Assembly (NCBI GenBank): GCA_052034585.1
Contig: JBPOIJ010000034.1
Coordinates: forward strand, 19,797 to 83,796
Length of the DNA stretch: 64,000 nt
Origin: Myxococcota bacterium
Lineage (GTDB): Bacteria; Myxococcota; Myxococcia; Myxococcales; Myxococcaceae
Reading direction: 5' to 3'
Below, one piece after another: positions 1-64,000 of the stretch (positions within the stretch are counted from its first letter, which is position 1; every line of letters begins with the position of its first letter). The notes beneath the pieces were generated by a model. It searched no databases, was not told the origin of the DNA, and worked only from the letters and a program-made list of their open reading frames with translations. Position numbers and translations under genes: made by a program.

Positions 1-90
1 CGAGGTGGGCGAGCCGGTTCGTTATCTCTGAGCGACGCGCCGGTCTTCTCCCTCGACGCGCGCAGCGCCGGGCAGTACGTGACGTGAGCC

Positions 91-1122
91 GTGAAGACGC
101 CCCGACTCAGCGTGGTCATCGCGACGTGGAACCGGCTCCAGCTGTTGGGAGAGCTCCTCGACGCGCTCGGCCACCAGACGCTCCCAGCCGACGATTTCGA
201 AGTGGTGGTGGTCGACGACGGCTCGAAGGTGCCGGTCGCGCCCGAGCTCGCCAAACGAAAGGACCGCTTCGCGCTCCGCGTCTTCACCCAAGCGAACGCC
301 GGAGCCGCCGCCGCCCGTCACGCCGGCGTGCTCGAGGCGAAGGCGCCCATCATCGTCATCACCGACGACGACATGCTGGTGCCGCCGGAGTTCCTCTCCG
401 AGCACCTCAAGGCCCACGACGCCGGCTACACGCTCGTGCTCGGGCACATCGACAACGAGCCCGGCCTCGACGACAAGCCGTTGTTCGAGCGCTTCCACGC
501 CGAGCAACTCGCGCGCTTCGTCGCCCGCTACAGCCGGGAACCGACGGCGGTGCGCGGAGTGATGGTCTGCACCGGCAACGTCTCCTTCCGCCGCGACGAC
601 TACCTCAAGGTGGGCGGCTTCGACCGGTCGCTCGATCGCTCCGAGGACCGTGAGCTCGGCGTTCGGCTCCAGAAGGCCGGCGCGCGGCTGTACTTCGCGA
701 AGGACGCGCGCACCATCAACCGCAGCGACCACGTCGACCTGAACCTGTGGATGACGCGCAACTTCCGCTACGGCATCTACGACAGCCGCATTCATCAGAA
801 GCACCCCGACCGGCTCGACGCCGATCCCTGGCACTTCTTGTTCCTGGTGAACCCGGCCTCGCGCGCCTTGTTGCTGCTCAGCGCGAGCGCGCCGACGGTG
901 GGCAAGGTGCTCTCGCGTGCCGCGTATTCCGTCGCGGAGAAGTTGGACGAGCGCCGGCAGCTGCATCCACTTCTCGGCAAGGTGGCCATCGCGGGCGCGA
1001 CCTTGAGCTACGGACTCGAGTACTTCCGCGGCGTGCGTGAAGAAGCGGGCTCACTGCCGAAGACCTGGCTCGACTTCGCCCGGCACGCGGTGGCGCAAGC
1101 GCGCCGAAAGGGACAACCGTGA
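91..1122 (+). CDS. GT2-family glycosyltransferase
   Basis: 343-aa ORF with GTG start. RLSVVIATWNR...FEVVVVDDGS and ITDDD motifs are classic GT-A/GT2 signatures. GTGA stop/start overlap with the next ORF. Confidence 0.85.
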   Translation: MKTPRLSVVIATWNRLQLLGELLDALGHQTLPADDFEVVVVDDGSKVPVAPELAKRKDRFALRVFTQANAGAAAARHAGVLEAKAPIIVITDDDMLVPPEFLSEHLKAHDAGYTLVLGHIDNEPGLDDKPLFERFHAEQLARFVARYSREPTAVRGVMVCTGNVSFRRDDYLKVGGFDRSLDRSEDRELGVRLQKAGARLYFAKDARTINRSDHVDLNLWMTRNFRYGIYDSRIHQKHPDRLDADPWHFLFLVNPASRALLLLSASAPTVGKVLSRAAYSVAEKLDERRQLHPLLGKVAIAGATLSYGLEYFRGVREEAGSLPKTWLDFARHAVAQARRKGQP

Positions 1123-1979
1123 AGGTCTGGGCTCCGGGCGACGCGCTGCCGGGCGACGAGACGCCTTCGTACCTCGCCCATCAAGGCGCGCAGCTGTACC
1201 TCGTGCATCATCGCGCCGCGGCGAAGCGCCCTCGAGCGACGGTGATTCTCGCCGGGCCGATGACGCTCGAGCGCGCGCACGGCTACCTCACCTGGGTACG
1301 GCTCGCCCGAAACCTCGCGGTGAACGGCTACGACGTGCTGCGCTTCGACTACCGCGGCGTCGGCGAGAGCACTGGAGCGTTTCGTGAGCAGTCCTTCGAC
1401 ACCTGGCTGGCGGATCTCGGCCGGGTGATCAGCCACGCGAAGACGCTCGGGCCAAAGCGCGTCGTCTGTCTGGGCTTGCGGCTGGGCGCGCTGCTCGCGA
1501 GGCCGTACTTCGAAGACGGTACGCTCGACGGGCTCATCGCCTGGGAGCCGCCGCAGACCGCGCGCGCGATGATGATGGACATGCTCCGGCGCAAGCTCGC
1601 CGCCGACTACATGGAGTTCCCCGACGCCCCCCGGAAGGTCCGCGACGACTACGTGAAGGACTTCGAGCGCGGCGCCGAGGTGGAGGTCGAGGGCTACCCG
1701 TGGACGCCGAAGCTGTGGCGGTCGGCCGACGCGTTCGCCTTCGCGGAGCCGGAGCGCATCGGCGGCGAGTGGCTCTCCGTCTTCCTCGACGGCCGCGCGG
1801 AGGACAAGCTGCCGGCCGCGAAGCGGAACCACTACGGCGCCTTCAAGGTTCCGAAGCCGCCGTTCTGGCTGCAGAGCACCCACCTCATCGCCGACCTGCG
1901 CGAGCCGTTCACCTTCACCTTCGAGCGGCTCCACCAGTGGACGAACGCCTGGAGCGTCACCGATGGAGGTGACCAATGA
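1119..1979 (+). CDS. alpha/beta-hydrolase-fold protein with GLRLG elbow (resembles exosortase-A-system 'hydrolase 2' family, from memory)
   Basis: 286 aa. LRFDYRGVGESTG is typical of the alpha/beta-hydrolase fold. The nucleophile-elbow position reads CLGLRLGALLA, with Arg where Ser is expected. ATGA overlap with the next ORF. Confidence 0.7.
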   Translation: MKVWAPGDALPGDETPSYLAHQGAQLYLVHHRAAAKRPRATVILAGPMTLERAHGYLTWVRLARNLAVNGYDVLRFDYRGVGESTGAFREQSFDTWLADLGRVISHAKTLGPKRVVCLGLRLGALLARPYFEDGTLDGLIAWEPPQTARAMMMDMLRRKLAADYMEFPDAPRKVRDDYVKDFERGAEVEVEGYPWTPKLWRSADAFAFAEPERIGGEWLSVFLDGRAEDKLPAAKRNHYGAFKVPKPPFWLQSTHLIADLREPFTFTFERLHQWTNAWSVTDGGDQ

Positions 1980-2971
1980 GTTCGCGCGAGCTCGACGTGC
2001 TCGACCTGCCCTCGGGGCGCTGCGTGGGCACGATTCATCGGCCGGCCACCCGCCGCAGCGACGTCGGGCTGTTGTGGGTGAACTTCGGCTACGTGCCGCG
2101 AGACGGCCACGGAGGCCTCGCCAGTCAGGCCAGTGACGCCTTGGCGGACGACGGCGTGCTCTGCTTTCGCTTCGATCTCCCCGGGCTCGGTGACGCGCCC
2201 GGCCCGCTGCCGAAGGTGACCCACGACTTCTTCCCGGTGGTGACGGGCGGCTCCTTCACCGCGGTGACGGTGGAGCTGGTGAATCGCCTCTGTGAACGCG
2301 AAGGCCTCTCCGGACTCGTGGTCGCTGGCCTGTGCGGCGGCGCGGTGAACGCCATCTTCACTGGAGACGCGCAGAAGGCGCGGGTGAAGGGCCTCTTGCT
2401 GCTCGAGCCCGAGCTCTACGTCACCGAACCGAAGGCGGCCGATGGCACGGTGAAGCCGATGCGGCTGCGCGCGTGGCTGCGGGAGCAACTCCCGAGTCAG
2501 AAGAACGTCGCCACCTCGCTGCTCGATCGCGCGCTCTCGACTCGGTTGCCGATGGAAGAGTCGGTGAAGGCGGCGGTGCTGCGCGTCGTGCCGAAGCAGG
2601 CCACCAACTACTGGGGGTGGATGCGGCTGCTCACCGCCGAGGGAAAGTACGCGCGCTTCGTGCCGATTCCGCGCAAGGCCCTCCTCGACTTCGTGATGTC
2701 GCGCTCGGGGCTGCCCGACGTCACCAACCTCCCGCTCGCCGCGGCGTGGAAGAGCTGGCTCGAAGAAGGCCGGCCAGCGCTCGTCATCACCGCGAAGGGC
2801 AAGCTGCGCGAGCTCTTCTTCGATCGCATCAACGCCGGCATCCAGGCGCCTTCGACCGGGCCGCGGTACCAGCACGTTCGGCTCGCGGGCACGAACCACA
2901 TCTTCACCACCGGCGGCGCCATCGCCACCGTCACCAAGCACATCGAAGGCAACTGGAAGCTCTTCGGCTGA
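1976..2971 (+). CDS. alpha/beta-hydrolase-fold protein with GLCGG elbow (resembles exosortase-A-system 'hydrolase 1' family, from memory)
   Basis: 331 aa. FRFDLPGLGDAPG followed by the elbow VVAGLCGGAVNA, with Cys at the nucleophile position. Translationally coupled to the previous ORF. Confidence 0.7.
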   Translation: MSSRELDVLDLPSGRCVGTIHRPATRRSDVGLLWVNFGYVPRDGHGGLASQASDALADDGVLCFRFDLPGLGDAPGPLPKVTHDFFPVVTGGSFTAVTVELVNRLCEREGLSGLVVAGLCGGAVNAIFTGDAQKARVKGLLLLEPELYVTEPKAADGTVKPMRLRAWLREQLPSQKNVATSLLDRALSTRLPMEESVKAAVLRVVPKQATNYWGWMRLLTAEGKYARFVPIPRKALLDFVMSRSGLPDVTNLPLAAAWKSWLEEGRPALVITAKGKLRELFFDRINAGIQAPSTGPRYQHVRLAGTNHIFTTGGAIATVTKHIEGNWKLFG

Positions 2972-2974
2972 GGG

Positions 2975-4333
2975 TCAGGCGGGGAAGGCGACGACGACCT
3001 CGGCACCGGAAGTGGTGGGCGCGACGAACGCCCGGCCTCCATGACGACGCGCGACTTCACGCACGATGGCGAGGCCCAAGCCGGTGCCGGGCGGGCCTCC
3101 ACGCACTCGATGAAACGGCTCGAACACGTTCTCACGCTCGGCTTCGGGAATGCCTGGCCCGGTGTCCTTCACCGAGAGGGCAAACTCGCCGTTCGTCACG
3201 CTCGCGCGCACCGTCACCGTGCTCCCGTCGGGCGCGAACTTGAGGGCGTTCGAGAGCAGGTTGTCCAACACCTGGCGCAGCTCGATGGCGTGACAGCGAA
3301 CGGACAGCCCAGGCGTCACCTCGGCGCGGAGCTCGACGTGACGAGTCGCCGCGGCGTCACGACTCACCGAGAGCGCGTCGTCGACGACCTGCGAGATCTC
3401 CACGACCTCGACCGAGCGCTCGTCGCGCGCGATGGAGGCCGTGTCCAACAGCCGTGACGCCAGCGAGGCGAGCCGCACGACCTCCTGCCGGGTCTCGGCC
3501 AGCGCCGTCTTGAGCTCGTCTGGGGTGCGTTCACGACGGAGCGCGAGATCGAGCCGGGTGCGCATGAGCGACAGCGGCGTCCTCAGCTCGTGAGCGGCGT
3601 CGGCGAGCAACCGTTCTCGAGCGTCACGCACCGCCTGCAGCCGCTCGGTCGCTTCGCCGAGAACCTGGTGCACCTCGGAGACCTCGTCACGGCCGACATC
3701 GGGCTCGAGCCGGCGCTCCAGCTCTCCAGCGCGCACGGCTTCGAGGTGCCCTCGCAGCGCCGCCAGCCGTCGCCGGAGTCCCCTGCCTTGAACGCCCTGA
3801 ATCAGCACCAGCACCAAGACGGTCGCGAGGGTGGCGCCGAGCGCGACGAGGTGAAACGTGACCGTCGAGGCGTCGGCCTGCGCGAGGGACGCCGAGAGCT
3901 TCAGCGCGAAGACGTCGCCCGACGGGCTCTTCACCGAGACGACGAGCTGTCGATGACGGTGGCCTTCGTGTTCGACCGTCGAGAGCGAGGGCGTGTTGGG
4001 CACCGACGCGGGCAGGAGGGATTCGCGCTGCGTCCCCTCGAGCGGCGGCGGGTAGCGCATCACCTCGGCGCCGTCGGGACCGAAGAGGATGCCCTCGGGC
4101 GCGAAGGGCCTCACGCTGTCGACGAGCGGTGACGAGGCCATGTGCAGATGCGGCTCGTTCTTCGGCCCGTCGAAGAGGCTCACGCTCTCGATGGCGGCCT
4201 GGGCGAGGAGCGCTTGATCGAGGGTGCGCTCGAGCGCGGCGTGAAACACGGTGTCGGCCGCGAAGAGCACCATCGCCAAGATGGCCGCGGGAAGAATGGC
4301 GCCCCAGAGCCACAGGCGCGTCGAGAGCGTCAC
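2975..4333 (-). CDS. sensor histidine kinase (HAMP-HisKA-HATPase)
   Basis: H-box AAHELRTPL, N-box LLSNALKF, G1 DTGPGI, G2 GTGLGL. Two N-terminal TM segments. Start moved to the GTG (VTLSTRLWLWG...) that overlaps the regulator stop as GTGA. The track ORF extends to 4477. Confidence 0.85.
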   Translation of the reverse strand: MTLSTRLWLWGAILPAAILAMVLFAADTVFHAALERTLDQALLAQAAIESVSLFDGPKNEPHLHMASSPLVDSVRPFAPEGILFGPDGAEVMRYPPPLEGTQRESLLPASVPNTPSLSTVEHEGHRHRQLVVSVKSPSGDVFALKLSASLAQADASTVTFHLVALGATLATVLVLVLIQGVQGRGLRRRLAALRGHLEAVRAGELERRLEPDVGRDEVSEVHQVLGEATERLQAVRDARERLLADAAHELRTPLSLMRTRLDLALRRERTPDELKTALAETRQEVVRLASLASRLLDTASIARDERSVEVVEISQVVDDALSVSRDAAATRHVELRAEVTPGLSVRCHAIELRQVLDNLLSNALKFAPDGSTVTVRASVTNGEFALSVKDTGPGIPEAERENVFEPFHRVRGGPPGTGLGLAIVREVARRHGGRAFVAPTTSGAEVVVAFPA

Positions 4334-5019
4334 GAAGGCACCTTCCGCAGCCGGTAGCCGATGCCACGCACGGCGGCGATCTCCACGTCGTTCGCCCCGA
4401 CGTCGGTGAGCTTGGTGCGCAGGTAGCCGACGTACACGTCCACCACGTTGGGCATGCCGTCGAAGTCGGAGCCCCACACCGCCGAGAGCAACCGCGAGCG
4501 CGAGAGCACGTCGCCCGCGTGCGTCCAGAGTTCGTTGGCCAAGGCGAACTCCCGCGCAGTGAGCACCGCTTCCTTGTCTCCGCGGACGATGGCGCGCTTG
4601 CGGACGTCGAGGGTCACCGCCCCCACTTGTGGGTTCGCGCTCGTGCCCAGCCCCCGGCGCCTCAAGGCGTCGATGCGCGCCAGCAGCTCGTCGAAGTCGA
4701 AGGGCTTCACCAGGTAGTCGTCGGCGCCAGCGCGCAGGCCGGTCACCTTCTCGCCCGTCGAGCCGCGCGCCGTCAGCATCAACACCGGCGTCGACAGCCC
4801 AGCCTCTCTCCAGCGCCGCAGCACCGTGAGGCCGTCGACGTCGGGCAGCGACCAGTCGAGGAGGATGATGTCGTACGCGACGTTCTTCGCCTGCACCGCC
4901 GCGTCTTCACCCTTCGCGCAGACGTCGACCTGATGGCCCTCTTCGACCAGCCCGCGCTGGAGCAGCCTCGCCATCTGCGCTTCGTCTTCGACCAACAGGA
5001 GCTTCACGGGAGTCATCAT
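4330..5019 (-). CDS. OmpR/CusR-family response regulator
   Basis: 229 aa. Receiver domain (LLVEDE...ILLDWSLPDVDG...LVKPF) plus a winged-helix C-terminus (GYRL). Confidence 0.9.
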   Translation of the reverse strand: MMTPVKLLLVEDEAQMARLLQRGLVEEGHQVDVCAKGEDAAVQAKNVAYDIILLDWSLPDVDGLTVLRRWREAGLSTPVLMLTARGSTGEKVTGLRAGADDYLVKPFDFDELLARIDALRRRGLGTSANPQVGAVTLDVRKRAIVRGDKEAVLTAREFALANELWTHAGDVLSRSRLLSAVWGSDFDGMPNVVDVYVGYLRTKLTDVGANDVEIAAVRGIGYRLRKVPS

Positions 5020-5026
5020 GACGCCC

Positions 5027-8000
5027 TCAGTGCGTGGAAGCAGCTTCTGCGTCAGGCGGCACGCTCGCCGAACCGCGCCGTCGGCCGATGACGACCGCGA
5101 ACAGCGAAGGCAACACCAACAAGGTGAGGAGCGTCGAGGTCGCGAGCCCGCCCACCACCACCGTCGCCAACGGTCGTTGCACCTCGGCGCCCGCGCCCGT
5201 CGCCAGGGTCATCGGGAGGAACCCGAGCGCCGCCACCAACGCCGTCATCAGCACCGGCCTCGCTCGGTCGAGCGCCGCCTGCCTCGCCGCCTCCTCGGAG
5301 GAGCGGCCTTCGTCTTCGAGCTCGAGCGCACGCGACACCCAGACGACACCGTTCATCACCGCGATGCCTGAGAGCGCGATGAAGCCGATGGCCGCCGGCA
5401 ACGACACCGGCATGTCACGCGCCCAGAGCGTCAGCACGCCACCGACTCCGCCGAACGGCACCAGCGCGAAGACGAACAGCGCGGGCTTGAGCCGAGAGAA
5501 GACCCAGGTGAGCAGCGCGAGGATGCCGACGAGCACCACCGGAATGACGATGGAGAGCCGGTGCGTCGCCTCGAGCAGGTTCTCGTACTGCCCGCCCCAC
5601 ACCAGCCGGAAGCCCGAGGGCAGCGCGAGGTCCTTCACCGCGTCCTGCGCGCCCGTCACCGCCGTGCCGAGATCCTCTCCGCGCACGTTGAAGCCCACCA
5701 CCAGCCGGCGCTCGCCGTTCTTCCGATTGATGAGCGCGGGGCTCTCGGTGCGCACCACGTCGGCGACGCGAGAGAGTGGAATCAACCCGCCCGCGGGAAC
5801 GGGGAGCGAGAGGCTCTCCAGGTTCCAGGCCGTGGTGCCCGTCGTCAGCAGCCGCAGCGGCACCGCCACCGGTCCATCGAAGGTGACGCCGACATCGACG
5901 CCCACCCGGGCAGACTGCACCGCATCGAGAATTTCCCGAGACGTGAAGCCCACCGTCGCCGCGTCGATGGGCCGCGGCTGCACGGTGGCGAGCGGCACGA
6001 ACGGCGGCGCGAGCACTCGCACGTCGGCAGCGCCCGGCACCTTCGAGACCCGATGGGCCACCTCGTCGGCGGTGCGCCGGAGATCCTTCAAGTCTTCCCC
6101 GTACACGGAGATCGCGACGTCGGTCACCGCGCCACCGAGCAGCTCGTTGAAGCGCATCTGAATCGGCTGGGTGAAGGACGCCTCGGGTGTGCCCTCGTGC
6201 ACCACCGGCTCCATCTGCTCGACGAGCGCTTCCTTGGTGAGCCCCGGGCGCCAGCGCGAGGGGGGCGCGAGCTTCACGAAGATGTCGGCCTGGTCGTAGC
6301 CCATGATGTCGGTCGCCACCGCCGGGCTGCCGACGCGCGAGACGACCTGCAGCACCTCGGGGAACGCGGCCTTGAGCCTCGCCTCGAGCCGGCTGCTCGC
6401 CCGCACCGCCTCCTCCAACGAGATGTCGGGCGCGCGCACCGTCTGGATGACGAGATCGCCCTCGTCGAGGCGCGGCGTGAACTCCACGCCCAATGTCCGC
6501 CCGGCCAGCACGCCGACCACGAAGAGCACCCCGGCGCCGATCGCCACGCCCGCACGCCGCCGGAGCCCAGGGTCGAGCACCTTCGGGTAGATCCACTCGA
6601 CGAAGCGCACCAACGGTGGCGGGCGCTCCGGCATGTCCTTCTGGCGCAGCACGATGGCCGCCACCGCCGGCACCCAGGTGAGCGAGAGCAACAGCGCCGC
6701 GGTCAGCGCGAACACCACCGTCAACGCCATCGGCCGGAAGAGGATGCCGTCGACGCCGGTGAGGGAGAGCACCGGCACGTAGACCAGCAACAGCACCAGC
6801 ACCGAGAAGAAGACCGGCCGCGCCTGCTTTCCCGAGAGCTCTCGAATGCGCGAACGCATGCCGTCACGGGTGAGCGACTCCGAGCGCGAGATGCCGTGAA
6901 AGAGCCCCTCGACGAGCACCACCGCGCCATCGACCAGCAAGCCGAAGTCGAGCGCGCCCAGGCTCATCAGGTTCCCAGGCACGTCGAGCAGCGCCATCGC
7001 CGCGGCCGCGAACGCCATCGCCAGGGGAATCACCGAGGCGACCAACACCGAGGCGCGCAGGTTCCCGAGGAAGAGGAGCAGCACCAGCACGACCAAGAGC
7101 CCGCCCTCGAGCAGGTTCGACGCGACCGTTCGCAAGGTGGCCTTCACCAACGTCGAGCGGTCGTAGACGACGTCGATCTGCACGTCCTCGGGGAGCACCG
7201 CGCGGACCTCGGGCATGCGCGCGTGGATTCGGCTCATCACCTCGAGCGCGTTCGCGTCCCGGAGCATCTGGGCCATCAGGTAGAGCGTCTCCCCTTCCCC
7301 GTTCGCCGTCGCCGCACCGAGCCGGAGCCGCGCGCCTTCCCGCACCTCGCCCACGTCACCGACCCGCACCGAATTTCCCGACACCACCGCGGCGCCGAGA
7401 TCGCCCGGTCTCGAGGGCAGCGCCTGCCCGCGCAGAAGAACCTGCGACGCCCCCGAGAGCAGCGCTCCACCAGGCGCGATGCCCGACGCGGCTTCGAGTG
7501 ACGACTTGAGCTGGCCCAACGTGAGGCCGCGCGAAGCGAGCCGCTGCTCGTCGGCCACCACGTCCCACGTTCGCTGCGCCCCGCCCCACGAGTTCACCTC
7601 CACCACTCCGGAGACGGACTTGAGCAACGGCGCCACCCGGTACGTCGCCAGCTCGAGGAGCTCGGCCGGCGTTCGTTTCGGGGAAGAGAGCGTGACGTGG
7701 AAGATCTCACCCAACCCACCAGTGAGCGGCGCGAGCTCGGGAGACGCGCCGCCAGGCAGCTGCATCGTCACCACCCGCTCGGTGATCATCTGCCGCGCCA
7801 GCCACGGAGAGACGTGCGGCTCGAACACGACGGTGACCGACGAGATGCCCGAGAGCGAGAGGCTGCGCTGCTCGACGAGATCCGGCATGCCACCCAGCGT
7901 CACCTCGAGCGGGCGAGTGATGAGCCGCTCGACCTCCTCGGGCGTGAGGCCGGGCGCGCGAGTGAGGACGATGACCTGGTTGTTGGTGAGATCGGGCAAC

Positions 8001-8113
8001 GCGTCGAGCCGCATGCGCAACGAGAAGACCACCGCGCCGATGGCGAGGAGCACGGTGAGCGCGGCGACCCACCAGCGCTTGTCGACCGAGAACTCGACCA
8101 GCCGGGAGATCAT
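5027..8113 (-). CDS. CusA/CzcA-family heavy-metal RND efflux pump
   Basis: 1028 aa with 12-TM RND architecture. Strong family resemblance throughout (SVDKRWWV..., GEIFHV, DFGLLVDGAVVLVE). Confidence 0.95.
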   Translation of the reverse strand: MISRLVEFSVDKRWWVAALTVLLAIGAVVFSLRMRLDALPDLTNNQVIVLTRAPGLTPEEVERLITRPLEVTLGGMPDLVEQRSLSLSGISSVTVVFEPHVSPWLARQMITERVVTMQLPGGASPELAPLTGGLGEIFHVTLSSPKRTPAELLELATYRVAPLLKSVSGVVEVNSWGGAQRTWDVVADEQRLASRGLTLGQLKSSLEAASGIAPGGALLSGASQVLLRGQALPSRPGDLGAAVVSGNSVRVGDVGEVREGARLRLGAATANGEGETLYLMAQMLRDANALEVMSRIHARMPEVRAVLPEDVQIDVVYDRSTLVKATLRTVASNLLEGGLLVVLVLLLFLGNLRASVLVASVIPLAMAFAAAAMALLDVPGNLMSLGALDFGLLVDGAVVLVEGLFHGISRSESLTRDGMRSRIRELSGKQARPVFFSVLVLLLVYVPVLSLTGVDGILFRPMALTVVFALTAALLLSLTWVPAVAAIVLRQKDMPERPPPLVRFVEWIYPKVLDPGLRRRAGVAIGAGVLFVVGVLAGRTLGVEFTPRLDEGDLVIQTVRAPDISLEEAVRASSRLEARLKAAFPEVLQVVSRVGSPAVATDIMGYDQADIFVKLAPPSRWRPGLTKEALVEQMEPVVHEGTPEASFTQPIQMRFNELLGGAVTDVAISVYGEDLKDLRRTADEVAHRVSKVPGAADVRVLAPPFVPLATVQPRPIDAATVGFTSREILDAVQSARVGVDVGVTFDGPVAVPLRLLTTGTTAWNLESLSLPVPAGGLIPLSRVADVVRTESPALINRKNGERRLVVGFNVRGEDLGTAVTGAQDAVKDLALPSGFRLVWGGQYENLLEATHRLSIVIPVVLVGILALLTWVFSRLKPALFVFALVPFGGVGGVLTLWARDMPVSLPAAIGFIALSGIAVMNGVVWVSRALELEDEGRSSEEAARQAALDRARPVLMTALVAALGFLPMTLATGAGAEVQRPLATVVVGGLATSTLLTLLVLPSLFAVVIGRRRGSASVPPDAEAASTH

Positions 8114-9132
8114 GGCCGGCTCTCACCTTCCGCCGCGACGACTGCTTCGGCCGAGAGCCCTTCGACGACCGCCTCGGCGCCGCTGCGCGCGATGACGCGC
8201 ACCTCGACCAGGCTCGAGCCATCTCCCGTCCGCACGCGAACCTGCACCCGCCCCTCGGAGTCGATGAGCGAACGCGCCGGCACCACCCGCCAGGACGGAT
8301 CCGCCGAGACCCGGACTCGCCCCGTCGCGCCGACTGGGAGCCCAGCATCGGGAGAGGTGAACCAGGCGAGCCGGGCGCCGTCGGCGCTCTCGAGCCGAGG
8401 CGACACCGAGACCAGCTCGATGGGTCGCACCTGCGCGCCCGAGACGAAGGAATAGCGCGCCGCGGGACTCGCGCTCGCCGGGAGCCGGGCCTCGATGCGT
8501 CCTTCGCCTTCGCCCACGACTTGGATCAGCGGACGCCCTGCGGGATCTCGCACCTCTCCCACCACGGCCTCGACCGCGCTCACCACGCCAGCGATGGGCG
8601 CGCGCAACGAGACGACGCCGTCACCCGACACCAGGGCCTCTGCCGATCGATCGTTGATGCCCGACGCTCGCAGCGTCGCTCGCGCTGCCTGCGCATCGGC
8701 CCGCGCGTTCGCCAGCAGCGCCTCGACCTCGGCCAGCTCCGCCACCCGCACCAGCCCTTCGCTCTTGAGCACCTCGAGCTGCGCCTTCCGTCGCGAGAAC
8801 GCGTCGACCTTGAGCTGCTCGCCAGCGAGATCGCCCGCGGCGTGGAGCAGCTCGGGCATCAGCACGTCGACCAACGACTCTCCCGCCGACACGCGCTGAC
8901 CGGGGCGAACCCGCACCTTCACCACCCGCGCTTGGAGCGGTGGGGCGAGCGAAGCGACGCTCTCGGGGCTCGGCAACACGCGCGCGGGCGCTTCGAGCAC
9001 CGTCGTGTCTTCGGCGCTGCGAGACTCCACCCAGCGGGTGGCCACGCTCCTCGGCGCAGAGGGAGCCTCGACCGGCGCCGGCACCGACGCGCGCTCGCAC
9101 CCGACGACCAACACCACCCAGAGCCACCTCAT
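8110..9132 (-). CDS. RND periplasmic adaptor (membrane fusion protein), lipoprotein
   Basis: 340 aa. Lipobox VVGC, coiled-coil hairpin region. 4-nt overlaps with both the pump and the outer-membrane factor genes. Confidence 0.85.
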   Translation of the reverse strand: MRWLWVVLVVGCERASVPAPVEAPSAPRSVATRWVESRSAEDTTVLEAPARVLPSPESVASLAPPLQARVVKVRVRPGQRVSAGESLVDVLMPELLHAAGDLAGEQLKVDAFSRRKAQLEVLKSEGLVRVAELAEVEALLANARADAQAARATLRASGINDRSAEALVSGDGVVSLRAPIAGVVSAVEAVVGEVRDPAGRPLIQVVGEGEGRIEARLPASASPAARYSFVSGAQVRPIELVSVSPRLESADGARLAWFTSPDAGLPVGATGRVRVSADPSWRVVPARSLIDSEGRVQVRVRTGDGSSLVEVRVIARSGAEAVVEGLSAEAVVAAEGESRP

Positions 9133-10319
9133 CGACGTGCCTCCTCGGACAAGACCGCGAGCCGGAACCGAGCGAAGACCTCGTCGGCGCGGGCCCGAAT
9201 GCGCCGCGCGGTGGTGGCGACGAGCGTGCGTCGGGCCATCACCACGTCCTGCGCCGTCGCTTCTCCCGCTGCGAAGCGGCGCTCGATGCCGTCGGCGGAG
9301 TCGGTGGCGGCAGGGAGGAGTTCGTCTTCCACCGCCTTCCTCACCTCCGCGGTGTGCTCGACCTCATGGAGCGCGTCCCGGCGCTCGAGCCGCTCCTCGA
9401 CGAGCGCCGCGCGCTCCCGGCCTTGGGCCTGCGCCTGGGCTGCGGCGTTCGCCGAGCGCTCTCGCTGAGCCCGCTCGAAGACCGGGAGCGTGAGCTGGAG
9501 GGTTCCGACCGCAGCGAGGTCGCCTCCACCTTCGCGCCACCCGAGCGCACCGACCTGCAGGGAGGTGCCGCGCTGCGCCTCGAGCTCCACGCCGTGGGCC
9601 TTGGTGGCTTCGGTCAGCGCGGCAGCAGCCCCGACGACCGACGAGCGCGACGCGGCGTCGAGCACCTCCGAAGGCGCGACGTCGGCGAGGCGAATGTCGG
9701 GGAGCGCCCCCGCGACGAGGGTGTCGTCGTCGTCACGGCCGAGCACACGGTTGAGCGCGATGCCGCGGGAGAAGACCTCTCCCTCGAGCGAGAGCTCTGC
9801 GAGGTGGGCTTCGGCGACGTAGGCGCGGGTGACGGCGACGTCGACCTTCGTGAAGCCGCCGGCCGCCGCGCCGCGAGCGACCTTCTCGTGGAGATCGACG
9901 ATCAAGGTGTGTTCCCGACGCGCGGCCTCGAGCGCACCTTGCGCCGCCCAGAGCGCGAGCCAGGCCTGCGCGGTGCCCAGGCGGAGGATTCGTCTGCGAA
10001 TCGCGAGCTCGAGCCCGTCGGCTGCGCTCTCCTTGAGGGCCGTCTCGCGTCGCGAACGGCCGGCTCCAGCGAGGCTCACGTCCTGGGTGACGCCGAGGTA
10101 GAGTTCCGGGCCGGTCCCGCCGGTCTGCAGCCTGCGCCAGCCTGGTTGCACCATCACCGACGGGTTCGCGACGAGCCACGGCACCGACTCGGCGAGGGAG
10201 CGCCGCGCTTCGACGCCTTCTGCTTGCGCCTGCACCACGGGGTTTCGCTCGGCGAGCGCGAGGGCCTCGTCGAAGGTCAACGGCTGCGCGAGGGTGACGG
10301 CGAGAGCCCAGACGAGCAT
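9129..10319 (-). CDS. TolC/CzcC-family outer membrane efflux factor
   Basis: 396 aa. N-terminal LTFDEALALAERNP motif and a two-repeat OEP-like organisation. First gene of the CBA operon. Confidence 0.8.
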   Translation of the reverse strand: MLVWALAVTLAQPLTFDEALALAERNPVVQAQAEGVEARRSLAESVPWLVANPSVMVQPGWRRLQTGGTGPELYLGVTQDVSLAGAGRSRRETALKESAADGLELAIRRRILRLGTAQAWLALWAAQGALEAARREHTLIVDLHEKVARGAAAGGFTKVDVAVTRAYVAEAHLAELSLEGEVFSRGIALNRVLGRDDDDTLVAGALPDIRLADVAPSEVLDAASRSSVVGAAAALTEATKAHGVELEAQRGTSLQVGALGWREGGGDLAAVGTLQLTLPVFERAQRERSANAAAQAQAQGRERAALVEERLERRDALHEVEHTAEVRKAVEDELLPAATDSADGIERRFAAGEATAQDVVMARRTLVATTARRIRARADEVFARFRLAVLSEEARR

Positions 10320-10456
10320 GGGCGTGATGTATGCGACCGGCCCCGACGCTCCCTGACAGCTGGAAAAGAGAACTCTCAGAATTGCGTCACCGCCGAGCGA
10401 CAGCTCGCGACGTTCCTGTTTCCCTTCGAGCGGGGCAGTTCGGGTAAGGGGCGGCC

Positions 10457-12088
10457 ATGCGCACCGAGTTGGTTCTCGCCGCCCTCGTCGTTCTCTCCGC
10501 GTGCGGTCAGACGACGACCGTCATCGGAGGAAAGACCGCCGATGCGGGCGTCGACGCCGGTTCTGGCGGAGGCTCGTCGGGCGGAACCGTCGGTGGCGCT
10601 GGCGGTGGGCTCGCGGGTGGACGGACTGGTGGTGGAACGGTCGGCGGTGGAACGGTCGGCGGTGGAACAGTCGGTGGTGGCTCGGTCGGCGGTGGCTCGG
10701 TCGGCGGTGGAACGGTCGGCGGTGGAACGGTCGGCGGCGGAACCGTCGGCGGTGGCTCAGTCGGCGGTGGCTCAGTCGGCGGTGGAACAGTTGGTGGTGG
10801 ATCAGTCGGTGGTGGCTCGGTCGGTGGCGGGTCGATGGCTGGCGGCGCATCGGGTGGCTCTGCGGCGGGCGGATCAGTCGGCGGTGGCTCGGCGGGCGGA
10901 TCGCTCGGTGGTGGCTCCTCCTCTGGCGGGACCGCGGGAGGCGGAAGCGCCGGTGGCTCCGTCGCGGGCGGTCGCGCTGGCGGCACTTCGGGTGGCGCAT
11001 CGAGTGGTGGCAGCACGGCGGGTGGCGCAGCGGGCGGCACGACGGCCGGTGGAACGAGCGGTGGCGGCTCCGCGGGCGGCGGCACGGCCGGTGGAACGAG
11101 TGGTGGCGGCTCCGCGGGCGGCGCGTCGAGCGGCGGCACGGCCGCGCTCCCCACTGAAATCGTCGTGGTGCTCGTCGGTGACGGCAGCGCGGCGCTGACG
11201 ACGGGTGCGACCGCGGTCACCTTGCAGCGACGGCTCATCAGCACCGGGAATCTCGTGAGCAGCCTGCCCATGCCGATCGCGGCGAGCGGGGCCAATCAAC
11301 CCTTCACCCTCGGCGGCACCGCGTCGGCTGACGGCTCCCTGACCCTCTCGACGAACCGCCGCACCTTGGCGCTGGCAGGCTATGCCGCGACGCCGGGAAC
11401 GGCTTCGGTGCAGACGACGACGAGCGCGCGCATCGTCGGGCTCGTCAACGCCGCGGCGTTCACCGGAGGGGCGATCGACACCAGCACCGTGCTCACGACC
11501 CTCTTCCCCAACAACCCACCGCGCACCGCCGTGTCCGACGGAACGAACGTCTGGGTGGCTGGCGGGAGCGGCGGCATCTTCCGCACCACCGTGGGTTCCA
11601 CCTCGACGCCCATCAACATCTCGACGGCGCCCTCGACGGGCCGGGTGCTCGGCATCTTTGGCGGCAACCTCTTCCTCTCCACTGGCTCGCCGCCGACCGG
11701 CGTGCTGCAGGTGGGCACCGGGCTCCCGCTGGTCTCCACCACCACGACCTCCGTCGTCGCGGTCGGGAGCCCCTACGGGTTGGCGTTCTTCGACGTCTCC
11801 ACCGAGCCGGGCGACGACCTGCTGTACGTGGCCGACGAGAGCGCGGGCCTGCTCCGCTTCGTCAAGAGCGGCGGCACCTGGGCACAATCGGCCACCTTCA
11901 CGCCCGCGGTTCGCCACCTGGCGTGCTTCCTCGACGGCGCCGACGTCGTCTGCCTCGCCACCTCGTCCTCCACCTTGCTCAAGCTGCGCGACGTCGGCCA
12001 CGCGCTCGCGTCGGGAGGAATGAGCTCGCTCGGAACTGCCTCGACGAACACGGCCTTTCGTGGCCTCGCGTTCATGCCGCTCCCCTGA
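10457..12088 (+). CDS. secreted lipoprotein: Gly-rich tether plus ~310-aa conserved C-terminal (beta-propeller-like?) domain
   Basis: 543 aa. Signal peptide with lipobox LSAC. Residues ~35-228 are Gly-rich low complexity. The C-terminal domain ends AFRGLAFMPLP. The paralogue is immediately downstream. Confidence 0.8.
   Translation: MRTELVLAALVVLSACGQTTTVIGGKTADAGVDAGSGGGSSGGTVGGAGGGLAGGRTGGGTVGGGTVGGGTVGGGSVGGGSVGGGTVGGGTVGGGTVGGGSVGGGSVGGGTVGGGSVGGGSVGGGSMAGGASGGSAAGGSVGGGSAGGSLGGGSSSGGTAGGGSAGGSVAGGRAGGTSGGASSGGSTAGGAAGGTTAGGTSGGGSAGGGTAGGTSGGGSAGGASSGGTAALPTEIVVVLVGDGSAALTTGATAVTLQRRLISTGNLVSSLPMPIAASGANQPFTLGGTASADGSLTLSTNRRTLALAGYAATPGTASVQTTTSARIVGLVNAAAFTGGAIDTSTVLTTLFPNNPPRTAVSDGTNVWVAGGSGGIFRTTVGSTSTPINISTAPSTGRVLGIFGGNLFLSTGSPPTGVLQVGTGLPLVSTTTTSVVAVGSPYGLAFFDVSTEPGDDLLYVADESAGLLRFVKSGGTWAQSATFTPAVRHLACFLDGADVVCLATSSSTLLKLRDVGHALASGGMSSLGTASTNTAFRGLAFMPLP
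10628..10831 (+). repeat. in-frame 15-nt tandem repeat (GGT/SVG pentapeptide, ~13 units)
   Basis: Units ggtggaacggtcggc / ggtggctcggtcggc are read directly. The T/S order TTTSS-TTTSS suggests a 75-nt higher-order unit. Confidence 0.9.
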
Positions 12089-12182
12089 GGTGATCATTCG
12101 CAAGCGTGTCACCCCGACACGGTCGCTGAAATCGCGCGGGGGCGGCTGGTGCGCAGGTCCCTCGTCGCTCTATGTCGCGCGC

Positions 12183-13598
12183 ATGCGGTCATCACTCTCG
12201 TGGGCGCTCGCTGCGCTGGCGCTCTCCTGTGGACAAACCATCACCACCATCGGCGGGAAGATGAACGACGCCGGTGTCGTCACCGACGGAGGGACGGGCG
12301 GTGCTGGCGGAGGCGCCTCGGCGGGCGGCTCAGCGACGGCGGGAGGAAGCGCCGGCGGGACGGCGACGGCCGGTGGCTCAGCGGGAGGACGCGCTGGCGG
12401 AACGGCGACGGCCGGTGGTTCAGCGGGAGGACGCGCTGGCGGCACGGCGACGGCGGGCGGCACGGCGACGGCGGGCGGCACGGCGACGGCTGGCGGCACG
12501 GCGACGGCTGGCGGCACGGTGACGGCTGGCGGCACTGCGACGGCGGGCGGCACGGCGACGGCGGGCGGCACGGTGACGGCTGGCGGCGCTGCGACCGCTG
12601 GCGGCTCCACGGGAGGCGGCGTGGCCGGAGGCGGAACGAGCAGCCTCGGCACCGAGTTCGTCGTGCTCGTCGTCGGCGATGGCTCGGGCGCGCTCTCGAG
12701 CGCCGCAGCGCCGGTCTTCTTGCAGCGTCGCAGCCTCACCAGCGGAGCCGTCCTCGGAACGCTCCCGCTCCCCACCTCTGCGTCGGGCGCGAACCAACCC
12801 TTCACCTTGTCCGGCACCTCGGTCGCCGAGGGCGCGCTCACTCGTTCTCCCGACGGACGGAGGCTCGCGCTCGGCGGCTACGGCTCGGCGCCAGGCACCG
12901 CGAGCGTCTCCACCACCGCCACGCCGCGCGTCGTCGCGCTCGTGCAGGCGAGCTCCTTCACCAGCATGACGGTCGACACCTCGACGACGCTCTCGACCAG
13001 CTTCAGCGGCGCGAGCATTCGCTCGGCGATCAACGACGGCACCCAGGTGTGGGCGGCGGGAGCGACCGAAGGCGTCGTCTTCACCTCGGCGGGCTCGACG
13101 ACTGCCCCAACCCTCGTGGTGAACGCGCCCTCGAACGTGCGCGGCCTCGGCTTCTTCGGAGGAAACCTGTGGGTCTCCACCGGCTCGGGTCAGGCGGGCG
13201 TGCACCGCGTCGGGCTCACTGGCATCGGGCCTCCCACCTCGCTCACCTCCGTGTACCTCGGCGCCGGCACGAGCTCGCCCTACGGCTTCGCGCTCTTCGA
13301 AGACGACGCCAGCGAGCCGGGGCTCGACCTCGTCTACGTCGCCGACGACTCCTTCGGGCTCATTCGCGGCTTCAAGAGTGGCAGCATCTGGACCGCCGAC
13401 GACTACTGGACGCCGATGGTGCGCCATCTCTCGTGCACCGAAGACGGCCGTGACGTCGTGTGCCTCGCGACGACGGCGACCGACCTCTATCTCTTGCGCG
13501 ACGTGAACCGGTTCTCGCTCGGGCGCGCGCTCAGCTCGCTGGCGACCGCGGCGCCCAACACTGCGTTCCGAGGCGTGGCCTTCATGCCCGTTCCTTGA
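12183..13598 (+). CDS. secreted lipoprotein, paralogue of 10457..12088
   Basis: Start re-placed at ATG 12183 (MRSSLSWALAALALSCGQTITTIGGKMNDAGV), which parallels the upstream paralogue N-terminus. C-terminus AFRGVAFMPVP. The track ORF begins at 12060 inside the upstream gene tail. Confidence 0.8.
   Translation: MRSSLSWALAALALSCGQTITTIGGKMNDAGVVTDGGTGGAGGGASAGGSATAGGSAGGTATAGGSAGGRAGGTATAGGSAGGRAGGTATAGGTATAGGTATAGGTATAGGTVTAGGTATAGGTATAGGTVTAGGAATAGGSTGGGVAGGGTSSLGTEFVVLVVGDGSGALSSAAAPVFLQRRSLTSGAVLGTLPLPTSASGANQPFTLSGTSVAEGALTRSPDGRRLALGGYGSAPGTASVSTTATPRVVALVQASSFTSMTVDTSTTLSTSFSGASIRSAINDGTQVWAAGATEGVVFTSAGSTTAPTLVVNAPSNVRGLGFFGGNLWVSTGSGQAGVHRVGLTGIGPPTSLTSVYLGAGTSSPYGFALFEDDASEPGLDLVYVADDSFGLIRGFKSGSIWTADDYWTPMVRHLSCTEDGRDVVCLATTATDLYLLRDVNRFSLGRALSSLATAAPNTAFRGVAFMPVP
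12441..12605 (+). repeat. in-frame 18-nt tandem repeat (TATAGG hexapeptide, ~9 units)
   Basis: ggcacggcgacggcgggc-type units are read directly. The period differs from the 15-nt repeat of the paralogue. Confidence 0.9.
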
Positions 13599-13630
13599 TC
13601 GTTCAGCGCCTCTGGTTTCGAGGAGTCTCG

Positions 13631-14128
13631 ATGGCTCGCAGTCGAAAATGCCCTGACGAAGCCGCCGCCCAGTTTCCAGTCGGCACTCAGCGGCTCGGCA
13701 ACGACGGCCGGCTGTGGACGGTGACGCTCGGGAAGCACGGCCTTCGGTGGACGTATGGGCGACGCCGAAATCGCGCGCGCGCCAACACCAACCGGGCTTC
13801 GTCACCTCGCGCCCGCCGCCCGCGACCGAGTCACCAGGCGCTCGCGCTCGAGTGGGTTCGCCTCCACCCACGCGGGCTGATGACGCTCGTGCGCGACGAC
13901 GGGCTCGCGACGGTCCGCGCGCGTGCGCAGCTCCTCTCGCTCGTGCGCACCTTTCGTGACGGCTGGGAGGCCCTCACGAGCCGCAATCAAGATCTCTCCG
14001 AAGAACGGCTCGCCGAGGAGTCCGATGCGCAGCTGCGCCGGCACCTCAGCGAGTACTCGAGTGAGTCGATGCGCGCGCTGCTCGCCGAACGCCTCGCCCA
14101 GCTGCTGGTTCGCGCCACGAGGCGGTAG
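13631..14128 (+). CDS. hypothetical basic protein (165 aa)
   Basis: ATG preceded by AGGAG at 13621-13625. Coding-like GC3. No recognisable domain. Confidence 0.4.
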   Translation: MARSRKCPDEAAAQFPVGTQRLGNDGRLWTVTLGKHGLRWTYGRRRNRARANTNRASSPRARRPRPSHQALALEWVRLHPRGLMTLVRDDGLATVRARAQLLSLVRTFRDGWEALTSRNQDLSEERLAEESDAQLRRHLSEYSSESMRALLAERLAQLLVRATRR

Positions 14129-14138
14129 CGAATCGGAA

Positions 14139-16058
14139 TCAATCAGGGTCGCAGGGACCGTCGCAGGTCTGCGCGATGGTGCCGTCGCGGAAGAACTGGT
14201 CGAGCTGCCGAAGCACGGGGACGCGAACCCGCACGCCTTCGTGCACCGGCGTCGACATCGCGGGGAAGTCGGCCCGCCGATAGAAAGCGTCGGGGTCGCC
14301 CAGCTTGAAGTCGTGAATCTGGAGGCCGCTCGTCGCCGGAAAGTCCGTCTGCTCGAAGCCGTAGGGCACCACCGGCGTCGGCCGCAACACGGGCAGCCCG
14401 ATGAGGCGCGCGTGCTGCCAGCTCCCCAAGTTCGGAACGGCCGCGTCCATCAACCCGACCTGCATGAGCACCCGCTTGTCGGGGTTGCCGGGCAGGGGCT
14501 TCGCGAGCAGGTGCACTGCGTAGGTGGCGGGGTCGACGCGATCGAGCGGCCGCTGGAGCATCGCCAACAACCGCTGCACCTCGAGCGGCTCGTCGACGCT
14601 GAAGGCGAGGAACTCGAAGAGCGTCTTGAACGCCTCGGCGCGCATCATCATCGTGGTGAGTCCACAGCCTCCGACCTCGAGCGCGATTCGCTGCGTCGTC
14701 GGGTTGAGCGCCGCCATCGTCCCTCCGAGGATGTGGCCCTGGCTGATGCCGATGAAGGCCTCGGCCTTCCCGGTGACGAACGGCTCGCCCGAGGAGCGTT
14801 GGAACGCAGCGTCGCTCCCGAAGCTCTCGACCGCCCGAGTCACCACCAACCAGTTCGCCATCGCCTGGTGCACCCGATCGGTGAAGTGGGTCGCCTGGCT
14901 CAGCCGGTTCGTGAGCGCGTCGCCCACCACCGCGACGTCGGAGAAGTGCATGCCCCACCACTCGACGCCCACCATCGTGCGCCGGGTCTGAGCCGCGATG
15001 CCGCGTGCGCTCGAACTCTCGAGCTCTCCCAAGGTGCCGAAGGAGCCGTGCCCATAGAGCAACGACGGTGAGGGCCCCGCCGCGTCGAGCACCGTCTTGG
15101 GCACGATGGCGACGAAGGGAATCTCGACCGTTCCGTCCTCCTTCACCTGCCCGTCGGGGTCACGGAGCAAGGTGCACCCGGCGAGCGCCTCGTTCGAGCA
15201 GAACCTCGGGCCCGTCACCGTGCCTTTGATCAGCCTCGCGGTGTCTGGATAGGGCGCCTCGTCGAAGGAGCGAACGGTGACGTGCGGTGGGTGCGCGTCG
15301 AGCCAGGCAAGGGTGAGCGCTCGAACGCGAAAGAGATCTCTCGTCGCCCACTCGTGGCTGCCGGTGGTGAACTCCCAGGCGAGCTGGAGCTTCGAGCGCT
15401 CGATGCCCATCGCACGAACGGCCGGCATGATTCGTTGCTCGAACGCGTCGCGGAGTCGATCGAACGCGGGATCGTTGGCGGTCAGCCCGTCGCGGAGCCG
15501 GCGAAACCCCTCCGGCGCAGGCGCGAGCGCACCACTCGTCTGCTTGGCGCCGTGAACGAGCACCACGTAGCGGCGGCGATCCTCGAGGCCAGCGAACGCG
15601 TGGAGCACGATGGCCTGTCGCGTCTTGTCCACCGCGCGGGGATCGAGATCGGCGAAGTGCGCGACCGGCTTCAGCGTCTCCGCGTCGACGAGCACGGTGT
15701 TCGAGGTGTCCTTCGAGAGGCTCGGCTCGCCTCCATCCTCGAGGCGCACGAAGCCCTCGGCCGAGAGCTCGACGCCGAGCGTCGCGACGATGGTGGGCAC
15801 GGTGGAGAAGCCGTCGATGGGCACCTCGCTGGTGACGTCGAAGCGCTTGCCGTCCTTCGTGCGCGGCGCGACGTCGGAGGGAATGGTGACTCGAAACCCG
15901 CTCGGCTGCTTCTCGTCCACCACGCGGAAGAAGTCCGACGGGTAGGGGAGAATGCAGTCGGCGCCGGCGAGGAGCGGCTGACACCCACGCGGCAGCTCGA
16001 GCGGCTTCGGCGGAGGCGCGCAGCCCAACCCGAGGAAGATGATGAGAACTCGTCGCAC
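14139..16058 (-). CDS. secreted lipoprotein, putative alpha/beta serine hydrolase
   Basis: 639 aa. Lipobox LGLGC. GISQG (GxSxG) elbow in the C-terminal half and LLYGHGSFG upstream of it. Confidence 0.75.
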   Translation of the reverse strand: MRRVLIIFLGLGCAPPPKPLELPRGCQPLLAGADCILPYPSDFFRVVDEKQPSGFRVTIPSDVAPRTKDGKRFDVTSEVPIDGFSTVPTIVATLGVELSAEGFVRLEDGGEPSLSKDTSNTVLVDAETLKPVAHFADLDPRAVDKTRQAIVLHAFAGLEDRRRYVVLVHGAKQTSGALAPAPEGFRRLRDGLTANDPAFDRLRDAFEQRIMPAVRAMGIERSKLQLAWEFTTGSHEWATRDLFRVRALTLAWLDAHPPHVTVRSFDEAPYPDTARLIKGTVTGPRFCSNEALAGCTLLRDPDGQVKEDGTVEIPFVAIVPKTVLDAAGPSPSLLYGHGSFGTLGELESSSARGIAAQTRRTMVGVEWWGMHFSDVAVVGDALTNRLSQATHFTDRVHQAMANWLVVTRAVESFGSDAAFQRSSGEPFVTGKAEAFIGISQGHILGGTMAALNPTTQRIALEVGGCGLTTMMMRAEAFKTLFEFLAFSVDEPLEVQRLLAMLQRPLDRVDPATYAVHLLAKPLPGNPDKRVLMQVGLMDAAVPNLGSWQHARLIGLPVLRPTPVVPYGFEQTDFPATSGLQIHDFKLGDPDAFYRRADFPAMSTPVHEGVRVRVPVLRQLDQFFRDGTIAQTCDGPCDPD

Positions 16059-16139
16059 CCAGCACTTCTACGCCCGAACGGCGCCTCGCGAAGAGCGGAG
16101 CGCCCCGGTGTCACCGAGCGGTGACCAAGGCTCGGCTTC

Positions 16140-18158
16140 TCAGAGCTTGACGACGACGGTCTTGAACGGCGGCCGCTTCGTCGACGGCGCTTCCTTGATG
16201 AACTGCTGGTGCACCAGCTGCGCCGAGAGAATGCCCACCACCGCCATGTTGTCGGTGTTGGAGAACTGCTCGTCGTTCGAGCGCGTCAGGCACTTCTTCC
16301 AGAGCTGGCCGACCGGGCCCGGCGCGAAGAGCCCCGAGTCCTTCAGCGCCTGCTCGCTCATCAGCTCGTCGACGTAGGCCGGGCGCCGCTCACCGATGAA
16401 GCTCAGCGCGTCGGGCGCGCGGTACGGCTGCTTGGGCCGCTCGAGGATCTCCTTGGTGACGAGGTCCTTCGCGACGCGCTTGAGCACGTGCTTCTCGTCG
16501 AGCACCTTCAGCTTGTACGAAGCGGGCAGGCTGTTCGCGAGCGCCATCACCTCGCGGTCGAGGAACGGAAAGCGCCCTTCGACGCTGTTTCCCATCAGCA
16601 TGCGGTCGCCCTGCGACGAGAGCAGGTAACCCGAGAGCAGCGTGCGCACCTCGAGGTACTGGTCCTGGGCGAGGAAGTTCCACGAGCCGAACTCTGGCGG
16701 CAGCGTCGCGAGGAAGCGGGCGCGCGCGTCGAAGCCCTGGAGCGCCGCCGCGACGTCGGGCGCGAAGAGCCGCTTGAGCGCGTGGGTGCCGCTCCAGCGT
16801 GGCTCGTGGGAAAAGCCCGGCTCCTTCGCGCGCTCGAGGCCGCGGCCAAAGAACTGGCGAGTGAGCGCCTGCTGCGAGACCGGCGAGCGGGTGAGGTACG
16901 GATAGAGCCGCTCGAGCAACCGCGCCCGCCACTTCGACTGTGGTTGCCGTGCCCAGAAGCGCCGCACGCGCGCCTCGCGGAACAAGTCGTACCCGGCGAG
17001 CATCTCGTCCGAGCCCTCGCCCGTCAGCACCACCTTGATGCCGGAGTCGTGCACCAACTTCGAGAGCAGGAACAACGGCGCCGGCGCGGTGCGGAGGATC
17101 GGCCGCTCGGTGTGACGAATCACCTTGGGGAAGACCTCGGCGATGTCTTGCCGGGAGACGACGACCTCGGCGTGCTCGGTGCCCAGCCGCTGCACCATGG
17201 CGCGTTGATAGGGCGTCTCGTCGTACTCGGCGTCGGCGAAGCGCAGCGAGAAGGTCTTGAAGCCCGACGGCTTCGCCCGGCTGGCGAGCGCGGCGACGAC
17301 CGAGCTGTCGAGGCCTCCCGAGAGGTAGCTGCCCACCGGAACGTCGGCGCGCACCATGCGCAGCCGCGTCGCGTTCTCGAGCGCAGTGGAGAGCGCCTCG
17401 GTGGCCTCGGCGAGCGAACCGGAGAAGCGGTGCTGAGCGCCGAGCACGTCTGGCGCCGATCGAGTCTCGCTGCTCGGGTACATCGGCCGCCAGAAGGCGA
17501 CGTCGTGCACGAAGCGCCCGTGCTGCCACACCGCGACGTGGCCCGGCTCGAGCTCACGAACGCCCTTGAAGATCGACTGCGGCGGCACCACCGTCCAGAA
17601 GGTGAAGGTCTCGTCGAGCCCGACCGGGTCGAGCTGCCGCGAGAAGCTCGGTGCGCCAGCGAAGAGCGCCTTCACCTCGCTCGCGAAGTAGAGCCGGCCC
17701 GCGTGCTCCATCACGAAGAGCGGCCGCACGCCGACACGATCGCGCGCGAGCACGAAGGTGTGCGTCTTGGAGTCCCACAGCGCGACGGCCCACTGCCCGT
17801 TCATTCGCTCGAAGGCCGCCTCGCCCCACGCTTCCCAGGCGTGGACGATGACCTCGGTGTCGCTCTTGGTGCGGAACCGGTGGCCGAGCTGCTCCAGCTC
17901 GGCGCGCAGCTCGACGTAGTTGAAGATCTCTCCGTTGAACGAGATCCACAGGGTGCCGTCCTCGTTCGAGAGCGGCTGCTGCCCGGTGGAGAGGTCGATG
18001 ATGGAGAGCCGTGAGTGCGCCAGCCCGGCGAAGCGATCGAGATAGAGCCCGAACTCGTCGGGGCCGCGGTGCTCGAGCGCACCGGCCATCACCTCGAGCG
18101 CGTCACGAGACGGAGGCGCCGAGGCGTCGAGGTTGATGATGCCCGCGATGCCGCACAC
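16140..18158 (-). CDS. asnB: asparagine synthase (glutamine-hydrolysing) family amidotransferase
   Basis: 672 aa. N-terminal MCGIAG Ntn-glutaminase start. SGGLDSS PP-loop in the synthetase domain. Confidence 0.95.
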   Translation of the reverse strand: MCGIAGIINLDASAPPSRDALEVMAGALEHRGPDEFGLYLDRFAGLAHSRLSIIDLSTGQQPLSNEDGTLWISFNGEIFNYVELRAELEQLGHRFRTKSDTEVIVHAWEAWGEAAFERMNGQWAVALWDSKTHTFVLARDRVGVRPLFVMEHAGRLYFASEVKALFAGAPSFSRQLDPVGLDETFTFWTVVPPQSIFKGVRELEPGHVAVWQHGRFVHDVAFWRPMYPSSETRSAPDVLGAQHRFSGSLAEATEALSTALENATRLRMVRADVPVGSYLSGGLDSSVVAALASRAKPSGFKTFSLRFADAEYDETPYQRAMVQRLGTEHAEVVVSRQDIAEVFPKVIRHTERPILRTAPAPLFLLSKLVHDSGIKVVLTGEGSDEMLAGYDLFREARVRRFWARQPQSKWRARLLERLYPYLTRSPVSQQALTRQFFGRGLERAKEPGFSHEPRWSGTHALKRLFAPDVAAALQGFDARARFLATLPPEFGSWNFLAQDQYLEVRTLLSGYLLSSQGDRMLMGNSVEGRFPFLDREVMALANSLPASYKLKVLDEKHVLKRVAKDLVTKEILERPKQPYRAPDALSFIGERRPAYVDELMSEQALKDSGLFAPGPVGQLWKKCLTRSNDEQFSNTDNMAVVGILSAQLVHQQFIKEAPSTKRPPFKTVVVKL

Positions 18159-18164
18159 GGGAAC

Positions 18165-18410
18165 TCAGCCCTTCTTCTTCTGCACGAAGGCGACGATGTG
18201 GTTCACCGCGTCGAGGTTCTCGGGGACCATCTCGGCGTCGTCGACGGTGACGCCGAACTCGCTCTCGATGAAGTTGATGACCTCGAGCACGCCGGTCGAG
18301 TCCACGATGCCGGCGTCGAGCAGCGACGCCTCGTCCTTCAGGCTCGAGGCATCGGCGACGTAGAAGTTCGAGACGATGAACTGCCGAACCTTTTCCTTGA
18401 TGTCTGACAT
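18165..18410 (-). CDS. acyl/aminoacyl carrier protein
   Basis: 81 aa. LLDAGIVDSTGVLEVINFIESEF contains the DS(T/L) phosphopantetheine-attachment motif. 6 nt upstream of asnB. Confidence 0.85.
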   Translation of the reverse strand: MSDIKEKVRQFIVSNFYVADASSLKDEASLLDAGIVDSTGVLEVINFIESEFGVTVDDAEMVPENLDAVNHIVAFVQKKKG

Positions 18411-18422
18411 TGAAATGCTCCG

Positions 18423-19106
18423 TTATTTCTTCCGCGCCACGACGACTCGCGGCGCACCTTCGTGATTGTTGGCAAACCTGACGTCTTCGTAGGCCTTCGC
18501 GCGCTGGAAGAGCGCCGACATCTGCCGCTCCTGCCCCAGCCCGAACTCGAAGAGGAGATACCCGCGCGGCTTGAGCAGGGCGAGCGCTTCTTTGATGACC
18601 CGCTGGTGAATCGACAGCCCATACGGCCCGCCGTCGAAGGCCTCTCGCGGCTCGTGGTCGAGCAGGGTCGCGCTGTCGGCGGCCAGGCGCCCAGTCGAGA
18701 TGTAGGGCGGGTTGCAGACGATGACGTCGATGGACTCGGCGGCGACGTGCGGCGCGAGCGGCGCGAACAGATCGCCCTGGTGCACGCTGACCCGCTCCGA
18801 GAGCCCGAGGTGGGTCACGTTGCGCGACGCCAACTCGAAGCAGCCATCGGTGAGATCGCTCGCGAAGACCCGCGAGGTCGGCACGTGATGCGCGATGGCG
18901 CAGGCGAGGTTCCCCGAGCCGCAGCACACGTCGATGACGACCGGCCGCTCACCGGCCTGGCGAACGAGCGCGACGGCTTCCTTCGCGAGCAGCTCGGTCT
19001 CGCGCCGCGGCACGAGGGCGCCCTTCGAGACGAGCAGCGTCAGCCCCATGAAGCTGTAGGTGCCGCGCTCGTAGACGACCTGCACGTCCGGCTGTTCTTC
19101 GCTCAT
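18423..19106 (-). CDS. HemK/PrmC-like SAM-dependent methyltransferase (NPPY class)
   Basis: Start placed at MSEEQPDVQ (ATGA overlap with the ligase stop). VIDVCCGSGNL SAM motif I and VCNPPY motif IV. The track ORF extends to 19214. Confidence 0.8.
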   Translation of the reverse strand: MSEEQPDVQVVYERGTYSFMGLTLLVSKGALVPRRETELLAKEAVALVRQAGERPVVIDVCCGSGNLACAIAHHVPTSRVFASDLTDGCFELASRNVTHLGLSERVSVHQGDLFAPLAPHVAAESIDVIVCNPPYISTGRLAADSATLLDHEPREAFDGGPYGLSIHQRVIKEALALLKPRGYLLFEFGLGQERQMSALFQRAKAYEDVRFANNHEGAPRVVVARKK

Positions 19107-20734
19107 CGCTCGGCGAGCCCCGTCTTCTTGATCTTCCCCGTCGTCGTCTTCGGCAGCTCGTCGAGGAAGGCGACGTGCTTGGGCACCATGAAGTTCTCGA
19201 GCCGCTTCTGGCACTCCTTCATGATGTCCTTGTCCGTCATGGTGACGCCCTTCTCGAGCACCACGAAGGCCTTCACCGCCTGGCCGAGGATCTCGTCGGG
19301 CACGCCCACCACCGCGACCTCCTTCACCCCGGGGATGTTGGTGATGGCGCCTTCGACTTCCTTCGGGGCGACCTTCTCACCGCGCGACTTGATGATGTCG
19401 TCGGAGCGGCCCACGAAATAGAGGTAGCCCTCTTCGTCGAGGCGGCAGAGGTCGCCGGTGTGCAGCACGAACTCGCCCGGCACCGGCCCTGGCTTGAGCT
19501 TCTCGGCCGTCGCTTCCGGCTTCTCCCAGTAGCCCTTCATCACCGTGGCGCCGCGAATGACGAGCTGCCCCGTCACGTTCGGGCCGACCTTCTGGCCGTT
19601 CTCGTCCACGATCCACAGCTCGGTGTCGGGGATCGCGAGGCCGACGCTGGTCGGCTTCCGGTCGATGTCCTTCGGAGGCAGATATGTACAGCGTTTGCAC
19701 TCCGTCAAACCATACATCGAATAGATGCGCGCCGTCGGGAAGAGCTCGCGCAACATGGTGATGTGTTTGACCGGCAGCGCGGCGGCCGTGTTGGTGACGA
19801 AGGCGATCGACGAGAGGTCGAAGTCCTTCAGGTTCTTCATCTCGGCGAGCACCGCGTAGATGGTGGGCACGCCGGGAAAGCCGCTCACCTTCTCTTCCGC
19901 CATCACCTTCAGCACTTGGGCGGGGAAGGCGAAGCTGCGCTCGAGCACCAGCCGGCCGCCGACGCGGAACGTCATGATGAGCTGGTACAGCCCATAGTCG
20001 AACGCGAGCGGGAGCACCCCGAGCACCACGTCGTGCTCCTTCATCTCCAGGTACGTCGAGATGCTGGTGCCCGCGGTGAGCATGTTGCGATGGGTCAACA
20101 TCACGCCCTTCGGGTCGCCGGTGCTGCCCGAGGTGTAGATGATGGCGGCGAGGTCGTTGTCGATGCAGCGGCGGCCCGGCGGGCCGTGCTTCACGTGGGC
20201 GAAGTTGGCGCCCTTCTCGGCGGCAGCGGCTCCCCGGCCGATCGCGCTCGACCAGGCCTCGGGGTTCTTCACCGCGCCGAGCTTGGCCGCGTCGAAGGCG
20301 CCGCTGACGATGGTGCGCACGAGGTGCGGCGTCTTCGGCGCGCATTCGTTGAACACGGCCCCGAGGTGCATGTCGCTGATGAGCACCTTCGCGCGGCAAT
20401 CATTCAAGTAATAGGTGAGCTTGTCGGCCTTGGTGAGCGGGTTGATGATGCTGACGATCGCGTTGGCCTTGAGCACCGCCCAGAAGCTGACGACGGTCTC
20501 GACGGTGTTGTCGGCGAAGATGACGACGCGGTCGCTCCGCTCGACGCCCGACTCGACCAGCGCGTGAGCCAGCGCGTTGGCCTGACGGTCGATCTCTCCG
20601 TAGGTGACTCGAGTGCCCTTGCACACGAGCGCGACCTTCTCGGGCAACCGGGCGGCGGTCGTCTCGAGGAAGTCGTGGAGCAACGGGGTGGCGAGGCGGT
20701 GGAGCGCAGGGGGCGGAGCGAACGTCGTGGTCAT
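19103..20734 (-). CDS. AMP-dependent synthetase/ligase (acyl- or aminoacyl-adenylating)
   Basis: 543 aa. IIYTSGSTGDPKGV (A3), YGLTE, TGDL and KTTTGKIKK (A10) core motifs. Confidence 0.9.
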   Translation of the reverse strand: MTTTFAPPPALHRLATPLLHDFLETTAARLPEKVALVCKGTRVTYGEIDRQANALAHALVESGVERSDRVVIFADNTVETVVSFWAVLKANAIVSIINPLTKADKLTYYLNDCRAKVLISDMHLGAVFNECAPKTPHLVRTIVSGAFDAAKLGAVKNPEAWSSAIGRGAAAAEKGANFAHVKHGPPGRRCIDNDLAAIIYTSGSTGDPKGVMLTHRNMLTAGTSISTYLEMKEHDVVLGVLPLAFDYGLYQLIMTFRVGGRLVLERSFAFPAQVLKVMAEEKVSGFPGVPTIYAVLAEMKNLKDFDLSSIAFVTNTAAALPVKHITMLRELFPTARIYSMYGLTECKRCTYLPPKDIDRKPTSVGLAIPDTELWIVDENGQKVGPNVTGQLVIRGATVMKGYWEKPEATAEKLKPGPVPGEFVLHTGDLCRLDEEGYLYFVGRSDDIIKSRGEKVAPKEVEGAITNIPGVKEVAVVGVPDEILGQAVKAFVVLEKGVTMTDKDIMKECQKRLENFMVPKHVAFLDELPKTTTGKIKKTGLAER

Positions 20735-20759
20735 GCGGGTTCCTCGAGGAGAGCGAGCG

Positions 20760-21758
20760 TCAGAGCTCGTGCGTTTCGTGGAAGATGGGTTCGACCAACA
20801 GCGGCGGCAGGTGGCCGTAGCGGGTCGCGCGGCGCTTGGAGGCGATGTCCTTGAAGACGCGCTCCACCTGGTCGGGCTTGAGGCCGATGGTGGCAGCGAC
20901 CTCCGCGGCCGGCACCTGGTGGTTCACCGCCCAGAGGCAGAGGTCCATGCGGTCGTACGGCAACGCGAAGTAGAACTCTTCCTGCGTCTGCGGCAGCGAG
21001 TAGGTGTCGGTGGTGGGCGGGCGGGAGCGGATCTCGGCGGGCACTCCGAGCGTCTCGGCGAGCGCGTAGACCTGCGTCTTGTACAGATGTGCAATCGGCT
21101 TGATGTCGGCGGTGCCGTCACCCTGCTTCACGAAGAAGCCCTGGTCGTACTCGAGGCGGTTCGGCGTGCCCACCACGGCGTAGTTGAGCCGGTCGGCGTG
21201 GTAGTACTCGACCATCTTTCGCACGCGCTGCTTGTAGTTCGTCGCCGCCACCAACTGCAGATACGAGGTGAGCGGCATGCGGGCGGTCTCGAGCTCGCCC
21301 GTCGGAGACTGCACGGTGAGCGAGAACACGTTGAGCCGATCGGAGTCGACGAGCGACGGCAGGGTGATCTTCGACTTCCAGCCCTTGCCGTACTTGGGGA
21401 ACACCTCGCGAATCGCCTCGTCCTGGCGCGCGTAGCAGCCGGCGCCTTCGAGCGCCGACGCGATGGACTCGGTGATGGCCTGAATGCCCAGCGACTTGGC
21501 GAGCAGCTGGCCGAGCTCGAGCGACTCCGAGGCCGAGTGGTGTTCGGGCATGAAGACCCCGAAGACCTTGTCGGGCCCGAGCGCCTTGACCGCGAGCGCC
21601 GCGCAGACCGACGAGTCGATTCCCCCCGACAGGCCGATCACCACGCCCCGCTTCTTCAGCGTTCCCATCACGCTCGCCTTGAACCAGGCGGTGATGCGGG
21701 CGACCTCGGCGGGGCGATCGAGGTTCAGCACGTCTTTCGAGAAGGGCATCACGCCCAT
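20760..21758 (-). CDS. NadE-family PP-loop ATP pyrophosphatase (NAD synthase-like)
   Basis: VIGLSGGIDSSVCAALA PP-loop and GTPNRLEYDQGFFVKQGDGTADIKPIAHLYKTQVY NadE core. Start uncertain: ATG 21758, ATG 21749 or GTG 21785. Confidence 0.8.
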   Translation of the reverse strand: MGVMPFSKDVLNLDRPAEVARITAWFKASVMGTLKKRGVVIGLSGGIDSSVCAALAVKALGPDKVFGVFMPEHHSASESLELGQLLAKSLGIQAITESIASALEGAGCYARQDEAIREVFPKYGKGWKSKITLPSLVDSDRLNVFSLTVQSPTGELETARMPLTSYLQLVAATNYKQRVRKMVEYYHADRLNYAVVGTPNRLEYDQGFFVKQGDGTADIKPIAHLYKTQVYALAETLGVPAEIRSRPPTTDTYSLPQTQEEFYFALPYDRMDLCLWAVNHQVPAAEVAATIGLKPDQVERVFKDIASKRRATRYGHLPPLLVEPIFHETHEL

Positions 21759-21825
21759 GTTCGCCCGAGTGCCCAACCAACGCACGAGGTTTCACTGACG
21801 GCGGACGACCTGCTCAGCGACCGCC

Positions 21826-22734
21826 TCAGCGCACCTCGGCGATGGCCTTCTCGCTCAGCTGCCACACCGTCTCGACGAGCTGCGCGTCTTCCCCCGCCTT
21901 GCTCGGCGGCGTGACGGCGCAATCGGCGAGGTACGCCCCCGACTGCCCTGTCAGCGACGGCGAGGTGGCTGCGAAGACCGAGGTCGCCGCGCCCTGAGGC
22001 ACGCTCTTCATGAAGAGCCCGCCGACCGCGCGGAAGATGACGCCCTGGAGCCCCATGCTCCGGCTCAGGTTCGTGTTGATGACGCCGGGGTGAATCGAGA
22101 ACGCCTCCACGCCCTTCGGCAGCCGCTTCGCGAGGCCCTTCACGAAGAGCACGTTGGCGAGCTTCGAATCTCCATAGGCGTCGAACGGCGAGTACGCGGT
22201 CGGCTTCTTCTCGAGCGCCGCGATGAGCCGTCGACCGTCACCGCGGGCGTGGAGCGTGCTCGAGAGGGTCACGATGCGCGCGGGCGCAGACCTCTCGAGC
22301 ACCGGCAACAACGCGGTGGTGAGCGCGAAGTGCCCCAGGTGGTTGGTGCCGACCTGCAGCTCGAAGCCCTGCGAGGTCTGCCCCTGCGGCGTCGCCATGA
22401 TGCCCGCGTTGTTCACCAGCAGCTGGAGCGGCTTGCCCGAGTCCACCCAGCGCTTCGCGAAGGCGCGCACCGAGGCGAGGTCACCCAAGTCGAGCGCCTC
22501 GACGCTCAGCCTCCCGGCGGTGGGTGGGAGCTGGGTTCGAAGCTGGGCGGCGACCTCTTCGCCGGACTTCACGTTGCGCACCGCGAGGGTGACGTCGGCT
22601 CCAGCGAGGGCGAGCACGCGGGCGGTCTCGATGCCGATGCCGGAAGACGCGCCGGTGACGATGGCCGTCTTGCCAGTGAGCGACTGGCCCTGCAGCGCCT
22701 GCTCTGCGGTGGTCTTCTTTCCGAGGGAGGTCAT
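21826..22734 (-). CDS. short-chain dehydrogenase/reductase
   Basis: 302 aa from MTSLGKK. TGASSGIG cofactor motif, NNAG, and YxxxK (YGDSK). The track ORF of 670 aa is over-extended upstream. Confidence 0.9.
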   Translation of the reverse strand: MTSLGKKTTAEQALQGQSLTGKTAIVTGASSGIGIETARVLALAGADVTLAVRNVKSGEEVAAQLRTQLPPTAGRLSVEALDLGDLASVRAFAKRWVDSGKPLQLLVNNAGIMATPQGQTSQGFELQVGTNHLGHFALTTALLPVLERSAPARIVTLSSTLHARGDGRRLIAALEKKPTAYSPFDAYGDSKLANVLFVKGLAKRLPKGVEAFSIHPGVINTNLSRSMGLQGVIFRAVGGLFMKSVPQGAATSVFAATSPSLTGQSGAYLADCAVTPPSKAGEDAQLVETVWQLSEKAIAEVR

Positions 22735-22779
22735 GCGCGCCACTGTGCAGAGGCCGACGCGGCGACACCATGAAGAAGT

Positions 22780-23781
22780 GTGAACGGCCGGCGCACACCG
22801 CTCGTTGACGAGGCCGACCCTCTCCACGCTACCGTGCCGTCGGTGCAGCGCGAACGGGAGCCAGCGAGCGCGACGACGACCGAGCTGTCCGAGGCGGTCT
22901 CGGTGCTCGACGGCGTGTGGCGCGAAGAGGAGGACGTACGACCTGCGGTCGCCTCGGTGCTGAGCGCAGGCGCCGACCCTCGACCGTTCTTCGCGTCGGT
23001 GCTCGCGAAGCTCGGAGACCCGACCTTCGGCAGCGAGTCTCTGGGCGGTCGAACCCGGCGCTCGGTCTATGTCGAAGCGGTGCTCGTGGGCGGCTACCCG
23101 TGGGCGCTCGAGCTCGAGCCGACCGACGTCGCGCAGGTGCGCCAACAGGTGCAGCGGCGGTCGTCGAGGCGAAGCCCAAACCCCGTGCTGGTCGCCGCCC
23201 TCGTGCTGGTCGCGGGGGTCGCGGCGACGTTCTGGCGCGCGAATCGCACCACGCCAGTCGCCAGTGAGGTCGTCGCCCCGAACGGCCTGGTCGTGCCGCG
23301 CGCGGTTCCGACGAAGGTGATCACCCCCGAGCTCGACGTGCCGACGGCCAAGCGCAGCGTCGAGGAGACGGCCGAGGCGATGCGTGAGCGGCTCGAGACG
23401 GGCGACCTGGCGGGGGCCAAGCTGCTCGGTGAGGCCTGCGTGCTCTCCTTCAACTCGAGCCAGGCCTGCATGGTGATGTTGGCGGCGACGGAGGAGCGGC
23501 TGAGCCGCGAGAACAACCTCCCGACCCCCGAGCTGACGGCGGCTCGACGGTGGTACGCGCTCTCCTCGCGCACCGACGTCTTCCGGCGGACGATCGACGC
23601 CCGCTCCAACTGCACCTCGAGGCTCGCCGCCGACTGGCAGCGACTCATCGTCGAGGTTCCCGATCCCCACGGGTTGCTCCACCGGCTCCGAGAGGCCGCG
23701 CGCGCCTCGTGCATTCCAACGGAGCCGAGCTGCGACTCGCTGGTGAAGTACTTCTTCGAGGCGCGTGGCTCCGTGCCCTGA
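22780..23781 (+). CDS. hypothetical single-pass membrane protein
   Basis: 333 aa with one TM (PVLVAALVLVAGVAATFW) and coding-like GC3. No recognisable domain. Confidence 0.45.
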   Translation: MNGRRTPLVDEADPLHATVPSVQREREPASATTTELSEAVSVLDGVWREEEDVRPAVASVLSAGADPRPFFASVLAKLGDPTFGSESLGGRTRRSVYVEAVLVGGYPWALELEPTDVAQVRQQVQRRSSRRSPNPVLVAALVLVAGVAATFWRANRTTPVASEVVAPNGLVVPRAVPTKVITPELDVPTAKRSVEETAEAMRERLETGDLAGAKLLGEACVLSFNSSQACMVMLAATEERLSRENNLPTPELTAARRWYALSSRTDVFRRTIDARSNCTSRLAADWQRLIVEVPDPHGLLHRLREAARASCIPTEPSCDSLVKYFFEARGSVP

Positions 23782-23782
23782 G

Positions 23783-24904
23783 TCAGCGATCGGGCCAGCC
23801 GTTCCAGGGGAGCGGTGGGTCCTTCGCGTCGAGCGCACCGAAGAAAGCCAGGAGCGAGTTCACGTCCTCCGCGGACAGTGCGGGCGCGCCGGCGTGCGCG
23901 TGACCGGTGATGGCGTCGGCGAGCGAGCCAAACCGCCCGTCGTGGCCCCACGGCCCGGTGCGCAGCACGTTCCGCAAGGTCGGGGTTCGATAGGCGCCTT
24001 CGTCCTCCGGCGAGGGCATCGGAACGCTCGGGCCTGCGAAGGGGGAAGCTCTCAGGGTCGCGAGGGCCTCCTTCCGGGCTCGTGGAGGCGAGTCGACCCA
24101 GCCGATCGCGTGAAAGGCGTCGTCAGAGAAAAGCCAGGTCGAGTGACACGCGGCGCAGGCGCTCGTGAGGAAGGTGTCCAAACCCTTTCGCTCAGCCGAG
24201 GACAAGGCACGGAAGTCGCCGTCGGCGAACGCGTCGAAGCGGCCTCTGCCGAACGCCAGCTTCCGTTCGTATGCCTCGAGCGCCCTTCCCACGTTGGCGA
24301 CGACGCGGTTGATTGCGGCTCGATCGGGCTCCGTCATCGCCTCGTAAGCGCCATCGCCAGGGCGCCCGCGGGCGGGAAACCGGCTCAGATCGTCGAGGGG
24401 TGGCATCGTTCCGAACAGCCCTTCGTATCGCTCGCGGTAGGAGTCGAAGACGCGGTGGGCGAGCTCGAGCCGGGTGAAGTCCATCTCCTTGGGATTCTCG
24501 AACGCGAGAAGGGGCTGCGACCACAGAGAGTCGGCGCGTCCGTCCCACATCTGCCAGTGATGCCAGGCCGCGGCGTAGAGGGACGGCGAGTTGCGATCGA
24601 CCTGCTCGAGCCCCACTGAACTGGGCCGGAGATCCGCGAACATCTTCTCGGGGAGGTGACAGCTCGCGCACCGCACGGTCCCGTCTCTCGAGAGCCGTGC
24701 GTCAAAGAACAACTCGAAGCCCATCAGGGCGGCGCGCTCGTCGTCAGCCACCTCGTTGTTCGAGGTTGGCAGGGTCGCGCTCGTTTGCTGGAGCGAGCCG
24801 AGGCCAAGGCACTCGTTGGCCGTGCGGCCGGGGGCCTGGTCGCACGGAGGCAAACACCCGCCGAGCACTGACGCCAAGGCGGCGCGGCTGAACACGCGAA
24901 GCAT
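23783..24904 (-). CDS. di-haem cytochrome c peroxidase / MauG family
   Basis: Two CxxCH haem motifs (CASCH, CAACH) with CCP-like spacing. Start re-placed at MLRVFSRAALASVLGGC (signal/lipobox). Confidence 0.9.
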   Translation of the reverse strand: MLRVFSRAALASVLGGCLPPCDQAPGRTANECLGLGSLQQTSATLPTSNNEVADDERAALMGFELFFDARLSRDGTVRCASCHLPEKMFADLRPSSVGLEQVDRNSPSLYAAAWHHWQMWDGRADSLWSQPLLAFENPKEMDFTRLELAHRVFDSYRERYEGLFGTMPPLDDLSRFPARGRPGDGAYEAMTEPDRAAINRVVANVGRALEAYERKLAFGRGRFDAFADGDFRALSSAERKGLDTFLTSACAACHSTWLFSDDAFHAIGWVDSPPRARKEALATLRASPFAGPSVPMPSPEDEGAYRTPTLRNVLRTGPWGHDGRFGSLADAITGHAHAGAPALSAEDVNSLLAFFGALDAKDPPLPWNGWPDR

Positions 24905-24983
24905 GAGGCCGTCTTGCTCCTCTCGGGGCCGTCGCCGCAAGGGTCGTTTCAAAATCAGGCGAGGGTGCCCCCACTCAGAGGGC

Positions 24984-25691
24984 ATGACTGCTTCGCTTCG
25001 ACGCCCGTTCCTCGTGCTCTCCCTCCTGCTCGGCCTGGCTTCCGGCTGCGCGCACCAGACGTATTCCAACAAGATCCAGCCCTACGGAGACTCCAGCGCC
25101 ATCGGCGAGTTCGCCAAGCTCTCGGCGCGCTCCAACGAGATGGACGTCGAGGAGGCGGCGCACATCAAGGTGCTCGTCAACCAACTCCCCGAGGGCATGA
25201 CGACGAAGGACGGCGAGCTCTCGTACGACCGAGACCGCTACAGCGTGGTCGCCGAAGTGAAAGTGACCGACGACCCCAGCTACATCGGGCTGTGGTTCGA
25301 GAAGTACGACGACCACGAGAAGTGGAAGAGCGGGTACTGCAACGCGCAGGTGCCGCTCAACTGGATCACGCTCTACACGTGGCCGATCCTCCCGTTCTAC
25401 TGGCCGTGCTGGAAGGGCGGCCTCAAGGAAGAAGACCGGCTCGAGCACATGGTCGCGCGGATTCGAACCGCCGCCGTCGTGCTCGGCGCCAACCTCATCG
25501 TCGCCGTTCCCGGCTCCACCAGCCTCGTCGAACGGAGCACGCGGCGAGTGGTGTCGACCGCCGACATGACGCACCTGATGGGCCTCATCATCAAGGACAA
25601 CGGGCCGGGAGCCGCGCCAAAGAAGTCTCCCAGCACCGCCATCCGCGAGGTGACCGAGGCACACCCACCGAGCCGTGGAGTCAGCGACTGA
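24984..25691 (+). CDS. hypothetical lipoprotein
   Basis: Start re-placed at ATG 24984 (MTASLRRPFLVLSLLLGLASGC lipobox). 235 aa. Confidence 0.6.
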   Translation: MTASLRRPFLVLSLLLGLASGCAHQTYSNKIQPYGDSSAIGEFAKLSARSNEMDVEEAAHIKVLVNQLPEGMTTKDGELSYDRDRYSVVAEVKVTDDPSYIGLWFEKYDDHEKWKSGYCNAQVPLNWITLYTWPILPFYWPCWKGGLKEEDRLEHMVARIRTAAVVLGANLIVAVPGSTSLVERSTRRVVSTADMTHLMGLIIKDNGPGAAPKKSPSTAIREVTEAHPPSRGVSD

Positions 25692-25694
25692 GGC

Positions 25695-26216
25695 GTGCGC
25701 GCGCACGAGGGCTACAGTGACGTCGTGACCTCTGCTGCTGGCGGCTTCCAAAGAAGCTGGTTGAGCATCGCGTTGATCGCGACCCCTGCCTGGGCGCACA
25801 TGGGCCCGGGCCTGGACACCGGAGACCTCGTCGTACTCGCCGTCATCGGCATCGGCATCGCGAGCCTCGTGCAGGGAGCGCTCACCTGGCTGGTCGCGAG
25901 GAACACCTTCAGCACGCCACGGCTCTTCCTCCGGTCGTGGGGCTTCTCCGCGTTGCTCGACATCGCGGCCGTCCTCGCGCTCGTGCTCACCGACGCGCTC
26001 GAGCTCGACGCACGCCTCTTCGGCAACCGCGGCCCGCCTGCGTTGGTGCTCGTGACGCCGGTGTTGATGGCAGTGTCATGGCTCGCGTGGCCGCTGCTCG
26101 CTCCAGCTTCGAGCGCTCGTTCACGGCTCTTCGGGAGCCAGCTCCTGGTGTTCACCACCCTCGGCACCTACGTGGTGGTGATGCTCCTCCTCGGCTTCAA
26201 CCCGTTCGCGTCCTGA
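25695..26216 (+). CDS. hypothetical polytopic membrane protein
   Basis: 173 aa with 4-5 hydrophobic segments. Begins 3 nt after the preceding gene. Start uncertain. Confidence 0.4.
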   Translation: MRAHEGYSDVVTSAAGGFQRSWLSIALIATPAWAHMGPGLDTGDLVVLAVIGIGIASLVQGALTWLVARNTFSTPRLFLRSWGFSALLDIAAVLALVLTDALELDARLFGNRGPPALVLVTPVLMAVSWLAWPLLAPASSARSRLFGSQLLVFTTLGTYVVVMLLLGFNPFAS

Positions 26217-26277
26217 CCGGCGCGACTCGGCTCGCCGCCTCTCGACGTGCGTCGCGACCCATGGCACGACCGACTCC

Positions 26278-28020
26278 ATGCAGCGCCTCTTCACTCCGAC
26301 TGAAACTGCCTTCTTCGCCGCGCTCGCCGTCATGGCGTGCACCGGCACCACGGCGCAGACGATGGAGCCACCCCCCACGCCCGACACCCCCATCGACATG
26401 CCCGGCATGCAGCCCGCCGTCGTCGTCGACAAGGCGACCGCACCCGACGCGGAAGACGGCACCGCCTTCGGAGGCCCGAGCGCGCCGCTGATGGAGGGCG
26501 TGCAGGTCGTCCCCAACCGCGACAGCGTCACCATCGTCGTGCCGGCGGTGATGGGCGCCGTCGACTACCGCGTCTTCCGACTCCCCGCGGGAGCGCGCGT
26601 CACCACCGACAACGGCGGCGAGAAGGTCACCGGAACGACCCTGCACTGCGCGGGCTACCGGCAGCACAACGACACGGCGACCGCCTCGCGCGAGCTGTTG
26701 CGCAACATCGACGTCACCGACGTCAGCGCGCCGATGGCCCTCGTCGTCGAAGCCATCGACACTCCCTGTCCCTTCCCCGGGCTCCTCGCGCCGGTGCACG
26801 CGAACCTGAAGATGGGCATCGACGAGGTGCCGGTCGCCGATCGGGTCGACTTCTCGTTCTTCACCGAGGCGGAGGTCGCCGCGAAGTACGGCAGCCTCGT
26901 GCGCAACGGCCACGGCAAGGGCTCCATCCTCGGCGGGCAGGGACCAGTCGCGTCGCCCAAGGTGCTCTCACGCACGACGGTGCGGGTCACTCCACAGGGC
27001 AAGGCGATGCCGCGCACGAAGGACTTCTTCGACGAGTTCGACGGCACCTCGGGGCCGTGGATGGCGATGGGCGCCGTCGATGATGGGAACCGCGCCCACA
27101 AGGACGGCCGGCGCTTCTCGAACCCCAAGTGGGACGTCTCCATCTACAACGACGAAGCCGAGGCGGCGGTGCTCGACGAGGTGCACGGGCTCTTGCGCGT
27201 CACCCTCCCCGACTGGATTCAAGACGTCTTCTCGTCGGTGGTGCTGGTGCCTCGCCGCGTCGCGCGGCTGTCGGACACCGACTATCTCCACCTCACCTTC
27301 GAGGTCGCCTCCAACGCCACCTCGCGGCGCTACTGGTGGGTCGGGGTGTGCGGCGCCTCGGAGGCGGGCAAGACGTTCGACGCCAACGGCCACTTCGCCG
27401 GCAAGCTCGTGCAGACGCCGTTCTTCTACCAAGACGACGGCTACAACCCCTCGCTCGAGAAGTGGAACTGCCTGCAGTTCTTCCCGCGTGACGGCTCGCC
27501 CTTCGACATCGCCGGCGCCTCGCGCTCCGAGTCCGACGTGCGGGTGATGCTGAACCGGCCCGACGCCGGAGAGCGCGACAGCGTGGTGAACCTCTCGCCC
27601 GCGCAGTACCCGGCGAGCAGCGCCAAGCCGAGCTGGTTCCGCATGCAGAACGCCACCGGCACCCTGGGCGCCGGCATTCTCGACGACCAGATGTTGATTG
27701 CCCCGCGCACCCGCTTCGACGCCTGGGTGCGGCGCGATCGCCTGGTGCTCTACGTCAACGGCCAGCAGCGGCTCTGCAACGACTTCGGCCCGCACCGGCT
27801 GACGATGGCCGAGGGCGCGGTGGCCTTCGGGCAGGTGCTCTATCACTCCGCCGCCGAGCGCCTCGAGTTCTCGCGCAGCTTCAACGACCGCACCGGCCAG
27901 CGCTTCTACCTGGAGAACGCGCCCTACGCGGACGAGCGCGAGTGGGACAACCTCGGCTACGAGGAAGGCGTCGGCGCTCCGGCTGGCTTCGACGCGAGCC
28001 AGTGCTACGTGGCGAAGTGA
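26278..28020 (+). CDS. secreted lipoprotein of unknown function (580 aa)
   Basis: Lipobox AVMAC and a Pro-rich linker. The stop overlaps the start of the downstream acetyltransferase (TGATG). Confidence 0.7.
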   Translation: MQRLFTPTETAFFAALAVMACTGTTAQTMEPPPTPDTPIDMPGMQPAVVVDKATAPDAEDGTAFGGPSAPLMEGVQVVPNRDSVTIVVPAVMGAVDYRVFRLPAGARVTTDNGGEKVTGTTLHCAGYRQHNDTATASRELLRNIDVTDVSAPMALVVEAIDTPCPFPGLLAPVHANLKMGIDEVPVADRVDFSFFTEAEVAAKYGSLVRNGHGKGSILGGQGPVASPKVLSRTTVRVTPQGKAMPRTKDFFDEFDGTSGPWMAMGAVDDGNRAHKDGRRFSNPKWDVSIYNDEAEAAVLDEVHGLLRVTLPDWIQDVFSSVVLVPRRVARLSDTDYLHLTFEVASNATSRRYWWVGVCGASEAGKTFDANGHFAGKLVQTPFFYQDDGYNPSLEKWNCLQFFPRDGSPFDIAGASRSESDVRVMLNRPDAGERDSVVNLSPAQYPASSAKPSWFRMQNATGTLGAGILDDQMLIAPRTRFDAWVRRDRLVLYVNGQQRLCNDFGPHRLTMAEGAVAFGQVLYHSAAERLEFSRSFNDRTGQRFYLENAPYADEREWDNLGYEEGVGAPAGFDASQCYVAK

Positions 28021-28670
28021 TGGCGAACCCGCTCACCACGGCCCTCGACAAGTTTCGCCGCGATCGCGCGAAGGGCACCTCGACTCGGCGGCTCGTCGAG
28101 CGGGCGGCGCGCTATTCCTACGAGCTGGCCGCCGCGAAGCTGTACCTGCGTGACGTCTCCATCGTCGGCTCCGGCGTGCGGTGCAACGGGCGGCCGCGCA
28201 TCGTCAACCACGGCACGATGATCATCGGCGCGAACACCCTCTTGCGGAGCGTGATGGTGGCGGTCGAGCTCACCTGCGACGAGAAGGCCGTGCTCAGCAT
28301 CGGCCAGGACTGTTCGATCAACTACGGCGCGAGCATCGGCTGCACCAAGCAGATCGAGATCGGCCCTCGCTGCCGGTTGGGCCCGTACACGATGATCATC
28401 GACAGCCAGTTTCACGAGCTCTACGACCGGCGGGCGCGGCCGGCTGGCGTCTTCACCACCCTCGAGAGCGACGTCTGGCTGGGCGCGAAGGTGAGCGTGA
28501 TGCCAGGCGTTCGCATCGGGAAGGCCTCGGTGGTGGCGACCGGCGCGGTGGTGACGAAAGACGTCCCTCCGTTCACCGTCGTCGCCGGAGTCCCCGCGAA
28601 GGTCATCGACCGAATCGACCCCGAGAAGTTCGTCGCCCGCGCGCCGTCCGGCGCAGAAGTCGAGGACTGA
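28020..28670 (+). CDS. hexapeptide-repeat (LbH) acetyltransferase, copy 1
   Basis: DVWLGAKVSVMPGVRIGKASVVATGAVVTKDVPPFTVVAGVPAKV is typical of the Maa/WcaF-type LbH C-terminus. Start re-placed at MANPLTT. Confidence 0.85.
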   Translation: MANPLTTALDKFRRDRAKGTSTRRLVERAARYSYELAAAKLYLRDVSIVGSGVRCNGRPRIVNHGTMIIGANTLLRSVMVAVELTCDEKAVLSIGQDCSINYGASIGCTKQIEIGPRCRLGPYTMIIDSQFHELYDRRARPAGVFTTLESDVWLGAKVSVMPGVRIGKASVVATGAVVTKDVPPFTVVAGVPAKVIDRIDPEKFVARAPSGAEVED

Positions 28671-28673
28671 GGC

Positions 28674-29321
28674 GTGCGGCACGTCATCGCGGGCGCGTTT
28701 CGAAAGCTCCGGCGCGATCTCGGCCACGGGCTCAAGCCACGGGTCCTGCTCGAGCGAGTCACCCGCTACACCGCCGAGCTGGCGGCCGCGAAGCTCTACC
28801 TCCGAGACGTCACCTCGACCGGCAGCGGTGTTCGGTGCCTCGGTCGGCCACGCATCGTGAACCACGGGACGATGCACCTCGGCAGTCACTGTCTGCTCCG
28901 CAGCGTCATCGTGCCCGTCGAGCTCACCTGCGAGGAAGGCGCGACGCTCAGCATCGGTGACGACTGCTTCTTGAACTACGGGGTGAGCATCGGCTGCACG
29001 AACCGCATCGAGCTCGGAGCGCACTGCGACATCGGGCCGTACTGCATGATCATCGACACCCAGTTCCACGATCTCCACGACCGCTCCAAGCGCCCGCCGG
29101 GCGTGCCGACGATCATCGAGCGCGACGTCTGGCTCGGCGCGAAGGTGAACGTGATGCCTGGCGTGCGCATCGGGCGAGGCTCGGTCATCGCGGCTGGCGC
29201 GGTGGTGACGAGAGACGTCCCGCCGTTCTCGGTCGCAGCCGGCGTTCCCGCCAAGGTGGTGCAGACGCTCGACCCGTCGAAGTTCAGGGCCAACGCCAGC
29301 GCTCCGCCCGACGATCTCTGA
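28674..29321 (+). CDS. hexapeptide-repeat (LbH) acetyltransferase, copy 2 (tandem paralogue)
   Basis: 215 aa, colinear with copy 1, including the N-terminal AELAAAKLYLRDV...GSGVRC.GRPRIVNHGTM extension. Confidence 0.85.
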   Translation: MRHVIAGAFRKLRRDLGHGLKPRVLLERVTRYTAELAAAKLYLRDVTSTGSGVRCLGRPRIVNHGTMHLGSHCLLRSVIVPVELTCEEGATLSIGDDCFLNYGVSIGCTNRIELGAHCDIGPYCMIIDTQFHDLHDRSKRPPGVPTIIERDVWLGAKVNVMPGVRIGRGSVIAAGAVVTRDVPPFSVAAGVPAKVVQTLDPSKFRANASAPPDDL

Positions 29322-29380
29322 GGGCGGGCGACTCCACCGCTTCGTCGATCGTGCGCACGCTCAAATGGGCGAGTTCGGTG

Positions 29381-30535
29381 TCATTTGCGGCTCCACTCCA
29401 TCACCCCACCCGAGAGCGTGCGCAGCGAGTCCGAGGCGAGATAGGCGCGCGCCGCCGGGAGCCCCTTCAGCTGCGCGTCGAAGAAGGCGAGCGCGGCAGG
29501 CTCGAGCCAGGTGAAGTAGGTCTCGCAGCGGGCGACGTCGGCGCTGCGCTGCTGCTGCCAGGTCACGCACCCGTCGAGCTTGTGCTCGAAGGTCGTGTGC
29601 CGCGCCGACGCTTCGGTGATCCACCCGAGGTACTTCTCGCCCGCCGGCATGCGCTGATACGGCTGAGGCCGCATCGCGGCGGTCGCTTCGGACGTCTCGT
29701 CGCCGATGCCGGTGAGGCTCAGGTACGGGCGGGTCACCGAGTCCCACGAGGTGTCGAGGAAGCCATCGTCGCCGGGGCCTTCGGGAGAGCAGCCGACGAA
29801 CGCCTTCACCCGGGGATCCGCCAAGGTGTGCACCGAGGTGCCGAGCTGCCGCGTCGCGCCCGCCACCATCTCGGTGGAGCCCGCGCCTGCCGAGTGCCCC
29901 AGGTAGCCGAGCTTGGAGAGGTCGAGCGACCCCGCGAGCGGCCCGGTCGAGTTGGTGCGCTCGAGGAGGTCGATCACCTGGCGAACGTCGTGCGGTCGAT
30001 CCCAGTGGAGGTACTTGAAGGTCGCGCACTCGGCGACGGTCGGAAGCCCCAAGGAGGTGCAGAGCGCAGTCCGCGAGGCCTCGTCCCGCGGCGCGTGCGC
30101 GATGGCGACCACCAGATAGCCAGCGCGGACCAAGGGTGCCGCCCACTCCTCACCGACGGTGAGCGCGTTCGAGATGCCCTGCGCTCCTCCGTGAGAATAG
30201 AGAATCACCGGGAGCGGGAGCGGTGCGCCCTGCGGCCGTCGGAAGGCGACCTCGATCGTCCGGCCTCCGTCGGTGAAGCCGTCGTCGTAGGTGAGGCTGC
30301 GCACCACCGGCGGGGCGGGCGAGAAGGTGCCGGACTGATAGCCGCACGCCGTCAGGTTCGAGCTCGAGCACCCAGCATCGACGCCTGGGATGCCCGAATC
30401 GACTCCCGCATCCACTCCGGCGTCGACCCCCGCGTCCACACCCGCGTCGACCTCGGCGACGACTCCCGCATCCTCACTTCGCGGCCGCTCACCGCAGCCG
30501 ACGAGGACCACGCACAGCACGAGAAGAGAGCGCAT
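29381..30535 (-). CDS. secreted lipoprotein, alpha/beta hydrolase (dienelactone hydrolase / PAF-acetylhydrolase-like)
   Basis: 384 aa. Lipobox LVGC, (DAGV)n tether, GHSAG nucleophile elbow, YSHGG oxyanion-type motif. Confidence 0.8.
   Translation of the reverse strand: MRSLLVLCVVLVGCGERPRSEDAGVVAEVDAGVDAGVDAGVDAGVDSGIPGVDAGCSSSNLTACGYQSGTFSPAPPVVRSLTYDDGFTDGGRTIEVAFRRPQGAPLPLPVILYSHGGAQGISNALTVGEEWAAPLVRAGYLVVAIAHAPRDEASRTALCTSLGLPTVAECATFKYLHWDRPHDVRQVIDLLERTNSTGPLAGSLDLSKLGYLGHSAGAGSTEMVAGATRQLGTSVHTLADPRVKAFVGCSPEGPGDDGFLDTSWDSVTRPYLSLTGIGDETSEATAAMRPQPYQRMPAGEKYLGWITEASARHTTFEHKLDGCVTWQQQRSADVARCETYFTWLEPAALAFFDAQLKGLPAARAYLASDSLRTLSGGVMEWSRK
30371..30472 (-). repeat. in-frame 12-nt tandem repeat (DAGV tetrapeptide)
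   Basis: EDAGVVAEVDAGVDAGVDAGVDAGVDSGIPGVDAG is read from the translation. Confidence 0.8.
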
Positions 30536-30586
30536 GGTCCGTTCAACCCGTCGGGCGCACGCAGGTTGCGCGCACGTTCTCCCACC

Positions 30587-31336
30587 TCATCCCAACCGGT
30601 CCTTCTTCAGGGTGCGGAGGAAAATCACGACGAACTTCGGGTCGTTGATGAGGTAGCGCCGCCAGAGTCGGCCGGGCTCCTGGCTGAGCCGGTAGAGCCA
30701 CTCGAGCCCCGTCTTCCGCATCACCGCCGGCGCCCGCTTCACCGTGCCCGCGAGGAAATCGAGGCTCGCGCCGATGCCCAACATCACCGCTGGCTTCACC
30801 CGCTCGGCGACCGCGTCCATCAGGAACTCCTGCTTGGGCGCCCCGAAGGCCATCATGATGAGGTCGGGCTTCGCGGCGACGAGCTGGTCGGCGATGCGGC
30901 TCAGCTGGGCCTGATCGTCCACCTTCACCATCGGCCCATCGAAGCCGACCACGTTCGTCCCGAAGCGCTCCTTCGCCACCTGCGCGGCCTTCTCGGCGAC
31001 GCCAGGGCCGGCGCCGAGGAAATAGACCCGCCAGCCTTTGCGCGCGGCCAGCTGGAGCACGGGCTCGAGGAGATCGGACCCGGCGACCCGCTCCGGCAGC
31101 GGCGTGCTGAGCAGCTTGGACGCCCACACCAGCGGCATGCCGTCGGCGACCGAGAGCGAGGCGCGCGTGTAGATGCGCTCGAAGGCGGCGTCGTCTTCCA
31201 CGTTCACCACGTGATCGATGTTCGGCGTCACCACGAAGCCGCCTTGCTTCGCCTCGACCAACGCCTCGATGCGGTCCATCGCCTGGTGGAAGGTGACGAC
31301 GTCGACGGGGACCTTGCCGATGGTGAGCCGCTGCAT
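30587..31336 (-). CDS. WecG/TagA/CpsF-family glycosyltransferase
   Basis: 249 aa from MQRLTIGKVPVDVVTF. VVTPNIDH, ADGMPLVWAS, FGAPKQE and EWLYRL are family hallmarks. The track ORF is over-extended. Confidence 0.9.
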   Translation of the reverse strand: MQRLTIGKVPVDVVTFHQAMDRIEALVEAKQGGFVVTPNIDHVVNVEDDAAFERIYTRASLSVADGMPLVWASKLLSTPLPERVAGSDLLEPVLQLAARKGWRVYFLGAGPGVAEKAAQVAKERFGTNVVGFDGPMVKVDDQAQLSRIADQLVAAKPDLIMMAFGAPKQEFLMDAVAERVKPAVMLGIGASLDFLAGTVKRAPAVMRKTGLEWLYRLSQEPGRLWRRYLINDPKFVVIFLRTLKKDRLG

Positions 31337-31412
31337 TCGCGCCGACTGTACGGTGGGTGTTTCCTTTGGCCACAGTTTCTTCCTCGCGGAAGGCGCGCTA
31401 CGCACGGCAGGA

Positions 31413-32348
31413 GTGCTCCCCGCGGTTCGCCAGCTCCTCAGGCCCGATGACGCAGCCCGTGCCGTCGGCCGTTCGCTCCCTCGCCCGGCGCTGGAGGTCG
31501 GGGTCGGCGCTGCGCTCGCGGGCTTGGGCGTCTCGCTCTGTCTGCATCGCGTCGGTCCGGCGCGCGCTTCCGATTGGCAGCCGGGCCTCACCCTCGAGGC
31601 GAGCGCGCTCGACGAGCTGCTCGAGCTGCTCCTCACCCGGCGCCCCGGCTCGGCGGCGAACTGGCTCTCGTTGTCCTTCGATGACGGCTACCGCGACGCG
31701 GCCGACTACATTCGGTCGCGCGCGCCTCGTTTTCCGGCGGTGGAGTTCTTCTTCTTCGTCTGCCCCCGGAAGATCGAACGGCGCGTCGGCTTCCGCTGGG
31801 ACCTGGTGGAGAAGCGGCTCTTGGCGGGCACGTCGCGTGACGAAGCGGTGGCGCTCCTCGACGAGCCGCACTCGACCGTCACCGAGCACCAACGCGCCGA
31901 GCTGCGCAGCCTCGCCGACGCCGCGCCGTTTCAGCTGGCGAGCGTGGAGGAGCTCGGCGCGCTGGTGACGTTCCCGAACGTGAAGCTGGGGAATCACTCC
32001 AACCTGCACGCGAGCCCGAACAAGCTGCCCGACGAAGAGGTGACCCGCGACTACCGGGAGTCGAAGGAGGACTTCGAGCGCCTCTTCGGCCAGCAGCAGC
32101 ACTTCGCCTTCCCCTTCGGCACGCCGCAGCACCACTTTCAGCAGCGCCACGTCGACGTGCTTCGGTCGCTCGGCGACTTCGCCATCTGGACGACGGAGGC
32201 GCGGCCCTACCGGCTCACCGAGCGACGGCCCGGGGCAGTGCTCCCGCGCTTTCCCATCAACGGGCAGCGAACGCCCGCCGAGCTCGCGGGGTGGATCGCG
32301 GCACGCGCCACCGCCTTTCGGCTCGCCGGTACCCGACACCACTTCTGA
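31413..32348 (+). CDS. polysaccharide deacetylase (NodB-like) family protein
   Basis: LCLHRV...LSLSFDDGYRDA motif and a C-terminal FPFG region. Start is ambiguous: GTG 31353, GTG 31413 or TTG 31524. Confidence 0.7.
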   Translation: MLPAVRQLLRPDDAARAVGRSLPRPALEVGVGAALAGLGVSLCLHRVGPARASDWQPGLTLEASALDELLELLLTRRPGSAANWLSLSFDDGYRDAADYIRSRAPRFPAVEFFFFVCPRKIERRVGFRWDLVEKRLLAGTSRDEAVALLDEPHSTVTEHQRAELRSLADAAPFQLASVEELGALVTFPNVKLGNHSNLHASPNKLPDEEVTRDYRESKEDFERLFGQQQHFAFPFGTPQHHFQQRHVDVLRSLGDFAIWTTEARPYRLTERRPGAVLPRFPINGQRTPAELAGWIAARATAFRLAGTRHHF

Positions 32349-32419
32349 AGATGGCGCGTCGTCAGGAAGGTGATGGGGTGCAGCTGTGCAGTGTCGTGCA
32401 CAGGCCCGAGCCTGAGCCG

Positions 32420-32448
32420 TTGATCCACCGCGCCTTCGATTTCATACT
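32420..32448 (+). promoter_or_regulatory. candidate sigma-70-type promoter giving a leaderless or near-leaderless mRNA
   Basis: TTGATC (32420-25), 17-nt spacer, CATACT (32443-48), then 6 nt to ATG 32455. No Shine-Dalgarno sequence is visible. Confidence 0.3.
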
Positions 32449-32454
32449 CCTTCG

Positions 32455-33534
32455 ATGCGCCTCTGCTCGTCCTCGTACCTCGTCGCTGCAGTCCTCTTCG
32501 CCGTCTCGTGCAGTCCCGCCGTCGGAACGAATGACGCGGGGGCGGGCGGCGGGCTGAGCGGGACCGGCGGAGGCCTCAGCGGAACCGGCGGTGGCACCAG
32601 CGGAACCGGCGGAGGGACGACGGGCGGCGGCGCCAGCGGCACTGGTGGCGGCACGACCGCGGGCGGCTCGAGCGGCACCGGCGGAGGAACGACGGCCGGC
32701 GGCTCCAGCGGCACCGGTGGCGGCACGACGGCGGGCGGCTCGAGCGGCACCGGCGGAGGAACGACGGCCGGCGGCACCAGCGGCACGGGTGGCGGCACGA
32801 CCGCGGGCGGCTCGAGCGGCACAGGCGGAGGCTCGGTGACGCTCCCTGACGGCGGGCTTCCTCGCTTCAGCTTCTTCGTCGTCAGCCACGCCGCCGTGTT
32901 GCGCGTCTCCAACAACCCGCAGGGCTTCGGCGGCGACCTCCGGCGCGGAGACACCGGACTCGGCGCTGGGCTCCGTGGCGCCGACCGCACGTGCACCGAG
33001 TTGGCCGAGCGTTCGATGCCCGGCGCGGGAGCCAAGGTGTGGCGCGCCTTCCTCTCGGCTGACCAAGGTGAAGACGGCGGCGTCGTGCACGCGCGCGACC
33101 GCATCGGCAACGGGCCCTGGTACGATCGCCAAGGCCGGCTCTTCGCGATGACCCTCTCCCAGGCGCTCACCACGCGCCCCACCGGCTGCGACAGCACCAT
33201 CTGCAACGACCTGCCGAACGAAGACGGCGTTCCCAACCACGGCGCCAGCGGCATGCAGGTCGACAACCACGACACCCTCACCGGCTCGTCCACGATGGGG
33301 ATGAACATCGCCGGGCGCAACTGCCGCTCCTGGACCACCAACGCCACCGACGCGGGCACGCCGCAGCTCGGGCATTCCTGGCCGGCGAGCTCGGGCCAGA
33401 GCTGGACGACGGTGCACCTCGCGGGCGGCTGCGGCGCGGGCATCAACCTCCAGCAGACGGGCGGGCCGAACGCTCCCACCGTCGGCGCGGGCGGCGGCTA
33501 CGGCGGCTGGTACTGCTTCGCGCTCACGCCGTGA
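32455..33534 (+). CDS. secreted lipoprotein: Gly-rich tether plus endostatin-like / DUF1554-like C-terminal domain
   Basis: Lipobox AVSC. C-terminal GLRGADRTCTELA...VWRAFLS and NCRSWTTNATDAG resemble the endostatin motifs GIRGADFQCFQQA...FRAFLS and CETWRTEA (recalled from memory). Confidence 0.75.
   Translation: MRLCSSSYLVAAVLFAVSCSPAVGTNDAGAGGGLSGTGGGLSGTGGGTSGTGGGTTGGGASGTGGGTTAGGSSGTGGGTTAGGSSGTGGGTTAGGSSGTGGGTTAGGTSGTGGGTTAGGSSGTGGGSVTLPDGGLPRFSFFVVSHAAVLRVSNNPQGFGGDLRRGDTGLGAGLRGADRTCTELAERSMPGAGAKVWRAFLSADQGEDGGVVHARDRIGNGPWYDRQGRLFAMTLSQALTTRPTGCDSTICNDLPNEDGVPNHGASGMQVDNHDTLTGSSTMGMNIAGRNCRSWTTNATDAGTPQLGHSWPASSGQSWTTVHLAGGCGAGINLQQTGGPNAPTVGAGGGYGGWYCFALTP
32542..32835 (+). repeat. 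in-frame ~36-nt tandem repeat (GGSSGTGGGTTA dodecapeptide)
   Basis: SGTGGGTTAGGS is repeated about 5 times in the translation. This is a third distinct repeat period among the Gly-tethered lipoproteins. Confidence 0.85.
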
Positions 33535-33535
33535 C

Positions 33536-34972
33536 TCAGTCGTCGAACGCGCACCGAAAGGGGAGCCGCTCGGTCGCGCGCTCTTCGACGAGCTCCTCCG
33601 ACTCGACGCGGAAGACGGCACGCCCGAGGGTGGCGATGGCCCGGTGCCACTCCGACAGTCGAGCGAGCCGTTTGCCGGCCCAGCGCGCATAGGCCCTCGC
33701 GTCCTCGAGCTCGACGACGATGGGGAGCGCCCCGAGATTCGGCGGAGGCGTCGCGCCACCCCACTCCGAGGGCGGAGCGCGGTGCGTCCCCAGACAGAAG
33801 CGCGCATACTCGTCGTGCGTCACCGGGCGCTCGTCGAGGAGCAGCTCTCCCACTCGCACCATCGGCCTCGCATCTCGCCCGGGCCACTCGCGCTCGAGCA
33901 CCTCGTCGTCCTCTTCGTCCGTCGGCGTCGCCGCGCTGCGGAGCGGGAAGGCCGGGAGGTCGACCGGCACCAGCGACGACGCCGCGAGGGTGGCGCCGAA
34001 GTGGCCCAGGTCGAGCCGCGCCATCTCGTCCTCGAGCGCCCATGCCGCCGCCCGCTCGTTGGGAAAAGTGCGCTCGAGCACCGCGGCAAGCGCGGTCGCC
34101 TGCGCAGGTCCGACGTGGTCCTGAACCTTGGCGAAGGTGGCGAGCAGCGCGCCCCACGACGGAAAGCGCGCGGTCGGCTCTCGCTGCAAGCACCGCTCGG
34201 CGAAGGCCTCGACCGACGCAGGGAGCCCAGCGCGACGCTCGCGCAACGGCCGGGGGCGCTCGGTGAGGAGCTGGCGAATGAACTCGAAGCCCTCCCCGGG
34301 AAACGCCGAGGCGCCGGTGAGCAACTCGTGGAGCACGAGCCCAGCGGTGAACATCGGGGAGAACGGGCTCGGCGGCAGGCCCCGCACCTGCTCGGGCGAC
34401 AGGTAGCGCGCGGCCCGGAGCGGCATCGTCACCATCGCGCCGGCGGCCATCGTGCGCTCCGAGAGGGTCGCGGCGTCGAGCTCGGCCCGCACCTCGCCCT
34501 GCCAAGCGAAGGTGAGCTCCGCGGCGTCGAGCCCCAGGCCGTCCGTCTGTCGACGGCTCAGCTCCGCCCAGGCGCGAAGCAGCGGCTCCAACACGCCAAG
34601 CGCGAGCCCGGCTGGCAGGTCGGTCATGGGCGTGGCGTGCACGAGCTCGTCGAGGGTGACGTCGCCCGGAGGCGCCTCGACGAGCGCCACCACCTCGAGC
34701 GACTCGTTGGCGAGCGCTGCGAGGAGCGATGGGAAGGCGCGGCTCGTCACCGTCATCAGCAGCCGGCCCCGACGACGGAGCAGCGCCTCGTGCTGACGAA
34801 AGAGCTCGGGGTCGCCGCGGAGAGGCGAGGCGAGCTCGCGCACCACGCAGAGCCGAGGTCGCGCATCGTGGATGACGATGGCGCGAGAGCGCGCGAACCA
34901 GCCGTCGCTCCACTCGGGCCCAATGACGAGCGCCGGGCCCACCCAGCGCGTGGGTCGAACGAGCGACTTCAT
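33536..34972 (-). CDS. kinase-like (pseudokinase) domain fused to an FGE-sulfatase/SUMF1-like domain
   Basis: 478 aa. Retains the YLSPEQ (APE-like) and LHELLTG lobe. No GxGxxG, VAIK, HRD or DFG is recognisable. C-terminus ERPVTHDEYARFC...DARAYARWAGKRLARLSEW is FGE-like. ATGA overlap with the upstream gene. Confidence 0.75.
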   Translation of the reverse strand: MKSLVRPTRWVGPALVIGPEWSDGWFARSRAIVIHDARPRLCVVRELASPLRGDPELFRQHEALLRRRGRLLMTVTSRAFPSLLAALANESLEVVALVEAPPGDVTLDELVHATPMTDLPAGLALGVLEPLLRAWAELSRRQTDGLGLDAAELTFAWQGEVRAELDAATLSERTMAAGAMVTMPLRAARYLSPEQVRGLPPSPFSPMFTAGLVLHELLTGASAFPGEGFEFIRQLLTERPRPLRERRAGLPASVEAFAERCLQREPTARFPSWGALLATFAKVQDHVGPAQATALAAVLERTFPNERAAAWALEDEMARLDLGHFGATLAASSLVPVDLPAFPLRSAATPTDEEDDEVLEREWPGRDARPMVRVGELLLDERPVTHDEYARFCLGTHRAPPSEWGGATPPPNLGALPIVVELEDARAYARWAGKRLARLSEWHRAIATLGRAVFRVESEELVEERATERLPFRCAFDD

Positions 34973-35628
34973 CGGGCCTCCAGGGCGACGAAGGTGGCGA
35001 GGCTGCGAGCGCGAACGCTGGCGAGCGGAGCGATGCGCACGTCGAGGCTCACCCGGGTCATCGGCTCCTCCACCACCTGCGCGCCGTGCAGGTGCAAGGG
35101 CGTGAACAACAGCACCTCGCCCTTCTTCACCTCGAGCGGCGGCAGTCGGTGGCGGGTGAAGGCAGGGTCGTCATCGAGCAACCGCTTCGACTCGGCGAAG
35201 GGCACCGCGTGGAGCGCCGCCGTGCGTCGCGCGTCCGTCAGGGCGAACCAGAGGTTCCGCTCGTCGAGGCCGTGGCCGATGTGATGATCGGTGTGGACTG
35301 GCACCGGTGAGACCTGGTCTTTCGGCACCAGCACCCGGAAGTGCGGAATCGCCTGCACCGCGACGGCCTCGAAGGGCAGCTCCGGCAGCGCCGCGCGAAC
35401 GAGCGCATTCACCAGCGCCCGCGCCTCGTGGCCGTCACCCTCGAAGCAGAGCGCCCGCGACGCCTCGAGCGCCTTCGCCGGGTCGAGCACCTCGTGGGCC
35501 CGCGCGAGCGACGCGACCTGGTGTCCCCTCGAGCGGAGCCGTTCGAGCACCCAGGCCTCCAGCGCCGAGACGTCGACCCGCCGCCGCTCCAGGTCCCACG
35601 CGGGGAGGAAGCCGGTGAGCCTCGGCAC
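34969..35628 (-). CDS. Fe(II)/2-oxoglutarate-dependent oxygenase (PhyH-like)
   Basis: 219 aa. HTD (HxD) followed ~60 aa later by LHLHGA and RVSLDVR, the pattern of the double-stranded beta-helix facial triad plus 2OG-binding Arg. Confidence 0.65.
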   Translation of the reverse strand: MPRLTGFLPAWDLERRRVDVSALEAWVLERLRSRGHQVASLARAHEVLDPAKALEASRALCFEGDGHEARALVNALVRAALPELPFEAVAVQAIPHFRVLVPKDQVSPVPVHTDHHIGHGLDERNLWFALTDARRTAALHAVPFAESKRLLDDDPAFTRHRLPPLEVKKGEVLLFTPLHLHGAQVVEEPMTRVSLDVRIAPLASVRARSLATFVALEAR

Positions 35629-35631
35629 CGC

Positions 35632-36078
35632 TCACCTCATCGATTCGACGGTGATGGCTCCGAGGAACTTCTGCTTGCCGATGATGCCCACCGTGTTCTC
35701 GGCGTCTTCCGTCTTGGTGATGCCGAGGTGCACCACCAGCACGGCCGCGTCGGAGGCGAGCGCGATGGGCACGCCTGCCTGCTGCGAGATGACGGACTCG
35801 ACGCACACCACCGCGAGCCCGCCCGCCGAGATGTGCTGCGTCATCTCGACGATGAGCTTCGCGACGCCCGCCTTCTCGTGCCCCTCGGCGAGGAAGAGCC
35901 GGGTCGGTGCGCCGCGGGCGAGCTTGGCGACCTCCACCATCGCGTCGGCAATCTGACTCGCCGACATCGTCGGGCTCGCGGGCACCACCACCAACGACTG
36001 CCAGCTGCCGCGCATCACGCCGAGCAGCTGCTGGTAGACCTGTTGGCTCAGCTTCGGCTGTGCGTCGTGCTTGCTCAC
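35632..36078 (-). CDS. degenerate MinD/BY-kinase-like P-loop domain lacking Walker motifs
   Basis: 148 aa. SLVVVPASPTMSAS sits where Walker A (GxxGxGKS/T) belongs. VVCVES...ASDAAVLVVHLGITK...FLGAI mirrors the BY-kinase C-terminal half. GTGA overlap with the GT2 gene. Confidence 0.6.
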   Translation of the reverse strand: MSKHDAQPKLSQQVYQQLLGVMRGSWQSLVVVPASPTMSASQIADAMVEVAKLARGAPTRLFLAEGHEKAGVAKLIVEMTQHISAGGLAVVCVESVISQQAGVPIALASDAAVLVVHLGITKTEDAENTVGIIGKQKFLGAITVESMR

Positions 36079-37286
36079 TTCGTCTCGCCCTCACGCGTGG
36101 TGCGCACCCAGGTCTGAGGTTTCTGCGACGCCTTGCCTCGAAAGGCCAGCATCACTTTCCACACCACGTAGGCGGGCGCGAAGGCGAGATCGACGAGGCC
36201 TCGCAGCCCCGTCTTCGAGTGGAGCCAACCCGCGGTGACGTAGAGCCACAACGCGAAGGCCGAGAGCGAGAAGAGCGACGCCGGCAGCAGCACCCATCGG
36301 CTGGGCAGGAAGAAGGCCAAGGCCGCGGCGGCGATCATCCCGCCCACCGTGGCGACGGCGATGCGGCTCAGCGGAGGCACCAGCACGTCCATCGCGAGAT
36401 CGAAGAGCAGCCCACTCCGAACCGAGAGCGCCTCACGAAGGAGCGGCCAGCCGTGCAGCTTCGCCATCTGCGCGCGGCCATGCTCCCAGCGGTTGCGCTG
36501 CGAGCGCGACGCCTGCTCACCCGACACCATCTCGCCCAGCACGTCGGCCTCGCCCACCCAGACGACGCGATGGCCGCGCTTGCCGATGCGAATGCCGTAC
36601 TCGAGGTCTTCCACCAGCGAGAACGCGTCGTGCGGCACCTCGGCGAGCAGCTTGGCCGAGAAGCACATGCCGTTGCCGCGCAGCCCGCAGGAGACACCGA
36701 GCCGCTCTCGGCCGGTGGAGCGCACCTGATGAAACATGGCCAGCGCGATGCGCATCAGCCGGGTGCGCCACGAGGCGTTGGGGTTCGAGACGCCGTAGTG
36801 CGCCTGCATGGCCGTCGCGCCCGCCGCCAAGCGCGCCGAGAAGGCCGAGAGGAGGTTGGGCGAGACGAGGGTGTCGGCGTCCACCACGCAGCAGGCGTCG
36901 GCCTTGAACGCGTCCTTGGCGCTCCACTCGAAGGCGTAGGCGAGCGCGAAGCCCTTGCCGCGGCGCTCGGTGTCGGTGCGCTCGAGCACGGTCGCGCCAG
37001 CTTCCCGCGCCTTCTGGGCGGTGTCGTCGGAGCAGTTGTCGGCGACCACCACGACGCGCCGCAGCTCGGGTGGATAGGCGATGGCGAGCAGGCTCTTCAC
37101 CGTCTGCGCGATGCCGAGCGCTTCGTCGTGGGCGGGCACCACGAGATCGAACCGGTGCGTCGGCGGCGAGGGAGGCGTCGGCGCAGGAACGGGCCGCGAG
37201 AGGAGCGCGAGCACGCCGAGATACCCAGTGGTGAAGAGCACCGGCAGCGCCAGCACCGCGAGCGCCAGCGCCAGGGCCTCGTTCAC
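36075..37286 (-). CDS. membrane-embedded GT2 glycosyltransferase with Q(R/Q)xRW motif (synthase-like)
   Basis: VVPAHDE, VADNCSDDT, VVDADT, VEDLEY and QRNRWEHG motifs. TM helices at both termini. Start placed at the GTG overlapping the PCP stop (GTGA). Confidence 0.9.
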   Translation of the reverse strand: MNEALALALAVLALPVLFTTGYLGVLALLSRPVPAPTPPSPPTHRFDLVVPAHDEALGIAQTVKSLLAIAYPPELRRVVVVADNCSDDTAQKAREAGATVLERTDTERRGKGFALAYAFEWSAKDAFKADACCVVDADTLVSPNLLSAFSARLAAGATAMQAHYGVSNPNASWRTRLMRIALAMFHQVRSTGRERLGVSCGLRGNGMCFSAKLLAEVPHDAFSLVEDLEYGIRIGKRGHRVVWVGEADVLGEMVSGEQASRSQRNRWEHGRAQMAKLHGWPLLREALSVRSGLLFDLAMDVLVPPLSRIAVATVGGMIAAAALAFFLPSRWVLLPASLFSLSAFALWLYVTAGWLHSKTGLRGLVDLAFAPAYVVWKVMLAFRGKASQKPQTWVRTTREGETK

Positions 37287-38782
37287 GGCAGCTTCACCTG
37301 ACTCAACACAGGAATCTCGAGGCGGCGCGAGACCTGCCACGCCTCGACGAGCGTTCGGCTCCGCACGTCCCTCACCGCGCCGATGCAGAGGGCGACGACG
37401 AGGGAGAGGAAGAAGGCACCTCCGAGGAGCACCGCAGCGTTCGGTGAGGCGGGCTTCTTCGGCACCGACGCGGGCCGCACCACCGAGTAGCGGTACTTGA
37501 ACGCTGCGCGCGCGGTGTCCTGCTCGATGCGGGCGCCGTCGATGCGCATCATCAGCTCTTCGTACTTGGCGGCCGCGACCCGGAGGTTGTTGCGAGCGTG
37601 CTCGACGAGCGGGTCTTCGGACAGCTCGGAGAGGGAGAGCGCGGCTTGGGTCTGCTGGCGGCGGGGCGCGGGCCGGCTCGGACGGCTCGGCTCGACCAAC
37701 GCGTCGGGGTCCTTCCCGCCCTTGCGGTGGTACTCGGCGATGAGCTGCTCGATGTCTTGCTTCACCTGCGACATCTGCGGCGAGTCGAGCTTCATCTGCT
37801 CGATGCGCTGCTGGGCGTCGATGACGACGGGGTGTTGGTCGGCGTACTGAACGCGGAACTCCTGCAGCTGAGCGGTGAGCTCCTGGAGCCGGCGGCTGCG
37901 GAAGTCCTCCAGGTCGGCCAGCGCGCGCTTCTTCGAGTTGAGGAGGAACTTGAGCTGGGCGAGCTCCTGCTCGGTCGCCGCGGGCGGCGCGTTGGGCGTG
38001 GGCTCGGGCGCCGACGGAGGGTTCACCACGGGCGAGGCCGTCTCACCAATCGGGGTCGGCACGTTGGGGCCAGGCGCGCCACCCTTGCGCCGCTCGTCCC
38101 GCACCCGCTCGAGCTCGTGGAGCGCGTCGTCGACGGCCTTCTGCACCTGCGAAGCATGGGACTCGAGAATGGCGAGGGCTTCGCTGATGGCGGTCATCTC
38201 GGTGACGTGCCGGGTCTCGAGGAAGTTCTGCTGCGCCGTCTCGACCAACAGGTAGGCGGTCTGCGCGTCTTGCCAGTCGATGCTGATGTTCACCGTCTGG
38301 GCGTCGGTCTCGACCCGAAGCCGCTTCTCGAGCGTGCCCACCATCGCGTCCATGCGGTCTTCGTCGGTGAGCGGCCCGCTCACCAGCCGCATCGCGAGGT
38401 CCTTCACCTTCACCACCGGTGGGCGGTGCTCTTCCCAGGCCTTGAGCAGGTTCGTCTGCTTGATGAGCGAGACGAGGTTGTCGTGGGCGAAGATGAGCTC
38501 ACGCGCGGCACGCGTCGGGTCCTCGGAGCGCACGCTCGACCGCGGGTTGCCCAGCGCGCGAATGATCTCGTTCTGGTTGGCGAGCAGCTTCGCCTCGGCG
38601 TGCCAGGTGCGAGGAACGAGGAAGGCCCCTGCGACACCGGCACCCAGCGTCACTACGAAGGCCAGCAGCGAGAGGAGCCGGTGCCGACGAACGCCACGAA
38701 ACACGAAGCCGATGATGTTGCGAATGAGCGCGTAGTCGAAGAGATCGAGCGACTCTTCCTTCGTCGGCGTCGCTTGGCTCAC
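37283..38782 (-). CDS. polysaccharide co-polymerase (Wzz/GumC/Wzc-type) without kinase domain
   Basis: 499 aa from VSQATPTKEE. TM1, long coiled-coil periplasmic region, Pro-rich segment, C-terminal TM (AVLLGGAFFLSLVVALCIGAV). No Walker motifs. GTGA overlap with the CheY stop. Confidence 0.85.
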   Translation of the reverse strand: MSQATPTKEESLDLFDYALIRNIIGFVFRGVRRHRLLSLLAFVVTLGAGVAGAFLVPRTWHAEAKLLANQNEIIRALGNPRSSVRSEDPTRAARELIFAHDNLVSLIKQTNLLKAWEEHRPPVVKVKDLAMRLVSGPLTDEDRMDAMVGTLEKRLRVETDAQTVNISIDWQDAQTAYLLVETAQQNFLETRHVTEMTAISEALAILESHASQVQKAVDDALHELERVRDERRKGGAPGPNVPTPIGETASPVVNPPSAPEPTPNAPPAATEQELAQLKFLLNSKKRALADLEDFRSRRLQELTAQLQEFRVQYADQHPVVIDAQQRIEQMKLDSPQMSQVKQDIEQLIAEYHRKGGKDPDALVEPSRPSRPAPRRQQTQAALSLSELSEDPLVEHARNNLRVAAAKYEELMMRIDGARIEQDTARAAFKYRYSVVRPASVPKKPASPNAAVLLGGAFFLSLVVALCIGAVRDVRSRTLVEAWQVSRRLEIPVLSQVKLP

Positions 38783-39165
38783 GTGCCGTCCTGGGAGAGC
38801 GTCTCCTTCACCAGCGCGACGAACTGCGACTGGGTGAAGGGCTTGGCGAGGTAGCGCTTGACGCCCAGCTCTTCGGCATAGGCCCGGTCTTCGGGCATCG
38901 TGCGTGCGCTGATCATCAGAATCGGGAGCCCCTTCAAGGTCGCCGAGTTTCGCACGTGATCGCACACGTCGTAACCGGAAGACTCCGGCAACATGAGATC
39001 GACGCAGAGAATGGAGGGCCGGCCCTCGTCGAGCTTCTTGATCGCCGCCCGCCCGTCCCCGGCGTAGCTCACCGTGAAGCCCATGCGGGTGAGGTAGGCG
39101 CCGATGACCTTGCGAATGTCTGGGTCGTCATCGACGACCAACGCTGTCTGGACCGAGTCTGTCAC
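38779..39165 (-). CDS. single-domain CheY-like response regulator
   Basis: 128 aa. VVDDDPD acidic pocket, phospho-acceptor in ILCVDLMLPE, conserved S/T (MISA) and K (LAKPF). Confidence 0.9.
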   Translation of the reverse strand: MTDSVQTALVVDDDPDIRKVIGAYLTRMGFTVSYAGDGRAAIKKLDEGRPSILCVDLMLPESSGYDVCDHVRNSATLKGLPILMISARTMPEDRAYAEELGVKRYLAKPFTQSQFVALVKETLSQDGT

Positions 39166-39211
39166 GCGGAGGTTCCTGTCACCGTCCTAGCATTTTTCTG
39201 CCCTGGCTGAA

Positions 39212-40420
39212 TCACCACGTGGTGCTGTCCTGGTCATGAAACTGGGCTCCGAGAGTGAGGGCCCAGAGCGTCGTGGGCGCACCTCCGAGCCGGGGCTGCG
39301 ACGTCCACACGAGGCGGCCCGTTCCGAGGAACGAGAGCCAGGTGGAGAAGGCCCAGGTGGCCGAGGCCTCGCTGAAGAGCGCAGTGTCTCCGGCTTGCGG
39401 CGATCGCCCGAGTGGAACCGCGTACCCCGCCCCGACCGAGGCCGTGACCGTCAGCTTCGACGTCGGGCGCGCGTTGCCTCCCAGCCGTCCCTCCAGGCGC
39501 TCGTAGACGAGGCCGGTGAAGCGATCGGCGAAGGGCGACATTCGCAACGAGGCGGTCAGCTGCACGGGCACACCGAACGGCTCGGGCGCCGCCGAGAGCG
39601 ACGCTGCGGCCACTGGGAGCACCTCGAGATGGAAGCCGGGCGGAGGCCCGTTGGGGATCTCCACCACCCGTTCTCGCGTCACCGCCGCACCGCCGCCGAG
39701 GGTGAGCACCGTGGTGCGCGCGAGCTGCCACTCGGCCGATTCCATGCCCAACATGATCGACTGCTCGGCACCCGTGATGAACGCCGCGTGGCTCGCCTGC
39801 CCGGTGGTGATGAGCCGAAAGCGACGACTGGCGACCCAGCGAAGACTCGCGAGCCCGACCGGGCCGTGCTGGAGCGGAAGCTGGAGGCCTCCGGAAGGGT
39901 CGCCCGAGAGCAGGTATGCGCCGCTCAGGGACAGCGCGACTCGGTCGGTCGGGCGCCAATCGAAGGCGAACGCCGAGGCAGAGCGCACGTAGCTCACCGC
40001 GCCGAGCGTCTGCACCTCGTAGACCCCGGTCGGCTGCGAGCCCGCCGGCAATCGGAGCGAGCCGATGTCGGCGGTGCCGTAGGCGCCATCTTGCCGGAGC
40101 GAGAACGACCACCGCTCGAAGCGCTTGGAATAGAGGAGCGACGCTTGATGGAGCGGGAGCACCCGCGGCCTGAGCTGCCACTCACGAATGATCAGCTGCG
40201 GGGCGTAGCGGAGCACCAGCGCCGAGTCCGACCAGGTGAGCCCGCCCTGCGCGAGGGGGTCGAGCTGGAAGTCGGAGGTGAGAATGGTGGCGGCGTCTCC
40301 CGGCAGCGGCGCCCGGCTGGTGAGCGACGTCGTGGCCGAGACCTCGTAGCCCACCACCGCGGCGAACCCTGGCGTCGCCCAGAGCGCCAGGAGCACGACG
40401 GTGGCGAGGCGAGCGTTCAT
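39212..40420 (-). CDS. outer-membrane beta-barrel protein (Wzp/EpsX-like porin candidate)
   Basis: 402 aa. Signal peptide ending FAAV, alternating-hydrophobicity strands throughout, C-terminal aromatic residue (…DSTTW). ATGA overlap with the OPX gene. Confidence 0.7.
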   Translation of the reverse strand: MNARLATVVLLALWATPGFAAVVGYEVSATTSLTSRAPLPGDAATILTSDFQLDPLAQGGLTWSDSALVLRYAPQLIIREWQLRPRVLPLHQASLLYSKRFERWSFSLRQDGAYGTADIGSLRLPAGSQPTGVYEVQTLGAVSYVRSASAFAFDWRPTDRVALSLSGAYLLSGDPSGGLQLPLQHGPVGLASLRWVASRRFRLITTGQASHAAFITGAEQSIMLGMESAEWQLARTTVLTLGGGAAVTRERVVEIPNGPPPGFHLEVLPVAAASLSAAPEPFGVPVQLTASLRMSPFADRFTGLVYERLEGRLGGNARPTSKLTVTASVGAGYAVPLGRSPQAGDTALFSEASATWAFSTWLSFLGTGRLVWTSQPRLGGAPTTLWALTLGAQFHDQDSTTW

Positions 40421-41010
40421 TCGGCGACGACGACGTCTTGTGGCAGCAGGAGGAACTTCACCGAGGCCGGGTCGCCGTTGGTCAGATCTTCCCAGGTGAA
40501 CCGAATGCGCACCGGCTTCACGGTGGGGCTCGGCTTGCGAATGACGAAGATGCCGTCCTTGTGAGCGAAGTCGGTGAGCCCACCGGCAGCGGCGATGGCG
40601 TGCACGACGCCGGCGCCTGGCTCGAGCACCACCACGCCTGGGCGAACGACCTCTCCGACGACCGAGACGTTGAGCGGCCGCATCTCTTCGAGCGACACGG
40701 TGACGACCGGCGTGTTGATGAACTCCTTGAGCCGCACCTGGAGCTCGGACGCGACCTGCGTCGGCATCTTGCCCGCCACCACCCAGTCGTTCACCAGCGG
40801 CAGCGACACCTTTCCATCGCCGCGCACCCTCACCCGCGCGCTCATCGCCTCTTGTTGGAAGACGCGAACCTGGAGCGTGTCACCGGGGCCGATGACGTAC
40901 TCGCCCGGCGCGGTGGCCCCATAGGCATCGACGGGAATGAAGACGCCTTTCGGCGCATAACAACTGGAGCCGACCAGCACGGCCAACGAGGCGAGCGACG
41001 CGCGGAGCAT
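40417..41010 (-). CDS. short outer-membrane polysaccharide export (OPX/Wza-family) lipoprotein
   Basis: 197 aa. Lipobox GSSC, Poly_export/PES motif YVIGPGDTLQVRVF, one SLBB-like domain (VSVVGEVVRPGVVVL). No C-terminal amphipathic helix domain. Confidence 0.85.
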   Translation of the reverse strand: MLRASLASLAVLVGSSCYAPKGVFIPVDAYGATAPGEYVIGPGDTLQVRVFQQEAMSARVRVRGDGKVSLPLVNDWVVAGKMPTQVASELQVRLKEFINTPVVTVSLEEMRPLNVSVVGEVVRPGVVVLEPGAGVVHAIAAAGGLTDFAHKDGIFVIRKPSPTVKPVRIRFTWEDLTNGDPASVKFLLLPQDVVVAE

Positions 41011-41061
41011 GCGCTGGTTCTGGCACGCGTTGAGTCGCGGTCAAGGGGACGAACCCGGTCG

Positions 41062-42138
41062 TCAGTCGAAGTAGTTCCCGACGACCTGCGCATTCGGCAC
41101 CCAGTCGCCGCACAGGTCGCCCGTCGAGTGGAAGACGAGCTTCTGGAGCACGCCCGACTGCACGCCCTCGTGATGCGCGACGTAGCTCGCGGCCTCGAAC
41201 ACCACCTCGACGGGGCCGCGGCGGTAGACCTCGTTCGAGTAGTAGTAGCCAGCCGTCATGCCGACGAAGGTCCAGCCGGGCCGGGTGACGAGCGCGTTCG
41301 ACATCACCTCCGCCATGAGCGCGTGCGCCGAGACGCGATGCCGTTCGATCCACGTCGCCTCGCGGCTGTCTCGATAGAGCGCGCCGAGCTCGGACAACGA
41401 GCGAAAGACCACCTGGCTCACCCCGAGCCGCTCCGCTTCGTCGAGATAGGCCTCGACCTCGGCCAGGGTGCCGACCGCCTGCGAGTTGAGAATGCACACG
41501 AGCTTGAGCTCGAGCCCCGTCGCGAGCACGTCACGCGCCGTTCGTTCGAACGCCGCACGCGCACGAATCGCGACGCCGTTGTCGAAGCGCATCACCCGAT
41601 GATTCACCGCTTCATCGAAGTGACAGCGTGAGAGTTCGATTCGATCGAAGCGGGCGCTCGCGAGCGCAGGCAGCAGACGGGCGTCGCACGCGAGGCCGGA
41701 GCCGTTCGTGTAGAGGACCCGGAGCGGAAAGAGTCCCTCGTGTGAACGCAGCAGCTCGAGCAACCCGAGCAGCCACTCGGGATCAGCCGTCGCCTCGAGC
41801 CCACTCAAGCTGAGGCCCATCGGAAAGCCGGCGAGCTCCGTCCAGGCGCGCGCGAGGCCGTCGAAGTACTGCCGCCGATCGCCGATGACCGTCTTCGCCG
41901 AGAGCCGGTTCGCGTCGAGCCGGAGCAGCTCTTCACTGCAGAACGAGCAGTGCGCGTTGCACGGCACTGGGTTCGCGTACGGGGTGAAGGTGAGGCCCGG
42001 ACGCAGGAGAAATGGTCTGCCGCGGAGCAGTCGCTCGACGGGCGCTGGAGGCTCGAAGCTGCGCCACTTGCCCTCGCGCAGCTCGCCCGGCGTGGTGATG
42101 TCCGCCGCGCGGCGAAACTGGTTGGGCCGAACCGTCAT
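41062..42138 (-). CDS. radical SAM enzyme (no SPASM/auxiliary Cys cluster evident)
   Basis: 358 aa. CNAHCSFC is a CX3CX2C motif near residue 60, with SLSGLEAT in the GGE-motif position. ATGA overlap with the upstream dioxygenase. Confidence 0.8.
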   Translation of the reverse strand: MTVRPNQFRRAADITTPGELREGKWRSFEPPAPVERLLRGRPFLLRPGLTFTPYANPVPCNAHCSFCSEELLRLDANRLSAKTVIGDRRQYFDGLARAWTELAGFPMGLSLSGLEATADPEWLLGLLELLRSHEGLFPLRVLYTNGSGLACDARLLPALASARFDRIELSRCHFDEAVNHRVMRFDNGVAIRARAAFERTARDVLATGLELKLVCILNSQAVGTLAEVEAYLDEAERLGVSQVVFRSLSELGALYRDSREATWIERHRVSAHALMAEVMSNALVTRPGWTFVGMTAGYYYSNEVYRRGPVEVVFEAASYVAHHEGVQSGVLQKLVFHSTGDLCGDWVPNAQVVGNYFD

Positions 42139-44576
42139 GGCGGCGGCCCTACGTCGACGACGCCCGCCATCGCCACCGCGAGCGAACGCGTACCGGAAAA
42201 CGCTTCCCGCGAGTGGCCGTAGCGAACGTTGTCACAGAGCAGGAGATCGCCCGCGCGCCACTGAGCGCCTTCGCGGGTCTCGAGAAAGCCGTGCAGCAGC
42301 AGGTCGAGCTCGCCGCGAGTGAACGGCCTGCCATCTCCGCGCGGATAGCGCCGGTGCCCGTTTCGAACGGACGGTGGATCGAGCGCGATTCGCGGAAACA
42401 ACAGTGAGCGCCCGCAAAACGCCGGAACTCGAATGCGCGTCATGAGCGTGGCGTGGCCGCCTCCTTCGTCCTTCCACCAGCACTCGTCGAACTGGTGCGT
42501 CGCGGCTCGACATCGGCGCGCGGCTTCGGCGCGGTCGGTGGTGGCGAAGCGCTCCTGCCAGGAACGGAAGAAGTTGAGGTGCCGTTCGGGGTGACCCTCG
42601 TCGACGAAGCCCATCTCGATGAGGAGCCCGTGCCGGCGCAGCCCATCGAGCAGCGAAGTGCCCCCGTTGGTGACGAGGAAACGTTCGAGCGCCGCGGCCT
42701 CGTGCACGAAGGTGCGTCCGCCCTGGTCCGGCTCGACGTCGCGCGCCGAGAAGAAGAGGAGCCGCGCGGGAATGGTGCGTTGGTAGAGCACCTCGTTGTG
42801 CGGGAGCAGCCAGAGGTGCGGTGGATACTCGTCGGTCGCGCGCAGCTCCGGGCTCAACGCGCGGCGAGTGGTGCGACCACTGCTCATCCCGCCCCAGGGG
42901 AACGAGTCGTTCGGCGAGAAGCCGAGCGCAGCGAGAATGGTCGTCGGGAGCGCGCCCGCGTGCTCGACCTCGATGCCGGTGTTCTGCACGAGCACCGCGC
43001 CATGACGATCGAACTCACGCCGAATGGCGGCACTGCGGGCGTCGTTCAGCGTTCCCTCGCCGTCGAAGACACGCACGCTGAAGCGCACGTCACGCCGAAC
43101 GAGCTCGGGCGGAAATGCGTACGCCTGAGGTCCATCGGTCGCGATCGGGCCCAGCGAGGACTCAGTGGGGAGGATCGGCGAGCTCGCGGCCCTCCCGACG
43201 CTAGCCGTCTCGTCGAGGACCGGCAGGGACGCACCGTCGTTCGCGTCGACTCGGTCCATCTCGGCAGGAGGTGGGCCATGGGCGTTCGACGAGGCTGGCG
43301 AGCGCGTCGACGAACCAGCCAGGTTGCTCGCGTGAGATGGCCCGGCTCGAACGCTCACGGCTCTCGCGCGCGGCACGAGCGTCGATGCATCGGGGTCGAG
43401 CGGAACGGTCGCGGGTTGCCCGTGATTGGCCCGCGCGCCTCGAACGAACGCGTCGCCGTTCAGCTCCGATGATGCATGCCCCATGGGCGGTCCTGAGTCC
43501 GCTTGGCCGATCGCTCCAGGCCCGTCGACAATCGTGACCAGCGCCGGGTCGTGAACCGACTCCGGCGAAGCACTGGACGCCCTCACCTCCCCCGCCATCG
43601 CGACGAGCACGTTCCGCTCACCGGTGAACGACTCACGCGAATGTCCGAAGCGCACGTTGTCGAAGAGCACGAGATCGCCCGCGCGCTGCGCCACGCCTTC
43701 ACGAGTCTCGAGCAGCACCGAGCGAACGACCTCTTCTTCATCCGGCGTCAGCGAACTCCCATCACCGAGCGGGAATCGTCGAAGACCATTCCGCGCAGCC
43801 GGCCCATCGAGCGCCACGCGCGGAAACCGGAGAAACCCGTCGCCCCACTTCGCCGCGAGGGTGATGCACGTCATCAGCGTCTGCTCCGGCCCCCACCAGC
43901 ACTGGTCGTGTTCGTCGCTCGCCGCGCTCGCCCGCCGCATCGCCTCGTCCGCGTCGTCGGTCTCGAAGCGTTCCTGCCACGACTGAAACGTGTTCGACGC
44001 CTTCTCCGGGTGCCGCGCGTCGAGGAAGCCGGTCTCGATGGACACGCCGTGACGGACCATGCGCTCGAGGAGAATGGGCGCGCGGCGTGCCAGCTCGGCC
44101 TCCACCGCCCGCGCGGAGTGAAGAAAGATCCGCCCTCCACTCGGAGCAACCCCGAGACAGGCGAAGAGCACCCAGCGTGGACTCGCTCGCCGGTACTGCA
44201 CCTCGTTGTTCGCGAGCAGGTAGAGGTCGGGCGGGTAGTAGTCGAGCCGACGGAGCCCAGGCGCGGCCCACTTCTCCTGCGTCGAGGCGGCCGTTCGTCC
44301 ACCGAGTGAGAACTGCTGCGACGGCCCGAAGCCGAGCGCAGGAAGCACCTCGACGACCTCCTCGACCCGAGTGAGCCCCGTTCCAGTGACGTGAAGCGCC
44401 CCGTGCCGCTCGAGCTCGATGCGCAGGCAACGCACCCCGAGTTCATCGAGCCGGCCGCGAGCGTCGAAGACCCGCCCGCTGAAGCGTTCGCCGCGCATCG
44501 CGACAGACCGTTCACGCCAACGCTCGACGGGCGACGTCACCAGCCCATCGTCGCAGGTGCTGCACCCATCCTCCAA
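42135..44576 (-). CDS. tandem TauD/clavaminate-synthase-like Fe(II)/2OG dioxygenase (two ~330-aa repeats joined by a low-complexity linker)
   Basis: 813-aa ORF. Repeat 2 has LLPHNEV...DNVRYGHSRE (HxE...H...R). Repeat 1 has LLANNEV...DNVRFGHSRE. Start uncertain: TTG 44576, GTG 44540 or ATG 44498. Confidence 0.7.
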   Translation of the reverse strand: MEDGCSTCDDGLVTSPVERWRERSVAMRGERFSGRVFDARGRLDELGVRCLRIELERHGALHVTGTGLTRVEEVVEVLPALGFGPSQQFSLGGRTAASTQEKWAAPGLRRLDYYPPDLYLLANNEVQYRRASPRWVLFACLGVAPSGGRIFLHSARAVEAELARRAPILLERMVRHGVSIETGFLDARHPEKASNTFQSWQERFETDDADEAMRRASAASDEHDQCWWGPEQTLMTCITLAAKWGDGFLRFPRVALDGPAARNGLRRFPLGDGSSLTPDEEEVVRSVLLETREGVAQRAGDLVLFDNVRFGHSRESFTGERNVLVAMAGEVRASSASPESVHDPALVTIVDGPGAIGQADSGPPMGHASSELNGDAFVRGARANHGQPATVPLDPDASTLVPRARAVSVRAGPSHASNLAGSSTRSPASSNAHGPPPAEMDRVDANDGASLPVLDETASVGRAASSPILPTESSLGPIATDGPQAYAFPPELVRRDVRFSVRVFDGEGTLNDARSAAIRREFDRHGAVLVQNTGIEVEHAGALPTTILAALGFSPNDSFPWGGMSSGRTTRRALSPELRATDEYPPHLWLLPHNEVLYQRTIPARLLFFSARDVEPDQGGRTFVHEAAALERFLVTNGGTSLLDGLRRHGLLIEMGFVDEGHPERHLNFFRSWQERFATTDRAEAARRCRAATHQFDECWWKDEGGGHATLMTRIRVPAFCGRSLLFPRIALDPPSVRNGHRRYPRGDGRPFTRGELDLLLHGFLETREGAQWRAGDLLLCDNVRYGHSREAFSGTRSLAVAMAGVVDVGPPP

Positions 44577-44582
44577 CCGTCG

Positions 44583-46082
44583 TTACTTGGAGATGTTCTC
44601 CTTCAGGATCTGCCCCAAGACGATTCGGTCGGCGACGAGCCAGCGGCCAATCGGCGTCACCGAGCCACCCCGGCTGTACTTTCGAATCGTGTAGTACACG
44701 AGCTGGTACTTCTCGCCGTGCGCCTCCGCGAGGCAGACCTGAAACTCGTCGTACACGCGCGGGTAGGTCGTGACGATGAGGTAGTCGCCCTGCTCGCGGG
44801 TGTCGGTGCTGGTGGTGCTCACGTGCTGGAGCGCCGAGTTGATCACCATTCGCTCCCACGAGGAGTAGCCCGCCGCCTTGATCGCAGTCGTCGCCGTGCT
44901 CATCAGCCCCGAATCGGTCGAGCGCGCTGACGGCATTCGGGTCGCCTCGAGCGCCGCGCGCGCCTGCGAGAGCACCACGTCGACGTGCGCGCGATACTTT
45001 CTCGCGAGGGCGAGGCTCTCGGGGTCCTTCTTGCCCAGCCACTGCTCCCGGTACGTCGCCAGCGCCTCGGCCCCTTCAGCGCCATCTTTCAGGCCTTCGA
45101 TGATGTCCTTGATGACGCGGTGAGGGGCGTTGTTCTCGATCGCCCACTTCCCGCGCCCCATGAGCTGGAAGAACGCTCCCGCGCGCCCGCCGTTCGAGGC
45201 CGGGTTCTCGCTCGCCACGTCGGCCAGACACGAATCGAGCTTGGTGCCGAGGTGCATCGAGAACTCCACCTCGAGCCGCTTGAGCCGCTCGTCACGGGAG
45301 AACGCGGGGTGCTCGGCCTCGAGGTGTTCGAGGTGGGTGACGCCCTTCTCGCGGAGCTTCTGGTACTGCCGCATGTCGCCCAGCCACTCGCCGATGCGCG
45401 CCGGGCTGTAGGGCCGCTTGAGCTTGCAGTCGAAGGTGGGTCCGAACACGGCGGCGAGCTCGTCGAGTTGCTGGCCCACGTCCTTCGCTTCGGCGGCGAA
45501 CGCGGCGGCCTTCTCCTCGGCGGCCTTCTTTCCCGCGGCGACCTTCTCGGCGAGCTTCACCTCGAACTGGTCGATGCTCGCGCGAGCGGCGACGACCTGC
45601 GGGTGCTGCTGATCCCCGACTCGCTCGAGCGCGCTCCGCATCTGCTGCGCGGCACCTTTCAGCGAGATTCGATCGATCGCCGCGATGGGATCGATGGCAG
45701 CGAGCTCCTCCTGATAGCGCTCGGCGACCTTCTGGTACTCCTCGAAGTAGTGCCGATCGATCGACCCCATGGCGACCTCGGCGCCCGCAGCCGGTGCTTC
45801 TCCAGTCGACGCCGCGAGCCCCTTGGCGCGAATGCGGTCGATGAGCGCGGTCGAGCGATCGACCTGTGCCTTCCACGCCGCGTCCCGGTTGCGCAGCTTC
45901 CCGAACTCGGTGCGAACACCGTTCACCTTGAGCACCAGCGAGTTGGCGGTCGCGCGATCCCCCGCTCGAAGGAGCTCGGCTTGCTGCTCGATGGCGTCGA
46001 GCTGGGCCTGCAGCTCGGGAAGCTCGGCCAGCGCGACCGTCGCGGCGAAAGCCATCAGGACGACTGCCAGACGATTGGGCAT
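44583..46082 (-). CDS. secreted protein of unknown function, coiled-coil-rich N-terminal half
   Basis: 499 aa. Signal peptide MPNRLAVVLMAFAATVALA. Coding-like GC3. Ends 6 nt before the dioxygenase ORF. Confidence 0.7.
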   Translation of the reverse strand: MPNRLAVVLMAFAATVALAELPELQAQLDAIEQQAELLRAGDRATANSLVLKVNGVRTEFGKLRNRDAAWKAQVDRSTALIDRIRAKGLAASTGEAPAAGAEVAMGSIDRHYFEEYQKVAERYQEELAAIDPIAAIDRISLKGAAQQMRSALERVGDQQHPQVVAARASIDQFEVKLAEKVAAGKKAAEEKAAAFAAEAKDVGQQLDELAAVFGPTFDCKLKRPYSPARIGEWLGDMRQYQKLREKGVTHLEHLEAEHPAFSRDERLKRLEVEFSMHLGTKLDSCLADVASENPASNGGRAGAFFQLMGRGKWAIENNAPHRVIKDIIEGLKDGAEGAEALATYREQWLGKKDPESLALARKYRAHVDVVLSQARAALEATRMPSARSTDSGLMSTATTAIKAAGYSSWERMVINSALQHVSTTSTDTREQGDYLIVTTYPRVYDEFQVCLAEAHGEKYQLVYYTIRKYSRGGSVTPIGRWLVADRIVLGQILKENISK

Positions 46083-46188
46083 TCGAAGCTCGTGGGTGGA
46101 GAGGAAGAGGAGACGACGCTCGAGGACTTCGCGACGGGACGCGCGATTCTGACACGCAGCCCGAAGGTCCCGGAATCACTTCGGCTCC

Positions 46189-46440
46189 ATGGTGTCCCGC
46201 GGCGATGCGCTCGCGCGTCTTCTCCGGAACGTGAAGACGCTCCCCACTGGCTACAGCTCAAGCCACTTCGCCAGCCGCGAGCTCGCCAGGCAGATCGAGC
46301 GGTTCACCACGCTGACGAGCGCGCCTCCCGTTCGCGGGGCCTTCGGAGCAGCCGATCAGTGGGAGACCGTCGACGCTCGCTCGGCGCCACGAACGAAGAC
46401 GTCGAACGACCACCGCGACCAGCAGGCTCGGCAGCGCTGA
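46189..46440 (+). other. possible 83-aa antisense-oriented ORF or gene remnant
   Basis: High GC3 across the ORF, inside an otherwise unexplained 377-bp gap in a minus-strand operon. No motif recognised. Confidence 0.25.
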
Positions 46441-46459
46441 CTCGCCATCTCCAGGCTCA

Positions 46460-47974
46460 TCAGGCCTGTGCACCCACCTCGGGACCAGCCAGGGCCGGCT
46501 CCTTCTTCCTCGCGGTCTTCACGAAGGCGATGAGCTCCTTCACCTTCACCGCGCCCGAGCCAATCACCAACACCACGTAGACGAGCCCATCGGCGCCGAG
46601 CCGCACGAACGGGTGCACCCGCTCGAGCAGGTACCAATCGAGCGCCGAGACGAGCACGCAGGCCACCACCGTTCTCGCGATGACGCTCAGGCTCCGGGCA
46701 TCGAACGCACGCCGGCCCACCAACGCCGTCATCGCCACCGTCACGACGATCTCCGTCCCCAGCTGCGCGATGGCCGCGCCGATGCCCGCCCCGCCCTGCC
46801 CGAACCAGCGCGTCGACGGCCCGATGAAGATGGCGTTGAGCACCGGGTTCGCGACGAGCCCACCGATGGAGATGAAGGCCTGCGTCCACGCCCGCCCGGT
46901 GAGGATGAGCGCGTTCGACGAGAGGATCGCCACGTAGGTGAGCACGAAGATGCTCGCGAGCACCTTGAGCGAGGTCGCCGCCGGCGCGAAGGCTGGGCCG
47001 TAGAGCAAGGTGATCCACTCCTTCGCGCCCAGCGCCATGAAGAGCGAGGTGGGGAACGCGATGGCGAGCACGAGCTCGAGGCTGCGCCGCATCACCTGGG
47101 TGTACTCCTCGTCGGAGCGGGCCCGCGCGCGCGCGAAGAGCGGCATCAGCACCCAGCCGATCATCGGCGTCACCATCAGCGCGAGGCCGGCGATGAGGCT
47201 CGAGGCGCCGTACCAGCCGACCTCCTCTTCCCCCGCCACCACCGCGAGGATGCTCACGTCGAGCTTGTTGTAGATGGTGTGCGCCGCGAGGTTCACGACC
47301 ATCGGCAGCGAGGCGGCGATGGCCAACCTGGTCGCCTTCACGTCGACCCGCCACGTCATCGCGAGGTGCTTGGTGACGAGCCGGGTGCTGACGACGGTCT
47401 TGAGCCCTTCCGACGCCACCACCGCGAGCGCCACCGTCCACAGCGGCCACTTCATCACCACCGCGAGCAGCGTCCCTCCGCCCCAGACGATCTTCGAGGC
47501 GATGTTGAGGAACGACAGCTCGTTCACCGTGCCTCGCGCGTGGAGCAGCGCGGCCAGGCTCTGGTTGAAGGTGAAGAAGAGCGCCGAGACGCCGTAGAGG
47601 TGCACCACCAGCCACGTCTCGGGCGGCCGGTTCGTCAGCATGAGGAACGCCTGGGTCACCCCGAAGAGGAGCAGCGCGACCAGCATGCGCAGCGCGGTGA
47701 CGCCGCCGTAGAACTCCGAGGCGTGCTGGTAGCGGACCGAGACCTCCTTGCGGATGTAGGTGTCGACGCCGAAGCCCGCGAGCACGAAGAGCGTCGAGGT
47801 GAAGGCGTCGGCGAAGTTCACCACCCCGAAGCCCTGCGGCCCGAGGTAGCGCGGCAGGAGCAGCCGCACTCCGAGCGCGATGCCCCAGGTGACCATCAAG
47901 GAGCCGAACAGCTTCACCGCGTTCTTCGCGGCGAGCTTGGTGTCCTTCTCGGCCGTCGAAGACGCGTCGGACAT
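46460..47974 (-). CDS. wzx: Wzx-type polysaccharide flippase (MOP superfamily)
   Basis: 504 aa with ~12-14 TM segments. N-terminal KNAVKLFGSLMVTWGIALGVRLLLPRYLGPQGFG is typical of the polysaccharide biosynthesis protein family. Confidence 0.9.
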   Translation of the reverse strand: MSDASSTAEKDTKLAAKNAVKLFGSLMVTWGIALGVRLLLPRYLGPQGFGVVNFADAFTSTLFVLAGFGVDTYIRKEVSVRYQHASEFYGGVTALRMLVALLLFGVTQAFLMLTNRPPETWLVVHLYGVSALFFTFNQSLAALLHARGTVNELSFLNIASKIVWGGGTLLAVVMKWPLWTVALAVVASEGLKTVVSTRLVTKHLAMTWRVDVKATRLAIAASLPMVVNLAAHTIYNKLDVSILAVVAGEEEVGWYGASSLIAGLALMVTPMIGWVLMPLFARARARSDEEYTQVMRRSLELVLAIAFPTSLFMALGAKEWITLLYGPAFAPAATSLKVLASIFVLTYVAILSSNALILTGRAWTQAFISIGGLVANPVLNAIFIGPSTRWFGQGGAGIGAAIAQLGTEIVVTVAMTALVGRRAFDARSLSVIARTVVACVLVSALDWYLLERVHPFVRLGADGLVYVVLVIGSGAVKVKELIAFVKTARKKEPALAGPEVGAQA

Positions 47975-48094
47975 GGGAGTGCGCGGGAGGCCTACTCAAG
48001 AACCGAGTCGCTGCCTCTTCCAATCCTCATCGACGAAGAAGGCCCGGCAGACTCGAAGGTCCACCGGGCCCGGGAAGAGTTCACCCTCGGCGCT

Positions 48095-49477
48095 TCAGCT
48101 CGCGCCCCTGCCCGTCAGCACCACCGGGAAGGTCTTCAAGATGAGGCTGATGTCCTTCGTGAAGCTCCAGGTGTCGATGTACTGGAGGTCCATGTACATC
48201 CACTGCTCGAAGGAGATCTCGTTGCGGCCCGAGACCTGCCAGATGCAGGTGAGGCCGGGGCGAACCGAGAGCCGGCGGCGCTGCCAGGACTGATACTTCG
48301 CGACCTCCTGCGGAACGGGCGGGCGCGGGCCCACGACGCTCATGTCACCACGGAGCACGTTGATGAGCTGCGGCAGCTCGTCGATGGAGAACTTCCGGAG
48401 GAAGCGGCCGATGGAGGTGATGCGCGGGTCCCTCTTCATCTTGAAGACCGGCCCGTCCATCTCGTTCTGCTCGGCGAGCTTGGCCTTCAGCTCCTCGGCG
48501 TTCACCACCATCGTGCGGAACTTCAGCATGCGGAACGGGCGGCCGTGCAGCCCGACCCGCGTCTGGCGGAAGAGCACCGGGCCACGCGAGGTGAGCTTGA
48601 TGAGCGCCGCCACCGTGAGCAGCAAGGGCGCGAGCAGCCAGAGCGCGATGCCCGAGGAGAGGATGTCGAAGGCGCGCTTGAAGGCCATCGCCACCGGGCG
48701 CGAGGCGACCGTCTGGTAGTGGAGGTAGCCGTCCTTCACGCCGTGAGTGCCCAAGGGGCGCGCGCGGTCGAAGCGGAACATCGAGGCGGGGAGCGCGAAC
48801 GGAATGCCGAAGGCCTCGCACACCTTGATGGCCTTCTGGGTCTCGGGCGCGTTCGCGACGGAGTTCGAGGCGAAGTACACCTCGGCGACCGGCATCGTGC
48901 GCAGCACCGAGTCGAGGTCGGTGGTGGTGCCCAGCGTCTGGCCCTTGAGCTGCGACGGCGTGGTCTCGTCGGCGTAGCGAACGAAGCCGGCGACCTGCAT
49001 GCGGCCGTTCTTCTTCACCTCGTCAGCGGTCGCCCGGCCGAGCGGCCCGACGCCCACGATGAGCACGTCGTCGATGGGGCCCGACTGGCTCGAGAAGTTG
49101 CGGAAGACGGAGAACCGCATGCCGATGGCGAGCGGCCAGAGGATGAGGAGGAAGACGCCGACGTTCGGCAGCCCTTCCATGCGGAAGATGAGGCTCGCCA
49201 CCGCCAACACCGTGGTGACCGCCAGCACGAGCACCGACGTCATCGCCGCGTCGTCCGGCGCGCTGCGCTCAGACGCCCACGGGTCGTAGTGCCGCAACGA
49301 CATCGCGATGATGAGCCAGGTCAGCAGCGCCGGAATGGCCATGCCGAGCGCGATGGACTCGAAGCCGCCGTGGATCCACGAGGCTGCTGCCAAGGCGATG
49401 AGGACGAGGAGCAGGTCGAGCAGGAAGCTGACCCGCGCCACGAACCCTGCTGCGATTCGCCCGAAAAGTGAGTTCAT
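48095..49477 (-). CDS. polyprenyl-phosphate glycosyl-1-phosphate transferase (WbaP/EpsZ-type PHPT)
   Basis: 460 aa. C-terminal bacterial sugar transferase domain: KRAFDI, LKFRTM, DELPQLINVLRGDMSVVGPRP. Confidence 0.95.
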   Translation of the reverse strand: MNSLFGRIAAGFVARVSFLLDLLLVLIALAAASWIHGGFESIALGMAIPALLTWLIIAMSLRHYDPWASERSAPDDAAMTSVLVLAVTTVLAVASLIFRMEGLPNVGVFLLILWPLAIGMRFSVFRNFSSQSGPIDDVLIVGVGPLGRATADEVKKNGRMQVAGFVRYADETTPSQLKGQTLGTTTDLDSVLRTMPVAEVYFASNSVANAPETQKAIKVCEAFGIPFALPASMFRFDRARPLGTHGVKDGYLHYQTVASRPVAMAFKRAFDILSSGIALWLLAPLLLTVAALIKLTSRGPVLFRQTRVGLHGRPFRMLKFRTMVVNAEELKAKLAEQNEMDGPVFKMKRDPRITSIGRFLRKFSIDELPQLINVLRGDMSVVGPRPPVPQEVAKYQSWQRRRLSVRPGLTCIWQVSGRNEISFEQWMYMDLQYIDTWSFTKDISLILKTFPVVLTGRGAS

Positions 49478-49529
49478 GTGGGATTCTCGCCGAATGACCC
49501 GCGTCAGTTGTCCCCTTTGACTCGAAAGT

Positions 49530-49559
49530 TACATAACGCATCGCGCTAGTCACTGTCAA
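49530..49559 (-). promoter_or_regulatory. candidate sigma-70-type promoter for the PHPT-wzx transcription unit
   Basis: On the minus strand: perfect TTGACA (49559-49554), 18-nt spacer, TATGTA (49535-49530), about 50 nt upstream of ATG 49477. Lies in a visibly AT-richer segment. Confidence 0.4.
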
Positions 49560-49572
49560 GGGTCGACGGGCC

Positions 49573-49586
49573 GTGATTTCAATCAC
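49573..49586. promoter_or_regulatory. 14-bp palindrome GTGATT-TC-AATCAC just upstream of the -35 box
   Basis: Perfect 6-bp inverted arms read directly. A related half-site GTGAAATC occurs about 75 bp away at ~49653. Confidence 0.35.
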
Positions 49587-49590
49587 TTCT

Positions 49591-49633
49591 GAAGAAAAAG
49601 GAGTCCTACAGTGGATCTTTTCTGTTGGGCTCC
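49591..49633 (-). terminator. candidate intrinsic terminator downstream of the PCP-Wzy gene
   Basis: Minus strand: GGAGCCCAACAG, 10-nt loop, CTGTAGGACTCC (12-position stem with 2 mismatches), followed by TTTTTCTTC. Confidence 0.45.
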
Positions 49634-49847
49634 AGGAAAATTGTTCTGCAATCGTGAAATCCGTCTCGACTGTAGAGCCATGATTTTACGACGGTTCAAG
49701 AGAGCGTGAAGTTCCGAAATTGGGGTGGTTTTTCATCGAGAGCGGTGCGAGCCGAAGGACGAACGGAGCGACCGCCGTGGGACACGCCATGCGCGTGATC
49801 ACGCCAGATTCGGGGCCGGAGCCCCAACCAAATGGGCAGTTCGCGGA

Positions 49848-52370
49848 TCAGGCTGCTGATGAGGCGACGCCGGCGGCCTGAGGTCGAGCAAGCGCGCGAG
49901 GCAGCACGCCGTACCACTGCCGATGCCGACTGGCGGCGCGCCCGATGATGGCGACGGCGACCGAGACGAAGAAGACGAACTGCATCGCCTGCGTGCCCAT
50001 GTCTCCGAAGGCCTGGAGCAGATAGGTGATGAGCACCGCGCTCGCGACGAGCAGCCCGATGCGCTCCTCGGTGTCGTCCACCACCTTGATGGCGCGCGCG
50101 AAGAAGAAGCTCGTCACTCCGAGGTAGAGCCAGACGGCGAAGAACCCGAGCAACCCGCCGATCCACAACAGCCAGAGCACCGAGTTGTGGCCGATGTGCC
50201 CGAAGGCCGACTGCGCGAAGTCGTTCGAGGGAATGAACTCGGTGAAGGCGTGGCCGAAGCCCTGGCCGAGCACCATGTCGCGCTCCCAGGACTTGAGGAG
50301 GTTGAAGTTCTCGATGTCGCGCTCGGCGTTCGAGCTCTCCTCCTCGGTCTCGGCGGCAGGCGCGACGATCGACCGGAGCTTGACCACCGGCTTGAAGACG
50401 CCCCCCCGCTGATTCCACCCGACGGCGGTGTAGAGCAACAGCACCGGCACCATCGCCACCACGAACTGGGTGAGCGCGCGCTTCACTCGGTGCATCGGGC
50501 TCATCAGGTAGATGAAGCCCAGCGCCAGCACGATGTCGACGTAGGCGATGCGGCGGTCGTTGAGCCTCAGCGCCATGAAGAGGAACGGCAGCCAGAGCAG
50601 CGCCTCGCCGAGGTGGCGCCACGACGGGCGTTCCCAGATGCGCGCCAGCGCGAGCACCACCCCGATGCTGAACACCATCGTGTCGTTGTGGCCGGTGGTG
50701 TGTGGAGGGTACTCGCCCGCGGGGAAGGCGACCCGGTACATGAACCAGGTGCCGAGGAGCGACTTCACCACGCTCCCCACCACCAGCACCCGGCCCACCA
50801 GCCGCAGGTCCTTCGGGAAGTCGAAGGCGAGCAGCGAGAGCATCGCCACCACCGGCATGAAGAGCAGCGCGCGGACCTGCCAGAGCGCCTCGCGGAAGAC
50901 GCCTCCACGCAAGACGCCCCAGGCGACGAGCCAGCCGATGGTGAGGAAAGACACGAGGAGCGCCGTTCGCAGCGGACGCGGGCCCGGCGTGCCTGGCGCT
51001 TCCATCGCGCTCGAGCGGCCCACGATGCGGCGGAGCAACGTCAGCCCGGTCAGGCCCATCACCGCGAGCTCGAAGCCGGTGAACCAGGCGACGTTGGTGA
51101 AGAAGAGCTTGCCCAGCGACCAGAGCGGCGACCGCCAGAGGTTGTAGTACGGCCGGTCGGTCGGGTCGTCGAGGGTGACCGCGAGCAGCATCAGCCCCAA
51201 CAGCGGCCACTTGAGCGGCAGCTTCCACAACGCCACCAGCCCGAGCACCACCAGGCCGGGCGCCATGCCGAAGAGCGGGTTGCCTCGGCCCACCGCCAAC
51301 GACGCGCCGCTCGCGACGCCGAGGAGCACCATCGGCACCACCGAGCGTGCGGCTTCGCCCACCATCAGGCCCGACCAGTCGCGGCGAATGTGCGCGAGCA
51401 CCGGGAGACCGGTGAGGCGGGTGACCTGCGCCGCGGTGAGGACCCGCCGGCTCAACATCGCTGCGCCGACGCTGCCGCCGACGACCGTCGTCACCGCCAA
51501 CACCGCGAGCGCGACCAGCCACCCGAGCGTCGACGGTCCATCGGGGCGGCGCGGCGGCAAGGGCGGCTTCGTCACCAGCAACCGGAACCGCGCCGACTTC
51601 GCCATCGCCTCGGCGCGCAGGTGGGTGTTGTCGGCCTCGAGCCAGAGCTCCGAGAAGCGCCGCGAGTCGCGCATGAGCTGTTCCTGCACCCCGGCGTAGT
51701 TCGGCCACACGCCGAGCGAGCGCGCGCGCCGTTGTTCGGTCTCGATGAGCTCGAGCCGGGCCTTCATCTCGGCTTCGACGCCGTCACGCTGACCGTCGAG
51801 GGAGCTCGCGGAGGCCTCGAGCGCGTGCACGTCACGCTCGATGCGGAGGTCCTTCAGCGCCGCCACGGTGCCGCTGACGATGGCCACCGCCACCTCGCGC
51901 TCGGGCCAGTCGCAGGCGATGAAGACCTTGTCGCGCTCCACCCAGACCGCGAGGTGCTTGTCCACCATCGCCACCAGCGCGTCGAGGAGGTCGACCTCGC
52001 TCACCGGCCCGCGCAGCGTCTCCATCACCCGGTTCTTGAGCCGAATCGGCCAGGGCCGCGACGACTCCCAGCGGTCCATCAAGCCGGTGCGCTTCACCAA
52101 CGCCACGAGGTGCGCCTTGGAGGTGAGCTCTTCAGGCAATTCCCGGAGGCCCTGCTGGAGCGGCGGCACCGCGTCGAAGGGCGCCGTCAGCCGGTACATC
52201 GTCGTCGGCTCGGAGACGATGACCTCGGCCTGGACTCGCCACACCGGCGGCATCGCCGCGTTCACGAGGAACACCGCGAGGAAGGCCGCCACGACGCTCA
52301 GGGCGCCCGCGAGCCGATGCCTCGACAGGCTCACCCGCAGCAGCTGCCGCACCCACCGCTCGCGTCGCAT
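49848..52370 (-). CDS. fusion protein: N-terminal PCP (Wzz/GumC-like) domain plus C-terminal Wzy/O-antigen-ligase-like polymerase domain
   Basis: 840 aa. Residues ~1-300 show TM1, a coiled-coil periplasmic region, the Pro-rich KPPLPPRRPDGP motif and TM2. The remainder has ~10 TM segments with a Wzy_C-like loop (GQGFGHAF...FGHIGHNSVLWLLWIGGLLG). Confidence 0.85.
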   Translation of the reverse strand: MRRERWVRQLLRVSLSRHRLAGALSVVAAFLAVFLVNAAMPPVWRVQAEVIVSEPTTMYRLTAPFDAVPPLQQGLRELPEELTSKAHLVALVKRTGLMDRWESSRPWPIRLKNRVMETLRGPVSEVDLLDALVAMVDKHLAVWVERDKVFIACDWPEREVAVAIVSGTVAALKDLRIERDVHALEASASSLDGQRDGVEAEMKARLELIETEQRRARSLGVWPNYAGVQEQLMRDSRRFSELWLEADNTHLRAEAMAKSARFRLLVTKPPLPPRRPDGPSTLGWLVALAVLAVTTVVGGSVGAAMLSRRVLTAAQVTRLTGLPVLAHIRRDWSGLMVGEAARSVVPMVLLGVASGASLAVGRGNPLFGMAPGLVVLGLVALWKLPLKWPLLGLMLLAVTLDDPTDRPYYNLWRSPLWSLGKLFFTNVAWFTGFELAVMGLTGLTLLRRIVGRSSAMEAPGTPGPRPLRTALLVSFLTIGWLVAWGVLRGGVFREALWQVRALLFMPVVAMLSLLAFDFPKDLRLVGRVLVVGSVVKSLLGTWFMYRVAFPAGEYPPHTTGHNDTMVFSIGVVLALARIWERPSWRHLGEALLWLPFLFMALRLNDRRIAYVDIVLALGFIYLMSPMHRVKRALTQFVVAMVPVLLLYTAVGWNQRGGVFKPVVKLRSIVAPAAETEEESSNAERDIENFNLLKSWERDMVLGQGFGHAFTEFIPSNDFAQSAFGHIGHNSVLWLLWIGGLLGFFAVWLYLGVTSFFFARAIKVVDDTEERIGLLVASAVLITYLLQAFGDMGTQAMQFVFFVSVAVAIIGRAASRHRQWYGVLPRALARPQAAGVASSAA

Positions 52371-52371
52371 C

Positions 52372-52545
52372 TCAGGTCCCGAGCCGGGGCAGCACCACCC
52401 GCACGAAGAAGGCGTAGGTGACGTGGAGGAGGACGAGCCCCAACAACGCGAACCGCAGCCCTCGCACGGGGTGCCGTTGCCTCGCCGCCAGCACCGGAAT
52501 GCCGATGAGCCCGATGACGATGGAGAGGAGGAGGAGCTTGCTCAC
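52372..52545 (-). CDS. 57-aa two-TM membrane microprotein
   Basis: GTG start forms a GTGA overlap with the GH44 stop. Its own stop lies 1 nt before the PCP-Wzy ATG. Two hydrophobic helices (LLLLSIVIGLIGIPVLA; FALLGLVLLHVTYAFFVRVV). Confidence 0.5.
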   Translation of the reverse strand: MSKLLLLSIVIGLIGIPVLAARQRHPVRGLRFALLGLVLLHVTYAFFVRVVLPRLGT

Positions 52546-54299
52546 GGGGAGAGCACGAGGACCGAGACCGACAACGGCGGCATCGTATAGCGAAACGCGT
52601 TGGTTCCGCTCGCGGTGACGGCGGTGCCTCGGGTCACGGTGGCCGTCGAGCCCTGCAGCACGAAGGGCGTCAGCGTCTGGTAGCGCTGCGGGTGGGCGAC
52701 CGAGATGCCGGCCGCGTGGGCGGTCGTCTCCTTGTTGATGGCGACCAGCACGGTGCGGCCCGGGTTGGCGGCGTCGACGCTCGCGTAGATGGTGGCCATC
52801 GGCACGGCGCTCGAGGTGGCGTCGATGGAGGTGTCTCCGAAGGCCCCGCCCTGCCCGTCGAAGTTGCGGAAGGCCTCGAAGGCGGCGTCGGCGAACGTCT
52901 CGGCGCCGTTGAGCTTCCAGTAGGTCGCGAGCTCGACGCTCTCTCGGCCAAAGACGCCGAGCACGTCGGCGGTGGCGATGGCGCCGCTGATGTGCCCGCC
53001 GCCGCCGTAGTTCCACTCGGTGAAGGCCAGCTTGGTGCCCGGGTTGGTGCGCTGAATCTTCTCGCGCAGCCGTGGCAGCAGTCGCACCGGCTGGTTGTTG
53101 ATGGTCTGGACGATCCAGCTCGACTCGACGTAGCCGGTGTCCCACAGGCTCCGCGGGGCCTGGACGCGGGCGGTGACGGACGCGGCGCTGGTGTCGGTGC
53201 CGATGATGCGCTGGTTGCCGCCGCGGGCCTCTGGGTACCAGTGGAGGTCGAGGTAGTCGACGAGCCGCTTGCCCTCGGTCTGGCTCGCCATCGCGGCCTG
53301 GGTGAGGAAGTAGTCGATGTACTCGCCCTTCCCGCTCGCGTCGGTCGCGTTCTGCAGGTTCACGTAGCCGTTCCAGCCGTACGAAACGAAGCCGGTCACC
53401 TCGGCCTGGGGCCAGGCGCGCTTGACGGCCTTCGCGTAGTCGAGGCTGCGGGTGGTGAGCTCGACGTAGGTCACCTTGACCGGGTGAATCTCGGCGTGGG
53501 TGTCGCTCCAGAGGTCGGGCTCGTTGTCGAGGGAGAAGAGGACCTGGGTCGAGCCGGCGTTCGTCTTCACCCAGTTCACGAACTCGTCTTGGTAGACGAA
53601 GCCGTCGGAGGTGTCGGGCGTGGTTGCGAAGGCCGAGCCCTTGGTGTGCCGGTTCTGCTTGAAGCGCGTCGTCAGGTAGTTCGCGCCCGAGCCGCGCACG
53701 TCGCCGCCGGGGCTCTTGTCGGCCGCGACGTGATCGACGATGGGCACGGTGACGAGGAGCGCGGCGTTGATGGCGCGCGCAGCGGTGAGTCGATCGGTGA
53801 TGACCTGCCCGGCGGTGCCCGAGTTCGAGAGGTACCCGTCGTTCTGGTACATGTAGTCGCTCCCGGCGTTCGAGGCGTTGTTCTCCCAGTTGAACGCGGT
53901 GAGACGGTTGCCTCCGAGGCGGAGCAGCCCGTAGCGGTTGCGCGTCGGGTTCGCGGCCTGGTTGGTGCCGTAGATGAGGGGCGAAATGCGGTGCCGGTTC
54001 CGGTCGGAGCGGATGGTGAAGGTGACGTCGGCCGCTGCGGGGGCGTCGGGCGTGAGGGGCTGATCGAGGTTCAGGCTCGAGCTGCCGCCGCCGGTGACGG
54101 TGCCGCCGCCAGTGGCCGAACCTCCGCCGGAGACCGAGCCTCCGCCGGTGACGGAGCCTCCGCCGGTCGCGTCGCCGCCTCCGGTTCCAGAGACGCCACC
54201 TGCCGAGCTGCCGCCCCCGACCCCACCGTCATTCCCCATCATCGGCGCGCTGCAGCCGACCAACACGCTCACTGCCACCATCATCGTTCGCGTCGTCAT
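52542..54299 (-). CDS. GH44-like glycoside hydrolase lipoprotein with Gly-rich tether
   Basis: Start re-placed at MTTRTMMVAVSVLVGC. ISPLIYGTNQ, LRLGGNRLTAFNWENNASNAGSDY, SLDNEPDLWSDTHAEIHP and FTEWNYGG match my memory of GH44 catalytic-domain motifs. Confidence 0.75.
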   Translation of the reverse strand: MTTRTMMVAVSVLVGCSAPMMGNDGGVGGGSSAGGVSGTGGGDATGGGSVTGGGSVSGGGSATGGGTVTGGGSSSLNLDQPLTPDAPAAADVTFTIRSDRNRHRISPLIYGTNQAANPTRNRYGLLRLGGNRLTAFNWENNASNAGSDYMYQNDGYLSNSGTAGQVITDRLTAARAINAALLVTVPIVDHVAADKSPGGDVRGSGANYLTTRFKQNRHTKGSAFATTPDTSDGFVYQDEFVNWVKTNAGSTQVLFSLDNEPDLWSDTHAEIHPVKVTYVELTTRSLDYAKAVKRAWPQAEVTGFVSYGWNGYVNLQNATDASGKGEYIDYFLTQAAMASQTEGKRLVDYLDLHWYPEARGGNQRIIGTDTSAASVTARVQAPRSLWDTGYVESSWIVQTINNQPVRLLPRLREKIQRTNPGTKLAFTEWNYGGGGHISGAIATADVLGVFGRESVELATYWKLNGAETFADAAFEAFRNFDGQGGAFGDTSIDATSSAVPMATIYASVDAANPGRTVLVAINKETTAHAAGISVAHPQRYQTLTPFVLQGSTATVTRGTAVTASGTNAFRYTMPPLSVSVLVLSP

Positions 54300-54460
54300 C
54301 GTGCACCTCACGTCAGGACTGCACCGGGAACACAGGCTGGGCTTCGCCTCACCCGGTGCAAGGCGGAGCTCTGAGCCGCATCGACTTCGAGTTCGCGAAC
54401 ACAACGTGCGCGCGTCAGAGTAAGGCGGGCGTAGCACTTCTCAAGGAGCGCGTCGCCCGC

Positions 54461-55393
54461 ATGAACGTCTTCACCACGCCCGAGTTCCTCGAAACGGCGG
54501 GAGACGTCTTCTTTCCGAACCAGCGGCGCAGCCTCGAGGTGTTTCGCATCGATGGCCGGGTGCTGCGCTTGCTCGTCGTCAACGGCACCGTCATCGAGCG
54601 AATGCCCTTCTACGACTATCCCCAGCCGCTCGAGGGGTGGACCGGGCCGGTCGAGGAGCGCTGGTTCTTTCCCCGCACGGTGGTGCGCACGACCGAGGTC
54701 AAGGAGCGGACCGAGCCCGAGCCGCCTGGCCTCCAGCCCTCGCCGTACGTCGACTGGAGCCGCTTCGCCGACGAGAAGGCGTTTCAGGCGCACGTCGCGA
54801 GCAACCCGCAGCTCAAGTCGAATGATCCGGCGCGGCAGCGGCGCAAGCTCGAGCGTGAGGTGGGGCCGATCGAGTTTCGTTGGCACGACGAGCGGCCGGA
54901 GGTGTTCGAGACCTGCGTACGGTGGAAGTCGAGCCAGTACCGGGAGACGGGCGTGGGCGACATGTTCGCCGCGAGTGAGAACGTCGAGTTGTTCCGCGCG
55001 CTCGTGCGGCGTGGCGTGGTGAAGGTGGCGAGCCTCTCGGCGAAGGGGACGCTGCTCGCGGTGCACTTCGGCTCGCACACCGACCGACGCTTCACCTGGT
55101 GGGTGCCGGCGTACGACCCGGCGTACTCGAAGTTCTCTCCGGGGCGGCTGTTGTTGCTCGAGTTGTTGCGCGAGAGCCAGGCGCGCGGCGACCTCGAGTT
55201 CGACTTCCTCATCGGGGACGAGAAGTACAAGTTCATGTTCGCGACCCACAACCGCGTCATCGGGCCGGTGGGGGCTCCGCCGGTGCCGCGGCTGGTGCAG
55301 GCGCTCGCGAAGAAGCAGGCGAAGGCGGTGCTCGAGCGTTACCCGAAGGCGATGGAGTGGGCGCGAAGCCTCAAGCGGAAGTTCGGCCAGTGA
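54461..55393 (+). CDS. CelD/BcsL / FemAB-like GNAT acyltransferase (Acetyltransf_6-type)
   Basis: ATG 54461 preceded by AAGGAG. C-terminal AYDPAYSKFSPGRLLLLELL...FDFLIGDEKYKFMFATH is the family hallmark. Confidence 0.8.
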   Translation: MNVFTTPEFLETAGDVFFPNQRRSLEVFRIDGRVLRLLVVNGTVIERMPFYDYPQPLEGWTGPVEERWFFPRTVVRTTEVKERTEPEPPGLQPSPYVDWSRFADEKAFQAHVASNPQLKSNDPARQRRKLEREVGPIEFRWHDERPEVFETCVRWKSSQYRETGVGDMFAASENVELFRALVRRGVVKVASLSAKGTLLAVHFGSHTDRRFTWWVPAYDPAYSKFSPGRLLLLELLRESQARGDLEFDFLIGDEKYKFMFATHNRVIGPVGAPPVPRLVQALAKKQAKAVLERYPKAMEWARSLKRKFGQ

Positions 55394-55770
55394 GCGATGC
55401 CACCGAGCCGGCCATCGAGCGGGCCCAGAACCCGAAGTTCGATCGCGAGCGCGCTCGTGGCGCCGCGCAGCACCCGAAACGAACGCAGCGCTGCGAGGAG
55501 CCACCAGGGAAGCTGGTTCCCCTGGTGAACCGGGCGAAGTGCGAGGGCAAGGCAGACTGTGTCGCGGTGTGCCCCTACGGCGTGTTCGAAGTGGGCACCA
55601 TCAGTGAGGCCGAGTTCCGCGCGCTGCCGGTGTTCGCCCGCGTGAAGGTCTGGGTGCACGGGAAGAAGACTGCGTTCACGCCCAAGGCCGACGCCTGCCG
55701 CGCGTGTGGAATGTGCGTCGTCGCGTGCCCGGAGAAGGCGATCTCCCTCGTGGCTGGTCGATCGAGCTGA
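55390..55770 (+). CDS. 2-cluster ferredoxin (7-Cys pattern)
   Basis: 126 aa. CEGKADCVAVCP (Cx5Cx3CP) and CRACGMCVVACP (CxxCxxCxxxCP). The GTG start forms a GTGA overlap with the acyltransferase stop. Confidence 0.75.
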   Translation: MSDATEPAIERAQNPKFDRERARGAAQHPKRTQRCEEPPGKLVPLVNRAKCEGKADCVAVCPYGVFEVGTISEAEFRALPVFARVKVWVHGKKTAFTPKADACRACGMCVVACPEKAISLVAGRSS

Positions 55771-55807
55771 CCGAGCTGGACGGGTTCGTGCAGTTGCCGG
55801 AGACACC

Positions 55808-56047
55808 TCACCTGCGCGCTGCGCTCGACTCGAGCCGCCGCATCAAGAACCCGGTCACCAGCAGCGGCGGGAGAAGCAGCACCACCACGAAGAAGGTGAG
55901 CGCGTAGAGCAACCCGAGAAAGAGCGCCGCTCGATCCGTCACCGTTCCCGACAAGGCGCTCACGTGCTGCCGCGCCCCGAGCAGCTCGAGGAAGGCGAAG
56001 AAGGCGGCGGTGACGACGGCGGTTCGAAGCGCGAGCGAGCGAGTCAT
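55808..56047 (-). CDS. 79-aa two-TM membrane protein
   Basis: ATGA overlap with the upstream 385-aa gene. Two hydrophobic helices. Confidence 0.5.
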   Translation of the reverse strand: MTRSLALRTAVVTAAFFAFLELLGARQHVSALSGTVTDRAALFLGLLYALTFFVVVLLLPPLLVTGFLMRRLESSAARR

Positions 56048-57201
56048 GGCGTCCTCGTGAGCATGGGAGTGGCGGAGGCCCGCTTCCACAGTGGGCCTTC
56101 GGTGAGCGCGTAGAGCAGCACCGCGTCGGCGAGGTGATTGCCTGCGGCGTAGCGAAGCCCCGTCTCGTCCCGCACCGGGAACGCGGCGAAGCCCAGGCTG
56201 GTGACGAGCGCGTCGAGGTACTCGTCGTCGTCGAACGCGGCTGCGCCAAGAAGCGCGAGCCCGCTCGAACCCGCGTTCGCCTCCACCAACGGAATGGTTG
56301 GACCCGAGTCGACGTCGTCGACGTTGCGGAGCACCGCCGGCCACTCCGCCGCCCAGCCGAAGCCGAGCGTTCGATGTCCGAGGAGCGTCCGTGCACGCCG
56401 GTACTGATCAGCCGCGAACTCCGCGTCGACGAGCTGGAGCATGTGCGCCGACAGCCAGAGCGTCGACCCTTCCGGACCATCGAGCGGCGCGCCTCCGTGC
56501 CGAAAGCTCGAGCGGAGCAGCCCGGTGCGCGGCTCCACGAGGTGGGTCTTCACTGAGGCGAGCCAGGCGTCGACGAGCTCCCGATGCGAACGCCCATCGA
56601 TCCGATCCGACAGGGTCACCGCCGCGACCGCGATGGAGTTGCAGAACGTCCACCCTTCGTCGGGGTAGCTCTCGGCGAGATGCAACGGCGCGACCTCGAG
56701 CTGGCGGGCGACCTCGTCCACCTGCCGACGAAGGGCCGTGCGGAACTCCGGCGACTCCCGAACGGTCTGCCGCGCGGCGAGCATGAGGGCGAGCTCTCCG
56801 TCGACGAAGAGGCTGCGCTGGGCGTCGTCGTGAAACGGCTCGCGACGCCCATAGGGCAGCAGGAAGAAGAGATGCCCGCGCTGCTCGTCTCGCAGCGTCT
56901 GCCGAATGAGCGCGTCAGCGACCGCGAGGTGCTCGTCGGCGCGCCCCGGCTCCGAGAGCGCGAGGTTGGTGAAGGCGAGCACGCCGAAGGTGCGGCTCAT
57001 CAAGTCCCACTCCGGGTTCAGCCGTCGGAGCAGCGCCCGCTCGTCCGATTCGTCTCGCAGCGCGACCACTGCCTGCCGCCGCGCGAGCTGTTCGACGAGC
57101 ACCGCTCTCGGCGGAGGCGCGAAGACGAGCTGCAGCGCCGGCAGCCACGCGCCGAGCAGGACCACGAAGAGCACCACCGAACCGACGCGTCGCTTCCCCA
57201 T
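56044..57201 (-). CDS. membrane-anchored protein of unknown function (385 aa)
   Basis: N-terminal TM anchor (VVLFVVLLGAWLPAL) and coding-like GC3. No catalytic motif recognised. Confidence 0.65.
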   Translation of the reverse strand: MGKRRVGSVVLFVVLLGAWLPALQLVFAPPPRAVLVEQLARRQAVVALRDESDERALLRRLNPEWDLMSRTFGVLAFTNLALSEPGRADEHLAVADALIRQTLRDEQRGHLFFLLPYGRREPFHDDAQRSLFVDGELALMLAARQTVRESPEFRTALRRQVDEVARQLEVAPLHLAESYPDEGWTFCNSIAVAAVTLSDRIDGRSHRELVDAWLASVKTHLVEPRTGLLRSSFRHGGAPLDGPEGSTLWLSAHMLQLVDAEFAADQYRRARTLLGHRTLGFGWAAEWPAVLRNVDDVDSGPTIPLVEANAGSSGLALLGAAAFDDDEYLDALVTSLGFAAFPVRDETGLRYAAGNHLADAVLLYALTEGPLWKRASATPMLTRTP

Positions 57202-57247
57202 GCAGGAAGGATCGTTCGAGCCAGCCGTTTGGTGCAGCTCTTCGCGG

Positions 57248-57277
57248 CGAACGGTCGAAGGGCGCTCCGAACGGTCG
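57248..57277. promoter_or_regulatory. direct repeat CGAACGGTCG x2 with 20-bp periodicity upstream of gene 56044..57201
   Basis: Two identical 10-mers at 57248-57257 and 57268-57277, read directly. They lie 47-76 bp upstream of the ATG. Confidence 0.3.
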
Positions 57278-57279
57278 CT

Positions 57280-58536
57280 TCACCTCGGATCGACGACGCG
57301 CCCCGCGAAGAGAACGAGCCCCGTCTTCACGTCACGAATGAAGAACAGGAAGGGTCGATCGATGATCACCTCGGTCGACTGCGGCAGCGCCGTCGGAGCG
57401 AAGCCGAAGCTCGTGGCCGCAGCCGCTTCGGTGCCGTTCTCATCCAGAATGATGATCGCCTGGTGGACTGCGGCAGGCACGTAGAGCTCGGGCTTCCCCG
57501 TCATGCCGGAGAAGTCGGCTCTCGAAGCATCGAACGCGTCGGCCATGCCCAGCGCCTTCAGATCATCGACGAGCTCGAAGCTGTTCGCGAACTCGAACTT
57601 CGGCAGCCGCACGTCGTAGAGGTGAGGCTCCGCGCGCTTCACCAGGTCGTGCAGCTTCGCCGCGTCGAGCCCGCCGACGACGTCGGCGAACTTGCCGACC
57701 GGCGGCGCCAGCACCACCAGCGAGACGTCTTGTCCGTCGTAGAGGAGCTCGAGCACCTGGGTGCCGTCGACGAGCGCCGCCTTGGCACCCTTCAACTTCG
57801 AGTTGCGCATCATCGTCACTTCGGGCTTCGAGCCATCGAGCAGGGTGAAGGGGTACGGCTGGGTCGACGCCTTGTCGAAGACCTCGTCCCAGGCTGCGTT
57901 GAAGTACAGCGTGTTCACCACTGCGAGGCTCACGCCGGCGAGCGCGTTCGGCGCGAACAGCTGGCCGATCTTTCCCTCGGTGCGCTGGCTGACCCACTGG
58001 TTGATCGACACCCGTGCGGCATCTGTGGAGAAGTCGAGCAGACGCACGCCGGCCCCGTATTCCTGCGCCAACGTGTCGAGGTAGGGCTGCTCGAAGTGCT
58101 GACCCTTCTTGGCGAAGAGCTGGTTGGTCGCCACCAACCGAAACGGACGCCCGTCCTTCCCCTTCGCGTTGACGCCCCGCGACTCGATGGCGGCCTCGAG
58201 GGTGTTCATCGCCCGGTGGTGTTGCGCCTCGGGCAACGTCTGTTGGAGCGCCTTGATGATGCCGACGCGGGTGTTGCCACGCGCGCCGACCTCGACCATC
58301 GAAGTCGCCGTGGTGATGCTCGAAGGCGAGAAGAGGAAGTTGCCGTGAGGGTGCCTCGCGAGAAGCGAGAGCGCCAACGCGGTGTTCGCGGCGCTGGCGG
58401 CTTCGAGATCGACGTCGGGAGCCGCCTGGGTGATGCGCTCGGCCTTCGACGACACGTCTTCACCTGGTGGGGTGATGTCGCGTGGATCGGTACAGCCAAC
58501 CGTCACCAGCACCACCAACGGAGCGAACCGGATCAT
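57280..58536 (-). CDS. serpin-family protease inhibitor, lipoprotein
   Basis: 418 aa from MIRFAPLVVLVTVGC. NFLFSPSSI, NTLYFNAAW and an inhibitory-type hinge ENGTEAAAATS followed by IIDRPFLFFIRD. The track ORF of 820 aa is over-extended. Confidence 0.9.
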   Translation of the reverse strand: MIRFAPLVVLVTVGCTDPRDITPPGEDVSSKAERITQAAPDVDLEAASAANTALALSLLARHPHGNFLFSPSSITTATSMVEVGARGNTRVGIIKALQQTLPEAQHHRAMNTLEAAIESRGVNAKGKDGRPFRLVATNQLFAKKGQHFEQPYLDTLAQEYGAGVRLLDFSTDAARVSINQWVSQRTEGKIGQLFAPNALAGVSLAVVNTLYFNAAWDEVFDKASTQPYPFTLLDGSKPEVTMMRNSKLKGAKAALVDGTQVLELLYDGQDVSLVVLAPPVGKFADVVGGLDAAKLHDLVKRAEPHLYDVRLPKFEFANSFELVDDLKALGMADAFDASRADFSGMTGKPELYVPAAVHQAIIILDENGTEAAAATSFGFAPTALPQSTEVIIDRPFLFFIRDVKTGLVLFAGRVVDPR

Positions 58537-58726
58537 CGGCGCTCGTCGTGCAAGGTGACGACCAGCTGGCGCGCTGCTTTCTTGGGAGGTTCCGAAGGTG
58601 CCGCGCGCAAAACCCGACTCACCCGACGTCGATGCATGACAGCGCTGCCTCACCTGAGTGTCGGTGCCATCCGACGATTGTCGCCTCGACCCGACGCACC
58701 GCCTGGCCGCCTCCCTCGCAGCGTCC

Positions 58727-58741
58727 TGGTTCCGAGGTTGC
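58727..58741 (+). promoter_or_regulatory. sigma-54-like -24/-12 element (TGGTTC-N5-TTGCA)
   Basis: GG and GC are separated by exactly 10 nt. However, the element ends only 14 nt before ATG 58756. Confidence 0.3.
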
Positions 58742-58755
58742 ACGAGGCGCGCGCG

Positions 58756-60153
58756 ATGAGAACGACCTTCTTGCTCGCCCTGCTGTCGTGCTCGTGCGGC
58801 CGAACGCCTGGCTTCGACGAACCGGTCATCACTCCGACCGACCCGTACGAGCCGACCAAGCTGCACCCGCCGGTCGACGCCCCGCCGCTGACGCGCAGCG
58901 CGAAGTGCTCGTCGACGAGACTCGCCCCTCCGCTGACGAGCTTCGCCTCGCAGCCTGCTCCCACCGGCCTCACTCGCGCAGACGTCGACCAGCTCTTCGC
59001 GGTCGACGGACCGACCGGGAGCGGCGTGCTCACCGCCGATCTCTGGGATGACGGAACGGTCTGGGCGCTCGTCGCCGCCGGCCCCAACTCGACGTTCGCC
59101 TCGGTGCCAGCCCCCGAAGGCGTCTCGGTCGTCGGGCTCTCCCCACGCGGGAAGGTGCTCGCGGCCTTCCCGACCACGGTGGGAGGCCGAATCGCTGCCA
59201 GCCCTCGCGGCGTGGTGCTCGTGGCGACCACCTTGAACGGAACGATGACGATTCAGGGCACGACGCTCACCAGCCGCGGGCGGAGCGACGTCGCCTACCT
59301 CGCGTTCGACTTCGACGGCTCCTTGCGGTGGACCCACGTCGTCGGAGACGAGGGCTTCGACGCGCCCAAGGTCGTCGAGACGAGCGCCGACGGGCACTTC
59401 CTCGTCGCGGCAGACGTGAGCTCCAGCCTCCTCACCGAGTCGCTCGATGCTCGCGATGGAACGGTGCGGTGGGCGAATCACGAGGTTCGCGCCGTTTCCA
59501 GCTCGCCGAACCACGGCCCGGCGATCGCCTTGGTGGAGGTCGCGGGAGGCGCAGCCGTCGTCGGCCGGTTCGACTCGTTTCGCCCTCCCGGCGCCGCTCC
59601 CGTCACGGCGGGTCTCCCTCAAGCGCCCTTCGTCGTCCTCTACGACTCGTCGGGAGCGGTCCGCTGGACTCGCACCGCCAAGGGGACCTGCCCCGGCTGG
59701 GGCTCGACGGGCGCGAACGGCGTCAGCCTCCAAGGCGAACACCTGCTGGTGAGCGGTTCGTTCTGCGACTCGATGGATCTCGATGGCGTGGTGGTTCGCG
59801 GTGACGGCGCGTTCCTCTGGGAGCTCGACCTCTCCTCGGGCCGCACGACCGGAGGCGTCGCGCTCGGTGGCACGGCCTGGGCGCAGTACGCCGTCGTCGA
59901 TGGTCGAGGAGGCCTCGCCCTCCTCTCGGGAAATTGGGGCGGCGTTTCGGCCTCACTCCTGCGTTGGTCGCCGGACGGAACCGCACGGCCGCCGCTCGCG
60001 CTGAAAGGGGCGCTCAACAACAGCAGCTTCACCAGCCTCGTGAGCAACGCGTGCGGAGACGTGCTCGTCGTGGTCGCCAGCCGGGAGCCAAGCTTCGTCC
60101 CGCGGCCCACCAGCTTCGGCACGTCGATCGCGCTCCAGTTCGAGGCTCAGTGA
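58756..60153 (+). CDS. secreted lipoprotein, beta-propeller-like, unknown function
   Basis: 465 aa from MRTTFLLALLSCSCG. Repeated DG..RW / SG.VRW strand-like motifs. The track ORF of 1189 aa is over-extended upstream. Confidence 0.7.
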   Translation: MRTTFLLALLSCSCGRTPGFDEPVITPTDPYEPTKLHPPVDAPPLTRSAKCSSTRLAPPLTSFASQPAPTGLTRADVDQLFAVDGPTGSGVLTADLWDDGTVWALVAAGPNSTFASVPAPEGVSVVGLSPRGKVLAAFPTTVGGRIAASPRGVVLVATTLNGTMTIQGTTLTSRGRSDVAYLAFDFDGSLRWTHVVGDEGFDAPKVVETSADGHFLVAADVSSSLLTESLDARDGTVRWANHEVRAVSSSPNHGPAIALVEVAGGAAVVGRFDSFRPPGAAPVTAGLPQAPFVVLYDSSGAVRWTRTAKGTCPGWGSTGANGVSLQGEHLLVSGSFCDSMDLDGVVVRGDGAFLWELDLSSGRTTGGVALGGTAWAQYAVVDGRGGLALLSGNWGGVSASLLRWSPDGTARPPLALKGALNNSSFTSLVSNACGDVLVVVASREPSFVPRPTSFGTSIALQFEAQ

Positions 60154-60428
60154 CACGCGTTCCCAGCGCCGTGCGGGTGACAGGCTCCCGAGCAGCACTC
60201 GGTGCCGGCGGTGCAGCCCTCACCGGTCGCCTTGCAGGCAGCACCACCGCCCGCGCCGCCAGCCGTTCCACCAGCGAGCCCACCACCAGCCGCTCCACCA
60301 CCAGCGAGTCCGCCACCAGCGACCCCACCCGCCGCGGCGCCGCCAGCCGCACCGGCGTCCATCGCTCCAGACGGCATCCCACACGCCCACGAGAGGCCGA
60401 GCAGCACCAGCAGCACGAGACGATTCAT
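60147..60428 (-). CDS. mini-lipoprotein: Gly/Ala tether plus six-Cys knottin-pattern module
   Basis: 93 aa from MNRLVLLVLLGLSWAC. C-terminus CKATGEGCTAGTECCSGACHPHGAGNACH gives C-x6-C-x5-CC-x3-C-x8-C. Its stop overlaps the convergent gene's stop (TCAGTGA). Confidence 0.6.
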   Translation of the reverse strand: MNRLVLLVLLGLSWACGMPSGAMDAGAAGGAAAGGVAGGGLAGGGAAGGGLAGGTAGGAGGGAACKATGEGCTAGTECCSGACHPHGAGNACH

Positions 60429-60529
60429 TGGCACTCCCTACCCGACGTCGGAGGCGAGGCCCCTGCGACCAATCGTCGCATCTGGTGGTCCGAACCCTGG
60501 CTCGAGGCAGCCGCGCGTGAACGGCCTCG

Positions 60530-61198
60530 TCAGTCGATGACGAGCTTGAAGCCCACGCCCCGCACCGTCTTCAGCTCGAAGCCGTCGGCCTTCAGCTTCT
60601 TCTTGAGCGAGGAGACGAAGTTGTCGACGGTGTGCACGTCCACCACCACGTCGCCCCACACCCGGTCGAGCAGCTCGTCGCGCGAGAGCACGCTGCCCTT
60701 CGCGGAGAGGAGACAGACCAAGAGGTCGAACTCCTTGCGGGTGAGCGGCACCTCGCCCTTGGGGCCCTTCACCACCCGAGTCGCTTCGTCGATGGCGTAC
60801 GGCCCGAGCTGATGAGGGGCCGCCGTCGAGACCACCGCCCGTCGAGAGAGCGCGCCGATGCGAGCGAGCAGCTCCTTGAGTCGATACGGCTTGCCCACGT
60901 AGTCGTCGGCGCCGGCGTCGAAGCCCTTCACCACGTCGTCTTCCAACGTTCGCGCGGTCAGCATCAGCACCCGCGTCGGCGCACCCGAGCGCTTCACCTC
61001 GCGGCAGAGCTGGGAGCCGTCTCCGTCGGGCAGCATCAGGTCGAGCACCAACACGTCGGGCGTCGACTCCTTCAGCGCGGCGCGGGCCTCGGCCAGGGTG
61101 GCAGCCGTGCGCACGAGGTAGCGCTCGTCCTCGAGGGTCTCGGCGAGGGCCTCCCGCAGGTTCCGATCGTCCTCCACCAAGAGCACCTGCGCGGTCAT
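60530..61198 (-). CDS. OmpR-family response regulator
   Basis: 222 aa. VLLVEDD, VLVLDLMLPDGDG and VGKPY receiver motifs. Winged-helix C-terminus (VRGVGFKL). Confidence 0.9.
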   Translation of the reverse strand: MTAQVLLVEDDRNLREALAETLEDERYLVRTAATLAEARAALKESTPDVLVLDLMLPDGDGSQLCREVKRSGAPTRVLMLTARTLEDDVVKGFDAGADDYVGKPYRLKELLARIGALSRRAVVSTAAPHQLGPYAIDEATRVVKGPKGEVPLTRKEFDLLVCLLSAKGSVLSRDELLDRVWGDVVVDVHTVDNFVSSLKKKLKADGFELKTVRGVGFKLVID

Positions 61199-61205
61199 TC
61201 GTTCC

Positions 61206-61976
61206 TCAGAAGACGTCGAACCACGCCAGCACGAGCACCACCGCGGCGCTCCCGTAGAGCAAGAGGTAGCCGTTCACCTTCTTCGACAACAAGAAGACCA
61301 CCAGCACGCCGAGCACCAGCGACGAGCCCTCGAGCACGGGCTCCATCCACCCTCGGCCCTGGAGCCCGAAGCGCGCCGAGAGCCACGCCGCCGAGCCACC
61401 CGCCGCGCCCGCCGCCAGCACCCGCAGCCGCTGGTTCCACACCGGCACCCGCCAGGCCTTGATGCGCGCGACCAGGCCATCTCCGAGCGCGAAGCCCAGC
61501 CAGAAGAGCCGGAAGCGGGCGATGAAGTGCACCAGGTTGTAGGCCACGACGTAGAAGAGCACCGCCCACGGGCCGAGCAGCGGCACCAGCGCCACCGAGA
61601 GCGCGCCCACCGCCGGCCGAAGCGAGAGCCAGAAGAAGCCGTCACCCAGCGCCGCGAGCGGGCCCATCAGGAGCGACTTGAAGCGGTCGACCGAATCGGG
61701 TTCGAGCTCGGCGCGCGCGATGCGCTGCTCGATGGCCAGCACCCCGCCCACGATGGCCGCCGCGACGTAGGGGTGGGTGTTGAACGGCGAGAGGTGACGG
61801 CTGAAGGCGGCTCGGCGCTGCGTCTCGTCGGGGTAGAGCCGCTCGAGGGCCGGCGCCAACGCATAGAGGAAGCCGAGCGCCTGCATGCTCTCGGTCGAGA
61901 ACCCGGCCTGGAGGAACAAGCTGCGCCACGAGCAGCGGAGCAACGTCCACGTCGAGAGGGTCGCCTCAGCGCTCAT
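61206..61976 (-). CDS. PTS mannose/sorbose-family EIID-like membrane component
   Basis: 256 aa from MSAEATLS. The FNTHPY motif is characteristic of EIID-Man. ATGA overlap with the EIIC-like gene. Confidence 0.8.
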   Translation of the reverse strand: MSAEATLSTWTLLRCSWRSLFLQAGFSTESMQALGFLYALAPALERLYPDETQRRAAFSRHLSPFNTHPYVAAAIVGGVLAIEQRIARAELEPDSVDRFKSLLMGPLAALGDGFFWLSLRPAVGALSVALVPLLGPWAVLFYVVAYNLVHFIARFRLFWLGFALGDGLVARIKAWRVPVWNQRLRVLAAGAAGGSAAWLSARFGLQGRGWMEPVLEGSSLVLGVLVVFLLSKKVNGYLLLYGSAAVVLVLAWFDVF

Positions 61977-62674
61977 CGCGCCCTCAGGGTGAAGAAGGCG
62001 ACGATGGCGGCCACCACCACGGCGACGGCCGCAGCGACCCCCGGACGACCCTGGCCTCGGGCGAAGATGGCGAGGCCGGCAGCCACCATGCCGAGCACTG
62101 GATAGGCGAGCGCCAGCCCTCGCATCGACGCCAACGGCAGCTCCCCGACGACGAGGTGGAGGACGAGCGCCACCGGAACCGCGACCGCCGAGGCCAAGCC
62201 GTAGAAGACGAAGTGCGGCCACATCGCCTTCACGTTCTGCCACGCGATGCCCTCGATGCCGCCCGACGAGACCGCGCTCAACGCACGCCCGAAGTAGCGC
62301 CTGGCGCGCGAGTCGAGGCGCAGCTCCACCAGCCGGCCGACGATGCCTGCCGGTGCACAGAGGAGAATCGTCAGCGACCAGAGCGCAGGTGTCGACGGCG
62401 CGCCCATCGTGTGTCCGAGCGCGGTGGCGAGGGCGGTCGCGGTCACCGCAGGGAGCGTCTCGTGATCGGGGTGCGCGCCGCCGAGCGACGCCCCGCTGAG
62501 GTGGAAGAGCTCGAAGACGAGGCCGACCATCAGCCCTGCCTCGACGTCACCCAACATCACCGAGAGCCCCACCGCTGCCGGGAGTGGCCGGCTCACCGCC
62601 GCTTGAAGAAAGGCCCTCCGCTCGAGCGCGAGGAGCCCGCCCCACAGCCCGGTGATGAGCGCCGCAGCCAACAC
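61973..62674 (-). CDS. PTS mannose/sorbose-family EIIC-like membrane component
   Basis: 233 aa with GTG start. Polytopic, with FELFHL... and general EIIC-Man-like organisation. Immediately upstream of the EIID-like gene. Confidence 0.7.
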   Translation of the reverse strand: MLAAALITGLWGGLLALERRAFLQAAVSRPLPAAVGLSVMLGDVEAGLMVGLVFELFHLSGASLGGAHPDHETLPAVTATALATALGHTMGAPSTPALWSLTILLCAPAGIVGRLVELRLDSRARRYFGRALSAVSSGGIEGIAWQNVKAMWPHFVFYGLASAVAVPVALVLHLVVGELPLASMRGLALAYPVLGMVAAGLAIFARGQGRPGVAAAVAVVVAAIVAFFTLRAR

Positions 62675-62725
62675 GCCGTCATCCTGCTCGCCGAGCGCGG
62701 AGTCGTCGAGAATTCGAGGAGCGCG

Positions 62726-63673
62726 CTACTTCCCTTCGACGAAGAAGAGAATCACCGAGGTGATGGCCGCGGCTCCAGCGAGGCCGAACATCACGAACGC
62801 GCCGGTCTGGAGTCCCTGCACCAGCTTCACCGTGCCCACCGGCCGCTCCATGATGTGCGCGGCGTTGTCGGCGGCGATGGCGTACATGATGCCGCCGGCG
62901 ATGGCGGCCGCTCCCGCAGTGCCCGCCGCGACCCAGGTGAAGAGCCGCCCCTTCTTCACCGGCTCGGCCGGCTTCACGATGGTGCCGCCGGAGTTGCCCG
63001 TTCCACCGGTGTCCTTCGGAGTGAGCTTCGGGTCCTTCGGCGTGTCCTTCGGGGTGTCTTTCGGAGTGTCCTTCGGCGGGTCCTTCTTCGCTTCGATGGC
63101 GGGCGTCGCCGGCCGGAGGTTGATGGTCATCTCCGTCGCGCGCTGCACCTGCATCACGAAGGCACGCTCGGTCGTCTCGAAGCCCTCGGCCTTCACGGTG
63201 AGCTTGTGGTTGCCGGCGGTGAGCTCGACCGAGGCAGGCGAGTTGCCGAGCACCTTGCCGTCCACTTCGATGAGCGCGTTCGGCGGATCGGCGAAGACGA
63301 GCAGCTGCTGGAGCCCCTTCTCCTTGAGCCGGCGCTCGAGGTTCGCGATGGCGTCGTTGACGGTGTCCTTGTCCTTCGCGTCGGGCGCCATGCGGAGGTA
63401 GTCGCGGTACGCACGCAGCGCCTTGGGCACGTCGCCCAGCTGCTCGTGGCAGCGGCCGATGTTGTAGAAGAGCACCGCTGACGGCTTGATGGCGTAGGCC
63501 TCTTCGAACTTCACGATGGCGTCGGCGTAGCGCGCTTCCTTGTAGAGCTTCTGGGCCGCGAGGAAGGCCTCCTTGGCTCGCTGGGTGTCGTCAGCCACCG
63601 GCGCGGGCGGCGGCGTCTTCGGCTTCGCTGGAGCAGAGACCACCAACGCGATGCAGAGCGCGGGAACGATCAT
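62726..63673 (-). CDS. TPR + PEGA domain protein with C-terminal TM anchor
   Basis: 315 aa. A TPR-like pair (YADAIVKFEEAY...YNIGRCHEQLGD), a PEGA-type domain (ALIEVDGKVLGNSPASVELTAGNHKLTV), a (KDTP)n linker and a C-terminal TM segment. Confidence 0.8.
   Translation of the reverse strand: MIVPALCIALVVSAPAKPKTPPPAPVADDTQRAKEAFLAAQKLYKEARYADAIVKFEEAYAIKPSAVLFYNIGRCHEQLGDVPKALRAYRDYLRMAPDAKDKDTVNDAIANLERRLKEKGLQQLLVFADPPNALIEVDGKVLGNSPASVELTAGNHKLTVKAEGFETTERAFVMQVQRATEMTINLRPATPAIEAKKDPPKDTPKDTPKDTPKDPKLTPKDTGGTGNSGGTIVKPAEPVKKGRLFTWVAAGTAGAAAIAGGIMYAIAADNAAHIMERPVGTVKLVQGLQTGAFVMFGLAGAAAITSVILFFVEGK
63008..63085 (-). repeat. in-frame 12-nt tandem repeat (KDTP tetrapeptide)
   Basis: KDPPKDTPKDTPKDTPKDPKLTPKDT in the translation. 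gtgtccttcgg-type units are visible in the DNA. Confidence 0.8.
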
Positions 63674-63716
63674 GGTCGGGTCATCTCACGGAGTTCCGGC
63701 TCATGCCAGAACCTGC

Positions 63717-64000
63717 TCAATTCGAGTACGGGTCCTTGAGGTCTTCGGGCTGAGCGTAGGGGTCCTTGATCTCCGGTCCGGGTCCCGACGGCGGCTTGGA
63801 CGGCCCAGGGCCGGTTCCGCCACGCTTCTTCTCGAGCTCGATGGGCGGCCGCTGCGTTCCTGCCTCGGGCACCGCGATCTTCTTCGACAGGTCCTGGTAG
63901 CCCTTGAGCGCGAACTTGAGGTTCATGACGCTCTCGGGTTTGCGGTTGAGCTTGAGCGGGGTGATGCCCAGCGAGACCTCGTCCTCGAAGACCTCGGCCC
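63717..64000 (-). CDS. PEGA-domain protein, 5' end truncated by the window
   Basis: The reading frame stays open upstream of the track's Met 63926 (…VFEDEVSLGITPLKLNRKPESVMNLKFALKGYQDL, PEGA-like). Pro/Gly-rich C-terminus. Confidence 0.55.
   Translation of the reverse strand, partial: AEVFEDEVSLGITPLKLNRKPESVMNLKFALKGYQDLSKKIAVPEAGTQRPPIELEKKRGGTGPGPSKPPSGPGPEIKDPYAQPEDLKDPYSN

Follow-up and report, generated by a model that had tools for sequence, protein, structure and literature searches.

Knottins are valued for their use as ultra-stable scaffolds, and to our knowledge nearly all of those known come from animals, plants and fungi. The closest described systems include the venom peptides of the inhibitor-cystine-knot (ICK) type, namely omega-atracotoxin-Hv1a and the omega-conotoxins SO3 and MVIIA (1hvw, 1axh, 1fyg, 1tt3), and SOTI-III, a free soluble plant knottin that inhibits trypsin (PDB 4aor, 4aoq).

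Secreted cysteine-rich repeat proteins (SCREPs) are made of tandem small disulfide-rich domains and, in the available portions of two papers, occur also in bacteria with the domains mostly unrecognised (PMC6262176, PMC9885460); the same portions make no mention of Myxococcota or bacterial ICK arrays. The KNOTTIN database includes bacterial knottin sequences with theoretical models only, and the available portion of its description gives them without family, organism or lipoprotein context (PMC5753296). Our literature search found no paper describing a myxobacterial knottin-like module family, and PMC6406012 names knottin in its reference list only. Some myxobacterial proteins carry the automatic label 'I2-superfamily conotoxins domain-containing protein' (PF17557), for which NCBIfam holds no curated family. 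This label stems from the common Cys framework and does not denote a bacterial family that has been curated.

Here, we analysed a small gene in a 64,000-nucleotide stretch of a Myxococcota genome (the window). A sequence-only reading had proposed that it encodes a mini-lipoprotein ending in a six-cysteine framework, and the ORF and its C-x6-C-x5-CC-x3-C-x8-C pattern read exactly as claimed, as does the 7-nt overlap with the convergent gene (plus-strand stop at 60151-60153, mini-gene stop at 60147-60149). We regard it as highly probable that this is a real gene for a tethered, exported, single-module knottin-like mini-protein. The best explanation as a whole, this identity together with a putative metal-binding role, is given a probability of about 0.7. 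The features of the locus are as follows.

58756..60153, plus strand: convergent gene for a 465-aa lipoprotein (N-terminus MRTTFLLALLSCSC), its stop overlapping the mini-gene end by 7 nt
60147..60428, minus strand: the whole mini-gene, 93 codons and the stop, from the ORF translation, homologues and pN/pS
60150..60236, minus strand: knottin-like module, residues 65-93, C-x6-C-x5-CC-x3-C-x8-C-H
60150..60179, minus strand: His triad, H84 (60177-60179), H86 (60171-60173) and the C-terminal H93 (60150-60152)
60237..60380, minus strand: Gly/Ala-rich tether, residues 17-64 (48 residues)
60381..60428, minus strand: signal peptide, residues 1-15, and the presumably lipidated Cys16 (codon 60381-60383)
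60434..60439, minus strand: Shine-Dalgarno-like AGGGAG, 5 nt upstream of the ATG, read from the sequence
60530..61198, minus strand: gene for an OmpR/PhoB-family response regulator (Pfam Response_reg and Trans_reg_C), 101 nt upstream on the same strand

The 93-aa product runs from the ATG at 60426-60428 to a C-terminal end of ...CKATGEGCTAGTECCSGACHPHGAGNACH followed by the stop. An alternative GTG start at 60432-60434 is overlapped by the AGGGAG, so the ATG is the likelier start. The homologues likewise start with MN(L/V)RR, as at this ATG.

Homologues were found in three congeneric genomes (G003, G012 and G009), and the Cys spacing, on whose conservation the sequence-only reading had staked its claim, is kept in all of them together with the six Cys. 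K66, G69, the His triad and Cys16-Gly17 are also conserved across the four homologues. Between G003 and G012, the substitutions number 4/4/16 at the three codon positions with an excess at the third. In comparisons of homologues, pN/pS is 0.15-0.48 in the mini-gene frame, while the three opposite-strand frames either give 1.1-3.3 or contain in-frame stops. Since pN/pS is below 1 in the minus-strand frame only, it is the minus-strand ORF that is under purifying selection, and not the Pro-rich plus-strand shadow ORF that had been named as the potential real gene.

The same comparison bears on a chance ORF in GC-rich DNA, the real gene then being the plus-strand ORF at 60202-60540. The gene-wide GC3 of just 0.67-0.68 would fit such a chance frame. 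By part, however, GC3 is 0.82 in the signal peptide, 0.83 in the module and 0.53 in the tether, with 0.81-0.86 in the paralogue genes, so the lowered average is due to the GGT/GCT-rich tether alone. A scan of 59900-61400 for promoters returned no promoter-like site, a point for the chance ORF, and the scan gave one terminator-like site (61297-61323) inside another gene. The mini-protein is absent from the predicted-protein collections, but so is the product of the plus-strand ORF, which moreover has no family match. The module also scores in a leave-out HMM and folds confidently in AlphaFold2, as described below. By its substitution pattern, the mini-gene is a genuine protein-coding gene, and the chance ORF is extremely improbable.

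The proteins of the neighbouring genes are present in the predicted proteomes from which the mini-protein is missing, and the public gene callers appear to have overlooked the mini-gene. A word-indexed protein search for the 93-aa sequence gave nothing at E <=1e-3 and did not recover the query. In NCBIfam, neither the mini-protein nor the shadow ORF has a family, and the same is true of 7 of the 9 paralogues; the remaining two match unrelated repeats only.

One metatranscriptome contig is identical to 60237-60396 with no mismatches. Three further RNA-library contigs span from 60427, 60448 or 60481 to 60598-60631, that is, from the 3′ end of the response regulator gene to the mini-gene start, and one of the contigs, X18, ceases to fit at the start codon. 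These contigs, unstranded and from libraries possibly containing DNA, are a hint of expression of the mini-gene, with 60150-60236 and 60397-60426 lacking contig cover in most RNA runs. Short RNA matches of 18-35 nt with mismatches were discarded as coming from conserved genes of other organisms.

When the 9.56-Mb genome is translated in all six frames, the exact Cys spacing occurs a single time. A looser Cys regular expression gives 247 matches, 18 of which are Arg-rich junk frames, so the Cys pattern by itself is weak proof. An HMM was built on 82 paralogous modules with the mini-ORF left out; these modules were chosen by a Cys regular expression, which makes the Cys invariance in their alignment partly circular. 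The mini-ORF ranks 10 among 135,000 six-frame ORFs in this leave-out search (E 3.4e-4, 23.4 bits), ranks 1-8 being the training proteins. The search for paralogues that had been suggested finds no second copy of the exact spacing, yet it finds the module family in arrays encoded by the same genome.

These own-genome arrays have the SCREP architecture, with 8-15 tandem modules in lipoproteins encoded on contigs C16, C36, C118, C126, C165 (two) and C166, whereas the mini-protein has a single module. Other own-genome proteins carry modules C-terminally (C142, C135, C166 and C53), and those on C142, C135 and C166 include secreted enzymes and beta-propeller proteins. In two metagenome loci (L058 and L060), the module ends a papain-like and a subtilisin-like protease. 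The module is present in 125 of the 301 sampled Myxococcota genomes. By profile and genome comparison, the mini-gene is the minimal, one-module form of a large Myxococcota-wide module family.

Only four species, all within one uncultured genus, were found to carry the single-module form. A scan of species genomes returned just the three homologue loci already in hand, and a metagenome scan returned no further mini-protein, only modules ending proteases. A HMMER search of 1.84 billion representatives with a C-terminal profile of the four homologues gave 35 proteins at E <=1e-3, and those inspected either have several modules or are Cys-repeat proteins of another kind; none of them is a single-module orthologue. 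In the ESM Atlas, whose scores were all below 0.9 (best 0.87) and taken as leads only, there is a cluster of 55 members with Myxococcota as the commonest phylum and PF17557 on 56% of the members.

The fold was predicted by AlphaFold2. The module model has a pLDDT of 86.4 (86 sequences) and a hairpin at model residues 24-27/30-33, although AlphaFold may favour the knot, having seen many knottins. The full-length model shows a signal helix at residues 2-16, disorder at 17-61 and the module at a pLDDT of about 90. In VIA-align, the best neighbour is SOTI-III with a Z of 4.1 (a low absolute value for a domain so small), an rmsd of 1.0 Å over 29 residues and 41% identity. Nearly all of the 27 chains at Z >=2 are knottin-type mini-proteins, and superposition on knottins gives an rmsd of 1.0-1.4 Å over 29-30 residues. 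Foldseek gives TM 0.70-0.73 to atracotoxin, SOTI-III and Aps III, and 15 of the 16 matches listed are knottin-type.

The sequence profile of the module family gave 63 matches to PDB sequences at E <=1, and nearly all among the matches listed are knottins. The best are omega-atracotoxin (5.1e-5), omega-conotoxin SO3 (1.1e-4) and MVIIA (1.4e-4). Together, the models and profiles bear out the knottin/conotoxin-like framework that the sequence-only reading had seen beside MVIIA, and an ICK-like fold of the module is supported. The disulfide pattern of a knottin (I-IV, II-V and III-VI, the third threading the ring) is a prediction for this module, with the superposition on knottins as indirect support.

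The module shares with the venom ICK peptides the C-C-CC-C-C framework, a length of about 25-30 residues, a loop-1 Gly and a CC-[ST]-G-x-C stretch, with profile E-values of 5e-5 to 2e-4 against the PDB sequences and a Foldseek TM of 0.70 to 1axh. Unlike them, the mini-protein is bacterial, has no venom-type propeptide and is fused to a signal peptide with lipobox and a Gly/Ala tether. It also differs in having a longer last loop (x8) with the His triad and no basic surface.

As predators, myxobacteria send out lipoproteins on vesicles. With this habit and the profile similarity to omega-atracotoxin and the omega-conotoxins, the mini-protein might be a knottin of toxin-like or antimicrobial action that reaches prey or competitors via outer-membrane vesicles or outer-membrane exchange. 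Among the Pfam toxin families compared (Toxin_18 PF08087, Toxin_29 PF08116, Conotoxin PF02950 and Conotoxin_I2 PF17557), Toxin_18 (E 0.019) and Toxin_29 (E 0.05) match it weakly, but the scores stay below the gathering thresholds (15.4 vs 24.3, 14.0 vs 25 and 9.8 vs 25.1). PF17557 has no match in the mini-protein, whereas two own-genome array proteins pass its gathering score via summed repeats (36.4 and 29.2 vs 27). Besides, the module with its one Lys has no basic surface of the channel blockers, there is no adjacent immunity or partner gene, and the family consists mainly of long arrays and enzyme appendages, which is not toxin-like. A toxin is therefore very improbable.

The best structural match, SOTI-III (sequence profile E 1.1e-3), would suit a membrane-tethered knottin-type protease inhibitor that shields the envelope from own or foreign secreted proteases. 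Yet the spider and cone-snail toxins score equally, with Z within 1; this tie implies that the match concerns the fold and not the inhibitor family, and the likeness to the soluble SOTI-III is in the predicted fold of a tethered protein. Lys66 directly after Cys1 is invariant in the homologues, as an inhibitor might require, but K/R at this position is family-wide (25 of the 82 paralogous modules) and no reactive-site loop is identifiable in the module. Similarly, the gene for a lipoprotein serpin is found 1.6 kb from the mini-gene (57280-58536) but is not conserved at the homologue loci. We thus consider an inhibitor improbable.

The hydrophobic N-terminus, a helix in the full-length model, would direct export. 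The lipobox consensus that closes such a signal peptide is [LVI]-[ASTVI]-[GAS]-C. The claimed lipobox stands in part: Cys16-Gly17 is invariant and the homologues read L-V-A-C, F-L-A-C and L-A-A-C, two of the three being canonical, but the window copy, L-S-W-A-C, is atypical with Trp at -2, and its S-W-A also fits signal peptidase I. From these motifs, Cys16 is probably lipidated, making the product a membrane-anchored lipoprotein.

The Gly/Ala tether proposed to precede the C-terminal 29 residues is as described, with pLDDT below 50 at residues 17-56 and 58-61, and the indels among the homologues (whole proteins of 81-103 aa) fall mostly within it. The mini-protein would then consist of a lipid anchor in the membrane and a disordered tether of about 48 residues that holds a single 29-residue disulfide-knotted module at the C-terminus.

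The neighbouring genes were searched for families. The 465-aa convergent lipoprotein has a sub-threshold beta-propeller-like match (PQQ_2) as its sole one, and no metal-related gene was found near the mini-gene among the window neighbours. The response regulator was rejected as a clue to a metal system; its NCBIfam matches are generic OmpR/PhoB-family only and all below the equivalog cut-offs. The window copy follows this regulator, whereas the other three homologues follow a DUF3592 gene, whose orthologue in the window genome has no mini-protein neighbour. Synteny was discarded as a functional clue because of these different neighbourhoods, and no partner gene is conserved beside the mini-gene across the homologue loci.

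The His residues set the mini-protein apart from its family. The HPH and the terminal His, to which the sequence-only reading had drawn attention, recur as a triad at Cys5+1, Cys5+3 and Cys6+1 in 4/4 homologues, as against 1, 0 and 0 of the 82 paralogous modules, and any His occurs in only 3 of the 82. An H-[DE]-H(-D-H) motif stands right after the lipid anchor in 3/4 homologues and is missing from the window copy. From the hairpin register of the model, we infer that one face of the module would carry all three His. In carbonic anhydrase II, an H-x-H with a cross-strand His makes up the classical zinc site on a beta-sheet.

The specificity of the triad to the mini-protein group favours the metal-binding option. 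A divalent metal (Zn, Cu or Ni) could be bound by the H-x-H, which lies on the first strand of the hairpin at the C-terminus, together with the His after Cys6, and the tethered knob might act as a metal buffer or chaperone at the cell envelope or surface. As read from the sequence, this putative role as a tethered metal-binding knob is tentative.

Alternatively, the tethered knob may serve in binding or adhesion with metals playing no part, its ligand being a polysaccharide, a protein partner or a component of the matrix; the His would then be used for contact or pH sensing. The arrays and the modules that end secreted enzymes presumably bind such ligands. This reading agrees with the placement of the family modules at the ends of secreted enzymes, beta-propeller proteins and the two metagenome proteases, and with the long arrays, such as surface or stalk proteins typically have. 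The triad, however, marks the mini-protein group and is not common to the arrays. The module is rich in Gly, Ala, Ser and Thr with no aromatic residue of the kind usual in small carbohydrate-binding knots, and the lack of a conserved partner gene does not help either. Such an adhesion role is rather unlikely.

Beyond the metal-binding knob, the myxobacterial modules may be true homologues of the venom ICK peptides, by descent or horizontal transfer, and the mini-lipoprotein a metal-binding 'metallo-knottin' of a new functional class. We hold this combined proposal to be a long shot. If true, bacteria hold a large and ancient reservoir of the omega-conotoxin/atracotoxin-type knot.

In sum, the knottin-like modules form a large bacterial family, venom-like at the profile level, spread over the Myxococcota and reaching up to 15 modules per protein. 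The mini-gene exemplifies the small genes with GGT/GCT-rich linkers that are overlooked by gene callers in GC-rich genomes. Its 29-residue minimal form is small enough for synthesis and could yield the first bacterial knottin structure, a metal test and a test of ICK ancestry.

The unannotated minus-strand ORF of 93 codons, here the mini-gene, encodes a bacterial knottin-like protein that is tethered, bears histidines and has one module. The mini-gene and its neighbours are as follows.

57280-58536, minus strand: lipoprotein-type serpin, 418 aa (Pfam Serpin E 6e-88; N-terminus ...LVTVGC)
60147-60428, minus strand: mini-gene, 93 codons from ATG, or 95 from GTG at 60434
60530-61198, minus strand: orphan OmpR/PhoB-type response regulator, no adjacent histidine kinase
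61206-62674, minus strand: PTS mannose/fructose/sorbose-family IID (E 2e-43) and IIC (E 7e-11), directly upstream of the response regulator

The ATG at 60428 is likely the start codon because, as read from the sequence, AGGGAG lies 5 nt upstream of it and overlaps the GTG, and the homologues likewise begin with MN(L/V)RR. The hydrophobic N-terminus closes in L-S-W-A-C16 and is followed by a tether of nearly all Gly and Ala (residues 17-64). The C-terminal module, CKATGEGCTAGTECCSGACHPHGAGNACH, then runs to the stop as C-x6-C-x5-CC-x3-C-x8-C-H, containing the six-cysteine framework that the sequence-only reading had described. The 7-nt overlap of the mini-gene with the convergent 465-aa lipoprotein gene also agrees with the stop positions, 60147-60149 and 60151-60153.

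The overall GC3 of the mini-gene, 0.67-0.68, is low at first sight for a genome of 68% GC. By part, it is 0.82 in the signal peptide, 0.53 in the tether and 0.83 in the module, and 0.81-0.86 in the paralogous array genes (n=7). Since the signal peptide and the module match the paralogues, only the tether, rich in GGT/GCT codons, is odd.

Full-length homologues of 47-54% identity occur in three of the 12 other genomes of the genus (G003, G009 and G012), some of those with no match being just 85-89% complete. Cys16-Gly17, K66, G69, H84, H86 and H93 are invariant, and the six module Cys, with the spacing whose conservation had been set as a test of the knottin claim, are kept in all three. Across the 34 C-terminal codons, third positions take most of the differences (4/4/16 between G003 and G012) and pN/pS in the mini-gene frame is 0.15-0.48. 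All three opposite-strand frames give 1.1-3.3 or contain stops, hence the Pro-rich plus-strand ORF is a shadow of the minus-strand one rather than the real gene. That there is no gene at all here is scarcely credible.

The mini-protein, its three homologues (several starts) and the shadow ORFs have no exact match in a 15-billion-protein collection, although the response regulator next to the mini-gene is present there, as is the adjacent DUF3592 protein for two of the three homologues. Gene callers therefore seem to have overlooked the gene. Parts of its region are present as contigs in four metatranscriptome runs.

60237-60396: X20, a 160-nt contig inside the mini-gene, zero mismatches
60427-60598: X18, start-codon region into the response regulator 3′ end, diverging from the window beyond 60427
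60448-60599: X17, start-codon region into the response regulator 3′ end
60481-60631: X19, the same region

These contigs are unstranded, with DNA carry-over possible, and give a hint only of mini-gene expression. A near-identical copy of the stretch 59600-61300 (sampled words shared, 79-100%) is present in 16 metagenome runs from activated sludge, wastewater or bioreactors; 10 of these, from seven studies, are left after removal of five possible-source runs and one other run of those studies.

Upstream on the same strand lie the response regulator and the PTS genes, and downstream the convergent lipoprotein and, further out, the serpin. Unlike the window copy, the three homologues follow a DUF3592 gene, and no mini-gene adjoins the own-genome DUF3592 orthologue (contig C78). 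The neighbourhoods thus differ, so the neighbours offer no functional clue. The serpin gene, 1.6 kb from the mini-gene, and the convergent lipoprotein gene point away from each other. A secreted protein of ~310 aa adjoining homologues (L024:549-1490 and L025:562-1488, plus strand) has a run of YRQQQQQ(D/E)(L/M) repeats; such proteins have no Pfam match and their exact sequences are absent from the protein collection.

When the own genome (G000) is translated in six frames, a loose Cys regular expression matches at 247 places; 18 are Arg-rich junk and the others lie mostly in real Cys-repeat proteins. In the array lipoproteins, a lipobox and a linker of the GGTSGG type precede 8-15 tandem modules with the consensus C-x3-G-x2-C-x5-CC-x-G-x1-2-C-x2-G-x-C, and larger secreted proteins carry one or two C-terminal modules.

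C16, C36, C118, C126, C165 (two), C166: tandem-array lipoproteins
C142: TolB-like propeller with terminal module(s)
C135, C166: acidic double-disulfide repeats with terminal module(s)
C53: secreted protein ending in one or two modules

The proposed search for paralogues of the same Cys spacing finds 6-5-0-3-8 only once, in the mini-protein, but related modules exist in the array lipoproteins. An HMM of 82 paralogous modules, with the mini-protein and its homologues excluded, ranks the mini-ORF 10th among 135,000 six-frame ORFs (E 3.4e-4, 23.4 bits), ranks 1-8 being training proteins. The only other non-training ORF matched (E 5.4e-5), G000:C93:25715-27364 on the minus strand, is a lipoprotein with a GGTSGG/AGG-repeat linker of >150 residues before divergent knottin-like modules with extra Cys.

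Many of the 247 matches belong to a second distinct, abundant family, C-x-[AST]-x-x-C-[PSA]-x-G-CC-x4-5-C-x7-9-C, for example on C142 (984-aa frame, 10 copies), C54, C108 and C132:67208-67455. A third type, C-x-S-G-x-C-x-D-G-V-CC-x3-C-x3-C, occurs in >2,300-aa proteins on C12 and C112.

A C-terminal profile of the four homologues matches strongly (59-70 bits) only in G000, G003, G009 and G012, and, across 301 genomes of the class, weakly at modules in 94. The 86-module profile (E <=1e-4) matches in 125 of 301 sampled phylum genomes, a count including G102, flagged unpublished, and in 63 of 137 genera. No mini-protein homologue beyond the known three appears in one genome each of 185,579 species, no single-module orthologue among 1.84 billion representatives, all searched with HMMER, and no further mini-protein in a metagenome scan. 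In that scan, one papain-like and one subtilisin-like protease have a module with CCSG-x-CH as their very last part.

L058:1501-1566, L059:498-563, L060:1501-1566: metagenome contigs, one knottin-like module each (CCSGQCHP.../CCSGACHD...)

Acidic Cys/Asp repeats precede the module in these proteases.

AlphaFold2 with the 86-row module alignment predicts a C-terminal hairpin, at a mean pLDDT of 86.4. When its input is limited to the four full-length homologues, the model has a signal helix (2-16), pLDDT <50 for 17-61 and ~90 for the module. The knot disulfide connectivity is predicted. Foldseek yields no match at E <=1e-3 for the 34-residue model, as expected at such a size; 15 of its 16 rows are knottins and one is colipase, with TM 0.70-0.73 to omega-atracotoxin, SOTI-III and Aps III. 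An independent search of 48,161 chains returns 27 at Z >=2, nearly all knottin-type mini-proteins, led by SOTI-III (Z 4.1, rmsd 1.0 Å, 29 residues) and by peptides of spiders and sea anemones (Z 3.7-4.0). On an absolute scale such Z values are low, and rows <=1 Z apart count as ties. A protease inhibitor, one role first proposed for the module, is doubtful.

By sequence alone, the module profile has 63 PDB matches at E <=1, the best being omega-atracotoxin-Hv1a (5.1e-5), omega-conotoxin SO3 (1.1e-4) and MVIIA (1.4e-4). Beyond the Cys, the alignments of Hv1a and the omega-conotoxins with the module have the loop-1 Gly and CC-[ST]-G-x-C in common. The mini-protein stays under threshold for the Pfam toxin families (Toxin_18, 15.4 vs 24.3), and two array paralogues pass that of Conotoxin_I2 through summed repeats. 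A toxin-like peptide is quite improbable.

In sequence comparison, histidine sets the mini-protein apart from the 82 paralogous modules. His at Cys5+1, at Cys5+3 and directly after Cys6 is present in 4/4 homologues and in 1, 0 and 0 of the 82, only three of which have any His at all. In the hairpin register of the model, the three would lie on one face. The zinc site of carbonic anhydrase has a layout of H-x-H plus a cross-strand His. From this group-specific triad, its probable shared face and that layout, we tentatively favour a tethered knob that would bind metal, at a probability of roughly 0.3. Binding or adhesion through the module, with no metal, is a somewhat weaker possibility. The three homologues also have H-[DE]-H(-D-H) just past the presumed anchor, absent from the window copy.

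Full-text literature searches turned up no publication on myxobacterial knottin-like modules. Myxobacterial clusters already bear names assigned automatically, for example 'I2-superfamily conotoxins domain-containing protein'. The KNOTTIN database paper has 'bacterial knottins' known as models only (PMC5753296). The SCREP papers describe disulfide-rich tandem repeats in bacteria with mostly unrecognised domains, in passages that name no Myxococcota (PMC6262176, PMC9885460). The mini-protein is thus an entry point into an undescribed family of knottin-like modules.
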